Shown here one piece after another: positions 1-64,000 of a stretch of 64,000 bases of DNA (its first letter is position 1; the number at the start of each line of letters is the position of its first letter). The stretch covers positions 96,001 through 160,000 of the IMG/VR virus record IMGVR_UViG_3300029288_000080. One strand, 5' to 3'. The notes beneath the pieces are model-generated. The model was given only the letters and a program-made list of their open reading frames with translations. It searched no databases and was not told the DNA's origin. A program made the position numbers and the translations under genes. Source of the DNA: a virus (taxonomy: Duplodnaviria; Caudoviricetes).

Positions 1-2471
1 GCAAACAGACCCTGTGGGGCGCGGTGGCTGGCGGGGTCGTGGCGACCACTGTCGCGCTCGTGCTCATCCTTGGCGGTCCGCCCTCGCTGATCCCGCACCG
101 GGACTCCACGGGTGCCCGCTCCCTCCTTTGGCTCTACGCCCCTCGCGACATGGGCCGCCTCCCCGCCCGTGCCTCGTGGTGTACCCTCGGCCGCTCGGCT
201 GAGCACTGCTGGCTCATGGACCAACCCAGCGGCACGCTCACCGACACTGGCTCGGCCGCCACCAAGTGGCATATGACCGCCGGGGCGGGTACCCGCCGAA
301 GCGTGGCAACGGGTGTTCCTGTGGCCACGTCGGCCACTACCTGGGATGCCACGAGCGAGCTTGGCGTGGGCACGGATCAGGTGTCCGGCGCCGGGCTAAG
401 TCGCGCCACCACCACCACTGACGCGAGCAACGTGCTGTCCGTGTCCTTTGCTTTCTCGGCCCCCCATGCCGGACCTGGATACACCGGTCAACACCTCATC
501 TATCACCAGGGCACTACCAGTGGATTTGAGGTATACATCACCACATCTGGGTCGTCTGCCACGATCACGGCATATCTGGATGGCGGAGCCCCGACGAAAT
601 ACCTGAACAGCATCGCCGCTCCTATCAGCGACGGGGCCCCGCATTGTGTTACAGTTGTCATTGACGCGCGAACACTGAACGCTTTCCGGGTATACGTTGA
701 TGGGCTGGATTACACGCCAGAAGAGCACAATGCAACATCGGTTGTATCGTTCGCGCCAAATGGCACTCCAACGTTCTACTTGTATCGTAACGGGAATGGC
801 TTGTACTCCCTGGCCGGCGTGGGTGGTAGGGCTCGCTACGATGTCGCCGCTCTCACCTACGACCAGCATCGCTCGATCTGCGGCACCGCGTGGGATGCGC
901 CAGAGGGAGGAGATACCAAGATCGCTCCAGGCGATGACTACTACGCCCAGACCGTTGCGGCTGCGCGCTGCTACGCATCAAGCGCCACCACCGCGACTTG
1001 CGCGCCCACAGCGGCCCCGTGGTATGCCTGGGACCGCTCTACGTCGAGCACTCGATGGCCGGTAGAGCCCGCCAGAACCAATCGGCTCAAGTGGTCCATG
1101 GGCGCATCGTGCGCCCGCTGGACATGTTCGACGGCCACCATGGCCAACACGGTTTCGCCAGCCGGTACCAACTGGGCAACGGCGATCACCATGGGTGGAG
1201 GATACGCGCAGACCGAGCAGGCGAGCGCGTACACCGCCGCGGCTCCGCTCTATCATCGGGTGTGGATGAAAGCCAGCAGTGGCACCATCGACGCCAGCAA
1301 CGTGGGGGGGGAAGGCCACTGGACCATCGACGGCACCACGCTCGGAGGCGTCTGGACCGAGCTCTACACCGGCCACCCGGCCGTGACTGAGATCCAACCC
1401 TGGAAGGCCACGGGGGCCGGGGCGGTCGTTTACCGCGTGAGCGGAGCCAACGTGTCGATCTGGGGGGCCACGCTCACCGAGGTTGCGGGCCTGTCCGTGA
1501 TCCCCACTGCCGCTGCGGCGCAGTCCACTGCCGCTCCGCGTTGGTCCGTTGACGATATCGCCGATTCGTACTACCCGGCCGGGTCCGCGGTGACGCAGTC
1601 GCTCACCACGCTGTCTGGTACGTGCCTGGCCGAGAGCGGTACAGATATTCTGCTGTCTGGATCCTCGACCTGCACCGGGTATTGGAGCGAGCTCAAGATC
1701 GTGGGCAAGCCAGCCGCGTCGGATGGCACCTACGGCACCAGCGGGCGCGTAGAGCTGTACGTGCTGGCAGGGCAGAGCAACGCGGAGGGACGCGAGGCCA
1801 TCGCCAACCTGGACGCAACACTGCTAGGCGTTCCAGCGGGAGTGGACTACTTCCACAATGCTTCCGCGCAATCAACGACGCTGACCAATTACGCCGATTT
1901 TTCGACCGCGATCTTGTTCGGTACGTATCGGTTTGGCGCCGCGCCCATGCTGGCAAATCGGTTGGCGGCGCAGCGGCCAAAGAAGCGTGTGGTGATCGCC
2001 CATATGGGCCTTGGCGGAACCTCACTCTACGCCGCCTGGCAGCCCTACGACTGGGATGCTGTGCGCGGAGCCGTTATTGGCGAGGCAGCAGGGGTATATC
2101 AGTGGTCCACGGTGACCAGTCGAATCAGATCCGCTATCGGCCGCCGCAAAGCGCGATTCGTCGCCGCATACTGGATGCAGGGCGAGCAGGATTGCCTATC
2201 GGATGTCGCAGCAGCGGACTACGCCACAGGGCTGGCCCTGCTGCAGTCCGCGCTGGCCGCTGAGTATGGAGCGCCAGAGCGATTCGTGATTGCACGGGTA
2301 CGCTGCGAGGCCGGCGACACTGGCCGCGCCGTGGTGCGTGCCGCTCAGGAGTCGTTCCCTTACTGGTTCAATGTGGACGATTTGCCGCTGCTCGACACCG
2401 TCCATTTCAACGAGGCCGGATACTACACACTCGGGATTCGGTTTGCCGGGTACTACAACCCGAACCCGTAG
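1..2471 (+). CDS. Membrane-anchored or virion-associated protein: LamG/ConA-like domain plus C-terminal SGNH/SASA carbohydrate acetylesterase (5' end probably outside the window)
   Basis: Frame is open from position 3. N-terminal hydrophobic stretch, LamG-like HCVTVVID..FRVYVDG, SASA motifs LAGQSNA, WMQGE and DTVH. Confidence 0.7.
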   Translation, partial: KQTLWGAVAGGVVATTVALVLILGGPPSLIPHRDSTGARSLLWLYAPRDMGRLPARASWCTLGRSAEHCWLMDQPSGTLTDTGSAATKWHMTAGAGTRRSVATGVPVATSATTWDATSELGVGTDQVSGAGLSRATTTTDASNVLSVSFAFSAPHAGPGYTGQHLIYHQGTTSGFEVYITTSGSSATITAYLDGGAPTKYLNSIAAPISDGAPHCVTVVIDARTLNAFRVYVDGLDYTPEEHNATSVVSFAPNGTPTFYLYRNGNGLYSLAGVGGRARYDVAALTYDQHRSICGTAWDAPEGGDTKIAPGDDYYAQTVAAARCYASSATTATCAPTAAPWYAWDRSTSSTRWPVEPARTNRLKWSMGASCARWTCSTATMANTVSPAGTNWATAITMGGGYAQTEQASAYTAAAPLYHRVWMKASSGTIDASNVGGEGHWTIDGTTLGGVWTELYTGHPAVTEIQPWKATGAGAVVYRVSGANVSIWGATLTEVAGLSVIPTAAAAQSTAAPRWSVDDIADSYYPAGSAVTQSLTTLSGTCLAESGTDILLSGSSTCTGYWSELKIVGKPAASDGTYGTSGRVELYVLAGQSNAEGREAIANLDATLLGVPAGVDYFHNASAQSTTLTNYADFSTAILFGTYRFGAAPMLANRLAAQRPKKRVVIAHMGLGGTSLYAAWQPYDWDAVRGAVIGEAAGVYQWSTVTSRIRSAIGRRKARFVAAYWMQGEQDCLSDVAAADYATGLALLQSALAAEYGAPERFVIARVRCEAGDTGRAVVRAAQESFPYWFNVDDLPLLDTVHFNEAGYYTLGIRFAGYYNPNP

Positions 2472-2478
2472 GAGCATC

Positions 2479-2850
2479 ATGGGACAAACACTTCAGATCA
2501 TCGTTGGGATCCTCTCTCCTGCAGGTCGCCCTGGCCTCGGCCGTCGATGCCGGCGACATGGTTTCCATCGGGGCGCAGTCCGGCAACTACGCGATGATCT
2601 GGAAGCCCTGGGTGTAGCGATGGAACCACAAGACAATAATGGTTTCTGGATTGGCTGTTTGGCGTCCGCGTTCAACCAACATTTATCCACCAGGTTTATC
2701 CGGTTGGCCCAACGACCAAGTGGCCCAGTTGCCCCCGTGGATCCACGGCACCTTGACGCCATCATGGTCCGGGCTCAGGCACGGGGTCGATCTGTTCAGC
2801 AATATTTGGCCGAGAGGGCCTGGATTAATTCTCGGCAACTGTACCGCTGA
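2479..2850 (+). CDS. Hypothetical protein
   Basis: ATG after AGGAG, packed behind the previous gene. Confidence 0.5.
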   Translation: MGQTLQIIVGILSPAGRPGLGRRCRRHGFHRGAVRQLRDDLEALGVAMEPQDNNGFWIGCLASAFNQHLSTRFIRLAQRPSGPVAPVDPRHLDAIMVRAQARGRSVQQYLAERAWINSRQLYR

Positions 2851-2860
2851 CCCCTGCACC

Positions 2861-2956
2861 ATGACTGATTGCGAAACCAACTGGCTGGCTTTCATCTGCA
2901 CCATCTGGGGCGCCATCGTGTACCACTGGATCATTGCGCCGCCCCACGACGAATAA
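2861..2956 (+). CDS. Small membrane peptide
   Basis: 31-aa ORF with one hydrophobic helix. Confidence 0.35.
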   Translation: MTDCETNWLAFICTIWGAIVYHWIIAPPHDE

Positions 2957-2960
2957 CGCC

Positions 2961-3068
2961 ATGTCGTACTGTCCAGATCCAGATGACCGTGGTCGTTTAT
3001 GTGTAGCGGTTTGCTTGCTGGTTTTACTTATTGTCTGGTGGCTCTGGTGTTCAGCACCCACGAGGTAG
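2961..3068 (+). CDS. Small membrane peptide
   Basis: MSYCPDPDDRGRLCVAVCLLVLLIVWWLWCSAPTR fills the gap between genes. Confidence 0.35.
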   Translation: MSYCPDPDDRGRLCVAVCLLVLLIVWWLWCSAPTR

Positions 3069-3071
3069 CAG

Positions 3072-3821
3072 ATGTTCCGCACGGCTATCGCGATCGACGA
3101 TCAACTTGACCAGTTGGTCCAGGCGTTTCAAGAGACCGAACAGACCCCCGGGGACACCCCGGCGATGTGGAACCTGGTCAGCAAGGTCAACGGCCTGGTG
3201 GGGCCTGCTGGGCGTAATCTCCGGCATTTTGTGGAACTGGAAGGCCGGTGGCTGGCTTTTCCGACTTGTCGACGGGCTCGCGGTTTTATCCAGTGGGACC
3301 CAGGAGCAAAAAAATGGCGTCTTCGACAAGGAAGCGGCCGCCTGGTTATGCGCGACCTTGAACCTGCCGTAGCATTTCTGGTCATGGCGGTCGAGTGTGC
3401 CGTGGCCGGGATACCAGAGACCCAGGCCGACCTGTTTCTTGATGCCCTTTATGCCCAAGGGACCGCGAGCCCCGCGGCCAATGAGGTCGTGTTGTTCGAT
3501 CAGGCGTTAGTGTCGATGGAGCAGGTGGGCGACGCTGCCGTGAAGTTGCGGTATTTATGGCTAGACCCTCGGGCGCGCGGCCAGGGGCTTGGCCATCGTG
3601 TCCTGAGTCTAATCGAGCGGTTGGCCGACCAGTATTGCTGCGACGTTTGGCTCATGGCCCAGTCGTTCAGGATTCCGGACCAATATAGCCGCGACCTCGA
3701 CACCGATCCCGGTGAGAATCTCGTCGAGACCGACCAGTTGGTCCGGTTGTACCGGGCCCACGGGTTCCAGGGCCCTGCCCGCCACATGCTCCGAGAGCCT
3801 AGGTGTAGAACCAGGGCTTGA
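3072..3821 (+). CDS. GNAT-family acetyltransferase domain protein
   Basis: Acetyl-CoA motif LWLDPRARGQGLG and C-terminal LYRAHGF. Confidence 0.7.
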   Translation: MFRTAIAIDDQLDQLVQAFQETEQTPGDTPAMWNLVSKVNGLVGPAGRNLRHFVELEGRWLAFPTCRRARGFIQWDPGAKKWRLRQGSGRLVMRDLEPAVAFLVMAVECAVAGIPETQADLFLDALYAQGTASPAANEVVLFDQALVSMEQVGDAAVKLRYLWLDPRARGQGLGHRVLSLIERLADQYCCDVWLMAQSFRIPDQYSRDLDTDPGENLVETDQLVRLYRAHGFQGPARHMLREPRCRTRA

Positions 3822-3866
3822 CTTCTCGGTCTTCATCGTTAGATTTTGCTAGCGTAGCGTTTCCTG

Positions 3867-3909
3867 GAGGCCCTTGGTGATGAACACCACCAAGGGCCTC
3901 GCTATTTTT
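3867..3909 (+). terminator. Intrinsic terminator
   Basis: Perfect 13-bp stem GAGGCCCTTGGTG/CACCAAGGGCCTC followed by a T tract. Confidence 0.65.
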
Positions 3910-3997
3910 GGCCCACCTGCCCCTTTCGGTTGAAACCAGTGGGTTTCCCGCATCAATCAGGTAAAACTGTTGTCCGGGGCCAATTTGCTGCTGGCCC

Positions 3998-4014
3998 ACG
4001 CTAATCTATAGCAG
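3998..4014 (+). promoter_or_regulatory. Putative phage late-promoter motif, copy 1
   Basis: ACGCTAATCTATAGCAG, matches four other intergenic copies. Confidence 0.55.
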
Positions 4015-4047
4015 CGAGGCCAATCCTCGGCCCCCAAGGAAACCAAC

Positions 4048-5589
4048 ATGATCTGGACCCCCAAGGTTTATGAAGAAGCCACCGCGGCCCTCCAGGCCAG
4101 CAACTCGGTCACGCGGGTGTGCCAGGACCTCTCGGCCCGGTGGGGCGAACTGATTTCCCCCAAGGCCCTGGACTGTGCGTTCCGGCGCGGCAAACTGAAG
4201 CAGCCGGCCCAATGGCTCAGTGGCCCTGCTGGCCAGCCGGCCGTCCACTGGACCAACAAGGTGGCCAAGCAGTGCGCCCAGGTGATCCGGCGGCACGGCA
4301 CCGTCGTGCAGGCCTGCGAGGAAATCTCTACCCTGTTGGGCCGGACCGTCACGCCCTCGGGGCTCCAGAAGGTATTCTTGTCCGCAGGGCTGAAGCCTCC
4401 CGGCACCTACGTGGACAAGAAGCTCCGCAAGGTGGCGCTGAGCCAGCAGTCAGCCAGGGCTGCCCAGTACAACCACAAGGCAGCGTTCAACGGGGCCGCC
4501 AAGGCCACTGGGCCAGCGGGGCCGGTGTCCAGAGGTGCCGTTGCTGGCCCTGGGCCCAGAGGATACGAACAGACCTACCAGGTTGGGGAGGAAGGGCAGG
4601 ACGAGCGACAAGACAGCCAGTTCAACCAGAAATTTCTTACGCTGGTTCAGAAGCAAATCAGAACGATCAATGAGCTAGCTGACCAGATGGACGTACCGCC
4701 CAAGGTGATCCGGCAGACCATAGCGTCGTTACAACAACAGGGCTATGGGGTAACGCTTGAGCGAGACCAGATTGTTGGTTTTAGTGCGGAGGTTGTCCAT
4801 GAAGTAAAAGACGCTCAGGAACTTACCGCACAACCTGGAACTGACGGCACCTACTGTTTTGGTGCCGTGGCCGACACGCATTTCGGGTCCAAATACTGTG
4901 ATGAGGAAGCATTTGTCCAGTATGTGGAATACGCGTATTCGCTCGGTGTTCGTCACATTTTGCACGCCGGGGACATTTTAACCGGTCTGCTGAACCATCA
5001 TGGCATGAGTTTTGAGGTCAAAACACTTGGCTTTGACAACCAGGTAGAACTTGCTCTGTCGGTTATGCCTCAAAAACCAGGACTATCTTATTTTGGGATT
5101 TGCGGGAATCATGAGCTAAATTCCTGGACAAAGTCAATCTCTATGTCACCGGGGGCCGCTCTGGTTCGGCGGGCACGCGAAATGGGGAGAAACGATATTC
5201 ATCATGTTGGCGACGTCCAGGGTAGGGTAGTGTTCGGCAAGGGTGAACAGTCCATCAAGGTAGAGTTGGCTCACCCGAAGGTGAGCGGTAGCACGTACGC
5301 GATCTCTTATCCGGTGCAAAAGTGGGTTGAACGCATGCCTGGTGGTGCAAAACCGCATATCCTTTTGTCAGGTCATCTCCACCAATTCAGTGTACTTAAC
5401 GTGAGAAACGTTGTCTGCGTGCAGCCCGGCTGCTTCGAGCATTCTACCCCGTACACCCGCGAGATGGGCCTGCACCCTGCTGTTGGGGGTGTAGTCATCT
5501 GGGCCAAGCGGGATGGTCTGAACCTGTGGTTCCGGAACGAGTGGGTTGCGACCCGGACCAAGCCGGTGGACTGGACCCAAATCGAGTGA
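4048..5589 (+). CDS. Calcineurin-like metallophosphoesterase with N-terminal repeats and HTH
   Basis: DTH, HAGD, GNHE, H and GHLH metal-binding motifs; wHTH-like INELADQMDV. Confidence 0.8.
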   Translation: MIWTPKVYEEATAALQASNSVTRVCQDLSARWGELISPKALDCAFRRGKLKQPAQWLSGPAGQPAVHWTNKVAKQCAQVIRRHGTVVQACEEISTLLGRTVTPSGLQKVFLSAGLKPPGTYVDKKLRKVALSQQSARAAQYNHKAAFNGAAKATGPAGPVSRGAVAGPGPRGYEQTYQVGEEGQDERQDSQFNQKFLTLVQKQIRTINELADQMDVPPKVIRQTIASLQQQGYGVTLERDQIVGFSAEVVHEVKDAQELTAQPGTDGTYCFGAVADTHFGSKYCDEEAFVQYVEYAYSLGVRHILHAGDILTGLLNHHGMSFEVKTLGFDNQVELALSVMPQKPGLSYFGICGNHELNSWTKSISMSPGAALVRRAREMGRNDIHHVGDVQGRVVFGKGEQSIKVELAHPKVSGSTYAISYPVQKWVERMPGGAKPHILLSGHLHQFSVLNVRNVVCVQPGCFEHSTPYTREMGLHPAVGGVVIWAKRDGLNLWFRNEWVATRTKPVDWTQIE

Positions 5590-7458
5590 TCAATCTTCTG
5601 GTGTGACTCTGCTTTTCCTGCTCAATATCGCGCTCATGTAAGGCAAGCTCACGTTAAACTGGTGTGCCAGCATTTTAATCGTGTGCATACCGGCAGCGTA
5701 TAGTCGCCGCGCTTCCTCTACATTCTGGTTGGTCATCTTGCTATTGATTGACTTCTCTCCTCGAGCATCCGTGCCGTGGCGGCGACGATCCAGAGAGTTT
5801 TCGCTGGGAGACCCGTAACATAGATTCTCGATCCTGTTGTCCCCGGGGTTTCCGTTTAGATGTCGCACACAGTATCCTGGCGGGCACGGTTCACCAGAGA
5901 ACGCCAGGGTAACCAGTCTATGGATTTGCCATTGTGTCATGGTACTCTTGCCTACCTCGGGGTTTGGTTTGCACAGCATCACCATGAGCCTGCCCATGTT
6001 GTGCCCTGGTTTCAACACGCGAGTTTTCTGTGTCCTGGTCATGTCGCCGTTCAAGTCTCTGGTGAGCCGGGTTAAACTTCTGACCTGTCCAGCATTACTC
6101 ACCTGATAGTACCCCTCAAATCCAGGTACGTCTAACCACCGTTCCACCTCGTCAGGTTGGTAAGCCCACCGAGCCCACACCGGAGTAAAATCAATCGTGC
6201 AAGGAGGTAGTTTTTCCTTCTTGCCCGGTACAACCGGTGCGTCAGCATCCAGGTAGGCCCAACTGTCTCGCCTGATAATCCTCCCTACCATCTCACGGCA
6301 GATGCCATGTTGGGCCGCGATGGCGGACTGACTCCTGCCTCCTTCCGCATACTGCTCCCGTATTTCTCTCACGGTGTCTTCGGTGATTTTACTCATGCCA
6401 TTACGCTCGCCACCATTATCTGTTCCATGACTTTTACGGTCAACAGAGTTTTCTTCGCGGGTGCCATAGCGTAGGTTGGTTAGGGCGTTATTTTCTGGGT
6501 TGCCATCCAGGTGGCGTATTTCTTGTTTCGGAGGACACGCACCCGTGAAGGCCAGCATCACCAGTACATGGACCAGGTAGTGCTCCCCTCGCCTGGTGGG
6601 TTCCCCGCCACACCCGCCAGCCAAGGACACGAATAAATGCCCAGACGCACTTTTTACTGGGCGCAACAGCACTCCTTGCCGTTTATACGTGCGCGCGTTC
6701 TTCTGAACCAATAGTCGGTCTACGCTCCTCACTCGGCCGAGGTTGGACACCAGATAGGCAGAAAATCCTGGTACCTCTCGCCATTCTTCCCCGGGTAAAT
6801 CTTTTTCATACAGGGTTCGCTTCTGCTGCGGTGTTACTGGTTTTTCGTAAGGTGCCTGTACGTCTGTTCGTTTCCACACCTGATATTTCACGATCCGACG
6901 CACAGTAGATGTGCCCACACCGTATTTTGCGGCCAACTCTGCGAAAGTATACTTGCCGTTTGCGTGTAGTTCGCGCATTTCGTCCACTTGGTCACCAGTC
7001 AACGCCGTCACGCCTGTGCGTGGGCCTCGTGGCCTGACGTCCAATTCTTTTTGCCGTGTGGTGTACTCCTCATGCGTTGCCCAACTTAGGTTTTCCAGGC
7101 TGTTGTTTTCTGCTCTACCATCAAAATGTAGGCATTTTTGTCCGTCTTCTGGTGTCCCAACGAAAGTTGTTAAAACCAAATCCGATACCATTCTACCCTG
7201 CATTTTGCTTCCGTCCATTGGGCACAGCACTACTCTAGCGTGGCCAGACGCACCGTAGGACGGCTTTATGACATGCCCGCGTACATGCCGTTTAAGCCGG
7301 CCATTTCGGAATATTTTACGGTCAAGACTCCTGACCCGTCCCCAGTCCGACACTTGGTATCCAGGGAAACTTGGGACATCCCGCCAGCGTTCTACTGCTT
7401 CGGAAGCACCGGGTTCAAGACCTGCAAACAAATCGTTTTGCTCAGATTCGTGCGTCAT
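5590..7458 (-). CDS. Homing endonuclease with three tandem NUMOD4-HNH-HTH modules
   Basis: Three copies of E.W..VP...Y.VS..G.VRS, H.[DN]G...N...NL and a C-terminal HTH; lower GC than the flanks; start refined to ATG 7458. Confidence 0.85.
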   Translation of the reverse strand: MTHESEQNDLFAGLEPGASEAVERWRDVPSFPGYQVSDWGRVRSLDRKIFRNGRLKRHVRGHVIKPSYGASGHARVVLCPMDGSKMQGRMVSDLVLTTFVGTPEDGQKCLHFDGRAENNSLENLSWATHEEYTTRQKELDVRPRGPRTGVTALTGDQVDEMRELHANGKYTFAELAAKYGVGTSTVRRIVKYQVWKRTDVQAPYEKPVTPQQKRTLYEKDLPGEEWREVPGFSAYLVSNLGRVRSVDRLLVQKNARTYKRQGVLLRPVKSASGHLFVSLAGGCGGEPTRRGEHYLVHVLVMLAFTGACPPKQEIRHLDGNPENNALTNLRYGTREENSVDRKSHGTDNGGERNGMSKITEDTVREIREQYAEGGRSQSAIAAQHGICREMVGRIIRRDSWAYLDADAPVVPGKKEKLPPCTIDFTPVWARWAYQPDEVERWLDVPGFEGYYQVSNAGQVRSLTRLTRDLNGDMTRTQKTRVLKPGHNMGRLMVMLCKPNPEVGKSTMTQWQIHRLVTLAFSGEPCPPGYCVRHLNGNPGDNRIENLCYGSPSENSLDRRRHGTDARGEKSINSKMTNQNVEEARRLYAAGMHTIKMLAHQFNVSLPYMSAILSRKSRVTPED

Positions 7459-7459
7459 G

Positions 7460-7681
7460 CTACTGGTCCTTTCGGGTTGGCTGCGTAGCCAACCAAGCCA
7501 AAACAGGCCCACGGAGTCCTGGGTCCGGTGCTGCAGCCCCGTGGCGCCAGCGGTTGATGGTAGAGCGGTTGACCCCCAGGGCTGCGGCGACCTCATGGTC
7601 TTGCAGTCCTACCCGAGCGACCTCGGCCACGAAGATCCCGTGGAACTCTTGGGCCCCGTAACGTAAGAACATTTCTGCCAT
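7460..7681 (-). CDS. XRE-like HTH protein
   Basis: EVAAALGVNRSTINRWRHG; coupled to the HNH gene. Confidence 0.7.
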   Translation of the reverse strand: MAEMFLRYGAQEFHGIFVAEVARVGLQDHEVAAALGVNRSTINRWRHGAAAPDPGLRGPVLAWLATQPTRKDQ

Positions 7682-7759
7682 GATGGTTCCTGGTGTGCTA
7701 TCTGCACACTATCGTTTTACCTACCAGCACCCCACCCACCAAAATTATTTTTCTTTTCC

Positions 7760-7788
7760 TTGACACCTGCCCACCTGTTCGGTATCCT
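7760..7788 (+). promoter_or_regulatory. Sigma70-type promoter
   Basis: TTGACA-17-TATCCT. Confidence 0.6.
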
Positions 7789-7821
7789 ATGGCCTGTCAC
7801 TAGCCCTAGGAGCCCATACCT

Positions 7822-8733
7822 ATGTCTGAACCCAGTGGCGACCAGCCGGTCGCGCTCCCTGTCGTTCCTGAAGCCGGCCTAACCGTCCTGATGAACCGGT
7901 TCATTGTCTCGCAAGTTCGCCAACGTCTCAGATTCGTTTGGGGCAACGACGCCGGTTGGTCCCGCGAAGACCTCTGCCACGAGTTGCAACGCAAGGCCCT
8001 GGAGGCATCCCGCACCGCGGATGCCAGGGGGTACAGCGAGCGGCACCGCAGCAACTCCATGAGGATCGCGGTCCAGAACTACTGCTCCAACTTGGCCCAA
8101 AGAAATTCAGGGGAAACCCGCGGGAAGCTCCGGAGGACCAGGGTGGCCGACGACTCCCGGGCGGCCTGGTTGGTCGACACCCGGGCCAGCAAGGTGGTCC
8201 CGATCGAGATCTCGCTGAAACAGCAGCACCGTCGAGGCCGGTATGTCCTGGTCCGGACCCAGGACGGCAATCAATGGTACCGGCACCTCTCCCGGATCCA
8301 CGACAGCGAGGCTGACGCCAACCAAGCCTTGGCCCAGTGGCTGCAGCGAGGCCAAGGGCGCCGCAAGGTCGTGATTGACCTGGCCCCGGACCACGATGAC
8401 TTTGGCCTCGTGGCCATCTCGATCGACGCACCCCGCCGGGCCCCCGATGGGGACCAAGACGGTAGTCTCCACGATTCCATCGCGAAGCCCCCGCGGCACC
8501 GGCTAGACATCTCGTTCCAGCAGGTTCACCAACCGCGAGTCCGCCAGTGCCTTGACCTCCTGCTCCACTACCCTGACGACCCGCTGTTCTGCCAGTTTTG
8601 CCGGGCCCGCGGGGAAGACCCCGCTGCCCTGGGGGACGCGACCCTGATGCGCCGCGCCATGGAGTTCTGCGGCACTGACCTCAAGGAAATGCGCGGTGCC
8701 TTGGCCCAGGTGTACCGAGAGATCAAAAAGTGA
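7822..8733 (+). CDS. Putative phage sigma-factor-like protein
   Basis: Region-2-like REDLCHEL...IAVQNYC; region-3-like ISIDAP....DGSLHDSI. Confidence 0.4.
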   Translation: MSEPSGDQPVALPVVPEAGLTVLMNRFIVSQVRQRLRFVWGNDAGWSREDLCHELQRKALEASRTADARGYSERHRSNSMRIAVQNYCSNLAQRNSGETRGKLRRTRVADDSRAAWLVDTRASKVVPIEISLKQQHRRGRYVLVRTQDGNQWYRHLSRIHDSEADANQALAQWLQRGQGRRKVVIDLAPDHDDFGLVAISIDAPRRAPDGDQDGSLHDSIAKPPRHRLDISFQQVHQPRVRQCLDLLLHYPDDPLFCQFCRARGEDPAALGDATLMRRAMEFCGTDLKEMRGALAQVYREIKK

Positions 8734-9323
8734 GGTACCTGGTCTATCGGGTAGCCTGCACAAAAGCCAAAGGTCAGGTTCCGGAGGTCCAAGGGATCGG
8801 GACCCTGACGTTTGATATCGTGGAAGGTTCGGGGCGGTCATCGGCCGACCTGGGGTACTGCATCGACACCCCTGGCAACATGGTCGAGTGGTTTGCCCAG
8901 CGGACCGGGGCCCATGGGGACCGATTGATCGGGTGGCACTCGAGAGAAATGCAAGCGGTGCTGTCGGTAGCCCTGATCAATGGGATCGACTTTGGCCATT
9001 ATTTCCAGCGGCACCAACACGTCCTGGGTGAACGGCACCAGCAACTTCACGGATGGCTCCAACAGCACTGTGGGGGCGGTACCTTGGCCCAGCAGTACAG
9101 CGCGCTGAAAATCAAGCCCGCTCCTAACCTCGCCACGCGACTCTCGCTGGACTGCCTTGTTCTGGCGGCCTTGTGGATTAAAATCCAGGTCGTCATGGGG
9201 GTGCTTGACATTCGTGGCCGAGCCAGTACCATGGATCTCGTGGGTTCAGCATTTCGCTGCAGTGACGCTGGCCCCGCTGTGCTGAGACAAGTAGAACGAG
9301 CAAGCAAAATCATCGCGAAATAG
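8730..9323 (+). CDS. Hypothetical protein (possibly a degenerate 3'-5' exonuclease fold)
   Basis: GTGA overlap with the upstream gene; weak LIGWHS motif. Confidence 0.45.
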   Translation: MRYLVYRVACTKAKGQVPEVQGIGTLTFDIVEGSGRSSADLGYCIDTPGNMVEWFAQRTGAHGDRLIGWHSREMQAVLSVALINGIDFGHYFQRHQHVLGERHQQLHGWLQQHCGGGTLAQQYSALKIKPAPNLATRLSLDCLVLAALWIKIQVVMGVLDIRGRASTMDLVGSAFRCSDAGPAVLRQVERASKIIAK

Positions 9324-9330
9324 GTGTTGT

Positions 9331-9873
9331 ATGGCCCAGCAGTATTTAGTTGAAATCTCGCCTGGATGCTACGAAGTGGTGGACAAGCGCCCAACCACCA
9401 GGAAGCCACAACTTAATCGCCCTCCACGGCCTTCCAAAGCCGCCGTTCCCCCGTGGCCCTGGCGGTTCTGTCCCGAGGACAATTTGATCCTAGACCAGCA
9501 CGGTGATGTCGTGGCCCGCGATGTTGAAGTCGTCAGTGAGTCCAGGCACAACAACCAAATTCATCTACGGTTTATGAACCATGGATCCCTTTGGGTCGGC
9601 AAGACAATTCGGGGCGGGATCCAAGCGCGACCTTCCAGGATTGCCCCGAGGCCCAGATGTACAAAATGTGGTGCGGAAATTATCCAGACCAACGTTTCGG
9701 AAATTTGCCGTCATTGCCACGACGCCGCCGCAGAAACCCGGCCCAAAGTCCAGTGCACTGGGTGTGGCAAGCCACTCAGCAAGGCGACGTTGTCGGGGTT
9801 GTGTCGGGCCTGCTGGTTGACCCGAGGGGAAACTCGGGAAACCCGCGAGCAGTTCAACCCCTGGCTCAGGTAA
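9331..9873 (+). CDS. Zinc-finger protein
   Basis: Four CxxC pairs in the C-terminal half. Confidence 0.6.
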   Translation: MAQQYLVEISPGCYEVVDKRPTTRKPQLNRPPRPSKAAVPPWPWRFCPEDNLILDQHGDVVARDVEVVSESRHNNQIHLRFMNHGSLWVGKTIRGGIQARPSRIAPRPRCTKCGAEIIQTNVSEICRHCHDAAAETRPKVQCTGCGKPLSKATLSGLCRACWLTRGETRETREQFNPWLR

Positions 9874-9913
9874 TTTTCTACTTCGTTCCTTATCTTGGCG
9901 ATTTCCCGCCTGT

Positions 9914-9930
9914 ACGTTAATGTTTAGTAG
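9914..9930 (+). promoter_or_regulatory. Putative late-promoter motif, copy 2
   Basis: ACGTTAATGTTTAGTAG. Confidence 0.6.
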
Positions 9931-9982
9931 CAATCCAGGTGGGCCATGGTGCCCATTGTCCTTTTCTACCCCGAGGTTTAAA

Positions 9983-10984
9983 ATGCCCTGTAGCAAGTGT
10001 CGTGAGCAGAAGTCTAAGTCCCGCGTAGCCGTCCCGAGCAATCTTGGCACCATGGATGCCCTGTACCAGGAATACGCCGCCCTCATGACCCCGGCGGAGC
10101 CCTGCCGGTCCCCCGAGGCTCTATCAGAGGAATTCAAGCGGCGGGGCCACCAGGACCCTCGGGCCGAGGGTGACCAGTTTCTGGAGGAAATCTTCAGTGA
10201 CGACTGGGCTGCCTGCAAGGTTCAGCAGAAGGCTGCGGCGGTTGAACTTGATGTCAAGACCGCCGGGTTCGATTCGCCCGAATCCATCGTGGACGAGTTG
10301 ATCCTCTGGATCGACAACACCGAGCCGCTGTACCGCCAGAAGCTCCTGTGCTACAAGAATCTGGTCGGCAAGGTTGACCGCAAGGTTTACGACGCCGTCA
10401 AGGCGGTCAAGTTGATGCTGTACTGCGTGGACGCCGCCGCCCAGAGCTACGTCAAGGAATTCGGGACCCCTGAGGACCATCAGGGCGGCACCACTTGGCA
10501 CGACGTGTTTCCCAAGAACATCAGGATCGAAGCCGCCAAGGAGTTGGTTCGCCAGTTTGCCCAGGATATGAAGTCGGGCGAGCAGTACCTGCAGGATTTC
10601 CACGCGAAGAAATACCAGCCGAAGCCCGAGGCCAAGGCTGCGCCCAAGTCCGCAGCCGTGACCAAGCAGGCGGGTGGCCCGGCCGCCCTGGACAACCTGG
10701 AACTGTGGAGTTGGATCGACAGCGAGACCCCGGAGTTTGGCCAGTTCCTCATGCAGTTGCTGGCGTCGGTGCCGGGCGGCGACGAGGCCGAGGGCATGGG
10801 CTATGAGCCATTCCCCTTCTTGGGCTGGCAAGAGTGGTCCATGATCGCCGAAATGATGCAGGCGGTCGAGGGTGCTATGGATGTAGAGTATTTGGTGCAA
10901 AAACTCATGGGTCCTGATCCTGATGACCGCGATGCAGAAATCCCTGAAGTTCCCGCCGAAGACCTCGCTGATAAGTTCAAGTAG
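9983..10984 (+). CDS. Hypothetical multi-domain protein, possible internal head protein
   Basis: GAGG RBS; acidic domains separated by K-x-A linkers. Confidence 0.55.
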   Translation: MPCSKCREQKSKSRVAVPSNLGTMDALYQEYAALMTPAEPCRSPEALSEEFKRRGHQDPRAEGDQFLEEIFSDDWAACKVQQKAAAVELDVKTAGFDSPESIVDELILWIDNTEPLYRQKLLCYKNLVGKVDRKVYDAVKAVKLMLYCVDAAAQSYVKEFGTPEDHQGGTTWHDVFPKNIRIEAAKELVRQFAQDMKSGEQYLQDFHAKKYQPKPEAKAAPKSAAVTKQAGGPAALDNLELWSWIDSETPEFGQFLMQLLASVPGGDEAEGMGYEPFPFLGWQEWSMIAEMMQAVEGAMDVEYLVQKLMGPDPDDRDAEIPEVPAEDLADKFK

Positions 10985-11000
10985 GCGTTCTTAGCCCAGC

Positions 11001-11996
11001 ATGTCCAACCCGACCCCTCGCCCCACCCCCCAGTTTATCCGGATTGACCCCTTGGCCGAGTCGGCCTTGTCGGGCCTGGGGAACCGTGATGTCACGAGGT
11101 ACTTGGAACTGGCCAAGTTGATTGTCCATCGGTACCTGGAGGAGTGTATCCGCCCTGACGGCCAGTTTCGGCAGTTTTTCGACCGGTTCGCCAATTTCTC
11201 CCACGGCTTCGTGGTCAACCAAAATCTGGACCAAGATCCTGATAAGCGTCATATCCAGATTGCCAGGTTTTTCGAGGACCTCAAGGAATCGCCCGCCCAG
11301 ATTTTCATCCAGACGACTGGCCACGAATATCAGCCGGTCGGGCCCGGCGGCATTACCGATGGCTGGAATACCCGAGATGGTCTCGGCACCCAGGTGGTCC
11401 AGGTCACCGACGTGGTGAAAATCCCGGTGCAAATCACTTGCGCGGCCCTGTCGCAGCAAGAAATCGACGACCTCGCCGCCCTGATGGCCGCGACGTTCGG
11501 ACAGTTTCAGAAATGGACCTGCAACTACATCTTGCGGGCGCAACCGACCGAAACGTCCCGGTCCCAATGGGAACTTCGGCTACCGCCTCGGTACCGCATC
11601 GCCAACATGCGGCACGACAAACTCCACGATGATCCCCGCCAGCAGGTCTGGTCGGTCCAGTGCGACCTGGATTGCGTCCTGGAAAACTCCGTGTTGCTCA
11701 GTTACCGGGCCCGGCCATCAATGCAGTTGGACGAAACCCCCGAGACATTCGAGGTCCAGGTCCCCACGGTTTTGCTGGTCCGACAAAACTTTTCGGTCCC
11801 CTTGAACTACTACCCGCCCCGCTGTGCCATTTATTCCACTGACCCCCGGGTCGCGACGGTTGACCGGGACGAGACTTCCCTTACGATCCGGCCCCGACGG
11901 CCCGGCACCTTCACCCTGATGGCCACGACGGAAGACGGGGATCAACAGGGGTGCCGCATTTTGCTCCAGCAGGTCATCACGGTTCGGGCCCGTTGA
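11001..11996 (+). CDS. Putative neck/tail-completion protein
   Basis: Position directly before the sheath; Ig-like C-terminus. Confidence 0.4.
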   Translation: MSNPTPRPTPQFIRIDPLAESALSGLGNRDVTRYLELAKLIVHRYLEECIRPDGQFRQFFDRFANFSHGFVVNQNLDQDPDKRHIQIARFFEDLKESPAQIFIQTTGHEYQPVGPGGITDGWNTRDGLGTQVVQVTDVVKIPVQITCAALSQQEIDDLAALMAATFGQFQKWTCNYILRAQPTETSRSQWELRLPPRYRIANMRHDKLHDDPRQQVWSVQCDLDCVLENSVLLSYRARPSMQLDETPETFEVQVPTVLLVRQNFSVPLNYYPPRCAIYSTDPRVATVDRDETSLTIRPRRPGTFTLMATTEDGDQQGCRILLQQVITVRAR

Positions 11997-12028
11997 TTCC
12001 ATAAATCCACCTGGGGCGACATTCCAGC

Positions 12029-12045
12029 ACGTTACTTTATAGTAG
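12029..12045 (+). promoter_or_regulatory. Putative late-promoter motif, copy 3
   Basis: ACGTTACTTTATAGTAG upstream of the sheath gene. Confidence 0.6.
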
Positions 12046-12127
12046 CGGCACAGATCTGGTGCTGCTGGTGCACTGATCAATTTTTCCGGGCCTTGGCCCC
12101 GTTGCTTTTACTACCAGGAGAATCGTC

Positions 12128-15100
12128 ATGGCGATTGCTGACCTCCGCTTGACCACCAGCCGGTACACTGTGCCCGGTACCATCATTGATTTTGTCCCGC
12201 AGCCCCAGGCCGGGACTCCCCAGGGAACCCCGCGGTATCCCTGTATCGTGGGGCGCGGCCATCGTCTTGCGCGGGAAACGTCCATCCCGCACATCCGGGC
12301 CCGGGTGTACGGCGAGCAACTGGCGTTCTCCACGACTGCCCCGTATGTGGCTTCCTTGGACCACAACGCTGCCCCGGACCAGACCTTGGCTCAACTGTAC
12401 AGCCAGTCAGGCCAGCCGGTTGATGCCGATAAATGGCGGTTTCTCGTGGACGTCGCGACCGGGACCCTGTACAACCGGGTCCAGGTCGACGCCACCGCCT
12501 ACGACCACACCGCCACGTACTACATCGAGTACCAGTCGATCGACCGGGACGTCCAGGACGACCTGCAGTTTGACGATCTTCGCGAAATGCTCCTGGTGGG
12601 TGATTCTGGTGGCCAGAACCAGTACGTGGAATACGAGGATTACCGAGTGGTCACGGGGCTCACGGGCTCGGCCACGGACCCCGATGCCCTGACCCCCGGG
12701 ACTGCCAACACGCACCTGACCGGTACGGTTTCAGCTCTCGTGAAGACCGGGGCCGTGGGCACTGGGCTCGTGACCTTCACGGCCGGCAATAGTTACACCG
12801 GGGCCTACAATCGCCGGTACCGCCTTACGGTCAGTGGTGCAAATCAATTTGACCTGACCATCACGAATCTTTCGGGTGGAAACGCCCAAGTGCCCAATGT
12901 CCCGGCCAACGCGGCCAACGCGTCTACTTTCGTACTCGTGGGTGGCGGCCCTACTTGGACGAGTGTGCAGATTACTGGAAATCCTGCAATCTACACGGTT
13001 ACACCGCTCCCTAACTACGTTGAGGACGACGGACTTCGTTTGACTTTTGACCTCAACGGCGGTGCGTTCGGGGTCACTGACTACTACGAGTGGACCGCGT
13101 ATGCCCCAGGCAAGATCGAGTTCTGTTCGGCCCACGACAACGACAACCAGTACAGCACGGTCAACGATCCGGTGGAACTGGGGATTTTCAGTGCTGACCC
13201 GGCCGTCGCGGCCACCCAGGCATCTGGTGGTGTCGTGACGATCCACTCCGACACCGATTACGTCGGGGATTTCGACCGTAGTTACTTCATCCAGTGCACC
13301 GCACAAGGCGGTGGCCCTGCTCCTGTGGCCCGGACCGCCACGATCTACTGGAACGGCTACGGCGAACTGCCCTACACCAACAGTGGTGTCGTTACCGTCA
13401 CGGAAGGCGGTAATGCCAGTGACGTCCTGCTGGAAAACGGTGTTCATCTCGTTTTCAATTTCGGGACGGCCCACGCGTCCATCGACACGACCAACACGAT
13501 CACGACCCCCGACGCCACCACGTTGTCCAGTGCCATTACCCTGGCCAACATGATCCGGACGCAGTTCAATGCCCACGATTTCGACGCTGGTCCCGTGTGG
13601 CACTTTGGTGGTCCTGGGACTCACCAAATCACGGCTGCGGTCGCGACCGATCTTGCGACTCTCCGGACCCTTTGCCTGGATATCCAGACTAAATACGCGG
13701 CCCACCTGGCCGACCTGACCGAGCATGTCCTGGCCGACACTATCTGGTCGCTGGATTCCGACCTGACTGTTTCGGCAACCTCGACCCTTGCGGCCGTGAT
13801 CGCCTGGGCCAACGACGTCAAGGCCAAGTACAACCGACACCGGCAGGCCAACGGGTTCGCCGGGACGGTCCCGCAGTCCGACACCTGGCGGGTAGACGCC
13901 AAGGCCGCGCGCCGTAACTTCACCGCCAAGGACGACCGCAATGTGACGGTCACGGTCAACACGTTTGTCCCGGCCACGACGTTCCCGATCTCTTACACGT
14001 CGTCAACGCTCGAGGGTGGATCGGGTACCGTGACGATCACGGATTATTCCGACCCCTGGGTGGACCTGCCCGATTCGATCCGCCTGATGGTCCGGAACCT
14101 TTCTACCACCGAAAGCTACACGGCCAACAACACCTTCACGTTCTCGACGGTTTGCTACGACACGGTCGACTGGACTTTGGTGTCGCGTTCGTCCGAGACC
14201 ATCGCGGAAGACGACATCGTGTTGGACACCCTCGGGAACGTCACGGGCACGCCCCTCAACTATTACCTTGACCTCCAGTACACCCCCGAGCAGGTTTTGC
14301 GCGTCAAGCGGGCCGACACCGGCGTGGCGGTATCGTACACCTGGATCACGGGTACCCCATATGTCGCGTTCTTGACGGACCCGGCCACCGACATCACGGT
14401 GGACTACGAGCATCGTGGCGACGAGCCGGATCCTGGGATGTCGTATTACGTGTCGGCCAATCGGCTTCGTGGTCTGGACGAGTACGATACGCCCCGTCGG
14501 TTCCTGTCTCCCGACGAATCCCGTGCAGCCCTTTATCCCGCCACTACCGACAACCACCTCTGGATGGCGTCGGAAATCATGTGGAACGCGGCCCCGTTCG
14601 GCATTTATGTCGTTCAGGCCCGGGCTCTTTCGGGTGATAACCATTTCGTCGCCGCAGACTACAAGCGGGCCATTGACGCCACCGAGGTGACCAGCGAGAT
14701 CAGCGACGTCACGGTGCTGTCTCCGGCTGGCTCCTGGGGGCTCGTCACGGCCTATGCGAAAAACTCTTGCGAGAAGATGAACAGCCCGTTCGAGGCCAAG
14801 GAGCGGTTGCTCTTCTGCGGGGCTCCCGTGGGGACCGCGATTGGCGACGAGTCTACTGCCGACACCCTCGTGTACTACGCGCGGCGTTCTTTGCAGTGCC
14901 CGCCGTCTGGCAAAGCCAAGGGTAACATCATCCTGCTGGGCAATACCACGGCGACCCGTAGTTTCCAACTGGAAGACGGGTCCAGCACGACCGTTACGCT
15001 GGATGGTTCGTTCGTCGCGGCCCACACGGCCGCCCTGGTGGCGTCGTTCCCGAACCCGACCGACACGATTCTGCACCGTGCCTGCGTGGCGTTCGACACG

Positions 15101-15589
15101 ATCGACACCCCCAACGAGAAGGAAGCCCTGCTCCTCGGGACCGCGTCGATCACGTGGCTCGAGGCCCTGGGGACCGGGACTTACCGGTACGCCGAGTCCG
15201 TGACGGTTGATACGACCGAAAAGGCGCTCAACGAGATTTCGGCCCGGACCCAGGCACACTTTGTCGTCCGGTACATCCGAAATCGCATGAATGATGCCAT
15301 GATCGCGTTGGTGCCGCCGAGCCCCCTGGCCGGCGTGGCCCTGCTGGCCGGTTACCTGACTCAGTTGCTCAGTGCCCTGGTGTCGGCCCAGATCATCGCG
15401 CCGTACGGGTCGGAGCAGAATCCTCCGGTCCAGCGGGATGTGTCGTCAGAAGATTACCGAGTCCTGGTTGACGAGACTGACCGGACCCTGTACCACTTCA
15501 AGTTTTTCTTCAACGGGCGCTACCCGATCAAGCGGCTCTTCGGTCTTTACTCGATTGACACGAAGTTCTGGGCTGCTTCGGCGGCGTAA
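12128..15589 (+). CDS. Contractile tail sheath protein with large insertion domains
   Basis: N-terminal YTVPGT, sheath-like core and C-terminal YPIKRLFG; position before the tube and tape measure. Confidence 0.75.
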   Translation: MAIADLRLTTSRYTVPGTIIDFVPQPQAGTPQGTPRYPCIVGRGHRLARETSIPHIRARVYGEQLAFSTTAPYVASLDHNAAPDQTLAQLYSQSGQPVDADKWRFLVDVATGTLYNRVQVDATAYDHTATYYIEYQSIDRDVQDDLQFDDLREMLLVGDSGGQNQYVEYEDYRVVTGLTGSATDPDALTPGTANTHLTGTVSALVKTGAVGTGLVTFTAGNSYTGAYNRRYRLTVSGANQFDLTITNLSGGNAQVPNVPANAANASTFVLVGGGPTWTSVQITGNPAIYTVTPLPNYVEDDGLRLTFDLNGGAFGVTDYYEWTAYAPGKIEFCSAHDNDNQYSTVNDPVELGIFSADPAVAATQASGGVVTIHSDTDYVGDFDRSYFIQCTAQGGGPAPVARTATIYWNGYGELPYTNSGVVTVTEGGNASDVLLENGVHLVFNFGTAHASIDTTNTITTPDATTLSSAITLANMIRTQFNAHDFDAGPVWHFGGPGTHQITAAVATDLATLRTLCLDIQTKYAAHLADLTEHVLADTIWSLDSDLTVSATSTLAAVIAWANDVKAKYNRHRQANGFAGTVPQSDTWRVDAKAARRNFTAKDDRNVTVTVNTFVPATTFPISYTSSTLEGGSGTVTITDYSDPWVDLPDSIRLMVRNLSTTESYTANNTFTFSTVCYDTVDWTLVSRSSETIAEDDIVLDTLGNVTGTPLNYYLDLQYTPEQVLRVKRADTGVAVSYTWITGTPYVAFLTDPATDITVDYEHRGDEPDPGMSYYVSANRLRGLDEYDTPRRFLSPDESRAALYPATTDNHLWMASEIMWNAAPFGIYVVQARALSGDNHFVAADYKRAIDATEVTSEISDVTVLSPAGSWGLVTAYAKNSCEKMNSPFEAKERLLFCGAPVGTAIGDESTADTLVYYARRSLQCPPSGKAKGNIILLGNTTATRSFQLEDGSSTTVTLDGSFVAAHTAALVASFPNPTDTILHRACVAFDTIDTPNEKEALLLGTASITWLEALGTGTYRYAESVTVDTTEKALNEISARTQAHFVVRYIRNRMNDAMIALVPPSPLAGVALLAGYLTQLLSALVSAQIIAPYGSEQNPPVQRDVSSEDYRVLVDETDRTLYHFKFFFNGRYPIKRLFGLYSIDTKFWAASAA

Positions 15590-15634
15590 ACAGGAAACCA
15601 GGATTGCCGGCGACAACGATTATTCATAAATTGC

Positions 15635-16090
15635 TTGTCGGAACTATCGTTGCTCGCCGGCCTTTTCACCATGATCCTTGAGTCCAAAGCCCAGTACGAC
15701 GGAGCCAACGACATCGTCCATGTCGTGTCGTGGATCCTGTTGGACGACTCGACTCCCGCGACCCCGGCGCTGTCGAGCGGGACAGTCCAGTTGCTCCAAG
15801 GCAATGAAACTGAGTTCACGCTGGATTTTGACCGCCGGGACGTCATGTTGATCCCCCAGGACGACGGCGTCACCTTCACCGATATTGGCCAGTTCTACTG
15901 CTTCGTGATGCACCCGGCTCAACAGCGAAACTTGACCGCCCGGGTTACCGCTACCCTGGCCGATGGGTCAACAGCCACGGTTGTAATGCCGGTGGAGTAC
16001 AATCGAGAAAACCAACGGGCTGCCACGCTCAATCCAATGATTAGCGGGCGGGAAAATCCGCAGTTTCCCCAGGACCCAAATAAGCCGTAG
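15635..16090 (+). CDS. Hypothetical virion protein
   Basis: Beta-rich ORF in the tail operon; start uncertain. Confidence 0.5.
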   Translation: MSELSLLAGLFTMILESKAQYDGANDIVHVVSWILLDDSTPATPALSSGTVQLLQGNETEFTLDFDRRDVMLIPQDDGVTFTDIGQFYCFVMHPAQQRNLTARVTATLADGSTATVVMPVEYNRENQRAATLNPMISGRENPQFPQDPNKP

Positions 16091-16102
16091 AAAGACTCCA
16101 CG

Positions 16103-16534
16103 ATGCTGTACCCCATCAGAGCAGATTGGCCCGTAAGTGTCCCGGCTGGTGACGACTACACCTTCACGGTCGAGACTACCGCGTTGGCGAACACCAGGGC
16201 GATCTACCACCCGGTACTCCGGTGCTACAATTTTTCGTCAGGTTCTTTGGACCTGACGATTTCCCACACCCTGGACCTGGGGTCTGGTGATGACCCGCTC
16301 CATAACGGGACCTTCACGATGGTGGTGGTGCAGGACACCATTCCGACCAGTTCTTACCTGGACTACGATTTTGGTGGGATCCATTTGGCCACCGACACGA
16401 CCCTGACGATTTACCACAACGTCACGGTCGCGAACGCCGGGGCTGCAGATCGCATTTTTCACGCGGTACTGTTCGGCGAGGTCGAGACCGCTACCCAGTT
16501 GCCGGCGTCGGCGCCAATCGTCCGGAACGCCTAA
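16103..16534 (+). CDS. Hypothetical virion protein
   Basis: Beta-rich ORF in the tail operon. Confidence 0.55.
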   Translation: MLYPIRADWPVSVPAGDDYTFTVETTALANTRAIYHPVLRCYNFSSGSLDLTISHTLDLGSGDDPLHNGTFTMVVVQDTIPTSSYLDYDFGGIHLATDTTLTIYHNVTVANAGAADRIFHAVLFGEVETATQLPASAPIVRNA

Positions 16535-16550
16535 CGCTCAGGAGCTTTAA

Positions 16551-17087
16551 ATGGCACAGAATCTTGATTACACGTTTGCCGCGAATCCTTTCGGCGTCCA
16601 GACCCCGCCGCTTGATTACACCCACCAGCACGCCAATATGACCAAAACGTACCATGGGATCGCCATGGCGTTTAATGGTCGGGTGGTTGGTCGTCTGCAG
16701 TCGTGGAGTACCGCCGGGGCCAAGAAGCGCGGCGCCAAGGCTGTGTACGAACTGAACAACAAGACGTTCGGACGGCCGGTTGACACGATCCCAGGGATTG
16801 CCACGGGCTACGCGATCACGGCCTCGGCCATGGAGATGTGGGGCAGAGAAATTGAATTTGTTGCAGGCTCAACCACGCGATTTGTTGACCTAATCAGCCA
16901 GACGGCTCCCTTTACCGCCGATGAGTTCTGGTACAAGGGGTCAGGGCTCTACGAGACTTGGTCGTACCTGGGTTGCTGGCTCACCGATATGGACCAGGAC
17001 GCCTGGACCGCCGAGGGTGACGCGACCTACAAGAGCAACGTGAACTTCGCCTACACGGCTCGAGTTTACACCAGGCACACAGCCTAA
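16551..17087 (+). CDS. Tail tube protein
   Basis: 178 aa; VGRLQS, VYEL and YLGCW..D motifs typical of myovirus tubes; follows the sheath. Confidence 0.7.
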   Translation: MAQNLDYTFAANPFGVQTPPLDYTHQHANMTKTYHGIAMAFNGRVVGRLQSWSTAGAKKRGAKAVYELNNKTFGRPVDTIPGIATGYAITASAMEMWGREIEFVAGSTTRFVDLISQTAPFTADEFWYKGSGLYETWSYLGCWLTDMDQDAWTAEGDATYKSNVNFAYTARVYTRHTA

Positions 17088-17120
17088 ATTTTTGCAGATT
17101 TTTTGTTTCTGTTTTGCCAT

Positions 17121-18377
17121 CGTTCGGTAAAACCTGCTACTTTCCTTGTGAACACAGGTGCCCACGGTGAAATTCCTGTTTCAGCGACGGCAGTTTCACC
17201 AACCTCGAAAGATTGGTCAGCGCTCCCATCTCGGCAGGCGTTGATTCGGGTGTAGCCCACCCTATTTGTTTCAGATTTATGGCAGCGTTGTGATCCCGGT
17301 CGCAGGTGAAACCACACTCAGGACAACAGAACGTCCTGACATTAAGGCCCAGTTTTTCCACCACGTGGCCACATTGGCTGCACCGCTTTGACGAAGGGAA
17401 CCAACGGTCCGCCACCACGACCTTGGTTCCATACAGTGGGGCTTTGTACTCCAGTTGACGCCGCAGTTCGCCCCAACCTTCATCATGGATTGCCCTGGCC
17501 AATTTGTGGTTCTTGACCATGCCCTTCACATACAAATCCTCGATCACGACCGTTTGGTTTTCGCGGCAGATCCGAGTAGTTGTTTTGTGAAGAAAATCGT
17601 TCCTGCTCCAGGCGATTTTGCGGTGAAGCCGGGCCAACGCCATCTGGGCTTTCTTGCTGTTCCTGGATCCCTTCTGTTTACGGCTGAACCGCCGTTGTTT
17701 CCTCTTCAGTTTCTCTTGGGCTTTTCTCAGGGCCTTGGGCCCCTGGATCTGTTCTCCGGTTGACAACGTTGCGGTAGTCTTGATCCCAAGGTCAACCCCG
17801 ATGGTGCCATCCGCTACCCTGGCTCGCTCAGAATGCTCGACATCAATCTGTACAGACAAAAACCAAGCGTCAGCAACACGTTTGACCACCGCCCCCATGA
17901 TCTTGCCGACGAAGCGTAATGGCTCGCGAGTCTTTACCCAGCCCAACACCGGGATCCTGACGCGGGTGCCATCCAGGCTGAATTTATCGTTGGCCATGTA
18001 AAACGAGTCATGTTGACCCTTCCGCTTGAGTTTAGGATACTGTGACACACCTTTATGCAATCTGGTGAATGCGTTTTGCACATTATGAAACGGTTGCGCG
18101 GTGCAGTCACGATGAACGTCATATGTCCATGGAAACTGTTCTCCACGAATGGTATTAAAGCTTGCGCGTAGTTTTCTACCACTGGGTTTTTCACCTGCTT
18201 GATGCAGTCTGGTCCACTCGGCCAGCGCCCAGTTGTAGGTGAAACGGGCCACCCCGCAGGCCCGAGCAAAATATTGCTCCTGCTTGACGGTGGGGACTAA
18301 GCGTATGGAGTGCGCCAAGATCATGAACTAGTATTTTACCCTTGTCTAAAGATTTAATATTAAAAATAAAAGCAGCG
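17121..18377 (-). mobile_element. Non-autonomous IS607-like, tnpB-only element (ends approximate)
   Basis: AT-rich insert between tail genes; 3' end GAAACAGGAA...TTTTACCGAACG; CG dinucleotide at both putative junctions; no tnpA. Confidence 0.55.
17137..18324 (-). CDS. tnpB: RNA-guided endonuclease TnpB (IS607 type)
   Basis: RuvC motifs GVDLG, VIEDL and DRDHNAA; CSQC/CPEC Zn finger. Confidence 0.92.
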   Translation of the reverse strand: MILAHSIRLVPTVKQEQYFARACGVARFTYNWALAEWTRLHQAGEKPSGRKLRASFNTIRGEQFPWTYDVHRDCTAQPFHNVQNAFTRLHKGVSQYPKLKRKGQHDSFYMANDKFSLDGTRVRIPVLGWVKTREPLRFVGKIMGAVVKRVADAWFLSVQIDVEHSERARVADGTIGVDLGIKTTATLSTGEQIQGPKALRKAQEKLKRKQRRFSRKQKGSRNSKKAQMALARLHRKIAWSRNDFLHKTTTRICRENQTVVIEDLYVKGMVKNHKLARAIHDEGWGELRRQLEYKAPLYGTKVVVADRWFPSSKRCSQCGHVVEKLGLNVRTFCCPECGFTCDRDHNAAINLKQIGWATPESTPAEMGALTNLSRLVKLPSLKQEFHRGHLCSQGK

Positions 18378-18458
18378 ACACAGAGCGGTAAAACACTCTT
18401 GCTGAACCAAGATTTTTCAGTGACCTCTACGGATGTCACAGAAACAGCAGGTGTCGCC

Positions 18459-19286
18459 ATGCCCACGTTTCGCCGGATCGATCAACAAGGTGAACGTGCG
18501 GCCCAGTTGCTCCGCTTGGCCACCCGCCTGATTCTTCGATCCCTTCCATCGCCTTCCAGCACCACGGTCGATAATGTGGTCCGCACCCTGGTGAAAGCCT
18601 ATGGAGTGATGCCGTTGCAACGGATCTCCATGGCCAAGGAAGCGATTGAAAAGGCCCAGGTGACCAGAAGGGCCGAAACCCTCCGGGCAGTCCACGTGAT
18701 GCTCGAGCAGGTCCTCCAGGATCTCGGGCAGTACCGGGTCCAGCCCACCGTGGTGCCACAAGAGCCAGACGTACTGGCCAGTTGGCTCCAGGCCGTTGGG
18801 GACAAGGGTTGGCGTGTCGCCGTCAAGGCCCCGGAGGAACCGGACGACTTGGCCGACGGGTTTGAACTGTCGGCCCAGTACCTTGATTCCATCGTGGTGA
18901 AGGTGTCGGCCCTGCTGGCCCAAGATCAGCAGTATGGAACGGTAGAGTTGCCCTGTATCCTGATGCAGGGCTACGCGATCCCGAAACAGACACTCCAGGA
19001 TTGGTCCGCGGCACCCAAGCGGTTGAACATCACGATCGTGTACGGCCAGTACATTGCGGTCCAGCCGGTCAAGTGTATCGGGGTCCACGCCGATTTATTG
19101 GAAATGCGCGGTGGCGGTTTGGCACTTTCCCGCGTCAACGACATCGCTGCTGTTAGCAACGTCACGGCCGCGGATGTAGTGCCGGCTCCCCGGCGCGTTG
19201 GCAACCATTATTACTGCCCGGTGTTTGACGCCCGTGACGAGCAACGGCGGCATTTCATGCAGTGGCACCCGCTGGTCCAGCGGTAA
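18459..19286 (+). CDS. Hypothetical protein
   Basis: ATG after AGGTG; in the tail operon. Confidence 0.6.
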   Translation: MPTFRRIDQQGERAAQLLRLATRLILRSLPSPSSTTVDNVVRTLVKAYGVMPLQRISMAKEAIEKAQVTRRAETLRAVHVMLEQVLQDLGQYRVQPTVVPQEPDVLASWLQAVGDKGWRVAVKAPEEPDDLADGFELSAQYLDSIVVKVSALLAQDQQYGTVELPCILMQGYAIPKQTLQDWSAAPKRLNITIVYGQYIAVQPVKCIGVHADLLEMRGGGLALSRVNDIAAVSNVTAADVVPAPRRVGNHYYCPVFDARDEQRRHFMQWHPLVQR

Positions 19287-19294
19287 AGGAAACC

Positions 19295-20362
19295 ATGGCT
19301 CAGAAAACTGGTATCAGGCTCCCGATCAATCCGCCGCTCAATAACCCGGCTCCGGTGCCCCAGCAGGACCCGGGGCAACTGGATGAGCGGCGACTCCGGC
19401 AAGTGTCGGTGGCCGACTTGGTTAACCAACACACCCAAGCGACCGGAACCGATTTGTTCGGGCAGTCAAATGACCCGGACCATATCGCTCAGGATTTTCA
19501 ACAGGACGTCGCGGCGATCCAGCCCGACGCCACGACCATCATGGGGGACCCCACTGCTCCGCCGCCCACTGGCCCCGCTGTTACCCCAGGGGTTGCCCCG
19601 GAGCCCAGTGCCCCGGCCCCACAGGATCGTGACGACGCCGCCACCATGCTGAACCTCCTGTCCGACGAGATCGTCCGGGCCAGGCGGGCGGGCAACGAAG
19701 AAATCGCCCAGCAGCTCCACGACGTGTTCATGCGGCTCAACAACGATGCCGCGACGCTACAGCGGGTCCACCGGGTTAAACAGGTCAACCCCGTGTTGGC
19801 CAAGCTCAAGGCCAACCTGGGGCTGGAGAAAATCCAGCCGGTGGAAGTCCCCTGGGCTGAGTTCACTTGGCGGTTTGCCGCGATCCCCGCGGCTCTGGAC
19901 CGTTGGGTCGCCATGATGGCGGCGTCGGTTGGCGTGGACTACTGGTCGGTCTTGAAATTAGCGGCGGGGCTCGTCGCGATCGACAAGGAACCCCTGTGGA
20001 AGGTGTTCAACATTGACCTGTCGGCTGACTACAAAAACGAGAAGGACGGCACTACCACAACGATCCCCCGGTACATCAAGCTCTGTGGTGTCTGCGGGGC
20101 CGACGTGCACCTGGAGGAAATGCTGGACCAGTGTCCTGCTTGTGGAGCCTTGCTGGACCCCTACGACGTGCCCCTTGGCCTCAGGGCCAAGTACGCGGAG
20201 GCAGCATACGGATTTTTCCAGGATTCCTTTGGCCCTTACGAAAATCTACAGGACCTTTTTGTCCTGACCCAGGCGGCGATGCCGGACCGCTATAATCAGC
20301 GGGCCGACCTCTACCCTTTTCTCAGACTGTCGAGGCAGCCGAACGACTCGACCCCCACCTGA
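19295..20362 (+). CDS. Tail assembly chaperone (gpG-like) with Zn finger
   Basis: Between tube and tape measure; slippery heptamer near its 3' end. Confidence 0.65.
   Translation: MAQKTGIRLPINPPLNNPAPVPQQDPGQLDERRLRQVSVADLVNQHTQATGTDLFGQSNDPDHIAQDFQQDVAAIQPDATTIMGDPTAPPPTGPAVTPGVAPEPSAPAPQDRDDAATMLNLLSDEIVRARRAGNEEIAQQLHDVFMRLNNDAATLQRVHRVKQVNPVLAKLKANLGLEKIQPVEVPWAEFTWRFAAIPAALDRWVAMMAASVGVDYWSVLKLAAGLVAIDKEPLWKVFNIDLSADYKNEKDGTTTTIPRYIKLCGVCGADVHLEEMLDQCPACGALLDPYDVPLGLRAKYAEAAYGFFQDSFGPYENLQDLFVLTQAAMPDRYNQRADLYPFLRLSRQPNDSTPT
20314..20320 (+). promoter_or_regulatory. Programmed -1 ribosomal frameshift site C CCT TTT
   Basis: XXXYYYZ heptamer correctly phased; the -1 frame is open from here to 20814. 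Confidence 0.75.
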
Positions 20363-20814
20363 AAATCTGGCGGCGGGTTTGTGGGCGATTGAGGTTGTCA
20401 CCGCTCAACCCTGAGGCGCAGCAGCTGTACCACAACCACACGGCCTTGATGTGGTGTGATCACCAGATGGCCCAGGACCAGAGCGACGAATTTGACCGGC
20501 TCGGTACCTTGTTGGGGACCCGGTGGACCAAAGACCAGGTCGCCACGATGTTCCAAAAGGGCAAGGGGAAAGCCACGCCCGACACCGTCATGATCCCCCT
20601 GGCCTTCATCGTGCAGCCGGAATTCCAGGAGGCCCTGAAGTCTATCTGGGGCACCTCGCTGCACAAACCCCGGTGGGTCGGGGACACCTCCGAGGTTGTG
20701 GAAGCCTCAACCTTGCCGAAGGAACAGTTCCTGGCCATGACGGCCGCGTCGAGCATCGCGGCCAAGGTCCAGCAGCTCAGGATGCAGCGTAACAACACCC
20801 CTGGCTCAAAATAA
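20314..20814 (+). CDS. Frameshifted C-terminal extension of the tail assembly chaperone (gpGT-like)
   Basis: The -1 frame lacks a good start or RBS and ends 12 nt before the tape measure gene. Confidence 0.7.
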   Translation, partial: PFSQTVEAAERLDPHLKIWRRVCGRLRLSPLNPEAQQLYHNHTALMWCDHQMAQDQSDEFDRLGTLLGTRWTKDQVATMFQKGKGKATPDTVMIPLAFIVQPEFQEALKSIWGTSLHKPRWVGDTSEVVEASTLPKEQFLAMTAASSIAAKVQQLRMQRNNTPGSK

Positions 20815-20826
20815 AGGGTAGACATT

Positions 20827-23628
20827 ATGGCGAACAATCTTCCGGGCGGACCTCCTGTAAGTCCTGGTGGACCTGCTGCCGCGGTTCCAGCGAACCCCCT
20901 GGTCCAGACGCCCACGACCACCGTTCCGGTCAACACCGCAGCAATCAACACCAACACGGCCGCGATCCAACAGAACACCGGGGCGATCAACGAGAACGCC
21001 GATGCCACGGGCCGCTGGACACGACTCCAGGAGGACCAACGCAAGACGTTCCGTGATTTCCTGAAAGAGGAAGTCGAAGGGATGCGCCAGGCTGCCGCGG
21101 CAGCCGGGGATTATCGACGGTACATCTCGGAAGTCACGGGGGCATTTAGCGGGATGGCGGCCAAGATGAAGGAGCAGACCTCCCTCTCGACCATCTACAA
21201 CAATGCCCTGGGTCAACTATCCGAGGGAACCAAGTCCTATACAGCATCCCTCCAAGCCAACACCGGGGCCATCGGGGACGCTACCCAGCAGTCAACGGCG
21301 TTTGTCACGGGGCTCCAGGCCGCCCAGGCGCAGTCACACGAGTTGGCCGCGCGCTACAACATGGACGCCGGGGCAATCGCGAAAGCCGGGGAGACCGCGA
21401 CCCAGATGTTCGCGACTCAGTTGGGGGCCATCGGGGATGTATCGGGAGGGATCAAAAGTCTGCAAAAAGAGTCGGTCATCTTCTCGCGGTTTTTCGGCAC
21501 CGACATGACCGCCGTGATGCAGCACTGGCAGGAGCGCATGGAGCACTCCAACATGACCCTCACGGAGGCCAAGGACGAGACTGCCCTGCTGGCCAAGGTG
21601 GCGGACCAGTATGCAATTTCGCTGGGTAAACTGGGCGACAAAATGCTCCAGACGGCCCAACTGGGTAAAAAAGAATTCCTCGAGATGGCCAAGCAGATCA
21701 ATCAGGAGTTTCGCCTGGGGGTCCCGAATGTCGTGGCCTACACGGCCGCGATGGCCAAGATGTCGTTGGAGGCAGCGAAAAAGGGTTCCACCAAGATCGA
21801 GCAGGCGACGACCAGCCAGGGTCTCTTGAAACTCATGAACGAGATGACGTCCACGGAAGGCCAGTGGGGCGTCATGGCGTTCAACGCGGCACAAAAATCC
21901 TGGCAGCAGTTCAACACGGCCCCCGAGACCATGTCGAAAGAGGCGCGGTCTCGCCTGGAAGGTCGCAGGGGCCAGATTGAGGCGGCGTCGGGTAGCACGG
22001 TCGTGCAGGCCGGGCTCATCACCGAGGCCATGAAGGGTACGTCTGACCTGGCCATCAGCGCTCTCAAGAGCATGAAGGAAAAGGCTGGCGGCGACCAGGT
22101 GGCCCTGACCGCGATGCTGCGGCCCATCGTCGGGTCCATGACGGCCGCTGCGGACATTGCCGAAGGGCTGAACACCGGGTCAATCGAAGAGGTATTTGAG
22201 AAACACAAGGAAGCCCTGATGGGCGAGGCCGAAAAACAAAAGACCGCTACCGAAAAGCTCGTGACTGCTGGGGCCAAGACCAATTCCACGCTGCATTCCA
22301 TGGCCAAGGACATCAACTCAATCTACCACTGGATGATCGGGATGGCGGTCGGAAGCCCAGTCATGACGGCGCTCAGCACTGTAATTGGGGGTGCGGTCAT
22401 GAATAAGGTATTGGGCAGCACCATTGCGGCGCTTGGGCCCAAAATCTTGGCCACAGCGGCACCGACCGCATTGTCTACCGTAGCCCCAGCGGCGTTGTCC
22501 ACCGGGGTGTCAGCTGCTGGCGGTGCTGCGGCCATCAAGACCGCGTTGGCTGGCGGTGCCGCAGCCGCTAAAGCCACTGCGCTCGCAGTGGCGCCGGCAG
22601 TTTTGCCGACTCTCTTGGTAGCTGCGGCAGCCTACAGTGGATACAAATATCTTGGGGCCAAAGACGAAGCTAAAAAACTAAGTAAAGGTGGCCGGAAAGT
22701 CGATACTTGGGACGTACTGGCCAACCAGATCAATAATGTTTTGGGTGGTGGTGGTGGGTGGCACGCCCGTGAATTCGTCTCGTCAATGACGTTCAAGGAA
22801 CTGGCCGCCCAGAAAAAGAAAATAGCGCAGATGGAGAAGGAGATCAAAGATAAGGAAACCAACGGCAAAGCCCTGACCGAGGCAGAAAAACAGGAAATTA
22901 TCCTTAAAAAGCGAAAGTTGGAAGCCGAGAAAGCCAAGATCGCCGCGATCGTGGCCGAGGAGAAAAAGATCAAACCCTTCACCGACAAGGAACTGGCCGA
23001 GCGCCAGCTCGCGGTCATTAAACACGTAGCCGGCCGGGTTGCCTCGGGGGCCAACGTTGGGGGCCGAGGGGCAATGGGCAGCGCGATGCTCGGGATGGCC
23101 GAAGACTCGGCCAGTATGGCCAAGGAGTTGGTCGGGAGTCTGGGCCTGGGGGTTGGCAGCATGGACGCGGGTGAAACCCTCGCGGGATTTTTGCACGGTG
23201 GCTCCCCCGAAGCCGCGGCCTTGATGAAAAAGTTGCAGGCCAAGAGGATTTCTCAGGAGTCATTTGAGTCCGAAGTTGACGATAAGTTGAAGCGGAAGCA
23301 ACTGGAATACGCTGGGGTCGACACCACTGGAATGAACAGGATGAAAATGTACGAGGAGTGGGGTAAAAAGATCACCTATGGGACTTCGGTCACGGGCCTG
23401 ACCCCTGAAATACGAGAAGCAATGTCTCGTGGGTCTGAGAAACGTTATGGGGGCACCGGGATCACCGGGGTGGACCCGTCCAGTGACCTCAGCGAGGTCA
23501 GGAAGAATCCCGACGGATCAGTTGATTTGGTTACGACCATGAAGGTAACGAGCAAACTTTCAGCAGCTGGTGCTGGAATCATCAATGCGGTCGGCGCCTG
23601 GGCCAATAGTGGCGGCGTCGCTGGCTAA
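20827..23628 (+). CDS. Tape measure protein
   Basis: 933 aa, Ala/Gly/Met-rich and helical with a hydrophobic middle; follows the chaperone. Confidence 0.75.
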   Translation: MANNLPGGPPVSPGGPAAAVPANPLVQTPTTTVPVNTAAINTNTAAIQQNTGAINENADATGRWTRLQEDQRKTFRDFLKEEVEGMRQAAAAAGDYRRYISEVTGAFSGMAAKMKEQTSLSTIYNNALGQLSEGTKSYTASLQANTGAIGDATQQSTAFVTGLQAAQAQSHELAARYNMDAGAIAKAGETATQMFATQLGAIGDVSGGIKSLQKESVIFSRFFGTDMTAVMQHWQERMEHSNMTLTEAKDETALLAKVADQYAISLGKLGDKMLQTAQLGKKEFLEMAKQINQEFRLGVPNVVAYTAAMAKMSLEAAKKGSTKIEQATTSQGLLKLMNEMTSTEGQWGVMAFNAAQKSWQQFNTAPETMSKEARSRLEGRRGQIEAASGSTVVQAGLITEAMKGTSDLAISALKSMKEKAGGDQVALTAMLRPIVGSMTAAADIAEGLNTGSIEEVFEKHKEALMGEAEKQKTATEKLVTAGAKTNSTLHSMAKDINSIYHWMIGMAVGSPVMTALSTVIGGAVMNKVLGSTIAALGPKILATAAPTALSTVAPAALSTGVSAAGGAAAIKTALAGGAAAAKATALAVAPAVLPTLLVAAAAYSGYKYLGAKDEAKKLSKGGRKVDTWDVLANQINNVLGGGGGWHAREFVSSMTFKELAAQKKKIAQMEKEIKDKETNGKALTEAEKQEIILKKRKLEAEKAKIAAIVAEEKKIKPFTDKELAERQLAVIKHVAGRVASGANVGGRGAMGSAMLGMAEDSASMAKELVGSLGLGVGSMDAGETLAGFLHGGSPEAAALMKKLQAKRISQESFESEVDDKLKRKQLEYAGVDTTGMNRMKMYEEWGKKITYGTSVTGLTPEIREAMSRGSEKRYGGTGITGVDPSSDLSEVRKNPDGSVDLVTTMKVTSKLSAAGAGIINAVGAWANSGGVAG

Positions 23629-23642
23629 CCAAGGAGATCAAA

Positions 23643-23870
23643 ATGTCCAAGAAGCTTCAACAGTCAATTCAGAGCGGTGTCGTGAAAGTGCGGAACTGCA
23701 CCGCAGGGGTCGTGGCCATCACGATCGCGACTCCAGCGGGCACCCCGGTGGTCCTGCACCTGACCGCCAATACCACGATGGAGTTGGCCCCCAAGCACAC
23801 CACCGCCGAAATGGTCCAGCATGGAAATCTTGGGGACCTGATCAACCGGGGTCACGTCGCGGTGGTCTAA
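23643..23870 (+). CDS. Hypothetical protein
   Basis: AGGAG RBS, 75 aa. Confidence 0.6.
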   Translation: MSKKLQQSIQSGVVKVRNCTAGVVAITIATPAGTPVVLHLTANTTMELAPKHTTAEMVQHGNLGDLINRGHVAVV

Positions 23871-23872
23871 CG

Positions 23873-24382
23873 ATGGCCTGCTGCTGTATCCATGACGACC
23901 GGGAAGTCGCAGAAGACCTCCTTGTTGTCCACCACGTTGAACCCCAAGGGTTCGGCGGATTGGACGTGCCGGAAAATCGAGTTTTCCTGTGCGATTATTG
24001 CCACGGGGTACTGCACCGAGCTGAACAGAAAATGGCCCATGGGAAACAGGGCCATGCCGTCGACATGGTTCAGCGGTATCTACCGAACCAGCCGGGGCGA
24101 CAGCAACGGATGCTCCGGCTGATCAACATCGCGGTCACGGCCCGGCAAAATCAGCAACACAGCGGCGAGGTCCCCGAGGCCGGTGAAACCGCCGAGACCA
24201 TCGTGATGTCGTTGGAAATACCCCGTTGGCTCCACCACCGGCTCAAAACCTTGGCCCTGGGGAAAATGGGGCTCTACCGCTACTGCGCTACCATCCTGGA
24301 ACACCACGCCAACGCGGCGGTGTCGGGCCGCCCTGTTGATCCTCCTGCCCCTAAATCCATCCAGCTGATCAAGCCTCGCTAA
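23873..24382 (+). CDS. HNH-domain protein with C-terminal ribbon-helix-helix-like segment
   Basis: HHVEP..GG.D..ENRVFLCDYCH..LH; MSLEIPRWLHHRLK. Confidence 0.65.
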   Translation: MACCCIHDDREVAEDLLVVHHVEPQGFGGLDVPENRVFLCDYCHGVLHRAEQKMAHGKQGHAVDMVQRYLPNQPGRQQRMLRLINIAVTARQNQQHSGEVPEAGETAETIVMSLEIPRWLHHRLKTLALGKMGLYRYCATILEHHANAAVSGRPVDPPAPKSIQLIKPR

Positions 24383-24388
24383 CAACGA

Positions 24389-24967
24389 TTAAAGACAAGG
24401 TAGCAACTCTGGGTCAGTCCACGGATTATTTATTTCCGTGACCAGGCGGGTGAGTTCTGCCCGGTACAACTTCAGGTTAGGGGTGACCAAAATGTAGTGG
24501 GGGCCTTGGATCACGGCCCTGACGTTGCAGACGCACGGGCAGGCGTCGGTAGGGTACTCGACATACTCGCATTCAGGCGGGACCACCAAGCCCTTGGACC
24601 GGCAGGCCACAGGGTTCACGACCGACGGGATCAGTTGTTCGCCCGAGCAAACAGAGGTGTACCAGGTATCGGGTACCACCACGACAAAACCGTCGCGATT
24701 AATCCCAGGCCAGCCAACTTCCCCGAGGCACTGCTCCAGCAGGTTGGTCTCGAGATCAACTTCAAACAGAAACTCATCGTCGGCAGGGAGGTCTTCTCGG
24801 ATCACCGAGATGCCGCCCGGTGTCTTCTGAGCCAGAGAATCGTCAGGACGGTAGTGCGTGACGTCCAAAAACAGGTCAAAATTGTAGTGGTCGTTGGGGC
24901 AAGATAGCAAAATCACTATTAAAACCACCATGCCCAAACGCCAAGGTAACCGGGTAGTCCGGGTCAT
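24389..24967 (-). CDS. Cys-rich exported or membrane protein (possible lipoprotein)
   Basis: Hydrophobic N-terminus ending LLSC; GAGG RBS and late motif upstream. Confidence 0.65.
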   Translation of the reverse strand: MTRTTRLPWRLGMVVLIVILLSCPNDHYNFDLFLDVTHYRPDDSLAQKTPGGISVIREDLPADDEFLFEVDLETNLLEQCLGEVGWPGINRDGFVVVVPDTWYTSVCSGEQLIPSVVNPVACRSKGLVVPPECEYVEYPTDACPCVCNVRAVIQGPHYILVTPNLKLYRAELTRLVTEINNPWTDPELLPCL

Positions 24968-24983
24968 TACAACACCTCACCTT

Positions 24984-25000
24984 CTACTATAGATTAACGC
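24984..25000 (-). promoter_or_regulatory. Putative late-promoter motif, copy 4
   Basis: GCGTTAATCTATAGTAG on the minus strand, pointing at the minus-strand gene. Confidence 0.6.
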
Positions 25001-25087
25001 AAGGTCATTATTTTCACGATCTTGCTTGACGTTGTCGTTCCACGCGGTAAAATGGCTGTAGACCATGATGGTCATGAGGCAAGCATA

Positions 25088-25432
25088 ATGTCCGCTGCTC
25101 CTGGTAATGGTGTCACGACTCTTTCGGTACGGCTTCCCGACGCTGTGCTGGACAAAATTCGCGTCCTGATCGCCGCCCACGGTGAAACCGCCACGTCCTT
25201 TATAGAACGGTCGGTCGGCCGACTGGTCGAGGAGGTCAAGACCGGCAATCTAGATGTCAGGCGACCTCTGAAAGCCTGGTGGGACCGGAGTCACCGGACC
25301 ATGTGGACCGTCCGGATCCCCACGGGACTAAAAAAGGAATCCGAGACCCTAAAGCACCGGATTGCGTCCAGCATGACCAACTGGATCATGCTGGCGGCGA
25401 TCCGTGAGCTGGAGGAGACCCAGGACGAGTAG
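25088..25432 (+). CDS. Tandem ribbon-helix-helix DNA-binding protein
   Basis: TTLSVRLPDAVLDKI and MWTVRIPTGLK repeats. Confidence 0.6.
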   Translation: MSAAPGNGVTTLSVRLPDAVLDKIRVLIAAHGETATSFIERSVGRLVEEVKTGNLDVRRPLKAWWDRSHRTMWTVRIPTGLKKESETLKHRIASSMTNWIMLAAIRELEETQDE

Positions 25433-25439
25433 AAAAAGG

Positions 25440-25468
25440 TTGACAAGGTAAACCAACCGAGGTACAAC
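25440..25468 (+). promoter_or_regulatory. Sigma70-type promoter (leaderless transcript)
   Basis: TTGACA-17-TACAAC with ATG 7 nt downstream. Confidence 0.55.
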
Positions 25469-25474
25469 ACAGGA

Positions 25475-25663
25475 ATGGCACTGCAGGTTTCACCGGAACA
25501 GCCCAGAACTGTCTGCAGTTGGTGTCGGTGTGTCCTGGACGGTCGCGGGCCTGTTCAACCCGAAGAGGTCGCAACCCTAAGCCACGGGATTTGCCGCCCG
25601 TGCGAAGCAAGATACTTCGGCAATCTACCACAGGAGTCACAAAATGAATCTACAGGATTTTAA
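25475..25663 (+). CDS. Small Zn-binding protein
   Basis: CSWC...SHGICRPC. Confidence 0.6.
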   Translation: MALQVSPEQPRTVCSWCRCVLDGRGPVQPEEVATLSHGICRPCEARYFGNLPQESQNESTGF

Positions 25664-26744
25664 CCGTGATCTTGGCAAGTTGACCGACCGCACCGCTGAC
25701 CCCACCGAGGCGGTCCAGCGGGTGCTCGCGTCATTCGCGGCCGACGCGATGGGCCGCAACCCAGACGTCGACGACGACGGCGAGACCGCAATGGATTTTG
25801 TCAGTTTCATGATGGTGTTGCTTCAGAGCGACGCCGTCATCAATCTCCCGACGTACCGGCGCCGGCGGGTCGCGACCGTCAATCCCGACGAGATCGTGGT
25901 GTCGGCGGCCAACCGGCACGGCCGCGTCCTGGGGCTTACGTCAAACCAGCACGTCTGGTCCATGGGGGTCAACATCAACGACGCCAACGTCATGACCGCC
26001 ACGACCGTTGGGGCATCCAGGACTTTCCTGTTCCAGGACATCACGGGTGAGTGGTACGACGAGTGGAGCGGAATCGACTTCCGGACCGACAACTTCCCCG
26101 AGAAGCTCCGGACCGCGTTCGCGGCCAGTGAGATCAAGTTCACCGAGATGGTGTCGAGAAACCGCGGGGCTGGTGTCTACGGGCGCCGTTTCATCCTGGC
26201 CAAGGCGGCGATCACCCGGCTGGCTGACCGCGACAAATTCCTCAAGGCCGAGGCCAAGCGGTTGGCTCCCCCGGTGGATCCTGCAGCCCCCAAGGCCCCG
26301 TGGTCTGGGCCCAGGAAGGTCGGGACTGGCGAGAAGGTCAAGGTCTGGGCGTTCAACTGCTTCGTGGATACCTCGCTGACCGGCGACTACACCCCGATGG
26401 GGTCGCTCGAGGAGGTCCAGCGGGAACGCCACCGACTCCGCCAGAACATCCAGACCCTCCGGTTTTGCACCAGGGCCACGGAGTTCGGGTTCTGGAAGGA
26501 CCACATCGGTACCACCATCGGGCACGAGGACGCTGATCTGCTCGGTTGGCTCAAGGGCGGCGACCCCACTGCCCTGAAGGTACCGGCTTGGTGTCCGGGC
26601 GAGTGGACCACGGGGGTCAAGGCCCCTGGGGCCAAAACATTCTTCGCAGCTCTGCGGCGTCCCGATGCCCCCACGGTTCGGTGGCGGGCTTGGCGCCAGA
26701 CCGAGGAAGTCGCAGCCCCCATGGACGACAGCACCGGCGAGTAA
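25644..26744 (+). CDS. Hypothetical protein
   Basis: AGGAG RBS, 366 aa, phage-like codon bias. Confidence 0.7.
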   Translation: MNLQDFNRDLGKLTDRTADPTEAVQRVLASFAADAMGRNPDVDDDGETAMDFVSFMMVLLQSDAVINLPTYRRRRVATVNPDEIVVSAANRHGRVLGLTSNQHVWSMGVNINDANVMTATTVGASRTFLFQDITGEWYDEWSGIDFRTDNFPEKLRTAFAASEIKFTEMVSRNRGAGVYGRRFILAKAAITRLADRDKFLKAEAKRLAPPVDPAAPKAPWSGPRKVGTGEKVKVWAFNCFVDTSLTGDYTPMGSLEEVQRERHRLRQNIQTLRFCTRATEFGFWKDHIGTTIGHEDADLLGWLKGGDPTALKVPAWCPGEWTTGVKAPGAKTFFAALRRPDAPTVRWRAWRQTEEVAAPMDDSTGE

Positions 26745-26781
26745 CTCCTAAACCAACACGCAGTCCAGTGAAAGGAAAATC

Positions 26782-27699
26782 ATGACGACCAAGTACCCCA
26801 CCAAGCACGATGTCCGCGAGCACCATGGCAATCTTTACCGTGCGGCCAAGCAATGGCTGGAGCAGCCCGACAGCTGGTCCCCCGACTGGACCGACGACTG
26901 GGTCGCGGCTGCTGCTTTCCTGAACCAGCAGCCCGACGGCCGGATGTTCCATGAGACCCCCTGGACCCCCAAGGGGGTCATGGGGTTGTTCTCCCAATAC
27001 CGGTTTGACGACCATGGTAATGTGGTCCCGACCCCCAGGGCTCCGCGACAGTCCCGCAAGCCCCTGGGGTTCCGGCGGACTGCCACGGGTTACCGTCGGT
27101 ACCTGAAGCCCGGGACCAGTCAGTACCGCAAGGTCATGGCTTCGGTGGTCCAGGCATTCCAGTGCGGTGGCACCGCTGCCGAAGCAGCCAAGATTCTGGA
27201 GACCAGTGACGCCAACCACCTCAAGAACTACCGGCAGGGCCGCCCCTGGACTGCCCCGGTGGTCACGAGCCTGATGTACCGACTGCGTCATGGCAATCCC
27301 GGTCTGCATGATCGCCTGGTCACCGAGATCCCGACCAATGTGGTACATAGGGATCCCAAGACCAAGAAGGAGCAGGTGGTCAACACGACCAAGCTGTTCG
27401 ACACCCTGGCCAAGGAGTTTGCGCCGCCTGATGCACCTGTGATCGACGCGTTCACGACGCCCAAGCAGGAGTTTGCCTTCTACGCACCGTCACCGACGGC
27501 CAAGCAGGAGCCCAGCAAGCCCAAGGGCCGCGTCATGAAAATCCAGATCCGCGAGGCCGGTGACCTTCTCCAAGTGTTCCGGACCCATAGTGGTACCTTG
27601 GTCCTGACGGTCAAGTCCACCGACCAGCCAGGTGCCCTGATGTCCGCGGTCGACCAGTTCTGCCAGGGCCTCGGCGTCACGATCCCTAAGGTGCTGTAG
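26782..27699 (+). CDS. Hypothetical protein
   Basis: AAGGA RBS, 305 aa. Confidence 0.7.
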   Translation: MTTKYPTKHDVREHHGNLYRAAKQWLEQPDSWSPDWTDDWVAAAAFLNQQPDGRMFHETPWTPKGVMGLFSQYRFDDHGNVVPTPRAPRQSRKPLGFRRTATGYRRYLKPGTSQYRKVMASVVQAFQCGGTAAEAAKILETSDANHLKNYRQGRPWTAPVVTSLMYRLRHGNPGLHDRLVTEIPTNVVHRDPKTKKEQVVNTTKLFDTLAKEFAPPDAPVIDAFTTPKQEFAFYAPSPTAKQEPSKPKGRVMKIQIREAGDLLQVFRTHSGTLVLTVKSTDQPGALMSAVDQFCQGLGVTIPKVL

Positions 27700-27815
27700 T
27701 GAAATCTCCTTGGCCCACTTGGCTGTCCAGGACTTCCCAGCGCCTGATCTACGTGCTCTGGGTCATCGTGGTGATCGCTGGAATCGTGATCCTTGTTCTT
27801 CGCGGCACCTGGTAG
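27699..27815 (+). CDS. Small membrane protein
   Basis: 38 aa with one TM helix. Confidence 0.4.
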   Translation: MKSPWPTWLSRTSQRLIYVLWVIVVIAGIVILVLRGTW

Positions 27816-27947
27816 CGCTTGCTCACTCCCCAAGACATTGCCCAGCGGATTCAGCAGCATGACCTGAACAGAGCCCGCCGCAAGTCGCGGGGCTTCAGCC
27901 CCGGCGAATAGGCGCGGCTTTTCTTCGGCTTCAGCCAGAAATAGGTC

Positions 27948-27984
27948 TTGACAGCACTGTCTACAGGCACTATAGTGTAGACAG
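27948..27984 (+). promoter_or_regulatory. Sigma70 promoter with overlapping inverted-repeat operator
   Basis: TTGACA-17-TATAGT; CTGTCTACA/TGTAGACAG inverted repeat. Confidence 0.7.
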
Positions 27985-28431
27985 GACGGTAGACACAAAG
28001 GAGAAATAAATGAGAACTTTATACGTCGTGCTTGGTTTTGCTGCGCTAACGTTTGTGGGTTGTGGTAAGAGTCCTGAGGCGAGAAGGGAAGAGCTGATTA
28101 GTCTAGTAGAACGTAAGGTCCAGCATGACCTGCCCTATGAAGACCACAGCACCAGAATTGTTCATGCAAAAATTAGCGATCCTTACCTATGTGTCTATGT
28201 AAATGCAGCAGGAGATCCGCTAGCCAGATACGCAAGCAGCTTTGCTCAAGAACAGGACGTATTGGGCGCGGCAAAGCAAGTTGGCCTTACTACGATCGTG
28301 ATCCACAACGGTCTTAGATCTAATGAAATCGACACGGTAACCGGAACGTCTCAGATGCGTACTGATGCTCTACCCAGCGGATGCAAGTAGACAGGACAGT
28401 AGACATAAAGGAGGAATAAATGAGAACATTA
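27977..28431 (+). repeat. 45-bp direct repeat (27977-28021 and 28387-28431) covering the leader, RBS and first codons of both cargo genes
   Basis: 41 of 45 positions identical. Confidence 0.9.
28010..28390 (+). CDS. Cargo lipoprotein 1
   Basis: Signal peptide with lipobox FVGC; low GC. Confidence 0.7.
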   Translation: MRTLYVVLGFAALTFVGCGKSPEARREELISLVERKVQHDLPYEDHSTRIVHAKISDPYLCVYVNAAGDPLARYASSFAQEQDVLGAAKQVGLTTIVIHNGLRSNEIDTVTGTSQMRTDALPSGCK

Positions 28432-29016
28432 GGTTTTACCTTGTTTTGTCTGTGCTGCCTATCTTGTAAACAGGAGAGTCAATCTGCCGAGAAAGCGGAA
28501 ACTGCTGATGCTGTTGCTCCGACGTGGCAGGAACAAGAAGCACAACGGGATCAGCAAAATCCGCTTGCTTCCGCGGCCTCGATCTACCGTGAGCTAGTTG
28601 ACGCCTACGCGGTGTTGTCTGGCAAGGAAGAGTGCGTGCCCTGCACGCAACTGGTGCAACAGGAGCGTCGTGCTCAGCAAGTTCAACGCGGCGGCACTGA
28701 CGAGCACCGACGCACAGCTTACAGCATCAAGAGTGCGGCCATCAAAGAATGTTGGGGGCATTTTGACGGTTATGAAACCACACGGTTCGATCGCTACCAC
28801 GAGCGCGTAGGGCGTTTTTCACCAGGTCAACACCAGGTTCTTTATCGACTCTTACAGAAGGGTTTGGTGCTATTACGGCCATGTCGAGCTAAATTATGCC
28901 ATTTGGCCAAAGACAATATTAGGCGCGAGGCTGAAGGTAAATGTAATGCACTGGGCGTAGTGCTGCTCGCCGTAGAAAAGGCGCTCAAGCAAGCCGGTGC
29001 ATTCAAAGAGGAATAG
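28420..29016 (+). CDS. Cargo lipoprotein 2 (Cys-rich)
   Basis: Signal peptide with lipobox CLSC; low GC. Confidence 0.7.
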   Translation: MRTLGFTLFCLCCLSCKQESQSAEKAETADAVAPTWQEQEAQRDQQNPLASAASIYRELVDAYAVLSGKEECVPCTQLVQQERRAQQVQRGGTDEHRRTAYSIKSAAIKECWGHFDGYETTRFDRYHERVGRFSPGQHQVLYRLLQKGLVLLRPCRAKLCHLAKDNIRREAEGKCNALGVVLLAVEKALKQAGAFKEE

Positions 29017-29030
29017 GGCCGGTACTCGCC

Positions 29031-29432
29031 ATGGCTAACGCGATGGAATACCAGCGAGACGAGCACCGGGTCCACTTGATCGTGTACCACTTGATCTGGG
29101 TGCCCCGACGCCGTAAAGCCGTGTTGATCGGTGCCGTCGCCCAGGACTGCAAGGCACTGATCGAGCGTAAGTGCGCGGAGCAGGGCTGGACCATCCTGGA
29201 GTTGGCCATTGACCCCGACCACATTCACCTTTTCGTGCGGGCCTGGCCTACCGTGTCGGCCGCCGAGATTATACAGAAGTGCAAGGGGTTGACTAGCCAC
29301 GAGCTTAGAAAGCGACATCCCCAGCTCTTGAAACTGCCGTCACTGTGGACCAGGTCCTACTTTGCCTCCACGGCCGGTAATGTGTCGAGCGAAACCATCC
29401 AACGGTATATCGCGGCTCAGCGTAAATTCTGA
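29031..29432 (+). CDS. tnpA: IS200/IS605 Y1 transposase
   Basis: YHLIW, HUH motif DHIH, LWTRSY, catalytic Tyr in IQRYI. Confidence 0.95.
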   Translation: MANAMEYQRDEHRVHLIVYHLIWVPRRRKAVLIGAVAQDCKALIERKCAEQGWTILELAIDPDHIHLFVRAWPTVSAAEIIQKCKGLTSHELRKRHPQLLKLPSLWTRSYFASTAGNVSSETIQRYIAAQRKF

Positions 29433-30580
29433 TGTTAAAGACCTTCCGCTACCGTCTCTACCCCAGCAAGGCCCAGGCCAAACGCCTGGCCTCGACGCTG
29501 GAGACGTGCCGCCGGGTCTACAACGACTGCTTGGCCGAGCGGAAAGTGGCCTACGAGACCGAAGGCAAGACCATCGGGAAGTTCGAGCAGCTCCGTCACG
29601 TCAAGGAGATCAAAGCGACCAACCCCTATGCCAAAGGAGTCCACAGCCACGTCCTCCAGGTCACGATCTCGGACCTGGATAAAGCGTTCCAAGCATTTTT
29701 CCGTAGGGTCAAGCAGGGCGAAAAGCCCGGCTACCCTAGGTTCAAGGGGCGGGATCGTTTTGACTCGTTCGGGCTGAAAGAACTGGGCAACGGATTTAAG
29801 GTGGACGGCCGACGGCTGAAGATCTCTGGTGTCGGAAGGATCGCGGTCAGGTGGCACCGGGAACTGGAAGGCAAGGTCAAGACTATCCGGTTGGTCCGGG
29901 CCGCGGGCCATTGGTTTGCATGTTTCTCCTGTGAGGTTGCTGTGCAGCCACCGCTGCCCGCGACGGGCAAGAGCGTTGGGCTTGACGTTGGTATCGAGAG
30001 CATCTTGACCACCAGCGATGGCGACAAGGTAGAGAACCCTAGGTGGTACCGTGGCGACCAAGCCAAGCTCAGGGTGGTGCAACGTAGGGTGTCCAGACGA
30101 AAGAAAGGGAGCAGGCGTCGGCGTAAAGCCATCAAGATGCTCCAACGGCACCACGAAAGAACCAAAAATCGGCGAAAGGATTTTTTGGACAAGTTGGCTT
30201 GCACGTTGATCACAACTAACGACGTCATCGCGATCGAAGACTTGCAGGTCACCAATATGGTCAGGAACCACCACCTGGCCAAGAGCATCATGGACGCATC
30301 CTGGGGCTATCTGCGGCAACGACTTGAAGCCAAAGCGGCAGAAGCTGGACGGCAAGTCATCGCGGTACCCCCGGCCTACACGTCCAAATCTTGCTCGGGT
30401 TGTGGCGCTATTTTTGAGGATCTGAAATTAAGCACCAGATGGGTCAAGTGCTGCTGTGGTTTGTCTCTGGACCGCGACCACAACGCTGCCGTCAACATTC
30501 TTAGGAGGGGACACCTCCTTCGGGAGTCAACGTGGGCCGCTCAAGAGCCGTGCGTATCCCGAGAAGCCGCTGGGCTTTAG
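29432..30580 (+). CDS. tnpB: RNA-guided endonuclease TnpB (IS605 type)
   Basis: GLDVG, AIEDL and DRDHNAA; Zn finger; TGATG coupling to tnpA. Confidence 0.95.
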   Translation: MLKTFRYRLYPSKAQAKRLASTLETCRRVYNDCLAERKVAYETEGKTIGKFEQLRHVKEIKATNPYAKGVHSHVLQVTISDLDKAFQAFFRRVKQGEKPGYPRFKGRDRFDSFGLKELGNGFKVDGRRLKISGVGRIAVRWHRELEGKVKTIRLVRAAGHWFACFSCEVAVQPPLPATGKSVGLDVGIESILTTSDGDKVENPRWYRGDQAKLRVVQRRVSRRKKGSRRRRKAIKMLQRHHERTKNRRKDFLDKLACTLITTNDVIAIEDLQVTNMVRNHHLAKSIMDASWGYLRQRLEAKAAEAGRQVIAVPPAYTSKSCSGCGAIFEDLKLSTRWVKCCCGLSLDRDHNAAVNILRRGHLLRESTWAAQEPCVSREAAGL

Positions 30581-31003
30581 CCCATGCGGAGTGTCACCGA
30601 GAGTACCAAACCACTATCATGTGGGCGTTGCTTGACGCGGTCGCGGACGCACATCAGTATGCCGATGTCCAGTTGGTCGAGACCCCCTGGACCCTCGTGG
30701 CCGACGTCGTGGCCTACGGAGTTCAAGGTAAATCCCCTGCCCTGACGACAGCGGCAATTCAATGTCTGGAGCAGGGATTCGCCGCCGTGGGCACCAAGGC
30801 CAGTATTTTATACGACTTGGCTGGTGACGGCAGCACCTGTTGTGTCGTGGATCCAGAAGTTCATGACCCCGAAAAGGTCGTGGCCAGGATGAAAGCCCCG
30901 GTGGTCAGGTATCAAGGCCGGATTTTTATTCGCCGTTAGTCCACGAAACTAAAACAGAATCCTGGGGCACGGCAAAATAAATCCATTTTTCTGTAAAAAA
31001 GAG

Positions 31004-31032
31004 TTGACGTTGTCAATCAAATGACCTATATA
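31004..31032 (+). promoter_or_regulatory. Sigma70-type promoter with TTGAC-N3-GTCAA palindrome
   Basis: TTGACG-17-TATATA. Confidence 0.55.
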
Positions 31033-31089
31033 TTGCTTGTAGGCAGCGACAACCAACGGCCCCAAGGGGCCTGAACCAGGAGAACGAAA

Positions 31090-31902
31090 ATGCCCAGCAA
31101 GAAGATCGATGGTATCACCCGCAACGATTTCTTCTACGTGGAGACCAAGTTCGTCCGGGTGGAGCCCGGGTTCAACGGAAGGATCACCACGACCGACAAC
31201 GGAGTCGCCCCCGACGACGACCTCGCCGACCTGGAGTCGATCCGGGAGCACGGGGTCCTGGTGCCGCTCATGGTGCGGCCCGACCCCGAGGGGATCACCA
31301 AGTACGTGGTGATCGAGGGGCACCGGCGGCTCGCCAAGGTGCTGCTGCTGAACGCGAACGGCTGCGACATCCGGGTGCCCGTCATCGTCGAGCACGTCAA
31401 CGAGCAGGACGCCGCCGCCATGATGGCGATGGCGGGGCTCCAGCGCAAGAACTTCTCGTTCGCCGAGGAGGTCAACATCGTCCGGAAGTTCGCCCGGTGG
31501 GGCCTGTCCCCGGCCGAGACGGCCAAGAAGATCGGGATGCCGGTGGAGTGGGTGCGGCAGCACCTCGCGGTTTCCGCCGCCCCCGAGTCCGTCCTGGCGG
31601 CCGTGGCCTCCGGGGCCATGCCGGCCGACGTGGCGGTCAAGATCGCGAACCTCTCGGCCCGGGATGTCAAGAAGGTCGTGGACGCGGCCCAGAAGGGCCG
31701 GGGCTGCGCCCGCAAGGCCTCAGAGAAGGTGACCGGCAAGGCCGCGCGGCCCGGCAAGAAGGTGGTGGTGTCCATGAAGACCCTGCTGGCCGAGACCAAG
31801 CGGAACCGGAGCCCCCGGGTGAACCGCTGGATCGAGACCTGCCTGGACTTCGCGGCCGGGATGGTCCCGGCCGACGACCTGGCCGACATGCTCCGTCGCT
31901 AG
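31090..31902 (+). CDS. ParB/Srx N-terminal domain protein with HTH
   Basis: SIREHGVLVPL, IEGHRR and HTH AETAKKIG. Confidence 0.85.
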   Translation: MPSKKIDGITRNDFFYVETKFVRVEPGFNGRITTTDNGVAPDDDLADLESIREHGVLVPLMVRPDPEGITKYVVIEGHRRLAKVLLLNANGCDIRVPVIVEHVNEQDAAAMMAMAGLQRKNFSFAEEVNIVRKFARWGLSPAETAKKIGMPVEWVRQHLAVSAAPESVLAAVASGAMPADVAVKIANLSARDVKKVVDAAQKGRGCARKASEKVTGKAARPGKKVVVSMKTLLAETKRNRSPRVNRWIETCLDFAAGMVPADDLADMLRR

Positions 31903-31987
31903 TCCTTCCTTTCCGCTGCTTCCCCTTTCGCCTTTTTCTTTCCAAAGACCTCTTGACAAGTATTGCACTGCGCGGTACACAATAGGT

Positions 31988-32131
31988 ATGAAGACTGCTA
32001 CCAGCTTCCGCCTGTCCAAGCGGGCCCATGAAATCTTGGCCATCCTGGCTGAACAGAAGGGCGTCAGCAGGACCGCCATCATAGAGATCGCGTTGCGTGA
32101 ATTGATCACACGGGAAAAGTCCAGTGGGTAG
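31988..32131 (+). CDS. CopG/RHH-family regulator
   Basis: MKTATSFRLSKRAHEILAILAEQKGVSRTAIIEIAL; TTGACA promoter at 31953; overlaps the tnpB start. Confidence 0.75.
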   Translation: MKTATSFRLSKRAHEILAILAEQKGVSRTAIIEIALRELITREKSSG

Positions 32132-33644
32132 AGCCACAACCCCCACGTTCATCGCGGAGTTTCCCTTGGTCACGACTCCTGATCAGGAGCGTGAACTTGC
32201 CATCAGGATGGAGATGGCCCGGCAGATCTACAACGCTGCCTTGGAAGAATCCCTCAGGATCCTGGATCTCATGCGGGAGTCTCGGGCGTGGAAGCAGGCA
32301 CGGAAGTTGAAGGGGAAAGATAGGACCGCGGCGTTCAAAGCAGCGGTTCAATCTTTTGGGTTCAACATCGGCACAATCTATTTGTTTACGAAAACCTGCC
32401 GTAAGTCTTGCTGTATTCAAGACCATGTGGGAGCGGTGGAGGCACAAACCCTGAGTGACCGAGCGTTCAGCGCAGTTCAGCGCTATGGTTTCGGGAAGCA
32501 GGGTAGACCACGGTTCAAGGGTTACGGTAGACTTCATAGTGTTGAGGGAAAGAGCAACAAATGTGCCATTATGTTGCGGGGCAACCAAATCCTGTGGATA
32601 GGGTTGACCCTGTCCTTAATGCTGGACCCCAAGTCAAACGAATGGCAAACCCAGGCGCTGGCCTGCAGGACCAAGTATTGCCGCATTGTTCGTCGGCGCA
32701 TCAAAGGTCAGGATCGTTGGTTCTGCCAGTTGGTACAAGAAGGGCGTCCTCCCCAGGTTCATCAGGTAGGTGAAGGTTCCGTGGGGCTGGACATCGGGCC
32801 CAGCACGATCGCTGTTGTCAGCGACTCCGCCGCTAAAGTCCAGCAGTTTTGCCCGACGGTTCAAGAACCTTGGGCCGAGACCAGGGTGATCCAGCGGGCT
32901 CTGCGTAGAAGCAGAAAGGCTACAAATCCTAATCGGTACAACTCAGACGGCACGTATCAACGAGGACGCGGCCACTGGACCAAATCCACGCGGTATCGGA
33001 AATTACAGGTCAGATTGGTAGAACAGCAGCGAAAACTCTCTGCAGAGCGGCGTAGGGCACACGGCCAACTCTGCAACGAGATCTTGGCCCAAGGAAAGGA
33101 ACTCAAAACCGAAAACATAAGCTATTTGGCTTTTCAAAAGAATTTTGGCCGAAGCATGAAAGTCCGGGCTCCTGGGATGTTCATGGCGCTGCTGACCCGC
33201 AAAGCCGAAAATGCTGGCGGGTCCATCACGTTGATCACGCCCAGGACCACAAAGTTGTCCCAGTACGACCACACTGTGGATCGGTACATCAAGAAACCAT
33301 TGTCCCAAAGGATCCATTGCTTTGGCGACGGTGTTACTAAACCGGTTCAACGTGATCTTTACAGTGCTTTTCTGGCCAAACATTGTTCCAAGGATAACTT
33401 GGATGTCCGTCAGGTCCAACTGGCCTGGCCGGCTGCGAAACCGCTGCTGCGACGGGCGACATCCAAGTGGAAAGAATCTGCGAGCAGGAAGGCTTCGGCC
33501 ATTCCTCACGATCATGATCGTCAGAGCGGATCGTCCGTCAAAGCCGACCCAGACCACGACGAGGCCCGGGATGTTGTAGTGAGGACACCAGACTCACGAG
33601 AGCCCGGGAGAGCTGCGGTTAGGAAAGCAGAATCTCATGTTTAG
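32124..33644 (+). CDS. tnpB: Long TnpB-family RNA-guided nuclease lacking the Zn finger
   Basis: GLDIGPS, KTEN and QRDLYSA RuvC motifs; PRFK motif. Confidence 0.8.
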   Translation: MGRATTPTFIAEFPLVTTPDQERELAIRMEMARQIYNAALEESLRILDLMRESRAWKQARKLKGKDRTAAFKAAVQSFGFNIGTIYLFTKTCRKSCCIQDHVGAVEAQTLSDRAFSAVQRYGFGKQGRPRFKGYGRLHSVEGKSNKCAIMLRGNQILWIGLTLSLMLDPKSNEWQTQALACRTKYCRIVRRRIKGQDRWFCQLVQEGRPPQVHQVGEGSVGLDIGPSTIAVVSDSAAKVQQFCPTVQEPWAETRVIQRALRRSRKATNPNRYNSDGTYQRGRGHWTKSTRYRKLQVRLVEQQRKLSAERRRAHGQLCNEILAQGKELKTENISYLAFQKNFGRSMKVRAPGMFMALLTRKAENAGGSITLITPRTTKLSQYDHTVDRYIKKPLSQRIHCFGDGVTKPVQRDLYSAFLAKHCSKDNLDVRQVQLAWPAAKPLLRRATSKWKESASRKASAIPHDHDRQSGSSVKADPDHDEARDVVVRTPDSREPGRAAVRKAESHV

Positions 33645-33662
33645 GCATGGGAAGGTCTGGCT

Positions 33663-33799
33663 AAAGGAAGTCGAGCGTCATCTTTTCAGAAGCCAAAAAG
33701 GCCAAGGCCGACGCGACCGTCCTGGCTAACCTAGCCCTGGTGCTCGCGGAAGCCGAACAGCACTTGGCCGACGCTTCCGTGATGGAGCCGGCCGAGTAA
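33663..33799 (+). pseudogene. Start-less 3' gene remnant
   Basis: Coding-like frame ending in TAA with an in-frame stop just upstream, abutting the eroded IS end. Confidence 0.35.
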
Positions 33800-33808
33800 A
33801 ATAAAGTA

Positions 33809-33837
33809 TTGACAAGGTCAATACCCTGTACTATAAA
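33809..33837 (+). promoter_or_regulatory. Sigma70 promoter with TATTGAC-N3-GTCAATA palindrome
   Basis: TTGACA-17-TATAAA. Confidence 0.65.
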
Positions 33838-33858
33838 GACTGTAGAGGAGACAGCGTC

Positions 33859-34473
33859 ATGACCACGAAAATCAAGACCACCAGGCACCCTGACGGATTC
33901 ACCGCCTACGAGATCGCTGGCCTGATGGAGATGGCCCAGCGGTACCTGTACCTCCGGGAAAACCTGAGCCGTACCCACGACATGATGGTCTCGGCCGACA
34001 GCATGGTGGCCAAGGGCCTGGACCTCCCCGAAGCCCTGAAGCCCGAGCGACTGCTCAAGGGCATCGCATACTACATCAGCACGGCGTTCAACCCGGATCG
34101 CTGTCTGTGCAGTTGCAAGGGTATGTACTTCTGCGACCTGTCTGCTGGCCACCCTGGTCCCCACAAGGATGATACCTTCCAGTGGGACCACGATTATGAT
34201 GCAGGCGTCGCCGGCGAGATCAAGGAGTTGGAGGTCCTGGACCACGACGAAATCCAGCGGGAAATCGGCATCAGGGTCATCTACGACTCGGTGGACCACC
34301 ACCACGAAGCCCGTCGGTTCAAGACCATGAAGGCGGCCCAGCGGTTTGCCCACCGGTGGGTCGGGACCACGCCGGAAATCGGCACTGATTATGCTGTGAG
34401 CCCCGACGGTATCGGGCGCATCACCTGCGAGGGATGCGACGTCTACACGTTGTTTCCCGACGTGGCGAGGTAG
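33859..34473 (+). CDS. Hypothetical protein
   Basis: GAGGAG RBS. Confidence 0.7.
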   Translation: MTTKIKTTRHPDGFTAYEIAGLMEMAQRYLYLRENLSRTHDMMVSADSMVAKGLDLPEALKPERLLKGIAYYISTAFNPDRCLCSCKGMYFCDLSAGHPGPHKDDTFQWDHDYDAGVAGEIKELEVLDHDEIQREIGIRVIYDSVDHHHEARRFKTMKAAQRFAHRWVGTTPEIGTDYAVSPDGIGRITCEGCDVYTLFPDVAR

Positions 34474-34477
34474 TGTC

Positions 34478-34732
34478 ATGAACAAGACCAAGGTCAAGAT
34501 CGAGAAGGCCCTGGTGGACGCAAAATTCATCAAGGTGGAGCCGGACTTCTGGGCGCTGTTCCCTTACGGGCCGGACACCCGACCGTGGACCCGCCGAGAC
34601 GTCAGGGAGTCCAGCGCCATCGCGGCCGAGTACCACGCGGGCGAATGGAAGGTCATCCGGGGGCTCCAGAGCGTCGCGATCAACAAACCACAAGATGTCC
34701 AGGTAGCCGTGGACCTTCTGTGCGGAAAGTAG
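34478..34732 (+). CDS. Hypothetical protein
   Basis: GAGG RBS, packed in the operon. Confidence 0.6.
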   Translation: MNKTKVKIEKALVDAKFIKVEPDFWALFPYGPDTRPWTRRDVRESSAIAAEYHAGEWKVIRGLQSVAINKPQDVQVAVDLLCGK

Positions 34733-34740
34733 GAAGTGCC

Positions 34741-34968
34741 GTGAGCAAACCCACACGACATTACCATCGGATTTTCAAGGAAGCGGAAGTCACGGCCTAC
34801 TACGTGCCCCCGCCCTTGGAAGCACACTGTTATGTTCAAATTTGCAGATGCGGGGCATGGCGTTGCCGCTGGCAGCCCGCCTTAAAGGATGATGGTCGGG
34901 TATGGGTTTCAAAGGACGAGCAGGACCCGTTTGTTCAGACCGCCATCAATAGTCTTCTAGGAAAGTGA
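34741..34968 (+). CDS. Hypothetical protein
   Basis: GTG after AGGAAG. Confidence 0.5.
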   Translation: MSKPTRHYHRIFKEAEVTAYYVPPPLEAHCYVQICRCGAWRCRWQPALKDDGRVWVSKDEQDPFVQTAINSLLGK

Positions 34969-34975
34969 GGACGCT

Positions 34976-35656
34976 ATGTACGAGTGGCAATACTGCGCCG
35001 TCGACACCAACGCCCAGAAGTATTTCCCGTGGACCAGCCAGCGCCGCCAGGCCATCCGGGACTTGCTGGACTGGGTCTGGGACCAGCCCAATCGCGTCCG
35101 TGGCGAGCGCGTCGCCCACATCGCCGTGAAGGACTGCTACGTGGAACGTCGCTGGACCGACCAGGGCGACCCCGAGGGAGATCCGGAGGGTAGCGTCGGA
35201 GAAGCCATGTGGTACGCCCAGTACCACGGGTGGGTGGACCGACAGGGTCGTTGGGTGGACCCTCAGGACCCTCCTGGCCACAAGGACTCGCTCTGGCTGG
35301 ACGACGGTAGAGCCCCGAGCGAGTGGGAGCGTGGGCTTTCGTGTAGCCAGGAAGACCGTGACGCCAGCGAGTGGGTCTGGGTCATGACCATCGACGAGGC
35401 CAAGACAGCTTTGCAGTCCGGCCGCTACCGTTACGTGTCCTTGGACTGGTCGCTGGAGTCCACGGATCCTGACCACACCGGTACCGACCTGGCCAAGTGG
35501 ATCCTCCAGGAAGCGGAGGCTGGGCGACTACCACGTCTCAAGTGGTACGTGCATTCGGGTCTCTCGTCTGGTCGGGCAGAAATGCGCCCGTACCTGAAGG
35601 CCGCGGACCAGAGTTGGGCGGCCCGAGAAAAGGTGCAAAATCATGACGCCAAGTGA
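34976..35656 (+). CDS. Protein with a cyclic-phosphate-processing receiver-like domain
   Basis: LWLDD.R.P...SLDWSL...TG.D.AKWI...VHS pattern. Confidence 0.6.
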   Translation: MYEWQYCAVDTNAQKYFPWTSQRRQAIRDLLDWVWDQPNRVRGERVAHIAVKDCYVERRWTDQGDPEGDPEGSVGEAMWYAQYHGWVDRQGRWVDPQDPPGHKDSLWLDDGRAPSEWERGLSCSQEDRDASEWVWVMTIDEAKTALQSGRYRYVSLDWSLESTDPDHTGTDLAKWILQEAEAGRLPRLKWYVHSGLSSGRAEMRPYLKAADQSWAAREKVQNHDAK

Positions 35657-35918
35657 AGCCATTGCCAAGATGTTCCAGATCCACATGAAGGCCGAGGATG
35701 ACCTCCGGGCTGTCCTGGACCAGTACAACGCCGAGCACAGAACCATCATTCCGGTGGAACGGCTCTGCTACGACGCCATGGTGGAGAACCAGCTGGGTCA
35801 TACCACCGACATCATTCCCAGGAGTGTGTTCTGCCATTACTACTCGGCGGTCGAGTGGGCGGCCAACTGTCACTATTACCGGGCCAAGGACCTTGAAGCC
35901 CAGGGTAAGGGGAAGTAG
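35643..35918 (+). CDS. Hypothetical protein
   Basis: Overlapping operon gene. Confidence 0.55.
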   Translation: MTPSEAIAKMFQIHMKAEDDLRAVLDQYNAEHRTIIPVERLCYDAMVENQLGHTTDIIPRSVFCHYYSAVEWAANCHYYRAKDLEAQGKGK

Positions 35919-35919
35919 T

Positions 35920-36318
35920 ATGACCGCCATCAGGACCAGGACCATGAGAAAGCGCTGTATGCTGTGCACAGCCCAACACGAGGGCGAGATCGGGGATCCT
36001 TACTGCCCCGAGTGCGGGCTGCTGTGTCGTGGTTTCGAGGCCCTGGCCCACCAGGACCCTGGGGCTGCACTGGACTGGCTCGCCACCATGGAACACTGTT
36101 ACGGGCTGGCCCAGCAGTGCAGGGAACTCCCGCCTTGCCAGCCAGAACTCACGGCGCTGTTTGACGGACTGCTCCATCGTGGTCTGGCCAGCACGGGCCC
36201 CATGAAGGACTTCATCGAGGCGTACTGCCAGTACCTTCAGGACGGCGAACACCTGCTGTCCGAGGAACAGAAGCAGGACCGTGCCCATGACAGGGTCGTG
36301 GCCCTGTTCGGGGGCTGA
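35920..36318 (+). CDS. Hypothetical Zn-finger protein
   Basis: CMLC...CPEC. Confidence 0.55.
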   Translation: MTAIRTRTMRKRCMLCTAQHEGEIGDPYCPECGLLCRGFEALAHQDPGAALDWLATMEHCYGLAQQCRELPPCQPELTALFDGLLHRGLASTGPMKDFIEAYCQYLQDGEHLLSEEQKQDRAHDRVVALFGG

Positions 36319-36320
36319 TC

Positions 36321-36767
36321 GTGGTGACGATCCGGCATTATCAGGACCACTGGGCCCTGCAGGGGCGAGAGAATACCCGCAATCTATGGGACGGGGACGT
36401 TGCCCCGGACCCGCGGCTTCCCAGGGCGGCCCAGCGTTTCTGGCGCCAGGTGCATTTTCCACCGCGGTGTAACGGTGGTGTCGTGGCTCGTGACCATAGT
36501 GAAATCATAGGGATTTGCCGGTACGAAATCGTCAGTGACGCCCCCCGTTGTCGTGGCCAGGTGATCTTAGAGATGGCGGGCACCTGGATAGCTCGCCAAT
36601 ATCGTCGAGATGGTCTCGCCACCCGAATGTGGCGCTTGATTTTTCGGAAACTTCCGAAAGACACCAAAGTGCACTGCGTGGTTGCCACGTGGAGCGGCGC
36701 CCGCTTCGTGACCCGTTTAGCCCAGCAGTACCCCCATCTGCATTTTCAGGTTTCTCACGGTTATTGA
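36321..36767 (+). CDS. GNAT-family acetyltransferase
   Basis: IIGICR...TWIARQYRRDGLA motif A. Confidence 0.65.
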   Translation: MVTIRHYQDHWALQGRENTRNLWDGDVAPDPRLPRAAQRFWRQVHFPPRCNGGVVARDHSEIIGICRYEIVSDAPRCRGQVILEMAGTWIARQYRRDGLATRMWRLIFRKLPKDTKVHCVVATWSGARFVTRLAQQYPHLHFQVSHGY

Positions 36768-36788
36768 CCCCTCCGCCCATTTCTCCCC

Positions 36789-36805
36789 ACGTTAATCTTT
36801 AGTGG
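36789..36805 (+). promoter_or_regulatory. Putative late-promoter motif, copy 5
   Basis: ACGTTAATCTTTAGTGG at the head of the second virion block. Confidence 0.6.
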
Positions 36806-36850
36806 AATCCTAGTCCAGCCGGATCAACGGCGTGGGAAATGGTGTAGCCT

Positions 36851-38395
36851 ATGTCTATTGCGCAGTTTTCGCAATTTCGCGATTTTCTCGCGTTGGTCGT
36901 CCAGGACACTGATGTCGTGCGGAAAAATCAGGTCCTCCAGGACTCCACCTACATGGAGACCTTGCTGGCCCGGATCGAGGCCCTGACCCCCGACATTACC
37001 CTGAAGTCCACGTACGCCGACGCGATTTCTCAAATGGGCGTCGTGAAGGTTGACGATTCAGCCCGAACGATCAATTTCGTGCCCCTGGGGTTCGAGACCA
37101 AACTGTCTCGCTACCGCGAGGGCGTCGCCACGGCCCCGAATTACCTGTGGGCCAGGACCACGACTTCTGCTGATCGGGTCCGCTACCTCTTGGCCGACTG
37201 GTCCGACACGGTCACGGGTAATGGGGTCCTGCTGCTCAACGAGCAGTTGGAAGTGTTGCGCCGATTCCCGCATTTTGGCTCCTTGCCCGCGACCCCTGAT
37301 TTCCAATACGAAGAAGCTTCTTGCGCCATCACCTTTACGGTCGGGGACGCTGAATATATCGCGATTGCGTGCAACAGCCACCACATCGTCCAGATTTACG
37401 CCTGGGCGGCCCCGTACGGCCATGTCGCGACCATCGGGACCATCGACACCCCTGGGGCCAACGCCACGACCCTGACGAGTCCCACTAGCTTGGCGTTCAA
37501 CTCCGCGACCTCCATGCTGTACATCGGGTGCCCCACGGGCCAGCCGGCCGGCGCAACCGCAGCCAACGGATTTGTGGCCGCGTGGGACCTGACTATTCCT
37601 GGTACCCCGGTGTTTTCCGCGATCCCCTGGTTCTACAGCGGCACCGGTTCCCTGCTGGACTCCCAGGTCCACACGCCTACAAGTCTGTACCACGACGGTA
37701 CCTACTTGTGGATCGTCAATGGTAATGATTCGACCGTCGGGGCATTTTCCACCACGGGAAATCTCCCGCCTTGCCAACGGTTCCTTGAAGCCCAGGGACC
37801 AGGATACCAACTGCGGTCGCCCCGACAAGTCTGGGTCCAGGCAATTTCTGGTGGCTACGGTCGCGTCTACGTGGCCAACTCGGCCACCGGGGTCATCGAC
37901 GAGTTCGACGGCGTAACTTTCGAGCACCTCCACAGCTACGGGATCCGGGCCAGTGAAGATGGGCTCAATGCCTACACGCGACTGTCCCCCTATACCTATG
38001 GTGCCCTGGGGCAACCCGTGGGGGTTGCTTGGGACCAAGTGGTGATTGGCGACCAGACCACCAATGTCCTGGTCGTGGCCGATGCGGCCAACGGACGGCT
38101 TCACCGATTTAACCTCGACGCCTACCAAACCGACAATTTCGTGAATTTCGCAGAAGTGGAGTTTGGGGTTCCTGTGGAGTTGACCGGTTGGAGTTTGGAC
38201 GGAACCGTCCCGATCAATCTCGTGAAAGTATACTACAGGACCGCCGCCACCCAACAGTTTCGTGAGTTGTCCCAGGATGCCACGACCCCAGCGGCCAAGA
38301 CATTCCAGTTCCGGGTTCAGTTCCACCTGGACACCGAACAGTTCGTCGCGGCCTGGTGGTTCAAAAATCTCACGATTTCTGGGAAACAGGTTTAA
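36851..38395 (+). CDS. NHL/beta-propeller virion protein
   Basis: Repeated L..P..LA.....LY[IV] blades. Confidence 0.7.
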   Translation: MSIAQFSQFRDFLALVVQDTDVVRKNQVLQDSTYMETLLARIEALTPDITLKSTYADAISQMGVVKVDDSARTINFVPLGFETKLSRYREGVATAPNYLWARTTTSADRVRYLLADWSDTVTGNGVLLLNEQLEVLRRFPHFGSLPATPDFQYEEASCAITFTVGDAEYIAIACNSHHIVQIYAWAAPYGHVATIGTIDTPGANATTLTSPTSLAFNSATSMLYIGCPTGQPAGATAANGFVAAWDLTIPGTPVFSAIPWFYSGTGSLLDSQVHTPTSLYHDGTYLWIVNGNDSTVGAFSTTGNLPPCQRFLEAQGPGYQLRSPRQVWVQAISGGYGRVYVANSATGVIDEFDGVTFEHLHSYGIRASEDGLNAYTRLSPYTYGALGQPVGVAWDQVVIGDQTTNVLVVADAANGRLHRFNLDAYQTDNFVNFAEVEFGVPVELTGWSLDGTVPINLVKVYYRTAATQQFRELSQDATTPAAKTFQFRVQFHLDTEQFVAAWWFKNLTISGKQV

Positions 38396-38397
38396 AG

Positions 38398-38667
38398 ATG
38401 CTCCAGTACAAACCCCTGGCCCACCCTGACCTGGAAATCGCGGTCGTGACCACCGAAACCGATGGGGTCGTGACCGCCTTGACGATTTATTTCCGCACTT
38501 TTGTCTCCTTGGTGGACCCCGTCACCTACGCTTCAGACCTGGACCAGGAAATCATTAGTGAGGCTGGCATCGCTGAATCCGCAGTCCTGAGTGACTTCCA
38601 CCTGTCCTCCCAGGAAACTCGCGGCACCCAGTACCATTATTGCGTGACCGCCGTGGTCACGGTCTAA
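38398..38667 (+). CDS. Small virion protein (paralog of the N-terminal domain of the next gene)
   Basis: VDP..Y.S....EI...AG and G..Y.Y..T.V shared. Confidence 0.55.
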   Translation: MLQYKPLAHPDLEIAVVTTETDGVVTALTIYFRTFVSLVDPVTYASDLDQEIISEAGIAESAVLSDFHLSSQETRGTQYHYCVTAVVTV

Positions 38668-38669
38668 CA

Positions 38670-39785
38670 ATGCCCATCACGATCACGTCGTCGGTCCAGA
38701 CGGAATTACAGCAGTGGCACTGTTCGGTGGTCCTGACGGCCCAGTCGGCCATCGTGGACCCCGCTGGCTACGTTTCGGGTTCCGCCACGGTCCAGGCCGA
38801 GATTTTGGCCAAGGCTGGGCTGGATGCTGACCTCGTCTACGTGGCCACGACCCTAACGTCGACCGCGACCATTGGCTACACCTACCAATACTACCTGACG
38901 GTGGTGTTCGGGTCGTCTGCATTGACCGGTGGCGGCCACACCCACGATTGCGACACCGTTGACTACCCGTTGCAGTGCGGCTACACCGCTGGCCCCACGG
39001 TCAACCTGGACGCTACCCTCGGGGCCGTCATTTTCAAACGACCCACCACGCCTGACATCACGATGTTTGCCGTGCAGGCCGGGACCAATAATCTGTTTCG
39101 GGTTGGCCCTGGTACTGAAATTCGGTTCGGTGGTCACTTCGATTTTTATCCTGACGCCACCTACGACGTCGGGACCGTTGACGCTGGGGTCACGCTTCAT
39201 CGGCCTCGCGACGTAAGAATCAGTCGGGACCTGTACGCGGGCGGTATTGGTCAGTTCGGCAGCTACGGAAGTTTTGGTGGTTACGTCCAGGCCACCCATG
39301 ATCGTTTGGTTGCCCAGGCGGTTAACCCCACGACCGACGCGGCAGTTCGCCACCTGTACGTCAACTCGGTGGACAACTCGTTACGCTGGTGGGATGGCAC
39401 TACTGAACATATTATCGGGGTGGCGTCGGGATCTGACACAGTTGGCCTGTGGAACTGCAGTACCTTGGTGCAGGAACGCGACATCGTGTTTTGCGATGCA
39501 GCTGACCATGTTGATCGTGCATCGGCCGCGACGTTGACTGGCCGGACTGTCGTGGGGATCTGCGCGGCCAAGTTATCGTCCACGACTGCGTTGATCCGTT
39601 ATTCCGGCGAAACCACCGGGTACACCGGTCTAATGCCCGGCGCCGCTTATTACGTGGGCGTTGGGGCCGGAACCATGCAGCAAGGGATCGGTGGTTTTAT
39701 CGAAGGCTACACAGTGGTCCGGGTTGGCACCGCCAAGAATACCACCACACTGGTTCAATTCAATGGTGAACCCCGCGTCTACTAA
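38670..39785 (+). CDS. Virion fibre/decoration protein
   Basis: C-terminal capsid-cement-like domain (GLMPGAAYYVG). Confidence 0.6.
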   Translation: MPITITSSVQTELQQWHCSVVLTAQSAIVDPAGYVSGSATVQAEILAKAGLDADLVYVATTLTSTATIGYTYQYYLTVVFGSSALTGGGHTHDCDTVDYPLQCGYTAGPTVNLDATLGAVIFKRPTTPDITMFAVQAGTNNLFRVGPGTEIRFGGHFDFYPDATYDVGTVDAGVTLHRPRDVRISRDLYAGGIGQFGSYGSFGGYVQATHDRLVAQAVNPTTDAAVRHLYVNSVDNSLRWWDGTTEHIIGVASGSDTVGLWNCSTLVQERDIVFCDAADHVDRASAATLTGRTVVGICAAKLSSTTALIRYSGETTGYTGLMPGAAYYVGVGAGTMQQGIGGFIEGYTVVRVGTAKNTTTLVQFNGEPRVY

Positions 39786-39797
39786 ATAGGGATCAGC

Positions 39798-40706
39798 ATG
39801 GCATACACGACTTACCGCAGCATTTTGATCTCTGGGGCTACCGCTACAGCCAGGTGTAGGTTGCTCGCCTGGACCCTCAAGGATAAGTTGGTCGCACAAG
39901 GCTGGGCGGTCCAGGGTTCAAGCGACGGCGTCACTGTCGTGGCTGACTATATGGACGCGGCAGACCGCTGGGTTACTGCTGTTAGCCTGAATAACTCGGC
40001 TTGGATTTGTCTGCAAAATGCCGCCGTTGAAACTGCCGAAATCGTCATCCAGGTAACTGGTGAATCTCTGTACTGCTGGCGATCTGATACAGGTGGCTAT
40101 GGTGCTGGCCAGGGTGCTGGTCTTCTGACTCGTGTGGGAACTTCCGCACCTCCGGCCGATGAGCTTCAGGTCCACGGGACCAACGTGACGGCTGGTTTGG
40201 GGTACGACCACTACACCAACATCGCGGCAGACGACACGTCATTTATTTTGTTTTCCAAGCTCGGGGTCGTAGCAGGCCAAGCTCTCGCGTGTGTCAAACT
40301 CACAGGGTCTAAGGTTGGGGATATCAGACCTTACTGGAGTTACCTGAACTTTCTCGACGCCGCCGAAGTTTGGGACGTGGCTTCTTTGTCCACTGCCCCA
40401 GCAGGTGGTTTTCCGCGATCGTGGCATCCAGCCGGTGGTACCCAAACGTACCGCCTGACTGACCTCTATGCTGGGGGCTCGTTCATGGGGGCCATGGGGG
40501 CGGATCCATACACCGGGAAGTTCCCCATGATCGAGACTTTAGCGGTCTGCACCGATGCGCCCTACCAGCATATCCGTGGGGTGGTGACGGGCATTTATCG
40601 CACCTCAGGGATCCGGTCTCTGGGCGACCTGTACAACACCGGCGACTACGTGCAGATTGGCAACTATGCGGTTCCCTGGGGGTCCGTTAGCGACCCATTG
40701 GTGTAG
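39798..40706 (+). CDS. Virion protein, paralog A
   Basis: Similar along its length to 40822-41766. Confidence 0.7.
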   Translation: MAYTTYRSILISGATATARCRLLAWTLKDKLVAQGWAVQGSSDGVTVVADYMDAADRWVTAVSLNNSAWICLQNAAVETAEIVIQVTGESLYCWRSDTGGYGAGQGAGLLTRVGTSAPPADELQVHGTNVTAGLGYDHYTNIAADDTSFILFSKLGVVAGQALACVKLTGSKVGDIRPYWSYLNFLDAAEVWDVASLSTAPAGGFPRSWHPAGGTQTYRLTDLYAGGSFMGAMGADPYTGKFPMIETLAVCTDAPYQHIRGVVTGIYRTSGIRSLGDLYNTGDYVQIGNYAVPWGSVSDPLV

Positions 40707-40708
40707 CA

Positions 40709-40819
40709 ATGGCCGACTACGACACAATAGATTTGATTCCATTGGCTCCTGACGAGGATGCAGCACCTCTGTGGGATGCGGTGGATAAGTTTGACACCGG
40801 AACCGACGAGGGCGTATAA
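40709..40819 (+). CDS. 36-aa acidic peptide
   Basis: MADYDTIDLIPLAPDEDAAPLWDAVDKFDTGTDEGV fills the gap with 2 nt either side. Confidence 0.55.
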   Translation: MADYDTIDLIPLAPDEDAAPLWDAVDKFDTGTDEGV

Positions 40820-40821
40820 CT

Positions 40822-41766
40822 ATGGCAACTTGGGCAACTATCCGCAATACTACATTAACGGGGGCAACCGGCACCATCAGGGCCTCCAGGTTTCTGGCGT
40901 TCATCGACGAGTATTTGGTCACGACCGCAGGTTGGACGCGAGTCGGGAGTGGAGGCGGAACAGGCAGCGGTCTTTACCAGTGGGGAGCCGCTAAGGTACT
41001 CCCGACGTTCGCGGCTTCCCCAGGTTCCATGGCGACGTTGGCCTGGGGTCTTTACCAGAATGCTTCTGGTGCCCAGGTTTTATTCCAGTGTTCCACACAG
41101 TACTGTCATATGCAAGTAACACCCACGGGCGGTTTCGTTGTTGGTCCGTCTGCTGAGGATATCCTGCCCACCGCCCCGGCCGACATCATGGTGTTCACGA
41201 CCTCCACGAGCTACACGAACATCGGGGCCAACGCAGACCAAAAATTCACGTTTGCCTACACGACAGACCACAATTCGTTTATTTTTTACGGCAAAGCACC
41301 GGGTGGTACCGATAATGTCGCCTACGCGGTCGTCAAGCTCGAAGACTACAAAGCTGGTGACCTCCAACCCTACTGGAGCTACTGCAACACGCACAGTGGG
41401 GCGGATATGTGGACCGTGACGTTTCTTTCCACCACCGTGACGGCCGACACCTGCTTGGGCTGGCATCCCACCACCGGCAAAAAACAATATGGGGTGATCA
41501 ATCCTACCTGTTTGGGCGGCGGGGTTGATCTGTTTTTGAACATGCCGGTGGACCCAGTAAGCGGTAATCATCAAAAATTGGAAATGCTTTGTGCTTGCAC
41601 CATAGCCGGCAGCGTACATCTTCGTGGTAAGGTTCCCGGTCTATACCGAGTGTCCGATGCGTTGGCCACTGGGGATCGATTGAGCCTATCAGGTGGTGTG
41701 TACGAACAAATTGTAATCGGTGACTATGCTGTACCGTGGATGTCCAGCGATTCCATGTCGTGGTAA
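40822..41766 (+). CDS. Virion protein, paralog B
   Basis: Shares SFI...K, PYWSY, WHP, H.RG...G.YR.S and IG.YAVPW with paralog A. Confidence 0.7.
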   Translation: MATWATIRNTTLTGATGTIRASRFLAFIDEYLVTTAGWTRVGSGGGTGSGLYQWGAAKVLPTFAASPGSMATLAWGLYQNASGAQVLFQCSTQYCHMQVTPTGGFVVGPSAEDILPTAPADIMVFTTSTSYTNIGANADQKFTFAYTTDHNSFIFYGKAPGGTDNVAYAVVKLEDYKAGDLQPYWSYCNTHSGADMWTVTFLSTTVTADTCLGWHPTTGKKQYGVINPTCLGGGVDLFLNMPVDPVSGNHQKLEMLCACTIAGSVHLRGKVPGLYRVSDALATGDRLSLSGGVYEQIVIGDYAVPWMSSDSMSW

Positions 41767-41787
41767 TGTAGCACCCGTGTCACCGGC

Positions 41788-43023
41788 ATGGCCGACTTTC
41801 AATTCACCGATCTAACCTATTGGGATATCCGGAATGCTCTCCCGAGTTTTCCGGCCGAAGTTATCAGTTTCGGTTTTTACGATTATCCACTGGATCCTTT
41901 CGGTGCCGACGCCCTGGCACTCACCTTTCTGGAGGCTCAAATGGCCAATTTTCCCCCGCTGTTTCTTCGCCCGACCAATGGTTTGCCCGAACGCCTCCTG
42001 ACCGCTGACGGCGGTCTACAGGTTGACGTGATTGACTGTGCCGCTGCCTCCGCGGGGGTCAAGTTGTTCGAGACGGTCACGTCGGCCGGCGGCGGCTCCG
42101 TCGAGGTGTTCAAGGCGTTTGAAGGAACCATCACGTTCGGAAAGGTCGGCGGCACCGTCAATTTCATGGGGAGTGCCCATGTCGCCACGAACTTCGAGGT
42201 CCACGACGGTGGCACCGCCCTGCTCAAGGGCCACACGACCTTGGGGCTTTCGATCGCCGATAACTTCACGGTGGCGGCGAGCCTCTTGGGCAACCTGGTG
42301 CTCAAGGCGTCGGCCGGTCACGAGATTTCTTGCACGAGCGGGCAGATCAAGATTTACACGACCACGTCGGGTGACGTTTGGCTGTCCAGCGCCGCGGTCC
42401 TAAAACTTGACGCCGCGACCAATATTGTGGCAACCGCAACCGCTGGGTCCATGTCGTTCACGGCCAACACGACCGGTGTCGTGCGGGCCGGCGCCGCCGC
42501 CGACTTGACCCTCGGGGCCCGCGGGGTTGACGTGACGCTCAACCAGGCCGGTCAAACCAGCCTGACCGGTTTCGCCGGGACCGTCACGTCGCTGGTCGGG
42601 GCCCTCAATGACCTCCGTGGAGACGTGGGCGATGCTACTCCTTCGGCTTTGTGCGGTGAGGCGGGTGGCATCACGCTCGGGGATGTCGTCTGCCTGAAGC
42701 ACAACGGTGCGGCCGTTAGGTTGTACAAGTGCGACAACACCGACGTAACCCTCAACAAAGCCGTCGGGGTGGCGCTCAACTCGGCGATTTTGAACGCGTC
42801 GTGTCGGTACGCCACGGGTGGCAACGCCATTATCAACTCGATCACGAACGTCCCTGCTGATCAAGAAGGCAAGTATTTGTTCCTGGCGACTGGCGGTGGT
42901 GTGGTTTTGACTGCTCCAACGACCGGCACTACCGTGGTGGTCGGGGTATTGAGCAAGTCGGGCATTGCAGGCGTGTCTGAAATGATTTTCCAGCCGATGA
43001 TCCCCATGACGTCCACCCCGTAA
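41788..43023 (+). CDS. Virion fibre/decoration protein with internal start at 41941
   Basis: GGAGG before MANFPP; C-terminal cement-like domain. Confidence 0.7.
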   Translation: MADFQFTDLTYWDIRNALPSFPAEVISFGFYDYPLDPFGADALALTFLEAQMANFPPLFLRPTNGLPERLLTADGGLQVDVIDCAAASAGVKLFETVTSAGGGSVEVFKAFEGTITFGKVGGTVNFMGSAHVATNFEVHDGGTALLKGHTTLGLSIADNFTVAASLLGNLVLKASAGHEISCTSGQIKIYTTTSGDVWLSSAAVLKLDAATNIVATATAGSMSFTANTTGVVRAGAAADLTLGARGVDVTLNQAGQTSLTGFAGTVTSLVGALNDLRGDVGDATPSALCGEAGGITLGDVVCLKHNGAAVRLYKCDNTDVTLNKAVGVALNSAILNASCRYATGGNAIINSITNVPADQEGKYLFLATGGGVVLTAPTTGTTVVVGVLSKSGIAGVSEMIFQPMIPMTSTP

Positions 43024-43029
43024 TCCACC

Positions 43030-43896
43030 ATGGCTAACTTCCCCCCGCTTTATTTGAACCCAACCGTTGGACTTCCTGAACGGCTTCTACCCGCGGACGG
43101 CGGCCTTGAGGCCGTGGTGATCGACGTCCCTGTTGCTGCGTCGCCCGTAGACCTATTTGCTTCGGTGACGTCACCGGGCGGGTCCGTGTCGATGTTCTCG
43201 GGGTTCGCCGGCACCATGGGGGTCGGGGCTGCCAGCAGTACCTTGGCGCTTGCTGGCGGCCTCACCGCAGTAGGGACCGGCATTTTCGGCTCTACCGTGA
43301 CGATCGGGAACACCTCGGCTACCCCCACGCTTCAATTGGGTGGCGGTGATGTTTCCAAGTACATTGACGCTGTCGGAATTGTTGGGCCAGCCGGAACACC
43401 GTCGGTTCGCTACAATGCCACGAGCCATCGCTGGCAGGGTACCGATGACGGTGTCGCCTGGGTCAATCTGATTAGCAATGGGGCTCCGTTTGCTGACGAC
43501 GTGTTGTTTGGCCCCGGCCTGGTGCTCAAACGGTATTACGCTGTCGTGCCGCTTTCGCTGGTTGGCCTTGCCACCGACCTGGGAATTTCAGCCACGACGG
43601 TCTTGTTGAGCGCTGCAATCCGTGTGTCAACCGCCATCACGTTGGCGGGGGCTCCTGGTCCCCCACAGTCTCTTTCCTTGGGTGACGGTGGCCTGGCCAC
43701 CAGGTACATTACCGTGACCGACGCGGTAGGGCCCGGCATCGCCCTCAATACCAAAGGCACGTTCAATTTCTTTATGGCGCCCACGACCGTGCCGAACGCG
43801 TCTAACTTGCTCCTGACCCTCGGGGCCGTCGCGACTGCCGGGGAAGTGGAAGTCGAACTCCACTATTTCGAGCAGACCACTCTTCCCGACGCCTAA
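43030..43896 (+). CDS. Virion fibre-like protein
   Basis: Shares the MANFPPL..PT.GLPERLL.ADGGL N-terminus. Confidence 0.7.
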   Translation: MANFPPLYLNPTVGLPERLLPADGGLEAVVIDVPVAASPVDLFASVTSPGGSVSMFSGFAGTMGVGAASSTLALAGGLTAVGTGIFGSTVTIGNTSATPTLQLGGGDVSKYIDAVGIVGPAGTPSVRYNATSHRWQGTDDGVAWVNLISNGAPFADDVLFGPGLVLKRYYAVVPLSLVGLATDLGISATTVLLSAAIRVSTAITLAGAPGPPQSLSLGDGGLATRYITVTDAVGPGIALNTKGTFNFFMAPTTVPNASNLLLTLGAVATAGEVEVELHYFEQTTLPDA

Positions 43897-43972
43897 CATT
43901 TTTCATTTTCTGGTGTCCCAACTGTGTAAAACACAGCCATACGGTTGTAACCCAACCAAAAAGGAATCGATC

Positions 43973-44656
43973 ATGACCAAGCTCACGCTCCTCTTTTTCC
44001 TGATTTCCGCCCCCGTGTTTGCCCAGGTGCCCACCGCACCTCCGGCCATGACACCCCCGATTGCCGCGATGACTGCTCCGGCTCCCGCGATGGCGGCAAC
44101 GACTCCGACCGCGATGGCCCCTGCTGCCATGGCGGTGCCGGTCAAGGTGAACCTGACCCCCATGGCTGCCCCGGTGGCACCCGCGGCTCCTGCCGAGCCT
44201 GTGGCGTCGGATGACCCCTCGGTCCCGAACCTCGAGACCACCGTGGCGGTTCCTGCTACCGTGGCCGACGCGACCGCCCCCGTGACCATGTCGGCGACTC
44301 CGGTGGGTGGCAACACCCCGGCGGCACCTGCCAAGACTCCGGTCAATTGGGCCGCGATCATCACGGCGATCGGGATGGTCATCACGGCAACCTTGACGCT
44401 GTTGGGTGGCTTCGGTTATCTAGCGTGGACCAAGAATGCCCGGGTCCAGCTGATCCTCAAGGCCACCAAAAAGGGCACCGAGGCATTCCTCGCGTACGCC
44501 GAGAAGTCTCCTGCTGCTTGGGACGACATCATTGCCAAGATTCTCGACAACACCAACGCGGTCCTGCTGGCGTCCGGCCAGGACCCCATGACCGACGCCG
44601 AAAAGACCACGGCCAAGACACTGGCGACCTCGTTCAAGACGGTCGCTGGAAAGTAG
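43973..44656 (+). CDS. Membrane protein, holin-like, with Pro/Ala/Met-rich exported region
   Basis: Signal peptide, low-complexity region, TM helix and amphipathic tail. Confidence 0.5.
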   Translation: MTKLTLLFFLISAPVFAQVPTAPPAMTPPIAAMTAPAPAMAATTPTAMAPAAMAVPVKVNLTPMAAPVAPAAPAEPVASDDPSVPNLETTVAVPATVADATAPVTMSATPVGGNTPAAPAKTPVNWAAIITAIGMVITATLTLLGGFGYLAWTKNARVQLILKATKKGTEAFLAYAEKSPAAWDDIIAKILDNTNAVLLASGQDPMTDAEKTTAKTLATSFKTVAGK

Positions 44657-44664
44657 AAATCAAA

Positions 44665-45024
44665 ATGCCCGACACGACCGCCGCGTCACTCGACACCGGG
44701 AAATTAGCAGAAGAAATTTCAGCTAAGATCCAAGCCGCCAAAGCACCTGCTTGGAAGACGGTATTATGGTGGACCCTGGGGATTGCGGCGGTCGTGTCGC
44801 TCATTACCATCTTGATCTTGATGATCAAGAAAAATACCTCAGCACCTGACGCGGTCAACACCATTATGGCATTTTCCGAGGACCAGATCCGCCAGGCCGA
44901 AGCAGCCAAAAAAGTGGAGGTCGCCAAGGCCGAGGGAGTCGCCGAAACCAAAATCACAGAGATCAAGTCCATCATGGAGATTCGTGACGAAAATGAACGT
45001 CTACGTCGCCTCATCTCACTCTAG
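44665..45024 (+). CDS. Membrane-anchored coiled-coil protein (i-spanin-like)
   Basis: One TM helix, then a charged helix. Confidence 0.5.
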   Translation: MPDTTAASLDTGKLAEEISAKIQAAKAPAWKTVLWWTLGIAAVVSLITILILMIKKNTSAPDAVNTIMAFSEDQIRQAEAAKKVEVAKAEGVAETKITEIKSIMEIRDENERLRRLISL

Positions 45025-45025
45025 C

Positions 45026-45526
45026 GTGTCATTTTTCAGCGGCGCTGCCATTGCAGCCACTATCCTGGTGGTGGCGTGGGGTTGTGGGGCACCCGCTGGC
45101 CCCAAGGTCCCGACGTACCAGGAGGCCGAAGCTCAGGCCCAGAAGGACCTGCCCCGACATGTCCCAGCCGAGACCACCCTGTTTGACGGTGGCATTGGCG
45201 ACGCTGGTCTGGACATCCTGTTGCCCAAGGGCACGGCAGCTCCCTTTTCTGGTGCCCTTGTGGGGTCCAAGCGGTACGCCATCTACAAGGCGGTCCAGAT
45301 TGACCGTACCCTCCTGATCAAGAAATACCACGCGGAAGCCCTGGCGGCCCGGACCAAAGAAATCATCCTGACGGCCACGACCCAGGCACTCAAGGAAACG
45401 TCCAAGCGAAGTTGGTGGGAAAGGAATGCTTTGTGGGTCGGGATCGTCACGGGGGTCGTGTTGGGCACTGCCCTGACGGTCGGACTGGTCTACGGTATTA
45501 CCGGGGGCGATGGAGTCAAGCAGTGA
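45026..45526 (+). CDS. Lipoprotein with C-terminal TM helix (spanin-like)
   Basis: Lipobox-like AWGC and C-terminal hydrophobic helix. Confidence 0.5.
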   Translation: MSFFSGAAIAATILVVAWGCGAPAGPKVPTYQEAEAQAQKDLPRHVPAETTLFDGGIGDAGLDILLPKGTAAPFSGALVGSKRYAIYKAVQIDRTLLIKKYHAEALAARTKEIILTATTQALKETSKRSWWERNALWVGIVTGVVLGTALTVGLVYGITGGDGVKQ

Positions 45527-45750
45527 CACGCGAATCTTTTCAGCCATTGTTGGCCAACGCGATGGGCAAATGGACTTTGTGTTGTCGAGGTCAGGGGCGC
45601 AAATGCCCCGAAATCCTCGTGCAGGACAACATCCTGAAGATTCGCGACGACGATGGAGCGGTCGTGTCAATGTCGTTGGACCAGTTCAACGACGTCGTGG
45701 CCACGCTGCAAGAAGCCATTCGATTTCGCGCCAAAGTCAGGGGCGTCTGA
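45523..45750 (+). CDS. Hypothetical protein
   Basis: GTGA/TGATG coupling on both sides. Confidence 0.55.
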   Translation: MTRESFQPLLANAMGKWTLCCRGQGRKCPEILVQDNILKIRDDDGAVVSMSLDQFNDVVATLQEAIRFRAKVRGV

Positions 45751-46136
45751 TGCTATTGTTCGCACTCCTCACCTATGGAATCGTGTTTCTCGTGGCCGAC
45801 GCCCGGATGTTCGGCTGTGACGCGAAACTCTGGAACTCCGGTGGCAACCCCGAGCAGGATTGTCGCGACGTCGGGATCCTGAAAATCCGCCAATGGTTTC
45901 TCCGGCACGATTTCTTTTCCGAACTGCTCGGCTGCTATTTCTGCACCGGCTGCTACGCGGGCCCCGTGGCCCACTGGCTCTTAATCTATGGGCTTGGCCC
46001 CCAGTATCCCCTGTATCCCCATGGGTCGGCCGGGACCGCCGTGGTCATGACCCTGGTGGCGATGCCGCTCGGTGGTGTCGTGGCCTTCGGGATTGACTCA
46101 ATCTTGTTGGCCCTGGAACCCAAGTCCAAGGATTAG
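45750..46136 (+). CDS. DUF1360-like membrane protein
   Basis: ELLGCYFCTG motif with TM helices. Confidence 0.55.
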   Translation: MLLFALLTYGIVFLVADARMFGCDAKLWNSGGNPEQDCRDVGILKIRQWFLRHDFFSELLGCYFCTGCYAGPVAHWLLIYGLGPQYPLYPHGSAGTAVVMTLVAMPLGGVVAFGIDSILLALEPKSKD

Positions 46137-46140
46137 TCCA

Positions 46141-48261
46141 GTGCTGATCTCCACCGCCCAGCAGGCCGTGACCCGCCAGATGATCGAGGGGACCAACGGG
46201 CTCTTGATCCCCAGGGGCTTGGCATACCCGCTGGACCCATTTCTGCTTGGCACGGTACGACATGGTCGCAAGCTCGGGTTTGAATATGCGATGCTGGTCC
46301 CGGATAATCGCTGGCGGCTTGCCGAGGATGCTGTCTACCTGACGGATCGCTTCATCCTGGACGACATTCCCCAGTGGCTGCGGCCAGGCGACTACATCTC
46401 GATCGGGCTGCGCGAAATGCACCGGGTCGTAGACATTTCCGACGAGACCGTCATGTTGGCGACCCGGATCATGGCAGACCACGATGCCGGGACCTACGTG
46501 TACCACTACTCGTCGATGGCCGAGGTCGAGGGGGCCTACCAGGTTGGCCAGACCAACATCAATGTGGATTTGCCGGTTGGCTGGTTCTGCGTCCCAGGAG
46601 ACGTCATTTCCATCCTGTACGCCGCGGGCGACCTTTTCCCGTCGTTCGTCCACTACAACGTCGTGACCGCGAGTCTCGTGGGGTCCACGTCGGCAACGTC
46701 CCAGTGGTTCCTGACGCTAGATCAAGGGCTGCACCGTGCCCTTGCCGACGCGGAAGAAATCCAGCTCCGGGCTTACCCAGCGTATCAGTCCCGTGCCCTC
46801 AAGGTCCCGCAGGCCGGCGTTGCGCTGGTTGGAGTAGTGGGACCCTACCTGTTGGACTGGACATCGGTTCCCTTTCTGGACGGTCCGGAAGTCTATGAGC
46901 ACCAGACCGTCCAGTACCTGGACGATACGTTGGTCCCGGTAGAATCCCCGTTTATGATCCAGAAAAACGCCGCCGTCATGGACGCGCCCATCCGGGCTGA
47001 CCAGTTTTTCTTCTGGGACCTGGTAGCAGGAGACTTGAATTACGACGACACCCTCGGGAGGGTCTTGGGAAGCCGCGACGCTGCTGGTTGGTGGTGGATC
47101 AAATCCACGATGGCGCCGGCCATGGAAATACCCGTCGTGGCCGCTGCCGGCATGATCATCACGGTGGCACCGGCCTCTCTGGTCGACAATGACTACTTCC
47201 TCTTGACCGACGACCTTGACACCCAAAGGATCGAATACCAGGTAACCGCAGGGTACGTCGCGACTGCCGAAACCCCAGCGACCGGTGCCATTACCGTCGG
47301 GGCCATCCCGGTGGATAACGACACCCTCGTGGTGGACAACGGGCTCGGCACTGTCGTGATTTTTGAGTTTCAGGCAACCGGGGCATTTATCTCGGCCAAC
47401 GCTACTTATCGAATCATCGACGTCCAAGCAGCAGCACTCCCGACCGACGTGGCCGTCGCGATCGAGACTGCCGTCATGGCGGTCAGGGCCGTCCTGGGGA
47501 TCTCGGCCGTGAACGTCGGGCCAGTAGTCAACCTGACCCACGATACTGTGACGACCAGGGCCAACGTGCCCTTGGCTATCACGGGTGCTTGGTTAGGGGC
47601 TCCGCTTGCAGGGATGACCGGAGGTTCCCACGCGGTCGAAACCGTTGACGTGTCGTCGGCCTTGATTACCACGGCCATCCAGGTGGCAGCCCTGACCGCC
47701 GCAGCAGTCAACCGTTCTGGGCTCCACATCACGGCCCACGCTACCGCCACGGCCCCATCGATTGCTCTTGTTTCCACGGTCCCGGGGCCTGCTGGCAATC
47801 AGCCGATCCAGGAGTTTGTCCTGGCCCCTGGGTTCCTGGTGTCCGGGATGTCAGGAGGGTTTGGAGGACGTTCCTGGTCGTTCACGATTAAATCAGAATC
47901 GGCCGCGTTGCTGCGGGTCAGGTTCTACCCGAACGCCTGGCAGGATTTCAACCTCGTGGCCGCGGTCGACACTCCTGTGGCGGTCCAGTTGCTCGCGACA
48001 GACCAACCGGTAGAACGGATCGACATTTTGGTCGCGAGTGTGCCACCTGCAGTTCCTGGTGGCGAAATCCAGATGACCGACTGGGGCGTCAGCCACGCAA
48101 GAATCAGGGCTCTACGCCACACCTACGTGGCCCATGTGCAAGGTGGCCGTACTTTCGCCTGCACGGGTATGTGGGCCAAGCCAGTGTGGCGGTCGCTTGA
48201 CGATCTCAAACTTCCGATGAACGGCACCGGGGCGCTAAACTCCGGTTTCGCGATGGTGTAG
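46141..48261 (+). CDS. Large virion structural protein
   Basis: Beta-rich, with repeated ATG.ITV/GMTGG modules. Confidence 0.65.
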   Translation: MLISTAQQAVTRQMIEGTNGLLIPRGLAYPLDPFLLGTVRHGRKLGFEYAMLVPDNRWRLAEDAVYLTDRFILDDIPQWLRPGDYISIGLREMHRVVDISDETVMLATRIMADHDAGTYVYHYSSMAEVEGAYQVGQTNINVDLPVGWFCVPGDVISILYAAGDLFPSFVHYNVVTASLVGSTSATSQWFLTLDQGLHRALADAEEIQLRAYPAYQSRALKVPQAGVALVGVVGPYLLDWTSVPFLDGPEVYEHQTVQYLDDTLVPVESPFMIQKNAAVMDAPIRADQFFFWDLVAGDLNYDDTLGRVLGSRDAAGWWWIKSTMAPAMEIPVVAAAGMIITVAPASLVDNDYFLLTDDLDTQRIEYQVTAGYVATAETPATGAITVGAIPVDNDTLVVDNGLGTVVIFEFQATGAFISANATYRIIDVQAAALPTDVAVAIETAVMAVRAVLGISAVNVGPVVNLTHDTVTTRANVPLAITGAWLGAPLAGMTGGSHAVETVDVSSALITTAIQVAALTAAAVNRSGLHITAHATATAPSIALVSTVPGPAGNQPIQEFVLAPGFLVSGMSGGFGGRSWSFTIKSESAALLRVRFYPNAWQDFNLVAAVDTPVAVQLLATDQPVERIDILVASVPPAVPGGEIQMTDWGVSHARIRALRHTYVAHVQGGRTFACTGMWAKPVWRSLDDLKLPMNGTGALNSGFAMV

Positions 48262-48262
48262 C

Positions 48263-50455
48263 ATGGGTAGCATTCCAGCCCTCAATTATACGATCCGCCA
48301 TTCCCTGGACCGACTCAAGCGGCAGCACCTCTACTACGAGGAGGAAATCCTCAAGACCCGCCAGCTCGTCTTTGGAATGCCCGGGATCGTCACGACCCCG
48401 AGTTACGGGATGGTTTCTGGCACGGATCCGGCCAGCCATGTAACCGGTTCCACTGACCCGTTGGTTGTCTCGGTCAACTCGGGGGTACCCACGACCGTAG
48501 ACGTGAACCCCGGGACCCTGGTGTTTCGCTCGGGGGTCTGGATGGACCTCCACACCACAGTCCGACAGATTGCCTTGGCAGACCCGACCGTCGGGGTCGC
48601 CAACGTCGTGTACGTGCAGTACCAGTTGGAAGATGCCCCGTTGTCGCTCAACGACGCCAACCAGTTGGTCGTGCCCCACACGATGCGGATCGGCGGCACC
48701 ATTGATACGTCTACCCTGCCCGAATCCATCCTGGTGGCCTGCACGACCGTCACGGGCTACCTGGCGTTCTCGACCGCGACCCTTGACGACGTCGTGCCCA
48801 TCGCGATCATCACGAACCAGCAGACGTCGGGCGGAACCATTGCGATTTCGATTGACCACACCCGAGAATCCTACACGTGGAATCGTCCGTGGTTCAGTGT
48901 CCAGGACGTGGAACACCGCGGCCATGTGGGCTCCGGGACCGTCACGGACACCAACATCCATGGCGTGGGTGTGCCAGACCTGACTGTTGGCGATTTTTCC
49001 ATGATGCAGTTGCTCCTGGACTACGGGATGGTCGTGGCCGATGACCGTGACACCCCGAAGGTTCCTGGATACCGCTGCACCGTAGAAATGGCAGCACCCT
49101 TCCTTGGACCCGATGACCTCGTTGGAACCGCCACGGGCTACCCTGGCGCCATGTATTACGAACTTCCTGACTACCCCGTGGCAGTAGGACAATGCTGGCG
49201 AGCCTCCACGCTGGAGGTATTTCCGGCACTTCATGTCGTCGGGACCAACCGGGTGGTATTCCCGTACGAAGCACCTCCCGGTGGCGACACCCTCTGGATC
49301 AACTACAACAGGGTACCGGCTTGCGAGCCACCGGTCAACGGCACCACGACCTTTCGGTCCAATAATCCGTCAACCGGCGAGGTAGTGATTGCAGGCGGTG
49401 CAACGTTCACGAGTCTGGTCAACGTTGAAGAAACAATGGGTGACGCCTACCTGTTTCCTCAGCAGTACGACTTTTTTGTTGACGGCACCGGGGCGCTGCT
49501 CAAAACCCCCCAGGTGGTTTTCTGTTGGAAACGTCTGGATGATATCGGGGCTTCAATAGTCCCGACGATCACGCAATATGGTCCTGGTCGGATCATGGTG
49601 GGGTTGTCGGGTGCTGCCGTGGGTTTCGGCACCATCCAGGTATCTATCGTAGGGATCGACACCACCGGGGCCACCATCACGGATGTCTTGACTTTCACGG
49701 GTGGCACCTGGACCGACCCCGGTCCGCCTGGCACCACCACGATTGTGCCTGGAGCGTGTCAGGTTACCCCCAGGGTATTTGCGTCGGTCACGAACATTCA
49801 GGTATCCGACATTCCGCCCGGTCATGGTCCCAACGCCGGCATCATGGCCTGGAGCCTCCAGACCCCCACGAGCAACTATGACAAAATGAAAGACGCGATG
49901 CACGTCGCGTCTGCCACTTGGAACGGCTACTCTTTCTCCAACCTGTTGGACCGCAGGATCATATCCACCACTGTAAAGCCCGAATCCAACGAGATGGACC
50001 GCCAGCAGGACGCCTTGGCGTTCATGCTGCACGCCGGTGGTAACTCCACCGTTTACTGCGAAGACCTTCGTAGGCCCAGATACAACTCGCTTGTGGACCC
50101 AGATGATGTCTACGCTGGTGGCCTCAACTCTAACCAGCATTACCCACTGTTCCAAACTGGCAAATGGGCAGTTGGGTCTGTCGGTAACTACCAGTCAATT
50201 GCATTCCCAGTCGACAATACCGTTGCCGGGCTCGCTTGGCGAGTGTCACTACTGCGAGATGCTCGGCGTACACCCGTAGGCTGGAATCCCACTCCTCTAT
50301 TTATCGCGTATTATGGTGGTTTTTGGCATCCTTTTGTCATGACCGTGGTGGCTGGTTTGCCCGATACTTACGAATGTGTAGTGGGCGGGGTTCCGTCCAG
50401 ATGTGTCTTGTACCTCCTCAACATCACGGCCAATGGTTACGTTCTCTACGGTTAA
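48263..50455 (+). CDS. Large virion structural protein (baseplate/tail)
   Basis: 730 aa, Thr/Val/Gly-rich. Confidence 0.65.
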   Translation: MGSIPALNYTIRHSLDRLKRQHLYYEEEILKTRQLVFGMPGIVTTPSYGMVSGTDPASHVTGSTDPLVVSVNSGVPTTVDVNPGTLVFRSGVWMDLHTTVRQIALADPTVGVANVVYVQYQLEDAPLSLNDANQLVVPHTMRIGGTIDTSTLPESILVACTTVTGYLAFSTATLDDVVPIAIITNQQTSGGTIAISIDHTRESYTWNRPWFSVQDVEHRGHVGSGTVTDTNIHGVGVPDLTVGDFSMMQLLLDYGMVVADDRDTPKVPGYRCTVEMAAPFLGPDDLVGTATGYPGAMYYELPDYPVAVGQCWRASTLEVFPALHVVGTNRVVFPYEAPPGGDTLWINYNRVPACEPPVNGTTTFRSNNPSTGEVVIAGGATFTSLVNVEETMGDAYLFPQQYDFFVDGTGALLKTPQVVFCWKRLDDIGASIVPTITQYGPGRIMVGLSGAAVGFGTIQVSIVGIDTTGATITDVLTFTGGTWTDPGPPGTTTIVPGACQVTPRVFASVTNIQVSDIPPGHGPNAGIMAWSLQTPTSNYDKMKDAMHVASATWNGYSFSNLLDRRIISTTVKPESNEMDRQQDALAFMLHAGGNSTVYCEDLRRPRYNSLVDPDDVYAGGLNSNQHYPLFQTGKWAVGSVGNYQSIAFPVDNTVAGLAWRVSLLRDARRTPVGWNPTPLFIAYYGGFWHPFVMTVVAGLPDTYECVVGGVPSRCVLYLLNITANGYVLYG

Positions 50456-50464
50456 GGACTAACG

Positions 50465-51376
50465 ATGTCCAAACAGCTACGCTATTGGGATTACGGCCGG
50501 GTTTACGATAACCTGGATTTCACCTCTGCCCAGTACACCATCCACCTGGCTGGTCCATACCGCGGCTTTGCCCTGTCGGCCAGCCTGACCGGGAACCTGG
50601 AGATCGCGGCGGGTTCGGGGGTGCTGCATGACGGCTTCGTCTGGTCCGAGGACGATGTCACACCCGTGACGTTCGTGCCTCAAGTTGCCGCGGCGGTCTG
50701 GACCGTGGTCGCGACCCATGTGAATCGCCAGATTTTCGGCGGTGAGCCGGTCCTATACGAGTTGCGCCTGGGCTATTTCGGTACCGTGGTGGACGGGGCT
50801 GTCCTGGGTTGGATCCTGTACCCCGGGGCCAACGCGGTCCTGACCACAGCGATGTGCAGGACGGCCCCGAGCCTCCTGAGCCAAGCCAACCTGTACGCCT
50901 CGATGCTGCCGGACGAACGGTTGCCTCCATTCAACGACCAGAATGGGTGCTTCACCCAGACGGTCGACCCTGACGTGACCCTGACGTCCCTGGCGTTCGA
51001 CGCAGGATTTTTCGTGGTCAACCAGACCGCCGCCCACGCGGTCCCGGGGCCTCCTGGCACCTCCGAGGTCATCCAGCATGTCCAGTTCTACGCGGGGACG
51101 CGCCCGGCCTTTATCCGGTTGTACCTGGACGTCCCTGGGGCCGCCAGTACCGACGTGACCGTCGAGGTCTACGATACCGCCTTGGCCCCGGTGGCCTGTA
51201 CCGGTGGAGTCATCAGCAACACAGTCGGGTGGGAGGAACACGTCGTCACGGTGGACCCCACGGCCGGGACCTTCACGGTCGGGATGCCCTGGACCATCCG
51301 GGTGACCCAGACGATGGACCCGGGCCTGACCATCAGGATCGCGCGGATCCGCTGCGAGTTCTGGCCCTTCCCGTAG
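50465..51376 (+). CDS. Virion structural protein
   Basis: AAGGA RBS; beta-rich. Confidence 0.65.
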   Translation: MSKQLRYWDYGRVYDNLDFTSAQYTIHLAGPYRGFALSASLTGNLEIAAGSGVLHDGFVWSEDDVTPVTFVPQVAAAVWTVVATHVNRQIFGGEPVLYELRLGYFGTVVDGAVLGWILYPGANAVLTTAMCRTAPSLLSQANLYASMLPDERLPPFNDQNGCFTQTVDPDVTLTSLAFDAGFFVVNQTAAHAVPGPPGTSEVIQHVQFYAGTRPAFIRLYLDVPGAASTDVTVEVYDTALAPVACTGGVISNTVGWEEHVVTVDPTAGTFTVGMPWTIRVTQTMDPGLTIRIARIRCEFWPFP

Positions 51377-51383
51377 GCGCAAC

Positions 51384-51851
51384 ATGCGAACCTTAGTTAA
51401 GTTCTACCAGAATTTCACCGAGACCTCGACCAACCGGCTCGTGACCCGTACCCTGGGTAAGCTCGGGGTTGTGGACCGCGAATCCTTGGTGGCGGCCCGG
51501 ACCAAACCCAGTCCCGGAGATTGGTGGTACTGTGACATCGTCCAGGAAGTCTGTGCCGGGGCTGACCGCGGGGTGTTTGTCCTGCGGCCGGTGTCAAAAC
51601 TGCCGGTCCTGGAACAAGACGGGTTCTCAACCGTTGATATCCTTCACCTGGTTCCGGGGTTGTACACGAGCCAGCGGTGTCAGAACGTCATGCTGTTGCA
51701 CCCCAAGCGTCCTGACCGCCACTGGATTGCCTCGAGCGATCTGCGACGCCACATTGTAGACCGCCATATGCTCCCGGGGGGCCGCTACGGGATCAACTCG
51801 GTCGTGGTGGTGTTTGACGGGGCCGACGACTGGCCCAAGAAGTACTCCTGA
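51384..51851 (+). CDS. Hypothetical protein
   Basis: Packed in the operon. Confidence 0.6.
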   Translation: MRTLVKFYQNFTETSTNRLVTRTLGKLGVVDRESLVAARTKPSPGDWWYCDIVQEVCAGADRGVFVLRPVSKLPVLEQDGFSTVDILHLVPGLYTSQRCQNVMLLHPKRPDRHWIASSDLRRHIVDRHMLPGGRYGINSVVVVFDGADDWPKKYS

Positions 51852-52183
51852 TGGGCAGTTGTTGTCGAGGCCGCGGGGCCACCAGGTCCGCAGGGGCACC
51901 CCAGCACCCCGACTGCCGAGACGTGGAGCAGGCCGGGGCCCTCATGATGGTGTATCCCATCTCCACCCCCCAGGGGATGCGCCTGGTCCTCAAGACGGCC
52001 CGGCACGGCCTTGTCGATATCGGGTCATACGCTGTTGCACTTCAATGCGGCGGTTCTACGGTTCAACTGCTCCGCCGCTACGCCCCAGATCTACAGAAAC
52101 TCGCCGCTACCCAACCGATCAAGTTCGCCCCGTGGGTCGGGAAGGGTCTTAGCCTGTCCGATGCAGTCGCGATGCTCCGATAA
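51851..52183 (+). CDS. Hypothetical protein
   Basis: TGATG coupling. Confidence 0.55.
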   Translation: MGSCCRGRGATRSAGAPQHPDCRDVEQAGALMMVYPISTPQGMRLVLKTARHGLVDIGSYAVALQCGGSTVQLLRRYAPDLQKLAATQPIKFAPWVGKGLSLSDAVAMLR

Positions 52184-52224
52184 TCCCTCTTGACACCATG
52201 GCCTTGATCCGGTAAAACCATCTT

Positions 52225-52314
52225 GCGGCCAGGCCCACCATCAAAGTTTCCTTCGGGAGCAGGTGGGCTACGTCGTCACCCCAAAACCCGCCTTGTGGCG
52301 GGTTTTGTGTTTCT
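52225..52314 (+). ncRNA. Candidate small RNA
   Basis: TTGACA-17-TAAAAC promoter (52190-52218), GCCCACC/GGTGGGC stem with cUUCGg loop, then a terminator; no ATG. Confidence 0.4.
52282..52314 (+). terminator. Intrinsic terminator
   Basis: CAAAACCCGCC-TTGT-GGCGGGTTTTG followed by a T-rich tail. Confidence 0.8.
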
Positions 52315-52356
52315 GGCTTTAATATCAGCCAACAAAGCGAAGCCGAAAATAAAATG

Positions 52357-52385
52357 TTGACAAGCGCAAACACCTGAGCCATAAT
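52357..52385 (+). promoter_or_regulatory. Sigma70 promoter (leaderless transcript)
   Basis: TTGACA-17-CATAAT with ATG 7 nt downstream. Confidence 0.6.
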
Positions 52386-52391
52386 ATCCAT

Positions 52392-52664
52392 ATGACAACC
52401 CAACGATTACTTTTCGTCGATAAGTGGGTTTCTTTTCCCGGTGGCTGTGTGGTGATGCCCCTGGCCGAGAAGCCTTCAACTGTATGGACTTTACTGGCCT
52501 ACACCGATCTCAGTCATCCGCCTACGCTACCGTGCCGATTAACCAGGGCCGACGGTGCGATGTATGAAGAAGAAGCGTACGACTGGTGTTGGACAGACGG
52601 CAAGTTCCGCTACTTCAGTCATGCTGGCAACGGGCCCGTGTGGCTCCTGCTCGAGTACAAGTGA
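52392..52664 (+). CDS. Hypothetical protein
   Basis: Leaderless start; TGATG coupling to the next gene. Confidence 0.6.
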   Translation: MTTQRLLFVDKWVSFPGGCVVMPLAEKPSTVWTLLAYTDLSHPPTLPCRLTRADGAMYEEEAYDWCWTDGKFRYFSHAGNGPVWLLLEYK

Positions 52665-53419
52665 TGGCCAGGTTGATCTGCATCGGTGACGTCCACGGTC
52701 ACCTGGACGAACTCAACGCACTCCTGCTTCAGGTGCAGGTACGGCCAGGAGATCGTCTGGTGTTCTTGGGCGACCTGGTGGACCGTGGCCCCGACTCCCC
52801 CGGGGTGGTTCGACGAGTCCGGGGACTCCTCCACACTTTTCCTGGTTCCACAGCCCTGTTGGGCAACCACGAGAGTCAACTGGTGCAACTGGCCAAGCGG
52901 TCTAATTGCGACCAGTGGATCCACGACCTCACCGATGAGGAGTTCCATTGGCTCACGGGGCTCCCGGTGTTCACACGGGACCCTGAGCGCAGCATCCTGA
53001 TGGTCCACGGGGGTCTCTACCCCAGGTACTTCGCACACTACCCCGCGGGTGTCCCGGTCGATTGGGAAGCAGTCGCGGCACTGCCCCGCAAACAGCGCGA
53101 ACGGATCCACCGATTTTGTCGCGTCCGCTACTGCGACCCCGATGGCGATGTCGTAGCCCTTGGAGAAGAAACCACCGAGGACCACTTCTGGGCCGACCTG
53201 TACGACGGCCGCGAGGGTTTCGTGGTGTTCGGCCACGAGCCCTACCGGGATGCTCCTCGCCGATTTCCCCATGCCCTCGGGATCGACGGGGTGTTCGAGA
53301 TTTTGGCGGCCGTGTGGGACCAGGGCCCCGATCCGGTCATCTTCCGGCAGCCGACCATCACGGCCACGACCGCAGCAGTAGTCCGGATGCTCGCCAACCT
53401 GGGGGTCAAGATCAAATGA
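52664..53419 (+). CDS. Ser/Thr protein phosphatase / ApaH-like metallophosphoesterase
   Basis: GDVHG, GDLVDRG, GNHE, VHGG and FGH. Confidence 0.9.
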   Translation: MARLICIGDVHGHLDELNALLLQVQVRPGDRLVFLGDLVDRGPDSPGVVRRVRGLLHTFPGSTALLGNHESQLVQLAKRSNCDQWIHDLTDEEFHWLTGLPVFTRDPERSILMVHGGLYPRYFAHYPAGVPVDWEAVAALPRKQRERIHRFCRVRYCDPDGDVVALGEETTEDHFWADLYDGREGFVVFGHEPYRDAPRRFPHALGIDGVFEILAAVWDQGPDPVIFRQPTITATTAAVVRMLANLGVKIK

Positions 53420-53598
53420 GCCAAGAAATCACCCCGGCCCGCCCGATCGACGCGTATTGCGCGGGGATCCCGGCGCTCGGCACCACCCTAACCCTGGCTT
53501 ACCTGGGGTACGGGCTGCCCCAGTTACTCCTCGGGGTCGTGTTGTCCAGCCTCGCGGGCCTTGGGGTCTCGGAATTTCTACTGCACTGGCGAGACTGA
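53416..53598 (+). CDS. Small membrane protein
   Basis: ATGA overlap, two hydrophobic helices. Confidence 0.5.
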   Translation: MSQEITPARPIDAYCAGIPALGTTLTLAYLGYGLPQLLLGVVLSSLAGLGVSEFLLHWRD

Positions 53599-53632
53599 CC
53601 CACGGCAGCCCGCACCTCGGTAAAACCGAGGT

Positions 53633-56611
53633 ATGCCAACTTCCCGTCTAACTCCCGGTCGTCCCGCCATCTGCCAAGCCTGCCCGCTCCAAGAATCAGC
53701 GGGGCTCACTCGTCACTGCTGTTCCGTCCAGCAGGGTCGTGACACCTCCCTGATGATCATCGGGGACCACCCGGTTGACCTACAGCCCCATGGGGCTGAG
53801 CCCTTCACTGACCCAGCGGGTCAGATGCTCCAGCGGGTCATGGGGCAGGTGACCCAAGGGAACAGTGGCGTCGCCTACGGGTACTGTGTGCGGTGCCGCC
53901 CGATGGACCGGGGCAAGCCTGACAAAACCCGCCCGGCCACCGCCACGGAGGCCAACCACTGCCGGGTCAACGTCGCGAAAGACCTGGCCCTGCTGAAGCC
54001 CAAACAAGTGGTGTTGCTGGGCCTCGGGGCTGCAAAACTCCTGGCTCAACTGCCCGATGGTTCGGCCGTGTCGGCCAAGGTTCAGTTGGGCGACCTGCGG
54101 GGCCGCGACCTCCACTGCACCGCCCACGACGGCACCAAGATCCCCGTGATCGTCACGTACGACCCGGAGTTCATCCAGCGGAACCCCACGGTCGCGGCGA
54201 CGTGGCGCGACGATTTCCTGCGGGCCTGGCTTCGGGGGTCCGGTCGGCTCCCAGACGATTCCCGTGACGGCAAAGTCTACACCCTCGACACCATTGAGAA
54301 GGTTAGGAAGTTTGCCCGGCGGGTCGCGAAACTAAAGCGTGGCGATATTTTGGTCCTGGACTACGAGACCGAGGGACTCGGCCGCGTGGAAAACAAGATC
54401 CTGACCGCTGGTTTTGCATTTGACCCGGACCACGCCTATGTGATCCCGATGCAGCACCAGGAAGCCCCGTGGTCAGGGCCCGAATACCGAGAAATCGTGG
54501 GCTTGATCAAGCAGATCCTGACCAAGCCGGCTCCCTACTGGATCGGGGGCCACAACCTCAAGTTCGAGTTGCAGGTAACCCGTGGGCAACTGGGTTTTGA
54601 GATCGACCTACCCTGCTGCGACACCATGTTGAGGGCCCATGCACTCAATCCCGACTACGGTCGGGTGGATAAAAAGTCTCAGGGCCACGACGACGATGCT
54701 GTTGACCAGATTGTAGACACCACCGGGGACATTCAGGTCGGGGGTTTCGGGCTCAAGAGCCAGTCCAAGGAATGCCTGAACTTTCACCACTATGAAGACG
54801 AAGATGTGGCCGCTACGGTCGGGCGCCGCAACGAAGCGAAGTTGGCGTTACTGCCGCTCGACAAGGTTATCCGGTACAACGGGATTGATGGCTTCGTGAC
54901 CTTCCGGCTGAACCACTACCAAGACGTCATGGCCGAGGCCATGGGGTACCGAAAAAAGTTGACTCGGTTGTGCCGTGGCATGCACACCAAGGTCTTGGCC
55001 GTCCTGGTAGAAATGGAAACCAACGGGATCCGGGTGGACAAAGAATACCTCCGGATGTTGCTCCACGACGATTCCATCGTGCAGACCCGAATGCAGGAGA
55101 TTTCCCAGGAGTTTTGTGCCCTGCCCTCGGTCCAGGAGGCCAATCGACGCCTCCTGGCCGACAGGTATGGTGGCCAGGCTGGCCTGTGGGGCCAAGGGGC
55201 TGGTGAATCCTGGGTGTTCTCGATGCGGCAAGCTCTGTCCAAGAAAATTTTGCTGATTGACGTCCTGGAGTTGGAGCCCCTAAAGCACACGGCCGCCGGG
55301 GCGGTGTCAATCGACAAAAAATTCCTGGAGAACTACGCCGGGGTCCCGGAAGTAGACCTTCTGGCCGAGTGGACCGCACTCGCAACGATCAAGTCCAGGT
55401 ATCTCGTCGGGACCAACAAGGTCATGCTGGCAGACCCGGACATGCGGGATGGGCGAGCCAGGGCGCAGTTCCGGCCAGCCGGCACCATCACGGGGCGGAT
55501 TTCGGCCGCCGGGATCAACGTCCTGAACGTGCCGAAAAAGGCCGAGGACGGGTCTAAGAAGGCGTCGGCCTCACTGATCAAGCGGATGTACATCTGCGAT
55601 CCTGGTCATGTGATGGTCTGCGGTGACTACTCGCAAGCTGAGGTCCGGTGGCTCGCGGCCCTGACGCAAGACCCCGATATGCTCAAGGCGTTCGGGGCTG
55701 CGTGGGATATGCGGGCCTTGTGTCTCAAGGACCCATCCCCTGAAAATCTCAAGCGGCTGGACGCCGAGGGTGACTTCCACAAGCAAACCGCCTCGATGGT
55801 GTTCGACGTCCCGATCTCCAAGGTTACGAAGGAGCAGCGAGGCCAGTCGAAAGGCGTGGTCTTTGGCCAAATTTATGGTCAAGGATTACCGGCACTTGCA
55901 GCGATCCTGAAGAAAACCAAGGCCCAGACCGAGGAGTTCATCACGAGGTTCTTCGCGCGCTTCCCCGTGGCCAAAGACGCCTTGGCCCAGATGGCCCAGG
56001 ACGGGTTTGAAAATGGGTTTGCCGAGTCCCCGACGGGCCGGCGCAAACAATTCGTCACCAAGATGATCGCGGGGGACGCCCAGGCTCTACAGTATTGTTC
56101 TGGTAAACTACGGTCGCTCCGGGGCCGTGAGGAGCGGGTGGCCCGCAACATGCCGATCCAGGGGATTTCCTCCGACATGAACCTGACGGCCTGCTACCGG
56201 ATCATCCAGTATTACCGACGACACAATCTTCCGTGGCGCCTGATCAACTCGGTCTACGACTCCATCATGCTGGAAGTACCGCGTCAAGATGCCGAGCACT
56301 GCGTCGAGGTGGTGCAGTCCATTATGGAACGGGAAGATTTGCTCGCGGGATTTGGGATTGACCCAGGACTCAGGTTCCTGGCGGAAATGTCCGTCGGGAC
56401 CCACTGGGGCAACCAGGTGGACATCACGGCAGGCGAGCAGCAGTGGAAGGTGGGGTGCAGGTCCTGCAAAAAGTCCCGCGAGGAGAAAAAGAAGCCGACC
56501 AACCATCGGTGCGAATCATGTGGGTCCACCGACGTATACCTCGAGTTGATCAAGGGGCCACATGATTTGGCGTTTAAGTGGCTGGATCGCCAACTCAGGG
56601 GCAAGGCGTGA
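53633..56611 (+). CDS. polA: Family A DNA polymerase with N-terminal family-4 UDG-like domain, 3'-5' exonuclease and C-terminal Zn ribbon
   Basis: Exo DYET, HNLKFE and YNGID; Pol motifs DYSQAE, R...K...FG..YG and VYDS. Confidence 0.92.
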   Translation: MPTSRLTPGRPAICQACPLQESAGLTRHCCSVQQGRDTSLMIIGDHPVDLQPHGAEPFTDPAGQMLQRVMGQVTQGNSGVAYGYCVRCRPMDRGKPDKTRPATATEANHCRVNVAKDLALLKPKQVVLLGLGAAKLLAQLPDGSAVSAKVQLGDLRGRDLHCTAHDGTKIPVIVTYDPEFIQRNPTVAATWRDDFLRAWLRGSGRLPDDSRDGKVYTLDTIEKVRKFARRVAKLKRGDILVLDYETEGLGRVENKILTAGFAFDPDHAYVIPMQHQEAPWSGPEYREIVGLIKQILTKPAPYWIGGHNLKFELQVTRGQLGFEIDLPCCDTMLRAHALNPDYGRVDKKSQGHDDDAVDQIVDTTGDIQVGGFGLKSQSKECLNFHHYEDEDVAATVGRRNEAKLALLPLDKVIRYNGIDGFVTFRLNHYQDVMAEAMGYRKKLTRLCRGMHTKVLAVLVEMETNGIRVDKEYLRMLLHDDSIVQTRMQEISQEFCALPSVQEANRRLLADRYGGQAGLWGQGAGESWVFSMRQALSKKILLIDVLELEPLKHTAAGAVSIDKKFLENYAGVPEVDLLAEWTALATIKSRYLVGTNKVMLADPDMRDGRARAQFRPAGTITGRISAAGINVLNVPKKAEDGSKKASASLIKRMYICDPGHVMVCGDYSQAEVRWLAALTQDPDMLKAFGAAWDMRALCLKDPSPENLKRLDAEGDFHKQTASMVFDVPISKVTKEQRGQSKGVVFGQIYGQGLPALAAILKKTKAQTEEFITRFFARFPVAKDALAQMAQDGFENGFAESPTGRRKQFVTKMIAGDAQALQYCSGKLRSLRGREERVARNMPIQGISSDMNLTACYRIIQYYRRHNLPWRLINSVYDSIMLEVPRQDAEHCVEVVQSIMEREDLLAGFGIDPGLRFLAEMSVGTHWGNQVDITAGEQQWKVGCRSCKKSREEKKKPTNHRCESCGSTDVYLELIKGPHDLAFKWLDRQLRGKA

Positions 56612-56829
56612 TCGAGTTACCGGTCAAGGTAGTGGACTGTGCTGTCTGCCATGCCGTGGATCAACTTATCTTGACCTTCGAGGCCACTGGGTTCGGAGCA
56701 CTTTATCGTGTGGTGTGCCCAGGATGTGGCTACTCGGCCCCGCCGAACAAAACCGAAGAAAAAGCCGTGGCCCGGTGGAACTCGTGCCAGTCCAGCCGCG
56801 GTAGGGTAAAACGAAATAAAGAAAAATGA
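56608..56829 (+). CDS. Lar-like (restriction alleviation family) Zn-ribbon protein
   Basis: CAVC...VVCPGCG...AVARWN. Confidence 0.55.
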   Translation: MIELPVKVVDCAVCHAVDQLILTFEATGFGALYRVVCPGCGYSAPPNKTEEKAVARWNSCQSSRGRVKRNKEK

Positions 56830-58064
56830 CATGGTTCATCACACCGCAGTTAATGCAGCAGTACCGTCTGGCTTGCGAGAAATCGCCTTGTTTGCCGGAG
56901 CAGGTGGAGGAATCCTCGGCGGACATCTCCTCGGGTGGAAAACAGTCTGCGCCGTCGAAATCACGCCGTACGCCCGGGAAGTCTTGTTCGCCCGACAGGC
57001 CGACGGAACTCTTGAACCCTTCCCCGTCTGGGACGACATCCGTACTTTTGACGGACGCGCTTGGCGAGGCTATTGTGACGTGGTTTCGGGAGGATTTCCT
57101 TGCCAGGATGTCAGCTCGGCCGGAAAAGGTGCCGGTATTGACGGCGAAAGATCAGGACTCTGGGGCGAGATGGCGCGGGTCATCGGTGAGGTGCAACCCC
57201 GATGGGTCTGGGTGGAAAATAGCCCATTGCTGGTTTCCAGAGGACTTGTCAGAGTCGTCCGTGACCTTACCACGCTGGGGTATAGTTGTGCGTGGGGACG
57301 TGTGGGAGCCTGGCAAGTCAGTGCCCCGCATCGTCGAGATCGATTCTGGCTCATCGGAAATCGTGAGTGCCCAGAGTAATGTCAGGGTTCCTTGGCCAAC
57401 CCCCATGGTCACGGATGCTAAAAACAAAGGTGGAAAAGGGCAACTACGCCGTAAGTATCCACCGCTCAATGCCGTCGTCGGGATTGAGCGGTCCAGCAAG
57501 GCTACCGAGGCGTTGGCCTGGCCAACGCCTCAGTCCCGAGACTACAAAGGGGCACCAGGAAAGGGCTGTGTTGAGCGTGGCGGACACCAGTCAAGTTTAC
57601 CAATGAAGATTGGGCAAGTCACCGAGGCGTTGGCCAGGCCAACGCCTCGGTCCTGTACCGCCACGGCCGCCACCATCACGGAGCAGGCACAACAATGTGC
57701 TGCTGACCGTTTCCCTAATCTGGAAACCGTGATGGTCCAGCGGGAACATGGGGCAGTCGGGGGTGCCTTGAATCCAGCATGGGTGGAGTGGCTCATGAAC
57801 TGGCCCGTGGGTTGGACCAACCTGAAACCTATCCGGGGATTTAACCGCTGGCGTCGCAAAACCATGGAATCCTCCTGGTGGGCCCGAGATCCAGCCGACG
57901 AACCCGATACCAAGGTGCCGCGCATATCCGTGGGGAAACTGCACCGAGTTGACCGACTCAAGGCCATCGGGAACGGTCAAGTGCCCCTCTGCTGTGCCTT
58001 GGCATTCCTGACGCTCCAGCGGGAGTTACTGACATTTTTGAAAAATCACCCTTCCGGTCGGTAA
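56826..58064 (+). CDS. C5 methyltransferase second subunit (WPTP modules, motifs IX-X), N-terminus overprinted on the catalytic subunit
   Basis: LNPAWVEWLMNWP and RLKAIGNGQVP; ATGA coupling to the upstream gene. Confidence 0.7.
   Translation: MTWFITPQLMQQYRLACEKSPCLPEQVEESSADISSGGKQSAPSKSRRTPGKSCSPDRPTELLNPSPSGTTSVLLTDALGEAIVTWFREDFLARMSARPEKVPVLTAKDQDSGARWRGSSVRCNPDGSGWKIAHCWFPEDLSESSVTLPRWGIVVRGDVWEPGKSVPRIVEIDSGSSEIVSAQSNVRVPWPTPMVTDAKNKGGKGQLRRKYPPLNAVVGIERSSKATEALAWPTPQSRDYKGAPGKGCVERGGHQSSLPMKIGQVTEALARPTPRSCTATAATITEQAQQCAADRFPNLETVMVQREHGAVGGALNPAWVEWLMNWPVGWTNLKPIRGFNRWRRKTMESSWWARDPADEPDTKVPRISVGKLHRVDRLKAIGNGQVPLCCALAFLTLQRELLTFLKNHPSGR
56831..57379 (+). CDS. C5 cytosine DNA methyltransferase, catalytic subunit (motifs I-VIII)
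   Basis: LFAGAGG, GGFPCQD, WVENS and HRRDRFW. Confidence 0.85.
   Translation: MVHHTAVNAAVPSGLREIALFAGAGGGILGGHLLGWKTVCAVEITPYAREVLFARQADGTLEPFPVWDDIRTFDGRAWRGYCDVVSGGFPCQDVSSAGKGAGIDGERSGLWGEMARVIGEVQPRWVWVENSPLLVSRGLVRVVRDLTTLGYSCAWGRVGAWQVSAPHRRDRFWLIGNRECPE
57504..57651. repeat. Two 31-bp palindromic direct repeats (57504-57534 and 57621-57651)
   Basis: ACCGAGGCGTTGGCC-W-GGCCAACGCCTCRGT, 117-bp period. Confidence 0.9.
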
Positions 58065-58094
58065 AATACCCCCAACTTCCCTCAAAGGACTTCC

Positions 58095-59663
58095 ATGCCT
58101 GACCAAAAATGTACCCCTTTTGATGAACAATGGCTTCGGCTCCAACCCTGGCAGGTTTCATTCCTGCTGGCTCCCTGTCGGTGTAAAGCCCCGGTCAAGA
58201 TGGTGTGGACCTTGCCCGGAGATTTCCCGGCCATTATCTGCACCACCTGTAACTACGGGATTGTCGGCGACACCGTCGAACAGGTGGTGCTGCGGCACAA
58301 CCATGAGCGTGCCGTTGTCTCCGACGTCAAGTCCTCGCATTTCCCCACTGCTGACCTACAACTCCATTACGCCGTGGACCTCTTGGTCGCGCTGTTGCCC
58401 TGTCGAGAAGTCCAGGACGGCATCGATGCCCTGGTCCACCAGGGAAAACTCCCGGCCGACAAACCCTACTGTGTCCATCGGGCTGGCCCGGCCCATTGTG
58501 CTGGGTTGGAAAAAGACTTCGCTGAGTTGAGCGGCACCCTGGCCAACCTGGTCTTGAAGGATGCCAAAGCCGGTAGCATTCTGAAATCCGGCCAGACCGT
58601 GGAGCAGGCCAAAGCACTGGACGACGCAAGTCATAAATACTGGTCTGAGATCAACGAACGGGCCAAAAAGAACGTTCAAGAGCATCCCGACACCGTAGAC
58701 TTGGATAATGCGCGGGGGAAAAAAGCCGCCCAAGCCAAACTGGCCAAGATGTCCCGTGAACAGATCTTGGTCGGGATGTCGCTCAAGGATTTTTATTCCA
58801 CTGAATGTGGTGCAATCCCGAAAGTCAGCGAGGCCGAATGGAGAGTCCTCATCCAGGACCGTTTGAAGCAACTGGACGAGCTGGACCGCCGCGTTGCCGA
58901 GAAAAAGGCCAAGATGGCCACACCGTCGGGCCTCAAGACCGCCACGGTGAAAAAGCCGACCAAGACGACGGTCAAGAAGGGCGTGGTGCCGGCACCACCG
59001 GCCCGTAAATCCATCCAGGCCAGGGTGCCGTGCATCGCCGACGAGAACGAGAAAATCCAGGCCATGCACCTGCCGCCCAAGGGGTCGATAATCTTGGTGC
59101 TCGGTAGCGACGAGGCAGTTGCCGCCCAGCAGGCTGCCCAGAAGACCAAGGTTCTTGCCGAGCAAGACAAGGCCAAGGAGCAGGACGACCATGATCCCAA
59201 GGCTACCGAGGCACTCCAGACCAAGCTCCGGTCAATCGCGAAGGTTGCACTGCAGCGAAGCGGTAACATCCTGGTCAAGTCCCAGACCCAAGTGATCCGG
59301 GTGCTGTATCGTGAACAGGGTAACCTGTACGAAATCTCAAGCATCCTGGGGAATCCCCACGGATTCGTGGTGCAGCGGGTCGTGTATGTGGCGGGGGTTT
59401 CAAATGTCCCCACTAAACTGCCCGGCCAAGACATGGAAGCGGTCCTGGGGATCGCGACCCCCGGGCCCAACAACGAGATGAACAACACCGTCTGGTATGA
59501 CCGGATTGACCTACGGCCCCGCGACGGTACCGTCGCGGCAGGACCGTCGCTGCATCTTTGCTGTCACAATGTTGAAGCCCAGGTTTCCGCTGGCCCCACG
59601 TTAGCCTCTATCGTTGACACCACCAAGCCGGCTGAGCCGGAGAAAGACCAGTCCAATGCGTAG
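58095..59663 (+). CDS. Hypothetical multi-domain protein with N-terminal Zn ribbon
   Basis: AAGGA RBS; CRC...CTTC; 522 aa. Confidence 0.65.
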   Translation: MPDQKCTPFDEQWLRLQPWQVSFLLAPCRCKAPVKMVWTLPGDFPAIICTTCNYGIVGDTVEQVVLRHNHERAVVSDVKSSHFPTADLQLHYAVDLLVALLPCREVQDGIDALVHQGKLPADKPYCVHRAGPAHCAGLEKDFAELSGTLANLVLKDAKAGSILKSGQTVEQAKALDDASHKYWSEINERAKKNVQEHPDTVDLDNARGKKAAQAKLAKMSREQILVGMSLKDFYSTECGAIPKVSEAEWRVLIQDRLKQLDELDRRVAEKKAKMATPSGLKTATVKKPTKTTVKKGVVPAPPARKSIQARVPCIADENEKIQAMHLPPKGSIILVLGSDEAVAAQQAAQKTKVLAEQDKAKEQDDHDPKATEALQTKLRSIAKVALQRSGNILVKSQTQVIRVLYREQGNLYEISSILGNPHGFVVQRVVYVAGVSNVPTKLPGQDMEAVLGIATPGPNNEMNNTVWYDRIDLRPRDGTVAAGPSLHLCCHNVEAQVSAGPTLASIVDTTKPAEPEKDQSNA

Positions 59664-60111
59664 TTTCATTATCGTCAGTGCTCTGTTGCTCGCGAGTTGC
59701 ATGGATCCCTATACGACGGCCCGCCAGACCATCCTGGTGGCCAAGAATGTCGTGACCGTCGCGGACGCGGGATTCCAGACCTTCTGGGACGCCAAGCAGG
59801 CCGAGTGCCTCAAGCAGTTCCCGGCCCAGGACCCCCAGTATGCTGCGTGCGTCAAGCAGGTCAAGGACGTGATGGCAACCTGGACGATCTCCAAACGAAT
59901 CGCCGATGCCTCGTGGGCCGAGGCCGAGGCCATCATCACGGCGGCCGAGCAGAAGCACCAGGGTCTGCCGGTTGACTGGATGACTCCGGCGACTCGAGGG
60001 ATCTGTGTCGTGGCCCAGGCGTTGGAGTTCCTGCCAGCGTCGGTCAAGCAGCACATCCAAGGGATCCTCGCGCTGGTCAAGCACTACACCTGTGCACCCG
60101 CCGCCAAGTAG
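59656..60111 (+). CDS. Lipoprotein
   Basis: MRSFIIVSALLLASC lipobox. Confidence 0.7.
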   Translation: MRSFIIVSALLLASCMDPYTTARQTILVAKNVVTVADAGFQTFWDAKQAECLKQFPAQDPQYAACVKQVKDVMATWTISKRIADASWAEAEAIITAAEQKHQGLPVDWMTPATRGICVVAQALEFLPASVKQHIQGILALVKHYTCAPAAK

Positions 60112-60161
60112 TTCTTGCTCCCATACCATTCTGGTGCTACCCTACTTGTCCGGAGGTCGTC

Positions 60162-60608
60162 GTGCCTGACAAACCCGTACCGGACAAAGAATCCCATCCG
60201 TTCAATCTCATCGGTCACTTCAGGTCAGAAATGTACCGGCAATACCGAGCGTTGCTCAACGCCAGCACTTGGCTCCCGATGGACCAGTTGGAACCGAATA
60301 GACTCTACTGGGTCTATGCCCGTAACGCCTACCAGGGCATCTGGAGTCCCCAGGATCGCGGGTTTTGCATCTTGCGGGAAAAGTTTGGTTCCCGATACCT
60401 TTTCACCGAATACCACTGGGACACCGGCAAGCCCTTCGGGACGGTCAAACCGTTTGGCCTTGTTGATGGCGAGGGGCCATTTGACCTGCAGGACCCTGAC
60501 GGCACTTTCGCCCGACTTGACCTACTGGACCGTCTCCACGACGAGCCAGAGAAAATCGGGTTGGTCACGATGGCCCTTGATACCCTGCTCGGTAAAATCT
60601 GCCCGTAA
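60162..60608 (+). CDS. Hypothetical protein
   Basis: GGAGG RBS. Confidence 0.65.
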   Translation: MPDKPVPDKESHPFNLIGHFRSEMYRQYRALLNASTWLPMDQLEPNRLYWVYARNAYQGIWSPQDRGFCILREKFGSRYLFTEYHWDTGKPFGTVKPFGLVDGEGPFDLQDPDGTFARLDLLDRLHDEPEKIGLVTMALDTLLGKICP

Positions 60609-60655
60609 TCCCAACCATTAAGCTAGATTTAATGGTTCCGCACCCCGAGGTCCAG

Positions 60656-61462
60656 ATGGCCAAAAAGCGAAACGACGAAGAACAATGGCGTGATGTCCCT
60701 GGATACGAGGGTCTGTACCAAGTTTCTTCGTGGGGCAAAGTCAAAAGTCTAAGCCGCCAAACCCGGAATGGCCCAGGTGACAACCACTGGATGTGGTCCA
60801 AAGACCGGATTTTGGCTGCACCAATAGATGCTCGCGGATATCGCTATGTAGGACTACCGCGTTTTGCTGCTGACGGACAGGCCACCTGCACGTATAAAAA
60901 TCATCGCGTGCACTTACTTGTCCTGGCAGCATTCGTGGGGCCCTTACCCCAGGACCAGATGGGCCGGCATTTAGACAACAATAAACTAAACAACAGATTA
61001 GACAATCTTGCCTATGGAACCCACCAAGACAACATGAACGACAAGTTCGTTCATGGCACTAATCCAGCAGGTTCAAAAAATCCTGGGAGTAAACTAAGCG
61101 AAGACGATGTATTGGCGATACGAAATGCTTTTGTTCGTGGTGCCACCCAAACCAGTCTAGCGCTAGAATACCACGTGAGCGTCGGTAGCGTGTGCAATAT
61201 CGTGCATGGCAAGTCATGGCAGCATGTCACGATGCCACCTAAGCTGCTGCGGTACTTAGAACAGCACCCTGTTTCAGCAAGCTACCGTCACCGCGGTGAC
61301 AGACGAGTCATGACTGAAGCGCAGGTCGTAGAGATACGACAATGGTATGATCGGCATAAAAAGTCCGTCGCGAGCACCGCGCGGCACTTTAGCCTTCCGT
61401 ATGGCAGCGTAAGAGGCATCATTACTGGTCGTACCTGGCGATCCTTGCTGGAGCAAAAATAA
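60656..61462 (+). CDS. NUMOD4-HNH homing endonuclease with two HTH domains
   Basis: EQWRDVPGYEGLYQVS, VHLLV and RHLDNNKLNNRLDNL; lower GC. Confidence 0.88.
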   Translation: MAKKRNDEEQWRDVPGYEGLYQVSSWGKVKSLSRQTRNGPGDNHWMWSKDRILAAPIDARGYRYVGLPRFAADGQATCTYKNHRVHLLVLAAFVGPLPQDQMGRHLDNNKLNNRLDNLAYGTHQDNMNDKFVHGTNPAGSKNPGSKLSEDDVLAIRNAFVRGATQTSLALEYHVSVGSVCNIVHGKSWQHVTMPPKLLRYLEQHPVSASYRHRGDRRVMTEAQVVEIRQWYDRHKKSVASTARHFSLPYGSVRGIITGRTWRSLLEQK

Positions 61463-63321
61463 TGCCTGTGAAAAAATACGGCGCTGCCGAAATCCAAGTT
61501 CTTGAGGGACTGGAGCACATTCGTAAGCGTGTAGGAATGTATATCCCCGACACTGGACCTGCCGGGGTCCACCACCTTCTTCATGAAGCTGTTGATAATG
61601 CCGTGGACGAGTTCCTAGATGGCCACGTTGACGAAATCAGCGTCACATTGCTGCCAGATGGTGCTGTTGTTCAAGATAATGGCCGTGGGATTCCAGTGGA
61701 ACATCATGAGCAGGCCAACTGTTCCACCTTGGAAGCTGTGTTCACGCTGCTTCATGCAGGTGGCAAGTTCAAAAAAGGCGCCTACACCAGCGCTACCGGG
61801 GGGACTTTCGGCGTAGGTATAAAAACTCTAACGGCGCTCTCGTCCCACATGGTTGCCACGACTGTGCGGGATGGAAAATGTTGGCAACAGCAGTACCATC
61901 AGGGCAAGCCCACCACTAAAGTCCAGCGGGTTAAATCCGACTTGGCCGCTGGTGTCAGGGTGGAGTTTCACCCCGACCCAACCATTTTCGGCGAGTGGAA
62001 ATGGCAGCCCCGGAAGGTCGCGGCCTGGCTCCAGGACACCGCGTGGTTGTGCCCTGGCCTGACCATTATCCTGACCGTCGGGGACAAATCAGTCCGGTAC
62101 CATAGCCCCGACGGACTCGCTGGATTACTACGGCACGAAACCCCCGACGCCGTGGTCCAGGGCGACGTGGTAGAAATCCACGTTGAAGGGGTCGTGGACG
62201 CGGCGTTCTGCTGGACCGACGTGGAAGGCGAGCACTGGCGTTCCTGGGTCAACGTGGTGAACACCCCGGGCCACGGGGTCCACGTCAAAGGCGCCACCAG
62301 GGCGATCCAGGATTTTCTCCAGGAGTTGTCCGACCAGAAGATCCGGGGTGAGGATCTTCGCGATGGCCTCGTGGGTGCCATTCATGTCCGCACCCTGGAG
62401 CCGAAATTTCAGGGCCAGACCAAGCAACGGTTGGACAACCCCGAGGTCGAGACCCAGGTCTACGGGATTGTCCTGCAGCACCTCCGGGACCACCGAGCAG
62501 CCCTGCAGGACCAATGCTTGGCCATCGTGGCCAGGGCCAAGAGGATCCAGGACGCCCGCCAGAAGTTCCGGGCGGAACAGTCGGCCATCAAGAACGTCAA
62601 GGTCAAGCGAGGAGCCCGGGGGCTCCTACCGGACAAACTCGTAGAGGCCCCTGACTGTACGGCTGACGAGCGGGAACTCTACATCGTGGAGGGTGATTCG
62701 GCCGGCGGCACCGTCAAGAAGGCCAGGATCCGAAAACGCCGAGGCAAGGGTGACCACGAATACCACTACCAGGAGGTCTTTCAACTCCGGGGCAAGGTAG
62801 CGAACGCAGCCCGAAAAGGCGAGGTTGAGGACCTGCTGAAAAACCAGGAGGTCAAGGACCTGATCACCGCGATTGGCGCTGGGATTGGTGACTCGTTTGA
62901 CCTGACGAAGTGTCGGTACCGACACGTCTACCTCCTGGCCGACGCCGACCCTGATGGCAAGCACATCGTCGCGTTGCTCCTGGGACTGTTCGCCCGGTAT
63001 TTCCCAACGTTGATTTCCGCCGGGATTATCCGGGTGGTCCTGAACCCCCTGTTCATGGGGGTCACGGCGACCAGCAGGGTCTACGGCGATTCAGTCGAGG
63101 AAATCCGAGCAACCCTGGGGGGCAAGCAAAACATCAGGATCACGCGGTTCAAGGGCCTGGGCGAGTCCAACGCGTCTGACCTCCAAGCCTACGCGCTTCA
63201 CCCCAAGACCCGCCGGGTCCTGCAGGTGGAATGGGATGACAAGCACGACGCCAAGTTGGTCCAGCGGTACATGGGGCTCGACGTCACGGCCCGGAGGGAA
63301 ATCCTCGGGATTGTCGATTAA
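61462..63321 (+). CDS. gyrB: Type IIA topoisomerase subunit B (GyrB/ParE-like)
   Basis: LEGLEHIRKRVGMY, EAVDNAVDE, DNGRGIP, EGDSAGG, DADPDG and RFKGLGE. Confidence 0.93.
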   Translation: MPVKKYGAAEIQVLEGLEHIRKRVGMYIPDTGPAGVHHLLHEAVDNAVDEFLDGHVDEISVTLLPDGAVVQDNGRGIPVEHHEQANCSTLEAVFTLLHAGGKFKKGAYTSATGGTFGVGIKTLTALSSHMVATTVRDGKCWQQQYHQGKPTTKVQRVKSDLAAGVRVEFHPDPTIFGEWKWQPRKVAAWLQDTAWLCPGLTIILTVGDKSVRYHSPDGLAGLLRHETPDAVVQGDVVEIHVEGVVDAAFCWTDVEGEHWRSWVNVVNTPGHGVHVKGATRAIQDFLQELSDQKIRGEDLRDGLVGAIHVRTLEPKFQGQTKQRLDNPEVETQVYGIVLQHLRDHRAALQDQCLAIVARAKRIQDARQKFRAEQSAIKNVKVKRGARGLLPDKLVEAPDCTADERELYIVEGDSAGGTVKKARIRKRRGKGDHEYHYQEVFQLRGKVANAARKGEVEDLLKNQEVKDLITAIGAGIGDSFDLTKCRYRHVYLLADADPDGKHIVALLLGLFARYFPTLISAGIIRVVLNPLFMGVTATSRVYGDSVEEIRATLGGKQNIRITRFKGLGESNASDLQAYALHPKTRRVLQVEWDDKHDAKLVQRYMGLDVTARREILGIVD

Positions 63322-63324
63322 GTG

Positions 63325-63353
63325 TTGACAACGGCAATCCGCCGGTGTACAAC
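63325..63353 (+). promoter_or_regulatory. Sigma70-type promoter (leaderless transcript)
   Basis: TTGACA-17-TACAAC, ATG at 63360. Confidence 0.55.
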
Positions 63354-63576
63354 AGGACCATGAAGACCCGTCAGATCAAGGCAGGCAAGGTGTACACCGG
63401 ACGAGACGGCGAGGTGCGCCGTGTCCTGGACATCTACAAAAGTTGCGGTGACTACTTTGTGCGTTACTGTCTATGATCGAGGAATACATGCGCGGAGACG
63501 ACTTGGACAGAAAGACGGTGCTCAAGGAATTGGCCGATCACATGGATGTGATCGAGACTGCAAAAAGGTGGGGACG

Positions 63577-63873
63577 ATGATCGAACCCAATTATGACGAT
63601 CTCGATCCGTGTATTGACCCCCGATGGACGCCGGGAAGTCTGGCAGTAGCAATCACGCAGGTTGTTGACGGCACCGTGTTGGAGGCCGCGGAGGAGCATT
63701 TACGGAGGGCCGATGCGGTAGAACGGCTCATCCGTGCGGGTGTCCGTGTGCGGGAGGCGCGCAGGTTGTGGCGCGACCCAAGCGTGGACGCCACGGTAGC
63801 CCAGCGGGAGTACGACGCGGCCCTGAATGAACTGGACGCGGCAGTGGAAACTGCGGAGCACTGGATAAAATGA
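63577..63873 (+). CDS. Hypothetical protein
   Basis: ATGA-coupled ORF in a run of small genes. Confidence 0.45.
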   Translation: MIEPNYDDLDPCIDPRWTPGSLAVAITQVVDGTVLEAAEEHLRRADAVERLIRAGVRVREARRLWRDPSVDATVAQREYDAALNELDAAVETAEHWIK

Positions 63874-64000
63874 TGGTCATCGGCATTATCATCACCGTCA
63901 TCTGGGTTGTCGCGATCACGGTTGGTCTCATGGGCGGTCCACCTACGCCGCGGAGAAAATGATGGCTTTTCGCATAGAGGTTGAGCCTAACGACCACTGT

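Follow-up and report, generated by a model that had tools for sequence, protein, structure and literature searches.

Elements of the IS200/IS605 group are textbook minimal transposons, the home of TnpB (the ancestor of Cas12), and are usually treated as carrying their own machinery only. In the 64,000-nt stretch of a large phage genome analysed here (the window), two genes for exported proteins lie between a transposon left end (LE) and an IS605-type tnpA gene, and the question is whether they belong to the element or merely adjoin it. We consider it likely that positions 27864–30597 constitute one 2,734-bp element of the IS200/IS605 family with an IS608-like gene order, in which the two genes are set between the element's own LE promoter and tnpA, and in which TnpA would move the whole unit and TnpB and its omegaRNA would act in homing. 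The anatomical claim, that of a complete element of IS605 type whose ends enclose two passenger genes, is supported by the observations that follow.

Organization of the element

Reading along one strand, the order is LE, promoter, lipo1, lipo2, an intact tnpA, an intact tnpB and the right end (RE); the coordinates are collected in Table 1. There is one strong sigma-70-like promoter (27948–27976), located just inside LE, and the inverted repeat CTGTCTACA / TGTAGACAG that adjoins it (27957–27984) may be an operator-like site. A weaker version of the repeat is also present in a related element (L032, the sister element described below). A search of metagenome contigs with the promoter/operator pattern gave no match, although L032 carries the pattern, and the metagenome collection therefore does not include those samples.

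Table 1. Features of the element and its flanks, in window coordinates.
Feature	Position	Strand	Basis
First 15 codons (from TTG) of interrupted phage ORF	27819–27863	+	Homologous to start of a ~160-aa ORF in L038 and L039
TGAC, left cleavage/target tetranucleotide, outside the element; predicted TnpB TAM	27860–27863	+	Equivalent place in 7/7 related left ends; insertion exactly 3' of TGAC in the sister element
Left end (LE), first base 27864	27864–27925	+	Covariance-model match 27881–27910, 39.9 bits, E 1e-7; hairpin covariation; cargo-free relatives with the same layout
LE outer stem around hairpin, followed by a T-rich run	27872–27880 pairs with 27911–27919	+	
LE guide CAAG	27881–27884	+	Sequence reading
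LE subterminal hairpin, 9 bp and one extrahelical base	27885–27907	+	Sequence reading
Sigma-70-like promoter TTGACA-17-TATAGT	27948–27976	+	11/12 consensus matches; position homologous to LE–tnpA promoter of cargo-free L004, L006, L008 and L012
Perfect 9-bp inverted repeat CTGTCTACA / TGTAGACAG, meeting the 3' end of the -10 hexamer	27957–27984	+	Sequence reading
Leader repeat copy 1, heading lipo1: two GTAGACA motifs, RBS, ATG, first codons MRTL	27977–28021	+	45 nt, 91% identical to copy 2 (repeat family D1)
lipo1, cargo gene 1, 126 aa	28010–28390	+	Signal peptide, lipobox-like FVGC
Leader repeat copy 2, heading lipo2 and also providing the lipo1 stop codon	28387–28431	+	
lipo2, cargo gene 2, 198 aa	28420–29016	+	Hydrophobic N-terminus, non-canonical lipobox CLSC
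tnpA, Y1 HUH transposase, 133 aa	29031–29432	+	PF01797 E 1.7e-34; NF033573 E 3.5e-39
tnpB, RNA-guided nuclease, 382 aa	29432–30580	+	OrfB_IS605, Cas12f1-like_TNB, HTH; NF040570 E 1.5e-96
Predicted omegaRNA scaffold across tnpB 3' end and RE	30434–30597	+	Consensus fold of 13 relatives
Right end (RE): guide GAAG 30563–30566, hairpin 30567–30589, terminal TCAC 30594–30597	30563–30597	+	Covariance-model match 47 bits, E 2e-9; relatives diverge right after TCAC
Right flank CGAGAGTACCAAACCA, which would be transcribed as omegaRNA guide	30598–30613	+	Position inferred from known TnpB mechanism; occurs once in the phage record
Last 113 codons of interrupted phage ORF	30598–30939	+	Comparison with L038 and L039

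Terminal hairpins and guide sequences

The ends have the hallmark of the IS605 group, namely subterminal imperfect hairpins, rather than terminal inverted repeats, that lie on one strand and each follow a 4-nt guide. A covariance model built on 15 LE and RE hairpins of related elements (alignment A4; six left and nine right ends) finds exactly one LE (27881–27910, 39.9 bits) and one RE (30563–30592, 47 bits) in the window, the next best match reaching 14.5 bits (E 0.23), and in the whole 177.6-kb phage record it matches this LE and RE alone, correctly ordered along a single strand. The matching terminal hairpins described in the initial annotation are therefore both where it placed them and above chance, and the model detects no second left end before tnpA in either the window or the full record. 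The 15 hairpins themselves covary, with 97% of cells paired and compensatory changes in eight of the nine pairs.

In IS608 the guide AAAG is paired with cleavage at TTAC and GAAT with cleavage at TCAA, and by the same rule CAAG gives TGAC and GAAG gives TCAC. This agrees with the pairing proposed earlier for the window, of CAAG (27881) with TGAC at 27860–27863 and of GAAG with TCAC, and the pattern recurs in relatives: the CAAG guide is found in 6/6 left ends and the GAAG guide in 9/9 right ends of alignment A4, every related LE has CAAG together with a TGAC 8–11 nt upstream of a conserved CCCGCCGCAAG, and nearly every related RE has GAAG and a terminal TCAC beyond which the sequences diverge.

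What sets the window element apart is spacing. Among some 25 related elements in which an LE is detectable, the distance from the LE guide to the first gene is 65–292 nt, as against 1,150 nt to tnpA here, and the LE, outer stem and promoter region match the LE–tnpA spacer of cargo-free relatives. An apparent second long-LE case (L078, 2,467 nt) proved to be an ordinary element with another IS inserted between its tnpA and tnpB genes. No LE was found in the 16.7-kb record of L007, where the upstream region is partly masked, so that its absence there is uninformative. A weak model match at L032:2479–2519 (21 bits) falls within a coding region and has no LE context; it was rejected as an LE.

The transposase, the nuclease and the omegaRNA

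Both transposon genes are intact. TnpA keeps its HUH motif (HIH) and catalytic tyrosine region (WTRSYF) and scores above the NF033573 cut-off, and alignment to the solved structures 2ec2 and 2a6m shows conservation of PDHIHLFV and WTRSYF. A 4-codon N-terminal extension of tnpA is common to the window element, L032 and a tnpA relic in a third phage (L035). TnpB has the RuvC Asp/Glu/Asp positions, the zinc-finger cysteines and three Pfam domains, it matches the ISDra2 TnpB structures 8exa and 8h1j (E 2.4e-63), and the motifs DVG, IEDL and DRDHNAA are conserved in its alignment to a related designed nuclease. The dN/dS value is 0.02 for tnpA, relative to the sister element, and 0.09 for tnpB; together with the value of 0.19 for lipo1, these show that all three genes are under purifying selection. 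In the predicted omegaRNA scaffold, 24 of the 35 pairs of the consensus fold keep pairing through double changes among the 13 relatives; a search of 27500–31000 against Rfam matched no family.

A sister element and variation in cargo

The closest comparison is provided by the sister element L032, which resides in an unrelated phage, is 81% nt identical across tnpA–tnpB, and carries one cargo gene, a lipo2 homologue (47–49% identical). Its order is TGAC, an LE remnant, the same promoter and leader, the lipo2 homologue, tnpA, tnpB, and RE to TCAC. This 2,334-bp unit is present or absent in otherwise identical phage contigs with flanks that are 99.9–100% identical, and eight contigs of the sister phage are element-free, with the right flank directly following TGAC; sample 3300063078 holds both alleles. 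What was inserted begins directly after TGAC and extends through the final TCAC, with the cargo inside and no target duplication. The cargo is therefore part of the inserted segment, and the insertion in the sister phage is a very recent polymorphism. The sister phage and this phage have only two distant proteins in common, encoded elsewhere in the sister genome, and the two insertions are thus in different phages and at different loci. The LE hairpin of L032 has been lost by a 26-nt deletion, and the sister element is probably no longer a TnpA substrate.

The initial annotation had suggested looking for copies with different or no cargo, and these do exist: the cargo of the elements is none, a lipo2-type gene alone, or lipo1 and lipo2. 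In the third phage a lipo1 homologue is followed by a 16-codon tnpA relic, an arrangement that points to cassette exchange. Both families, lipo1 and lipo2, have members that are not part of an IS element (in L035 and L040), and cargo homologues in other phages are free-standing genes or form arrays.

The insertion site

The window element interrupts a phage ORF, and in two syntenic phages (L038 and L039) this locus is free of both the IS and the lipoproteins; the lipoproteins are thus not found at the site in the absence of tnpA and tnpB. Compared with these IS-free genomes, 93 nt (31 codons) are absent from the target gene at the point of insertion, so either the element did not insert in one clean step or the site was altered later. 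The earlier proposal that excision rejoins the phage ORF in frame holds in that 27863 and 30598 are in frame, but the rejoined ORF is short of 31 codons relative to L038 and L039. The empty site predicted from it, CATGAC/CGAGAG (CAGCAGCATGACCGAGAGTACCA), did not materialize; the exact joint is absent from the metagenome contigs, and relatives show the 93-nt gap instead. All contigs that span the site with identical neighbouring genes, from at least four samples, carry the IS, and the phage record contains a single copy of the element. Insertion 3' of the tetranucleotide without duplication is seen for the sister element; the window copy has TGAC and TCAC in place, but no empty site was found for it.

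The cargo genes

The two cargo genes have a GC content of 0.48 (lipo1) and 0.52 (lipo2), as against 0.58 for tnpA/tnpB and 0.62–0.63 for the flanks. Their description as two low-GC lipoprotein genes stands as regards composition, but the lipobox of lipo2 is non-canonical. Judged by pattern alone ([LVI][ASTVI][GAS]C at the end of an N-terminal signal peptide), FVGC at residues 15–18 of lipo1 and LMGC in its homologue are lipobox-like, lipo2 has CLSC, and of the lipo2 homologues P0002 has LSAAC and P0008 has no lipobox. The lipo1 homologue P0004 is 61–62% identical (the source of the dN/dS of 0.19); of the lipo2 homologues, P0002 (47–49% identical) is inside the sister IS and P0008 (38%) is a free-standing phage gene. 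Six cysteines of lipo2 are invariant among homologues. Lipo1 is predicted to be a small alpha/beta exported protein (AlphaFold2 model, pLDDT 79) and lipo2 is modelled as a helical bundle.

Searches of both proteins against Pfam, PHROGs and NCBIfam yielded only signal-peptide noise, Foldseek searches of the models against the PDB gave no match at E <= 0.001, and ESM Atlas scores of <=0.83 are at chance level. Fold kinship of lipo1 by VIA-align was rejected, the best Z of 7.0 (CamS-type lipoprotein C-terminal domain, EscJ/PrgK-like rings, pilotins) being in the range of common alpha/beta arrangements. As to spanins, P0004 matches phrog_1267 weakly (E 0.0014) over residues 1–40, the signal peptide, only, and no C-terminal hydrophobic segment is visible in the translations of the cargo proteins. 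Viral contigs yielded no relatives of lipo2 or of either flanking ORF, and a single chance match to the leader pattern, inside a coding region of an AT-rich phage; this phage has no other leader-type cassettes outside the IS. Two short identities link the left flank with lipo1, one of 12 nt (CAGCATGACCTG, 27855–27866 and 28121–28132) and one of 12/13 (27841–27853 and 28373–28385); since the sequences concerned are native to their own gene families, we treat these as coincidence.

Alternative explanations

The cargo could have been assembled by two unrelated events, with LE the leftover of an older IS, the lipoproteins resident phage genes, and tnpA–tnpB–RE a second element lacking its own LE. 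Solo and decayed IS200/IS605 ends are indeed common and both lipoprotein families have members in L035 and L040 that are not part of an IS, but the recurrence of the LE–promoter–leader–cargo–tnpA–tnpB–RE order in an unrelated phage, present or absent there as one block, contradicts this account. The lipoproteins are moreover missing from the site in syntenic phages, the promoter and leader that follow LE have their homologue in the LE–tnpA spacer of cargo-free relatives, and the tnpA extension of four codons is common to the window element, L032 and the L035 relic, leaving this the least probable explanation, and a very improbable one. Scarcely more credible is the idea that the passengers serve the transposon itself, for example in controlling transposition or delivery, rather than phage or host. 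It would fit the position of the genes in the tnpA–tnpB operon behind the element's promoter and the retention of the lipo2 family with tnpA/tnpB across ~50% protein divergence; against it, both proteins have export signals and the six invariant lipo2 cysteines are typical of extracytoplasmic proteins, which places the cargo away from the DNA, most relatives transpose without cargo, and homologues stand free as phage genes.

We give somewhat more weight, while still thinking it unlikely, to an element of IS605 origin that carries cargo and is now a fixed, effectively immobile phage module, its ends intact and the unit kept for the lipoproteins or for TnpB. All site-spanning contigs of this phage, from at least four samples, have the element, it is single-copy, the sister element has already lost its LE hairpin, and the 93-nt loss damages the target gene, so that precise excision would not restore it. 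Yet the hairpins, guides and cleavage tetranucleotides of both ends are intact, with scores similar to those of relatives; tnpA is intact with its catalytic motifs, and the sister insertion is polymorphic and very recent. A single cargo-bearing element that TnpA would move as a unit thus remains the reading we prefer.

A proposed mechanism

For such an element, the Y1 transposase TnpA would bind the two subterminal hairpins, cut 3' of TGAC on the left (guide CAAG) and 3' of TCAC on the right (guide GAAG), and transfer the entire single strand with its cargo to a fresh TGAC, leaving the target unduplicated. Empty sites flanked by TGAC would be cut by TnpB together with an omegaRNA made from the RE region, after which the element would be restored or copied by recombinational repair. 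The cargo would be read from the tnpA/tnpB promoter and would behave as exchangeable cassettes, each headed by the conserved leader. We infer present-day activity of the window copy, the TAM and homing activity of TnpB, and co-transcription of the cargo, and the cargo may alter the host envelope to the benefit of the phage, for example by blocking superinfection.

More tentatively, and with rather more doubt than confidence, we suggest that this IS605 lineage could work among co-infecting phages as a natural, RNA-guided gene drive that spreads exchangeable envelope-protein cassettes, with TnpB–omegaRNA cutting TGAC-flanked alleles that lack the element and repair copying the LE–cargo–RE block. 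Such a drive would also serve copies without a TnpA hairpin, such as the sister element, and the leader repeat would allow cassettes to be swapped with the lipoprotein arrays of phages. The locus is of interest as a well-delimited Y1-TnpA/TnpB element, backed by data from phage populations, whose ends enclose extra genes that vary between copies (none, one or two cassettes). It is found in a phage setting, and co-infection there lends plausibility to spread driven by a nuclease. It offers a natural system in which to test the spread of cargo through virus populations by TnpB homing, a precedent in size and layout for engineering cargo into single-strand transposons, and a possible route by which phages trade envelope-acting proteins.

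Comparison with known systems

The best-known members of the IS605 group, IS608 of Helicobacter pylori and ISDra2 of Deinococcus radiodurans, combine 'peel-and-paste' transposition by a Y1 TnpA with TnpB–omegaRNA homing. The window element resembles them in having LE–tnpA–tnpB–RE on one strand, in its proteins (TnpA matches the solved TnpA of IS608, E 2.8e-22, and of ISDra2, E 1e-16; TnpB matches that of ISDra2, E 2.4e-63), in subterminal hairpin ends with an extrahelical base and a 4-nt guide 5' of each, and, through the sister element, in insertion 3' of a tetranucleotide without duplication. It differs in a 1.1-kb interval, holding two passenger genes, that separates tnpA from the LE promoter, in its predicted target/TAM of TGAC, and in its host replicon, a large phage; relative to ISDra2, its TnpB sequence is also only distantly related.

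Phages carry 'moron' genes and exclusion lipoproteins, such as Llp of T5 and Cor of phi80 and HK022. The cargo is similar to these in consisting of small lipoprotein genes with their own promoter, a GC content below that of the surrounding phage genome, and homologues that are free-standing or in arrays, but unlike T5 Llp and Cor, lipo1 and lipo2 ride inside a transposon. Pfam, PHROGs and structure searches found no sequence or fold similarity of lipo1 or lipo2 to characterised exclusion proteins.

Free-standing homing endonuclease genes co-convert neighbouring phage genes (PMC13565253). The proposed drive is alike in that linked DNA is driven into the allele lacking the element once a nuclease has cut that allele in a co-infecting phage, and unlike in that TnpB, the nuclease here, would be guided by RNA and the linked DNA is bounded by defined transposon ends.

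The earlier statement that IS200/IS605 elements carry no passengers is too strong. Although IS200 and IS605 were previously without known cargo, it has been reported on rare occasions (Altae-Tran et al. 2023, PNAS; PMC10691335), the examples being mainly from the serine-recombinase branch Ser-3 and comprising an HTH protein, an RNA helicase, a WhiA-like protein and unknowns. The window element is like these rare IS200/IS605/IS607 cargo elements in bearing TnpB and extra genes; it differs from them in having a Y1 TnpA, exported (lipo)protein cargo in leader-headed cassettes, and population evidence of occupied and empty sites in phages.

Anatomy and ends of the element

The parent record of the window (its bases 96001-160000) is a linear IMG/VR virus record of 177.6 kb, estimated to be ~70% complete, and the IS200/IS605-type element (27864-30597) has phage-type genes as neighbours there, one of them a ParB-like gene immediately downstream. 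All of the parts described in the initial annotation – TGAC, guides, hairpins, TCAC and genes – are present where it placed them. TnpA can be aligned with the solved IS200/IS608/ISDra2 transposases with retention of the HUH and Tyr motifs, and TnpB matches ISDra2 TnpB structures, its catalytic motifs being kept when it is aligned to a related nuclease. We conclude that a genuine IS605 element with clear limits is present, carrying the genes lipo1 and lipo2 as cargo.

Features of the window element and its left flank (LE, left end; RE, right end)
Feature	Position	Location
TGAC	27860-27863	left side
Guide CAAG	27881-27884	LE
LE hairpin	27885-27907	LE
Promoter, near-consensus	27948-27976	between ends
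lipo1 ORF, hydrophobic N-terminus	28010-28390	
lipo2 ORF, hydrophobic N-terminus	28420-29016	
tnpA	29031-29432	
tnpB	29432-30580	
Guide GAAG	30563-30566	RE
RE hairpin	30567-30589	RE
TCAC	30594-30597	RE terminus

TnpB relatives were gathered from viral contigs and bacterial genomes, the nearest bacterial copies being those of Chloroflexota and Planctomycetota. The LE and RE hairpins taken from related elements, fifteen in all, align without gaps, with 97% of cells paired and compensatory changes at 8/9 hairpin pairs; the guide is CAAG in all aligned left ends and GAAG in all aligned right ends. TGAC lies 8-11 nt 5’ of a conserved CCCGCCGCAAG in 7/7 left ends, and TCAC closes the right ends, beyond which the sequences diverge. 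A covariance model built on guide and hairpin and run on the window and the whole phage record gave the same two significant matches in each, LE (39.9 bits) and RE (47 bits), with no further LE hairpin between the cargo and tnpA; a second left end upstream of tnpA was what the initial annotation had named as refuting its proposal.

The LE guide is 65-292 nt upstream of the first gene in relatives with a detectable LE, and 1,150 nt upstream of tnpA in the window element. What follows the window LE (outer stem, T-run, promoter and GTAGACA motif) has its homologue in the spacer separating LE and tnpA in relatives without cargo, and the cargo therefore lies between the element’s own promoter and tnpA. 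A perfect 9-bp inverted repeat (CTGTCTACA / TGTAGACAG, 27957-27984) abuts the 3’ end of the promoter’s -10 box and may be an operator for a regulator.

A related bacterial element in a Planctomycetaceae MAG (L078:2534-6161) was rejected as a second long-LE case because it is split by another IS: tnpA and tnpB are separated by ~1.9 kb containing an ORF of 415 aa on the reverse strand, apparently another IS nested in the IS605 element. A further tnpB-like gene is located outside the window at the phage record end (G000:C1:176670-177437), with ~45% protein identity to the window TnpB; no end hairpins matching it were found.

A sister element with occupied and empty sites

Among 5.8 billion clusters the only close homologue of lipo2 is P0002 (47-49% identity), whose gene immediately precedes tnpA-tnpB in another phage, represented by metagenome contigs L032 to L034. 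This sister element and the window element have in common the LE start, promoter, a 21-nt identical leader and the RE, and their tnpA-tnpB segments share 81% nucleotide identity. Contigs with an empty site were found via the exact protein encoded just downstream: the element is missing from eight contigs of the same phage (flanks 99.9-100% identical), in which ...GGTGCTTGAC is followed immediately by TTTTTCCGATTGCG. The occupied site has gained 2,334 bp, of which the first base adjoins TGAC and the last four are TCAC; no target sequence is duplicated, and both alleles occur in sample 3300063078. The sister element is thus independent proof of cargo travelling inside the ends. The sister and window phages have only two distant proteins in common, encoded elsewhere in the sister phage genome; the lineage has therefore reached separate phages, each at a TGAC site of its own, as one unit with its cargo.

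Comparison of L032:4046-4090 with window 27864-27925 shows a 26-nt loss in the sister that coincides precisely with the LE hairpin bound by TnpA; the remaining guide CAAG and outer stem now form a terminator-like hairpin. Three assemblies agree on this sequence. TnpA can probably no longer use the sister copy as a substrate, and with the hairpin lost its spread, if still occurring, must be by recombination or homing. Family knowledge and the sister insertion footprint suggest that TnpA would transpose the element at TGAC and TCAC, and by analogy with published work on ISDra2 and related elements TnpB is predicted to home using TGAC as TAM and the 16-nt flank as guide. We count an omegaRNA-like scaffold with covariation as support for such homing. 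The RNA-guided gene drive proposed in the initial annotation is a hypothesis.

The insertion site in the window phage

L038 and L039 are phages that share synteny with the window phage but lack the IS (their upstream proteins are 68% and 56% identical to its own). Comparison with them places the element within a conserved ORF of ~160 aa, 15 codons past its TTG start. At the 27863|30598 junction the window lacks 93 nt (31 codons) that are present in L038 (1230-1330) and L039. The proposal that excision rejoins the phage ORF therefore holds for the reading frame, but the gene would not be restored, being 31 codons short. The 93 nt could possibly have been lost after insertion, for example by deletion between short TGA repeats keeping TGAC, or equally before insertion, or the loss could have been acquired by recombination from another phage. 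The exact sequence predicted for the empty site is absent from the metagenome contigs searched, and all contigs spanning the site with identical neighbour genes carry the element.

Two independent short assemblies of the window phage, L130 (ENA ERZ27249449) and L131 (JGI 3300014208), both start at 30660/30661, 63 nt beyond the RE; this common start hints at an assembly-graph branch and hence sequence variation near the insertion. Ahead of the interrupted ORF, and after the 305-aa gene upstream of it, is a short ORF of 38 codons (27699-27815) for a hydrophobic peptide; it is conserved, occurring in L038 and L039 as well.

Cargo cassettes and their exchange

Both cargo genes are headed by a 45-nt leader comprising two GTAGACA motifs, RBS, ATG and the first four codons, and are low in GC as initially described (0.48-0.52, below tnpA/tnpB and the phage). 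In lipo1 the lipobox-like motif is FVGC, and AlphaFold2 models the protein as a small alpha/beta domain with a pLDDT of 79. The corresponding motif of lipo2, CLSC, is non-canonical; this protein has six invariant cysteines and is modelled as a helical bundle (pLDDT 81). Searches of Pfam, PHROG, NCBIfam and solved folds gave no convincing match for either. It is a reasonable inference that these proteins are extracytoplasmic and envelope-associated; that they act in superinfection exclusion or mask a receptor is guesswork, to which we give a minority chance.

The lipo1 homologue P0004 (61-62% identity, dN/dS 0.19) is encoded in a third phage contig (L035:60-1962, JGI 3300037067), where a tRNA and promoter precede a tandem row of four small lipoprotein genes, all with an MKTF start and similar leader; the P0004 gene is the second. 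After the P0004 gene there is a 16-codon tnpA relic (MPDAMEYQRDEHRV..., L035:999-1049), 92% identical to window 29038-29074, which points to DNA exchange between this cassette array and a cargo-bearing IS. Canonical relatives lack a 4-codon extension of tnpA that the relic shares with L032 and with the window element, from which we conclude that these three descend from an ancestor with cargo. Run SRR18595300 holds both an L035-type contig and the window phage. In yet another phage a free-standing gene with a promoter encodes P0008, which is more distantly related to lipo2. Between the window element and L032, lipo2 has a pN of 0.33 with saturated synonymous sites, compared with 0.05-0.08 for tnpA and tnpB, a contrast better explained by a divergent allele having replaced the cassette than by simple drift. 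The cargo is modular.

Relationship to known systems

A literature search found no paper in which an IS605 element of the Y1-TnpA type carries lipoprotein cassettes or is backed by population evidence from phages. According to Altae-Tran et al. (2023), cargo had not been known before for IS200 and IS605. Cargo in this superfamily is rare and mostly in the serine-recombinase branch (Altae-Tran et al., PMC10691335), whereas the window element combines a Y1 TnpA with lipoprotein cassettes.

Follow-up and report, generated by a model that had tools for sequence, protein, structure and literature searches.

A probable two-chain DNA (cytosine-5) methyltransferase read from two overlapping frames of a phage locus, and its family of dual-frame relatives

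Introduction

Some DNA (cytosine-5) methyltransferases are made as two separate polypeptides. M.EcoHK31I, from E. coli HK31, recognizes YGGCCR (Lee, Kam and Shaw 1995, cited in PMC2836561 and PMC3404938), and its conserved motifs are divided so that the alpha chain carries motifs I-VIII and X while the beta chain carries motif IX (PMC2836561, PMC3404938). N-terminal truncation of that beta chain weakens its association with alpha (PMC2836561). M.AquI, from Agmenellum quadruplicatum, recognizes CYCGRG (Karreman and de Waard 1990, cited in PMC3404938); its alpha subunit also holds part of the variable region, and PMC3404938 mentions no long overprinted extension of beta.

Here we analyse a locus of similar character in a window of 64,000 nucleotides (IMGVR_UViG_3300029288_000080:96001-160000) taken from a virus record in IMG/VR of 177.6 kb, a large phage genome. 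A first-pass annotation, made from the DNA of the window, had invoked a split M.AquI and an alternate-frame subunit in M.EcoHK31I as precedents, and the published descriptions agree with it on both. It proposed a heterodimeric enzyme whose second chain bears an overprinted extension of 180 residues, in preference to a frameshifted pseudogene. We compare the locus with its relatives in phage and bacterial genomes, ask what two-frame conservation and structure models say about the second chain, and weigh the other explanations.

Results

Anatomy of the locus

The locus lies in a replication module that also holds genes for a UDG-PolA fusion, a metallophosphoesterase, an HNH endonuclease and a GyrB-like protein. 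Its features are listed below, with positions counted from the first nucleotide of the window; the catalytic chain is called alpha (frame B) and its partner beta (frame A).

56578..56829, plus strand: upstream small ORF, 83 aa, zinc-ribbon
56826..56834, plus strand: tandem out-of-frame starts, ATGACATGG, with the beta ATG at 56826 (frame A) and the alpha ATG at 56831 (frame B), 5 nt apart
56831..57379, plus strand: alpha ORF, frame B, 182 aa, stop TAA at 57377-57379, motifs I-VIII
56888-56911, plus strand: alpha motif I (FxGxGG), read directly
57089-57109, plus strand: alpha motif IV, PCQ (bearing the catalytic Cys), read directly
57215-57226, plus strand: alpha ENS (motif VI, ENV-type), read directly
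57323-57349, plus strand: alpha motif VIII, RxR, read directly
56826..58064, plus strand: beta ORF, frame A, 412 aa, +1 relative to frame B
56826..57365, plus strand: beta N-extension, about 180 aa, the +1 reading of alpha bases
56826..56855, plus strand: beta N-terminal motif, of the type M-T/S-W-hydrophobic...A-L-M/V
57264..57311, plus strand: conserved hairpin element of the N-extension, beta 147-162, with P149, W151, G152 and G157 nearly invariant
57277..57280, plus strand: GGGG run, the frame-switch point of the fused ORF P0002
57387..57647, plus strand: variable, target-recognition-like region of beta, three WPTP-type modules
57768..57818, plus strand: motif IX-like element of beta, the most conserved block of the family
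57876..57986, plus strand: WW..DP and PR(V/I) elements followed by motif X (GNGQVP helix), beta frame
57945-57986, plus strand: motif X of beta, GNGQVP

The frame-by-frame description in the first-pass annotation held up in full. It had placed two starts 5 nt apart, and these are the ATG codons within ATGACATGG; it had one frame encode motifs I-VIII and stop at 57379, which direct reading of the motifs and a Pfam match both bear out; it had the other frame coupled through ATGA to the upstream gene, and the TGA of the 83-aa ORF indeed overlaps the frame-A ATG. Finally, it had this second frame stay open throughout and then supply a variable region and motifs IX-X. Frame A is stop-free over the entire length of frame B, an overlap of 549 nt, and continues for 685 nt beyond the alpha stop through the WPTP modules, the last two of which are spaced 39 codons apart, to the motif IX-like element and motif X. 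The upstream ORF itself has a weak Lar-like match to PF14354 (E 0.0074) that falls below the cut-off.

Alpha has the catalytic core of a C5-methyltransferase, with motifs I, IV, VI and VIII all intact, and stops 10 codons past motif VIII. It matches positions 3-163 of 324 in PF00145 (E 5.5e-29), phrog_363 (1e-51) and TIGR00675 of NCBIfam, and a profile built from alpha relatives matches residues 14-178 of M.HhaI (E 4e-21).

Beta is less familiar to the databases. It matches phrog_1008 over residues 85-397 (E 4e-24); a Pfam search up to E 10 returned no match for its C-terminal part or for the N-extension, neither a comparison of the beta profile with PDB sequences nor an NCBIfam search with beta gave a match, and a search of the ESM Atlas with the N-extension returned only clusters of viral 'hypothetical proteins', below 0.9. 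Motifs IX and X are provisionally assigned to beta by motif likeness, by homology to the C-terminal halves of PF00145-bearing single-chain proteins, and by the complex model described below. Three of these single-chain relatives (P0210, P0221 and P0195) have WPTP-type modules, motif IX, WW, PR(V/I) and a GNGQVP motif X in the same order, which ties the C-terminal part of beta to genuine C5-methyltransferases. Their N-domain is homologous to alpha (E 1e-25 to 1e-40), yet all of their elements lie in one frame with no second long ORF, and their motif IV is of the PCQPFS type, as against PCQDIS in the dual-frame genes. We consider it probable that the two frames of this single mRNA region yield the two chains of a DNA (cytosine-5) methyltransferase.

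The layout in relatives

The window alone makes only a mild statistical case. Synonymous shuffles of alpha predict 2.2 stops in frame A, with a probability of 0.033 that the frame is open, and the window, at 58% GC, holds many long alternate-frame ORFs; significance was therefore drawn from conservation in relatives.

What the first-pass annotation did not know is that the window is one case of a very large family. A search with the C-terminal part of frame A returned about 6,100 cluster representatives at E < 1e-3. Among 233 C-part homologs that were fetched, 91 have an N-terminus of the frame-A type, homologous to the frame-A reading of alpha, and only 6 have a methyltransferase N-domain in frame; two of these six (P0002 and P0190) are evident frameshift fusions that lack the core motifs. 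For the analysis of complete loci we assembled a set of 163, made up of the window, L001 and L002 (both located by exact look-up of their proteins), and another 160 taken from IMG/VR and GTDB genomes, the latter including Pseudomonas, Acinetobacter, Paraburkholderia, Verrucomicrobiota, Planctomycetota, Spirochaetota, Actinomycetota and others.

In homologs, too, neither frame is closed, a point on which the first-pass annotation had let its reading depend. The same two ORFs are present in the closest relative, L001 (86% alpha identity), and in a distant one, L002 (42% identity in the C-part). The catalytic N-domain is exactly one frame behind the frame of WPTP and motif IX in all 163 loci, and in 154 of 160 no stop interrupts frame A between its ATG near motif I and the point where the N-domain ends. 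Synonymous shuffles of the relatives predict a mean of 3.2 frame-A stops, with about 2% of shuffles stop-free, and the third frame has a mean of 9 stops. In the single-chain relatives, three proteins only, the +1 frame of the N-domain has 1, 3 and 1 stops against 2.0, 5.3 and 2.2 expected; it is thus nearly stop-free in two of the three, which suggests that this domain is intrinsically poor in +1 stops. Conservation of the layout in more than 150 related phage and bacterial genes points to a working design and not to a broken gene.

Paired start codons

The frame-A ATG precedes the Phe codon of motif I by exactly 14 nt in 126 of 160 loci and falls within the consensus NTGAATGAGYTGG, which is preceded by a purine-rich, Shine-Dalgarno-like stretch. 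In 107 of 160 the NTG of NTGAATGAGYTGG serves as the start of alpha, 4 nt before the beta ATG. The order is reversed in the window (ATGNCATGG), where the beta ATG comes first and the alpha ATG follows 5 nt later, and no clear Shine-Dalgarno sequence was found upstream of these starts. At least 12 loci have the reversed order, among them L001, L019, L025, L044, L055, L065 and L066. The presence of two out-of-frame starts within one ribosome footprint is thus a character of the family.

Selection on frame A

Conservation of frame A beyond what alpha imposes was estimated on 30 non-redundant loci with alpha identity below 78% (a threshold of 65% left only 4), against shuffles in which the alpha protein, the codon usage and the openness of frame A were all preserved. 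Over the extension, identity in frame A was 0.377, compared with 0.294 +/- 0.002 in the shuffles, and third-base agreement at conserved 4-fold codons was 0.427 compared with 0.297, although the effect size is uncertain because shared ancestry or mosaicism may inflate these figures. The largest excess at single residues was found for P149 (1.0 against a null of 0.38) and W130 (0.93 against 0.40), followed by L84, S145, S41 and D124. Divergence at 4-fold sites was lower in the overlap than in the non-overlapped beta tail for the window and L001 (0.26 and 0.65) and for two more pairs with the window's layout, L083 and L088 (0.20 and 0.26) and L085 and L122 (0.48 and 0.67). The excess is modest, and its direction was consistent in all tests.

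The most telling line comes from the beta N-terminal motif. In the main group of loci this motif overlies alpha motif I. In the group to which the window belongs, motif I is read differently in frame A, because the Gly and Ala codons differ between the groups, and the same beta motif is found 9-17 codons further upstream, over a variable tail of alpha; in the window the displacement is 17 codons. The motif is thus kept whatever frame B encodes and so conserved for its own sake, and at the level of sequence its displacement is direct evidence for selection on beta. Taken with the codon analysis, it supports the view that frame A is under selection of its own.

Family layouts and module exchange

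A second point that the first-pass annotation did not know is that the layout of the window is not the usual one: in the common arrangement both frames are open throughout and motif X is kept in the catalytic frame. There, alpha makes up the entire large domain, with motifs I-VIII, a linker read over the modules of beta, and motif X, while beta comprises the extension, the recognition modules and motif IX. Motif IX in frame A together with motif X in frame B is found in 114 of the 163 loci, with the core of X beginning exactly 47 nt past the leading Trp codon of IX. About 105 of these loci are compact: neither frame is interrupted, the two end within 120 nt of each other, and their overlap has a median of 884 nt. 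The arrangement of the window has alpha stop just past motif VIII and places motif X in beta, about 45 residues past IX; it accounts for 15 of the 163 loci and 68 of the 233 proteins. Among cultured bacteria, Paraburkholderia caffeinilytica (L083) carries this arrangement, and Acinetobacter calcoaceticus (L086) and Pseudomonas sp. (L087) carry the nested one.

In a quick tree of the alpha N-domain, the loci with the window's layout are scattered: ten changes of layout are needed, at least three of them forced by well-supported branches. In pairs such as L009 and L022 the 5' halves are 96% identical and the 3' halves are unrelated. Given this scatter and the mismatched 3' halves, one layout seems to turn into the other when a conserved, dual-coded 5' cassette acquires a different 3' module.

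Structure models

AlphaFold2 models of beta alone (133 aligned sequences) were of high confidence only at residues 310-410 (pLDDT 84-94). The extension was mostly at pLDDT 38-55, apart from a helix at residues 7-18 (pLDDT 74) and the hairpin at about 151-160 (pLDDT 70), and the first 110 residues are both the least confident and the least conserved part of the chain. A fold search with this model returned nothing meaningful: the best Z was 3.0, from a match to long helices only.

The alpha-beta complex was modelled with an ipSAE of 0.91 (median of three runs), against 0.00 for the best of three controls, a pass to which the predictor's training on monomeric C5-methyltransferase structures may have contributed, since alpha and beta together make up a fold solved many times as a monomer. 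At least 81% of contacts were shared between runs, and the partner pLDDT was at least 60. Of the solved complexes 58 of 80 come up to the mark that we applied, as do 2 of 110 mismatched pairs. The motif X helix (beta 383-405) is modelled against alpha residues 29-35, 127, 154-155 and 173-175, in the regions of motifs I and VIII, and the interface with alpha includes residues 1-9, 83-95, 123-130 and 146-157 of the extension. These segments take in most of the residues that stood out in the codon analysis, namely L84, W130 and P149. The prediction supports binding of beta to alpha.

Discussion

The results outline how the locus could work. Ribosomes would arrive from the upstream ORF, the stop of which overlaps the first ATG, or would bind directly, and would initiate either at 56826, giving beta (412 aa), or at 56831, giving alpha (182 aa). 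Alpha would form the S-adenosylmethionine-binding and catalytic core with motifs I-VIII. The first 180 residues of beta would be mostly unstructured, with short conserved elements that probably hold beta on alpha, and its second half would bring the WPTP recognition modules, motif IX and the motif X helix to complete the catalytic domain of alpha in trans. In view of the model and of the effect of beta truncation in M.EcoHK31I, the most economical reading of the extension is that of a mostly disordered tether of which the short conserved elements dock on alpha. We infer that beta is translated from its 5' ATG, that the chains assemble in this way, and that the product would be active as a methyltransferase on some target sequence. 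The proposal of a heterodimer with an overprinted extension, in place of a pseudogene, is supported: the conserved layout, the paired starts and the selection on frame A all speak for it, and it presumes translation of the extension and pairing of the chains.

Of the other explanations, the one that survives best accepts a split enzyme and has beta start internally near the end of alpha, for example at the GTG at 57363, the ATG at 57405 or within residues 110-150, so that the 5' part of frame A would make no functional protein and would be kept open by ribosome passage or by composition. It would account for the poor conservation and low model confidence of the first 110 residues, it sits well with an N-domain short of +1 stops, and annotators and gene callers often do give beta a late start (for example P0034, of 232 aa, on the L085 contig). 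The known beta of M.EcoHK31I, moreover, is much shorter than its alpha, survives loss of its first 42 residues in vitro and may start at internal methionines (PMC2836561). Yet there would then be little reason for the frame-A ATG to hold its position beside the alpha start in 126 of 160 loci, for the frame-A N-terminal motif to be retained even over an unconstrained stretch of frame B, or for specific frame-A residues to be fixed through synonymous sites of alpha, and no Shine-Dalgarno-like stretch lies 5' of 57363. We regard an exclusively internal start as unlikely, and an internal start of beta may coexist with the 5' one.

A single full-length enzyme might instead be produced if a programmed +1 ribosomal frameshift, or slippage during transcription, carried reading from frame B into frame A past motif VIII. 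Frame A is indeed +1 relative to frame B, the switch would sit in a short linker, and the single-chain relatives have their elements in the order that such a product would have. No conserved slippery site, however, is found at the frame junction across the 163 loci: an in-frame X_XXY_YYZ heptamer is present in only 7 and a homopolymer of at least 6 in only 26, and the window has neither. In most relatives a colinear protein would take two opposite shifts, and neither the conserved 5' ATG nor the lack of stops in frame A ahead of the junction would be explained. We therefore hold this mechanism to be very improbable.

Least credible of all is a decaying gene or an assembly error, in which an indel of 1 nt broke a once-colinear methyltransferase: homopolymer errors are common in assemblies and a near-identical record does carry a fused ORF of 410 aa (P0002), but at the protein level this ORF appears to switch from frame B to frame A at the GGGG run, losing motifs VII-VIII and restoring no colinear enzyme, while L001 differs at 15% of overlap bases and keeps both frames, both starts and the same region of the alpha stop, and the two-frame layout is family-wide. 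P0002, judged from its predicted protein, is thus a defective allele or a homopolymer error, and not the restored gene that the first-pass annotation had named as evidence against itself.

Returning to two chains initiated side by side, we tentatively suggest a history for the family, as a possibility that falls a little short of being probable. The N-extension would have been born by overprinting on a methyltransferase core and would now be under purifying selection as a clamp between alpha and beta. The 5' half with its paired starts would be a conserved cassette that recombines with interchangeable specificity modules at the 3' side, giving rise to the nested EcoHK31I-like and the AquI-like layouts, and the start spacing of 4-5 nt would set the alpha:beta ratio from one ribosome-loading site.

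Long dual coding on the same strand is considered rare in the genomes of cells and phages, and gene callers penalise it. Here about 550 nt, and in the relatives a median of 884 nt, would encode two chains of one enzyme, and the paired starts and measurable two-frame selection span phages and many bacterial phyla. Public phage records annotate one frame only, as 'DNA methyltransferase' or as 'hypothetical protein', so that annotation, methylome-to-gene assignments and expression constructs would routinely lack half of the enzyme. Our literature search found no paper that describes the wider dual-frame family, which is no proof that none exists. To what is on record the window adds an AquI-like layout with motif X moved into the beta frame, a displaced N-terminal motif that bears directly on selection on beta, and evidence that the 5' and 3' halves recombine as modules. 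The family offers a natural system in which to study the origin of overprinted segments, the assembly of split methyltransferases and the swapping of specificity modules.

Set beside the window by its published description, M.EcoHK31I is the closest known case: it too is a C5-methyltransferase whose two polypeptides are read from overlapping frames of a single strand, and its division of motifs is the one common to the 114 relatives with X in the catalytic frame. Its nesting, with beta wholly inside the alpha gene, is that of the compact relatives, whereas in the window beta runs on far past the alpha stop, and both IX and X lie in frame A. Compared with M.EcoHK31I, the beta of the window is the longer chain, starts beside the alpha start and carries the variable region. 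M.AquI resembles the window in being split, within the variable region, into two subunits, one chain with motifs I-VIII and the other with IX-X, the very partition that we find here. In contrast to M.AquI, beta in the window bears a 180-aa extension drawn from the alpha gene, and its chains start 5 nt apart. The window is thus a minority variant of its family, in which the partition of M.AquI is combined with overprinting in the style of M.EcoHK31I.

Probable exchange and possible duplication within the methyltransferase locus

The two halves of the locus appear to have been exchanged among relatives. In three pairs of homologous loci (L009 and L022, L100 and L150, L019 and L139) the dual-coded 5' halves are 86-96% identical at the protein level, whereas their 3' halves, which differ in layout, share 18-28% identity and are unrelated. 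Such closely similar 5' halves joined to unrelated 3' halves indicate recombination at the border between motif VIII and the variable region.

The recognition modules beyond this border contain a 33-nt repeat, whose two copies (57504-57536 and 57621-57653) are 94% alike and lie 117 nt, or 39 codons, apart. Both copies are palindromes in themselves (15+15 nt), and each encodes ...EALA(W/R)PTP..., the opening of a recognition module, with TGGCCA supplying the W-P codons. A third pair, at 57461-57492, is hairpin-like. These palindromes at the module borders could be recombination or hairpin sites. In P0002, the fused ORF of a near-identical record (132 kb contig), the third WPTP module has W where the window has R, so that both 33-nt palindromes would match at that base. 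This 410-aa protein comprises alpha residues 1-158 followed by beta residues 160-412; judged from the protein sequence, the fusion is consistent with a run shorter by one G at window 57277-57280.

In the nested layout, motif IX lies in frame A and motif X in frame B. There a single stretch of DNA, read in frame A, gives the motif IX block; read in frame B, it gives a WW..EP..GRVA element ahead of motif X. This holds for L003, L086, L087, L089 and about 110 further loci. In the window the motif IX block (57768-57818) and the pre-motif X element (57876-57935) stand apart without overlap. That the two elements are overprinted in the nested layout, yet separate in the window, suggests an old duplication with a change of frame.

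The methyltransferase N-domain is identical in L093 (Microbacterium MAG) and L094 (Luteolibacter MAG), whose contigs come from a single study and were binned to two different phyla; they are probably one phage sorted into two bins.

Genomic neighbourhood

The neighbouring genes in the window are:

53633-56611, uracil-DNA-glycosylase-superfamily / 3'-5' exonuclease / family A DNA polymerase fusion, 992 aa (glycosylase domain, residues 37-189, E 2e-14; polymerase match, E 1e-60)
56578-56829, small ORF with a Lar (restriction alleviation) match below threshold (E 0.0074)
58095-58300, N-terminus of a 522-aa protein, zinc-ribbon-like CxxC...CxxC
60632-61462, NUMOD4/HNH homing-endonuclease-like ORF
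61462-63321, GyrB-like topoisomerase subunit ORF

Base 61462 is common to the end of the NUMOD4/HNH-like ORF and the start of the GyrB-like ORF. Zinc-ribbon-like CxxC...CxxC stretches occur on both sides of the methyltransferase, in the small upstream ORF and at 58095-58300. L001, the locus most closely related to that of the window, has a homolog of the downstream 522-aa protein and a different upstream gene.

Follow-up and report, generated by a model that had tools for sequence, protein, structure and literature searches.

Long palindromes at the module junctions of a phage C5-cytosine methyltransferase gene read in two frames: template switching as a candidate cause

Phage methyltransferases are a main escape route from host restriction, and the ways in which their specificity is diversified are poorly known. 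The locus considered here, which belongs to a tailed phage (Caudoviricetes; IMG/VR record IMGVR_UViG_3300029288_000080) and lies in a stretch of 64,000 nucleotides hereafter called the window, raises a question of this kind: why should the gene of such an enzyme carry long palindromes at the junctions of its presumed specificity modules, and do these palindromes serve to vary the modules? A preliminary description had proposed a multispecific methyltransferase whose modules could be excised, duplicated or switched on and off through the palindromes, and had regarded this as an undescribed mechanism of diversification. The answer depends on how the gene is organised, on what its relatives have in common with it and on the kind of changes that the palindromes have undergone.

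The gene is read in two overlapping frames, here called alpha and beta, with the following features:

56831..57379, + strand: alpha ORF, 182 aa, catalytic N-half of a C5-cytosine methyltransferase, with its stop at 57377-57379
56891-56908, + strand: motif I, alpha frame
57092-57106, + strand: motif IV (GFPCQ), alpha frame
57215-57226, + strand: motif VI (ENSP), alpha frame
57277..57280, + strand: GGGG run, at which a variant protein discussed below (P0002) reads as having one G fewer
57329-57343, + strand: motif VIII (HRRDR), alpha frame
56826..58064, + strand: beta ORF, 412 aa, in the +1 frame, with the PTP modules and the putative motifs IX and X
57768..57818, + strand: motif IX-like stretch (LNPAWVEWLMNWPVGWT), with near-invariant columns in alignment A1 and AF2 pLDDT >80 from here on
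57954..57986, + strand: putative motif X (RLKAIGNGQVP), with G203, N204, G205, Q206 and V207 invariant in alignment A1

The alpha chain matches PF00145 (E 5.5e-29, profile positions 3-163 of 324) and phrog_363, a family labelled DNA methyltransferase (E 1e-51), as well as TIGR00675 (E 3e-19), in this last case with 69.7 bits, under the curated cut-off of 100.65. Its motifs I (FAGAGGG), IV, VI and VIII, all conserved in alignment A2, make up the motif set of the PF00145 large domain (FxGxGG, PCQ, ENV/ENS and xRxR). As regards the beta chain, residues 85-397 match phrog_1008, 'DNA methyltransferase' (E 4e-24), and alignment A1 includes a nearly invariant WVEWLMxWP stretch, in addition to the invariant GNGQVP. 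The C-half of beta found no match in Pfam, in NCBIfam or in a profile search of the PDB, nor by tblastn against GenBank phages; the assignment of motifs IX and X rests on the motif patterns and on phrog_1008, the stretch at 57768..57818 being what we take to be motif IX from its likeness to the pattern RE..RLQGFPD.

The ATG of beta stands 5 nt upstream of that of alpha, and the first ~180 beta codons overprint alpha. When alpha is recoded with synonymous codons, the +1 frame stays without stops in only 1% of cases. The two-frame layout recurs in related loci, about 160 in number, drawn from viral and metagenome collections: one frame codes for the N-half and the +1 frame for the PTP modules, and the alpha and +1 frames are each open for about 300 codons, against about 40 for the third frame. 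Two classes can be distinguished among these loci. In most of them (class B, e.g. [quoted passage not shown] To judge from this distribution of motifs, alpha and beta would be the two chains of a heterodimeric methyltransferase. Fusion of the two chains by a frameshift at the alpha stop was also considered and rejected, since a slippery site is lacking and the +1 frame can be read from an ATG of its own, which makes two chains the more likely arrangement. Caution is also needed in annotation, because gene callers give only one of the two overlapping chains. The two-frame reading had been overlooked in the preliminary description. Furthermore, the gene adjoins a Lar-like restriction-alleviation ORF, whose match lies under the Pfam cut-off.

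Between the catalytic half and motif IX, the beta frame contains three PTP modules:

57393..57518, + strand: module 1 (WPTPMVTDAKN type), in translation closest to the sixth module of L081
57519..57635, + strand: module 2 (WPTPQSRDYKG type), a 117-nt in-frame unit between palindromes 1 and 2
57636..57767, + strand: module 3 (PTPRSC...FPNLETVM type), the last before motif IX, opening with Arg where Trp is usual

As had been claimed, the modules are in frame in ORF 56826..58064, starting at 57393 (WPTP), 57519 (WPTP) and 57636 (RPTP), that is, 42 and 39 codons apart, and they stand at the position of target recognition, within the variable region of a C5-methyltransferase. Modules of this family comprise 30-45 residues, with an aromatic residue and then PTP at the start, and recur as types in many numbers and orders; the type of module 2, for example, is also present in L081, L165 and L167. 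The number of modules, expected in the preliminary description to differ among homologs, does vary widely: by a rough typing of modules, the 167 loci fall into 111 different arrays of 0-8 modules each, and two proteins have >10 PTP modules. Among 373 modules, 66% have Trp ahead of PTP, and in 95% the residue at this place is aromatic or aliphatic. Ahead of the last PTP, where 123 loci could be compared, the residue is W in 87, F in 25, L in 5, Y in 4, M in one and R in one, this sole Arg (1/123 loci) being that of the window. In an AF2 model of the C-half of beta the modules appear at pLDDT ~50, too low a value to inform on their fold, and no likeness of the modules to a solved structure was found by Foldseek against the PDB or by a profile search of PDB sequences. 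No silent module cassettes were found by tblastn against the genome, the only hit being an opposite-strand self-match due to the palindromes. By its place in the chain, the PTP array is predicted to be the variable (DNA-recognition) region of beta.

Three palindromic elements, to which no strand is assigned, are found in this region:

57504..57534: junction palindrome 1, arms of 15 nt with a single C.A mismatch; its central T, at 57519, begins the TGG (Trp) codon of module 2
57621..57651: junction palindrome 2, arms of 15 nt without mismatch; its central A, at 57636, begins the codon AGG (Arg), the relatives having Trp there
57461..57492: hairpin hp3, 14-nt arms with one G.G mismatch; 4-nt loop TCGT at 57475-57478

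The first two are the 31-bp palindromes of the preliminary description (57504-57534 and 57621-57651), one perfect and one with a single mismatch, at a spacing of 117 bp; the central T or A that was said to toggle Trp and Arg is likewise present, TGG at 57519 and AGG at 57636 being codons in the frame of ORF 56826..58064. The hairpin hp3, at 57461-57492, had been overlooked. In the whole virus record (177,603 bases) there are 11 palindromes with arms of at least 12 nt, and the three longest are hp3, palindrome 1 and palindrome 2, all inside one 191-base stretch. As DNA, hp3 folds with -16 kcal/mol (z -7.2) and palindrome 2 with -18.9 kcal/mol (z -8.0). Palindromes 1 and 2 also constitute a 33-nt direct repeat, 94% identical and with a spacing of 117, and in the minimum-energy RNA fold of 57440-57670 (z -7.4) they pair with each other, module 2 being looped out. 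In both, the right arm codes for the conserved start of a module (PTP, then R or Q, then S) and the left arm, its reverse complement, for the linker TEALA.

Fold-back artefacts can produce palindromes in assemblies, a general reason for suspecting that the elements arose in this way or by chance. Shuffling of the window sequence, however, gave no match like the two 31-bp palindromes in any shuffle; an independent Logan assembly is identical to the window over 7.2 kb, including the A allele; and homologous hairpins with compensated changes come from a different phage and another run, which leaves chance or artefact with a negligible probability. The window also contains, at another place, an IS605-type element; a connection with it was rejected, since the palindrome arms are not shared by its ends.

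Whether the palindromes are a general device of the enzyme family, as the proposed mechanism of module exchange had led to expect, can be decided from the relatives, and the answer is negative. The beta ORFs, 158 kb in all, contain 19 palindromes with arms of at least 10 nt, as against 12-25 in codon-shuffled controls; there is thus no excess among the 162-167 relatives. The window and L081, the one relative that carries such elements, account for six of the 19, and all the longest are among these six. Moreover, when viral, metagenome and genome collections were scanned for the exact pattern of the junction palindrome, no copy turned up outside the window's own genome. Being absent from all but one relative, the palindromes are not the source of the family's modularity.

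A Logan contig of 166 kb, L081, is the only close relative found; it shows synteny with the window and 78% identity to it in DNA up to module 2, and at the palindrome after module 2 begins a block that differs between the two phages (160 nt versus 508 nt). Four hairpins are found in L081 (1998-2028, 2105-2127, 2465-2496 and 2499-2529), and of the seven palindromes in its 8.9-kb locus four are inside the variable region. All three window hairpins have counterparts there, and six compensatory double changes between the two sequences preserve Watson-Crick pairs across them. Palindrome 1 differs from 1998-2028 by one double change, from C-G to T-A. Palindrome 2 differs from 2499-2529, the homologous junction by BLAST, by two double changes, with the inner pairs lost (P 0.008 for the pair retention after eight random substitutions). 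In hp3, compared with 2465-2496, there are 9 differences in 32 bases and 14/14 pairs are kept, through three double changes and one repaired mismatch (P<5e-6 under an equal number of random substitutions). The changes in hp3 alter 5 of the 12 encoded residues, so that pairing has been preserved at the expense of the protein. The junction equivalent to that of palindrome 2 is occupied in L081 by the hairpin at 2105-2127, which has different arms and a shorter centre, yet is perfect. Those pairs of the arms which are imperfect are only C.A, G.G and one T.G, with no strand preference.

Compensatory changes would also be expected under selection on the hairpins, which could be RNA or DNA structures with a job of their own, the flips described below being incidental to it. 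Possible jobs are mRNA processing or stabilisation, ribosome pausing between modules and the binding of a dimeric protein, and the 31-bp duplex formed by palindromes 1 and 2 would be suitable for RNase III. Such a role would agree with the very stable predicted folds, with the strong clustering in one gene region of both genomes, and with three hairpins held in common by phages whose surrounding DNA is only 78% identical, their pairing preserved at the price of amino-acid changes; but about 160 other members of the family do without the hairpins, which the enzyme therefore does not need, and the positions of the hairpins relative to the alpha stop are not conserved between the window and L081. 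No Rfam family matched at the hairpins, and no terminator-like sites or tails were found there. Furthermore, the near-perfect arms, with a spacer of 1 nt and free of the G.U pairs and bulges typical of selected RNA stems, look like the product of mutational homogenisation rather than of selection on an RNA stem. On balance, selected structures are considered a rather unlikely explanation.

Mutational homogenisation of this type is well documented. Template switching at inverted repeats homogenises the arms, extends stems by insertion and inverts spacers (PMC8604942, PMC8794818); the process is reversible, takes place in coding genes, where it leads to amino-acid replacements, and mostly involves arms >9 bp (PMC8604942, PMC8794818). 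Its two signatures are both seen at this locus, namely paired arm changes between the window and L081 (the six changes in three hairpins) and spacers which are exact reverse complements of each other, in the hp3 loop and at the centre of palindrome 2. The loop of hp3 reads TCGT in the window and ACGA in L081, an inversion that takes Val-Val in the window to Asp-Asp in L081.

At palindrome 2 the flip is visible between two near-identical genomes. P0002, a protein of 410 aa from a separate 132-kb JGI contig, has Trp at the position of the window's Arg; over about 410 residues no other amino acid is substituted, and the one affected is encoded by one of the two palindrome centre codons. Since Trp has one codon, the genome of P0002 must have T at the centre of palindrome 2, a base that is deduced from the protein sequence, and the T/A polymorphism that had been predicted at 57636 is in this way borne out. 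The P0002 gene has, in addition, one G fewer at 57277-57280, by which alpha is fused to the beta frame before motif VIII. Judged from the reading frame, this frameshift probably kills the enzyme. The Arg allele of the window is taken to be the derived one and probably weakens or disables the last module, and both genomes may carry damaged copies of the methylase. In L081, the centre of the hairpin at 2105-2127 is the middle base of CGG in RRRTPRS, and its complement would give CCG, with PTP restored. In the window as in L081, then, the palindrome that follows module 2 has its central base on a key residue of the motif, in a non-consensus state (AGG for TGG in the window, CGG for CCG in L081); this coincidence between palindrome centre and motif base, which was judged after the fact, hints at more than accident.

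These flips could be taken as the working of an evolved, recombinase-free switch, in which inversion of the palindrome centre would toggle modules on and off (Trp/Arg in the window, Pro/Arg in L081) and the repeats would allow modules to be dropped or multiplied, with methylases of several specificities in the population, directed against different host restriction systems, as the outcome. The predicted T/A polymorphism does exist between two near-identical genomes, but it is a single one, and P0002 is also frameshifted and without motif VIII, so both alleles may be damaged. The arrays are combinatorial across the family, as a switch of this kind would have it, but there the shuffling of modules proceeds without palindromes, and the genome is without silent module copies. 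The inversion in the hp3 loop has happened, the critical motif base occupies the centre after module 2 in both phages, its complement restoring the consensus, and the differing block (160 nt vs 508 nt) begins at that palindrome; against this, a flip of the loop of the fourth L081 hairpin would yield a stop, and inversion of the segment between palindromes 1 and 2 would do so at once. This latter arrangement, an inversion switch between the two palindromes, was rejected as a candidate in its own right, the inverted segment opening with a stop codon. The neighbouring Lar-like ORF (under the Pfam cut-off) would suit an anti-restriction function. Taken together, an evolved switch is held to be improbable, and it is with corresponding reserve that a palindrome centre placed on a critical motif base may be called a reversible flip switch, operated by template switching and representing a new kind of phase variation of methylation specificity, which seems a doubtful proposition.

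Of the original claim that modules are switched or excised via the palindromes, one flip polymorphism, an inverted loop and the modularity can be upheld, while the occurrence of the palindromes in one relative only goes against it. Both the flip and the modularity do exist; the mechanism behind the flip is a mutational one that is already known, and a programmed system of diversification is no more than a possibility. The idea of an undescribed mechanism has to be given up, the inversion of spacers by template switching having already been reported for coding genes (PMC8604942, PMC8794818).

With moderate confidence, and on comparative sequence data, template switching is preferred as the main cause of both the origin and the upkeep of these palindromes. 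According to this explanation, the DNA polymerase would switch template between the arms, creating the palindromes and keeping them perfect. Homogenisation of the arms would account for the paired changes with respect to L081, and inversion of the spacer for both the inverted hp3 loop and the exchange of T and A in the centre of palindrome 2, by which Trp becomes Arg. The left arm (TEALA) would be an inserted reverse copy of the module start; it is read as an insertion from the length of the window's linker ahead of module 3, which exceeds that in L081 or L167 by five to six residues. The junction palindrome may then have spread as modules were duplicated, the linkers between modules becoming long inverted repeats in this phage lineage only. 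Moreover, the palindromes are also direct repeats of 33 bp, 117 bp apart and able to pair, so module 2 would be prone to in-frame loss or duplication, a likely side effect of the repeats.

Template switching has its own difficulty in the fact that three longest palindromes within 191 bp exceed what is expected of a generic mutational process. The clustering would need extra assumptions, namely that the linkers are tolerant of change and that the junction palindrome was copied along with the modules, and both the clustering and the placement of the centres could also reflect a selected structure or an evolved switch. The signal comes from two independent sequences (the window and L081) and one protein variant, from which neither rates nor direction can be measured. 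A by-product of mutation agrees with the evidence no less well than an evolved switch does.

A reading at the level of translation was also weighed, in which ribosomes would hop from palindrome 1 to palindrome 2, in the manner of the bypassing in T4 gene 60, giving beta with and without module 2. Such hopping could be favoured by the identical codons which, embedded in a strong stem, bound the in-frame 117-nt unit on either side, but there is no stop codon after the would-be take-off site, no known nascent-peptide signal is found, and in L081 the palindromes flanking module 2 differ in sequence, all of which makes hopping extremely improbable.

At this locus, the recognition region is highly modular, the relatives having from 0 to >10 PTP modules, and in one lineage it carries long self-maintaining palindromes at the module junctions, the flips of which change conserved residues. 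Frequent flips and repeat-mediated indels would provide a simple, replication-based means of varying or silencing recognition modules; even if they are infrequent, the locus remains an unusually clear natural case of template switching shaping a viral protein-coding region, in which paired changes and spacer inversions are both visible at one viral locus. Should an evolved switch prove true, a phage population could toggle, lose or gain the recognition modules of its methylase.

As to known systems, the closest in distribution of motifs is M.AquI (CYCGRG), an enzyme of two chains, the first or larger one with motifs I-VIII and the other with IX-X (PMC3404938). The same split, with I-VIII in alpha and IX-X in beta, is found in the window and also in L081 and L165. 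In M.AquI, however, the variable region is divided between the chains, whereas in the window all of it is in beta; unlike M.AquI, the beta frame of the window starts 5 nt before alpha and overprints all of it in the +1 frame; and no palindromes have been reported for M.AquI. In M.EcoHK31I (YGGCCR), the same DNA codes for one of the chains in a different frame, and activity requires both of them (PMC2836561, PMC3404938). Its split, with motifs I-VIII and X in alpha and IX in beta, is that of most relatives (class B, such as L024 and L001); the window differs in that motif X is in beta and alpha stops after VIII. The nesting is also reversed, since in M.EcoHK31I beta is inside the alpha gene, whereas in the window alpha (56831-57379) is inside the beta ORF (56826-58064). 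The recognition domain of M.EcoHK31I is in alpha, the comparison with the window being made here from its published description.

The phase-variable hsdS 'epigenetic invertons' of Type I restriction-modification systems, in which inverted repeats in the specificity DNA alter methylation specificity within a population (PMC7672463, PMC4948785, PMC7394358), resemble the way in which the switch of the preliminary description would work. These invertons, however, have an invertase and exchange whole alternative half-genes; the window has no recombinase adjoining the gene and no alternative copies, and inversion between its palindromes would truncate the protein. Known template-switch repeats, for their part, are scattered events in yeast genes and RNA genes (PMC8604942, PMC8794818). 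In the window, by contrast, three or four repeats are packed in the module junctions of one phage gene, with a spacer on a conserved motif codon.

Finally, the C5-methyltransferases of Bacillus phages (SPR, phi3T, rho11s, H2, phiBssHII) have tandem recognition domains between motifs VIII and IX, whose number and order vary and which include inactive 'pseudo' domains. The likeness of these multispecific enzymes to the window lies in their phage origin and in several short tandem domains, to which the PTP modules would correspond as putative specificity units. No likeness of sequence or fold to the window modules was found for them (PDB sequences, Foldseek), and the Bacillus phage enzymes are single polypeptides read in one frame, whereas the window uses two. 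To our knowledge, the arrays of more than ten modules present in this family exceed anything described for the multispecific enzymes of Bacillus phages.

Within the overlap of the two chains of the C5-cytosine methyltransferase, alpha (motifs I-VIII) and beta (PTP modules and motifs IX and X, in the +1 frame), a short homopolymeric run is found:

Window 57277-57280: GGGG run, in the alpha/beta overlap.

As judged from its sequence, P0002, a protein from a separate contig that is near-identical to the window's products, reads as though one G were absent from this run. In this reading alpha, up to and including motif VI, continues in the beta frame and motif VIII is lost, so that each of the two near-identical phage genomes has its own, different change in the methyltransferase gene, in both cases probably a damaging one.

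The way in which the enzyme is split varies among its relatives. In most of them, one and the same DNA stretch is read in two frames: the alpha frame gives the lead-in to motif X, and the +1 frame gives motif IX (WVEWLMGWP.GWT). The two C-terminal motifs with the highest conservation are thus dual-coded:

L024 (related locus) 3291-3417: dual-coded motif X lead-in/motif IX stretch, likewise present in other loci of class B.

In the related locus L003 (2251-3378), the N-half ORF ends at a stop codon, and the section with the PTP modules and motifs IX and X comes next as a separate, non-overlapping ORF in the same frame. The +1 frame across the N-half is still open; this arrangement represents a third type of split.

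Several ORFs surround the gene, both in the window and in L081, its only close relative:

Window 56578-56829: Lar-like (restriction alleviation) ORF, directly upstream (PF14354, E 0.007, a weak match under Pfam's cut-off).
Window 58095-59663: 522-aa ORF, downstream, with a four-Cys pattern at its N-terminus.
Window 60632-61462: HNH/NUMOD4 homing-endonuclease-like ORF, nearby.
L081 690-1262: a different HNH-like ORF, immediately upstream of the methyltransferase gene.

By eye, the four-Cys pattern resembles that of the Lar-like ORF. From sequence, the methyltransferase may belong to a small anti-restriction cluster.

Over the whole genome (177,603 bases), AGGCCT is far rarer than expected (4 observed, 38.7 expected), and CTTAAG (0 and 5), GAGCTC (2 and 14) and TACGTA (2 and 11) are strongly depleted, whereas GGCC, TGGCCA, CGGCCG and CCWGG occur as expected. 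The depleted palindromic hexamers suggest avoidance of particular host restriction sites.

Regarding module number, beta-frame proteins of the family usually contain 1-5 PTP modules, a range far exceeded by P0085 (696 aa) and P0028 (661 aa), with more than 10 consecutive modules each. Palindromes at the WPTP motif appear sporadically, since L169, an unrelated member of the family, carries one (2717-2745, 11-nt arms) across this motif, differing from those of the window in both arms and centre.
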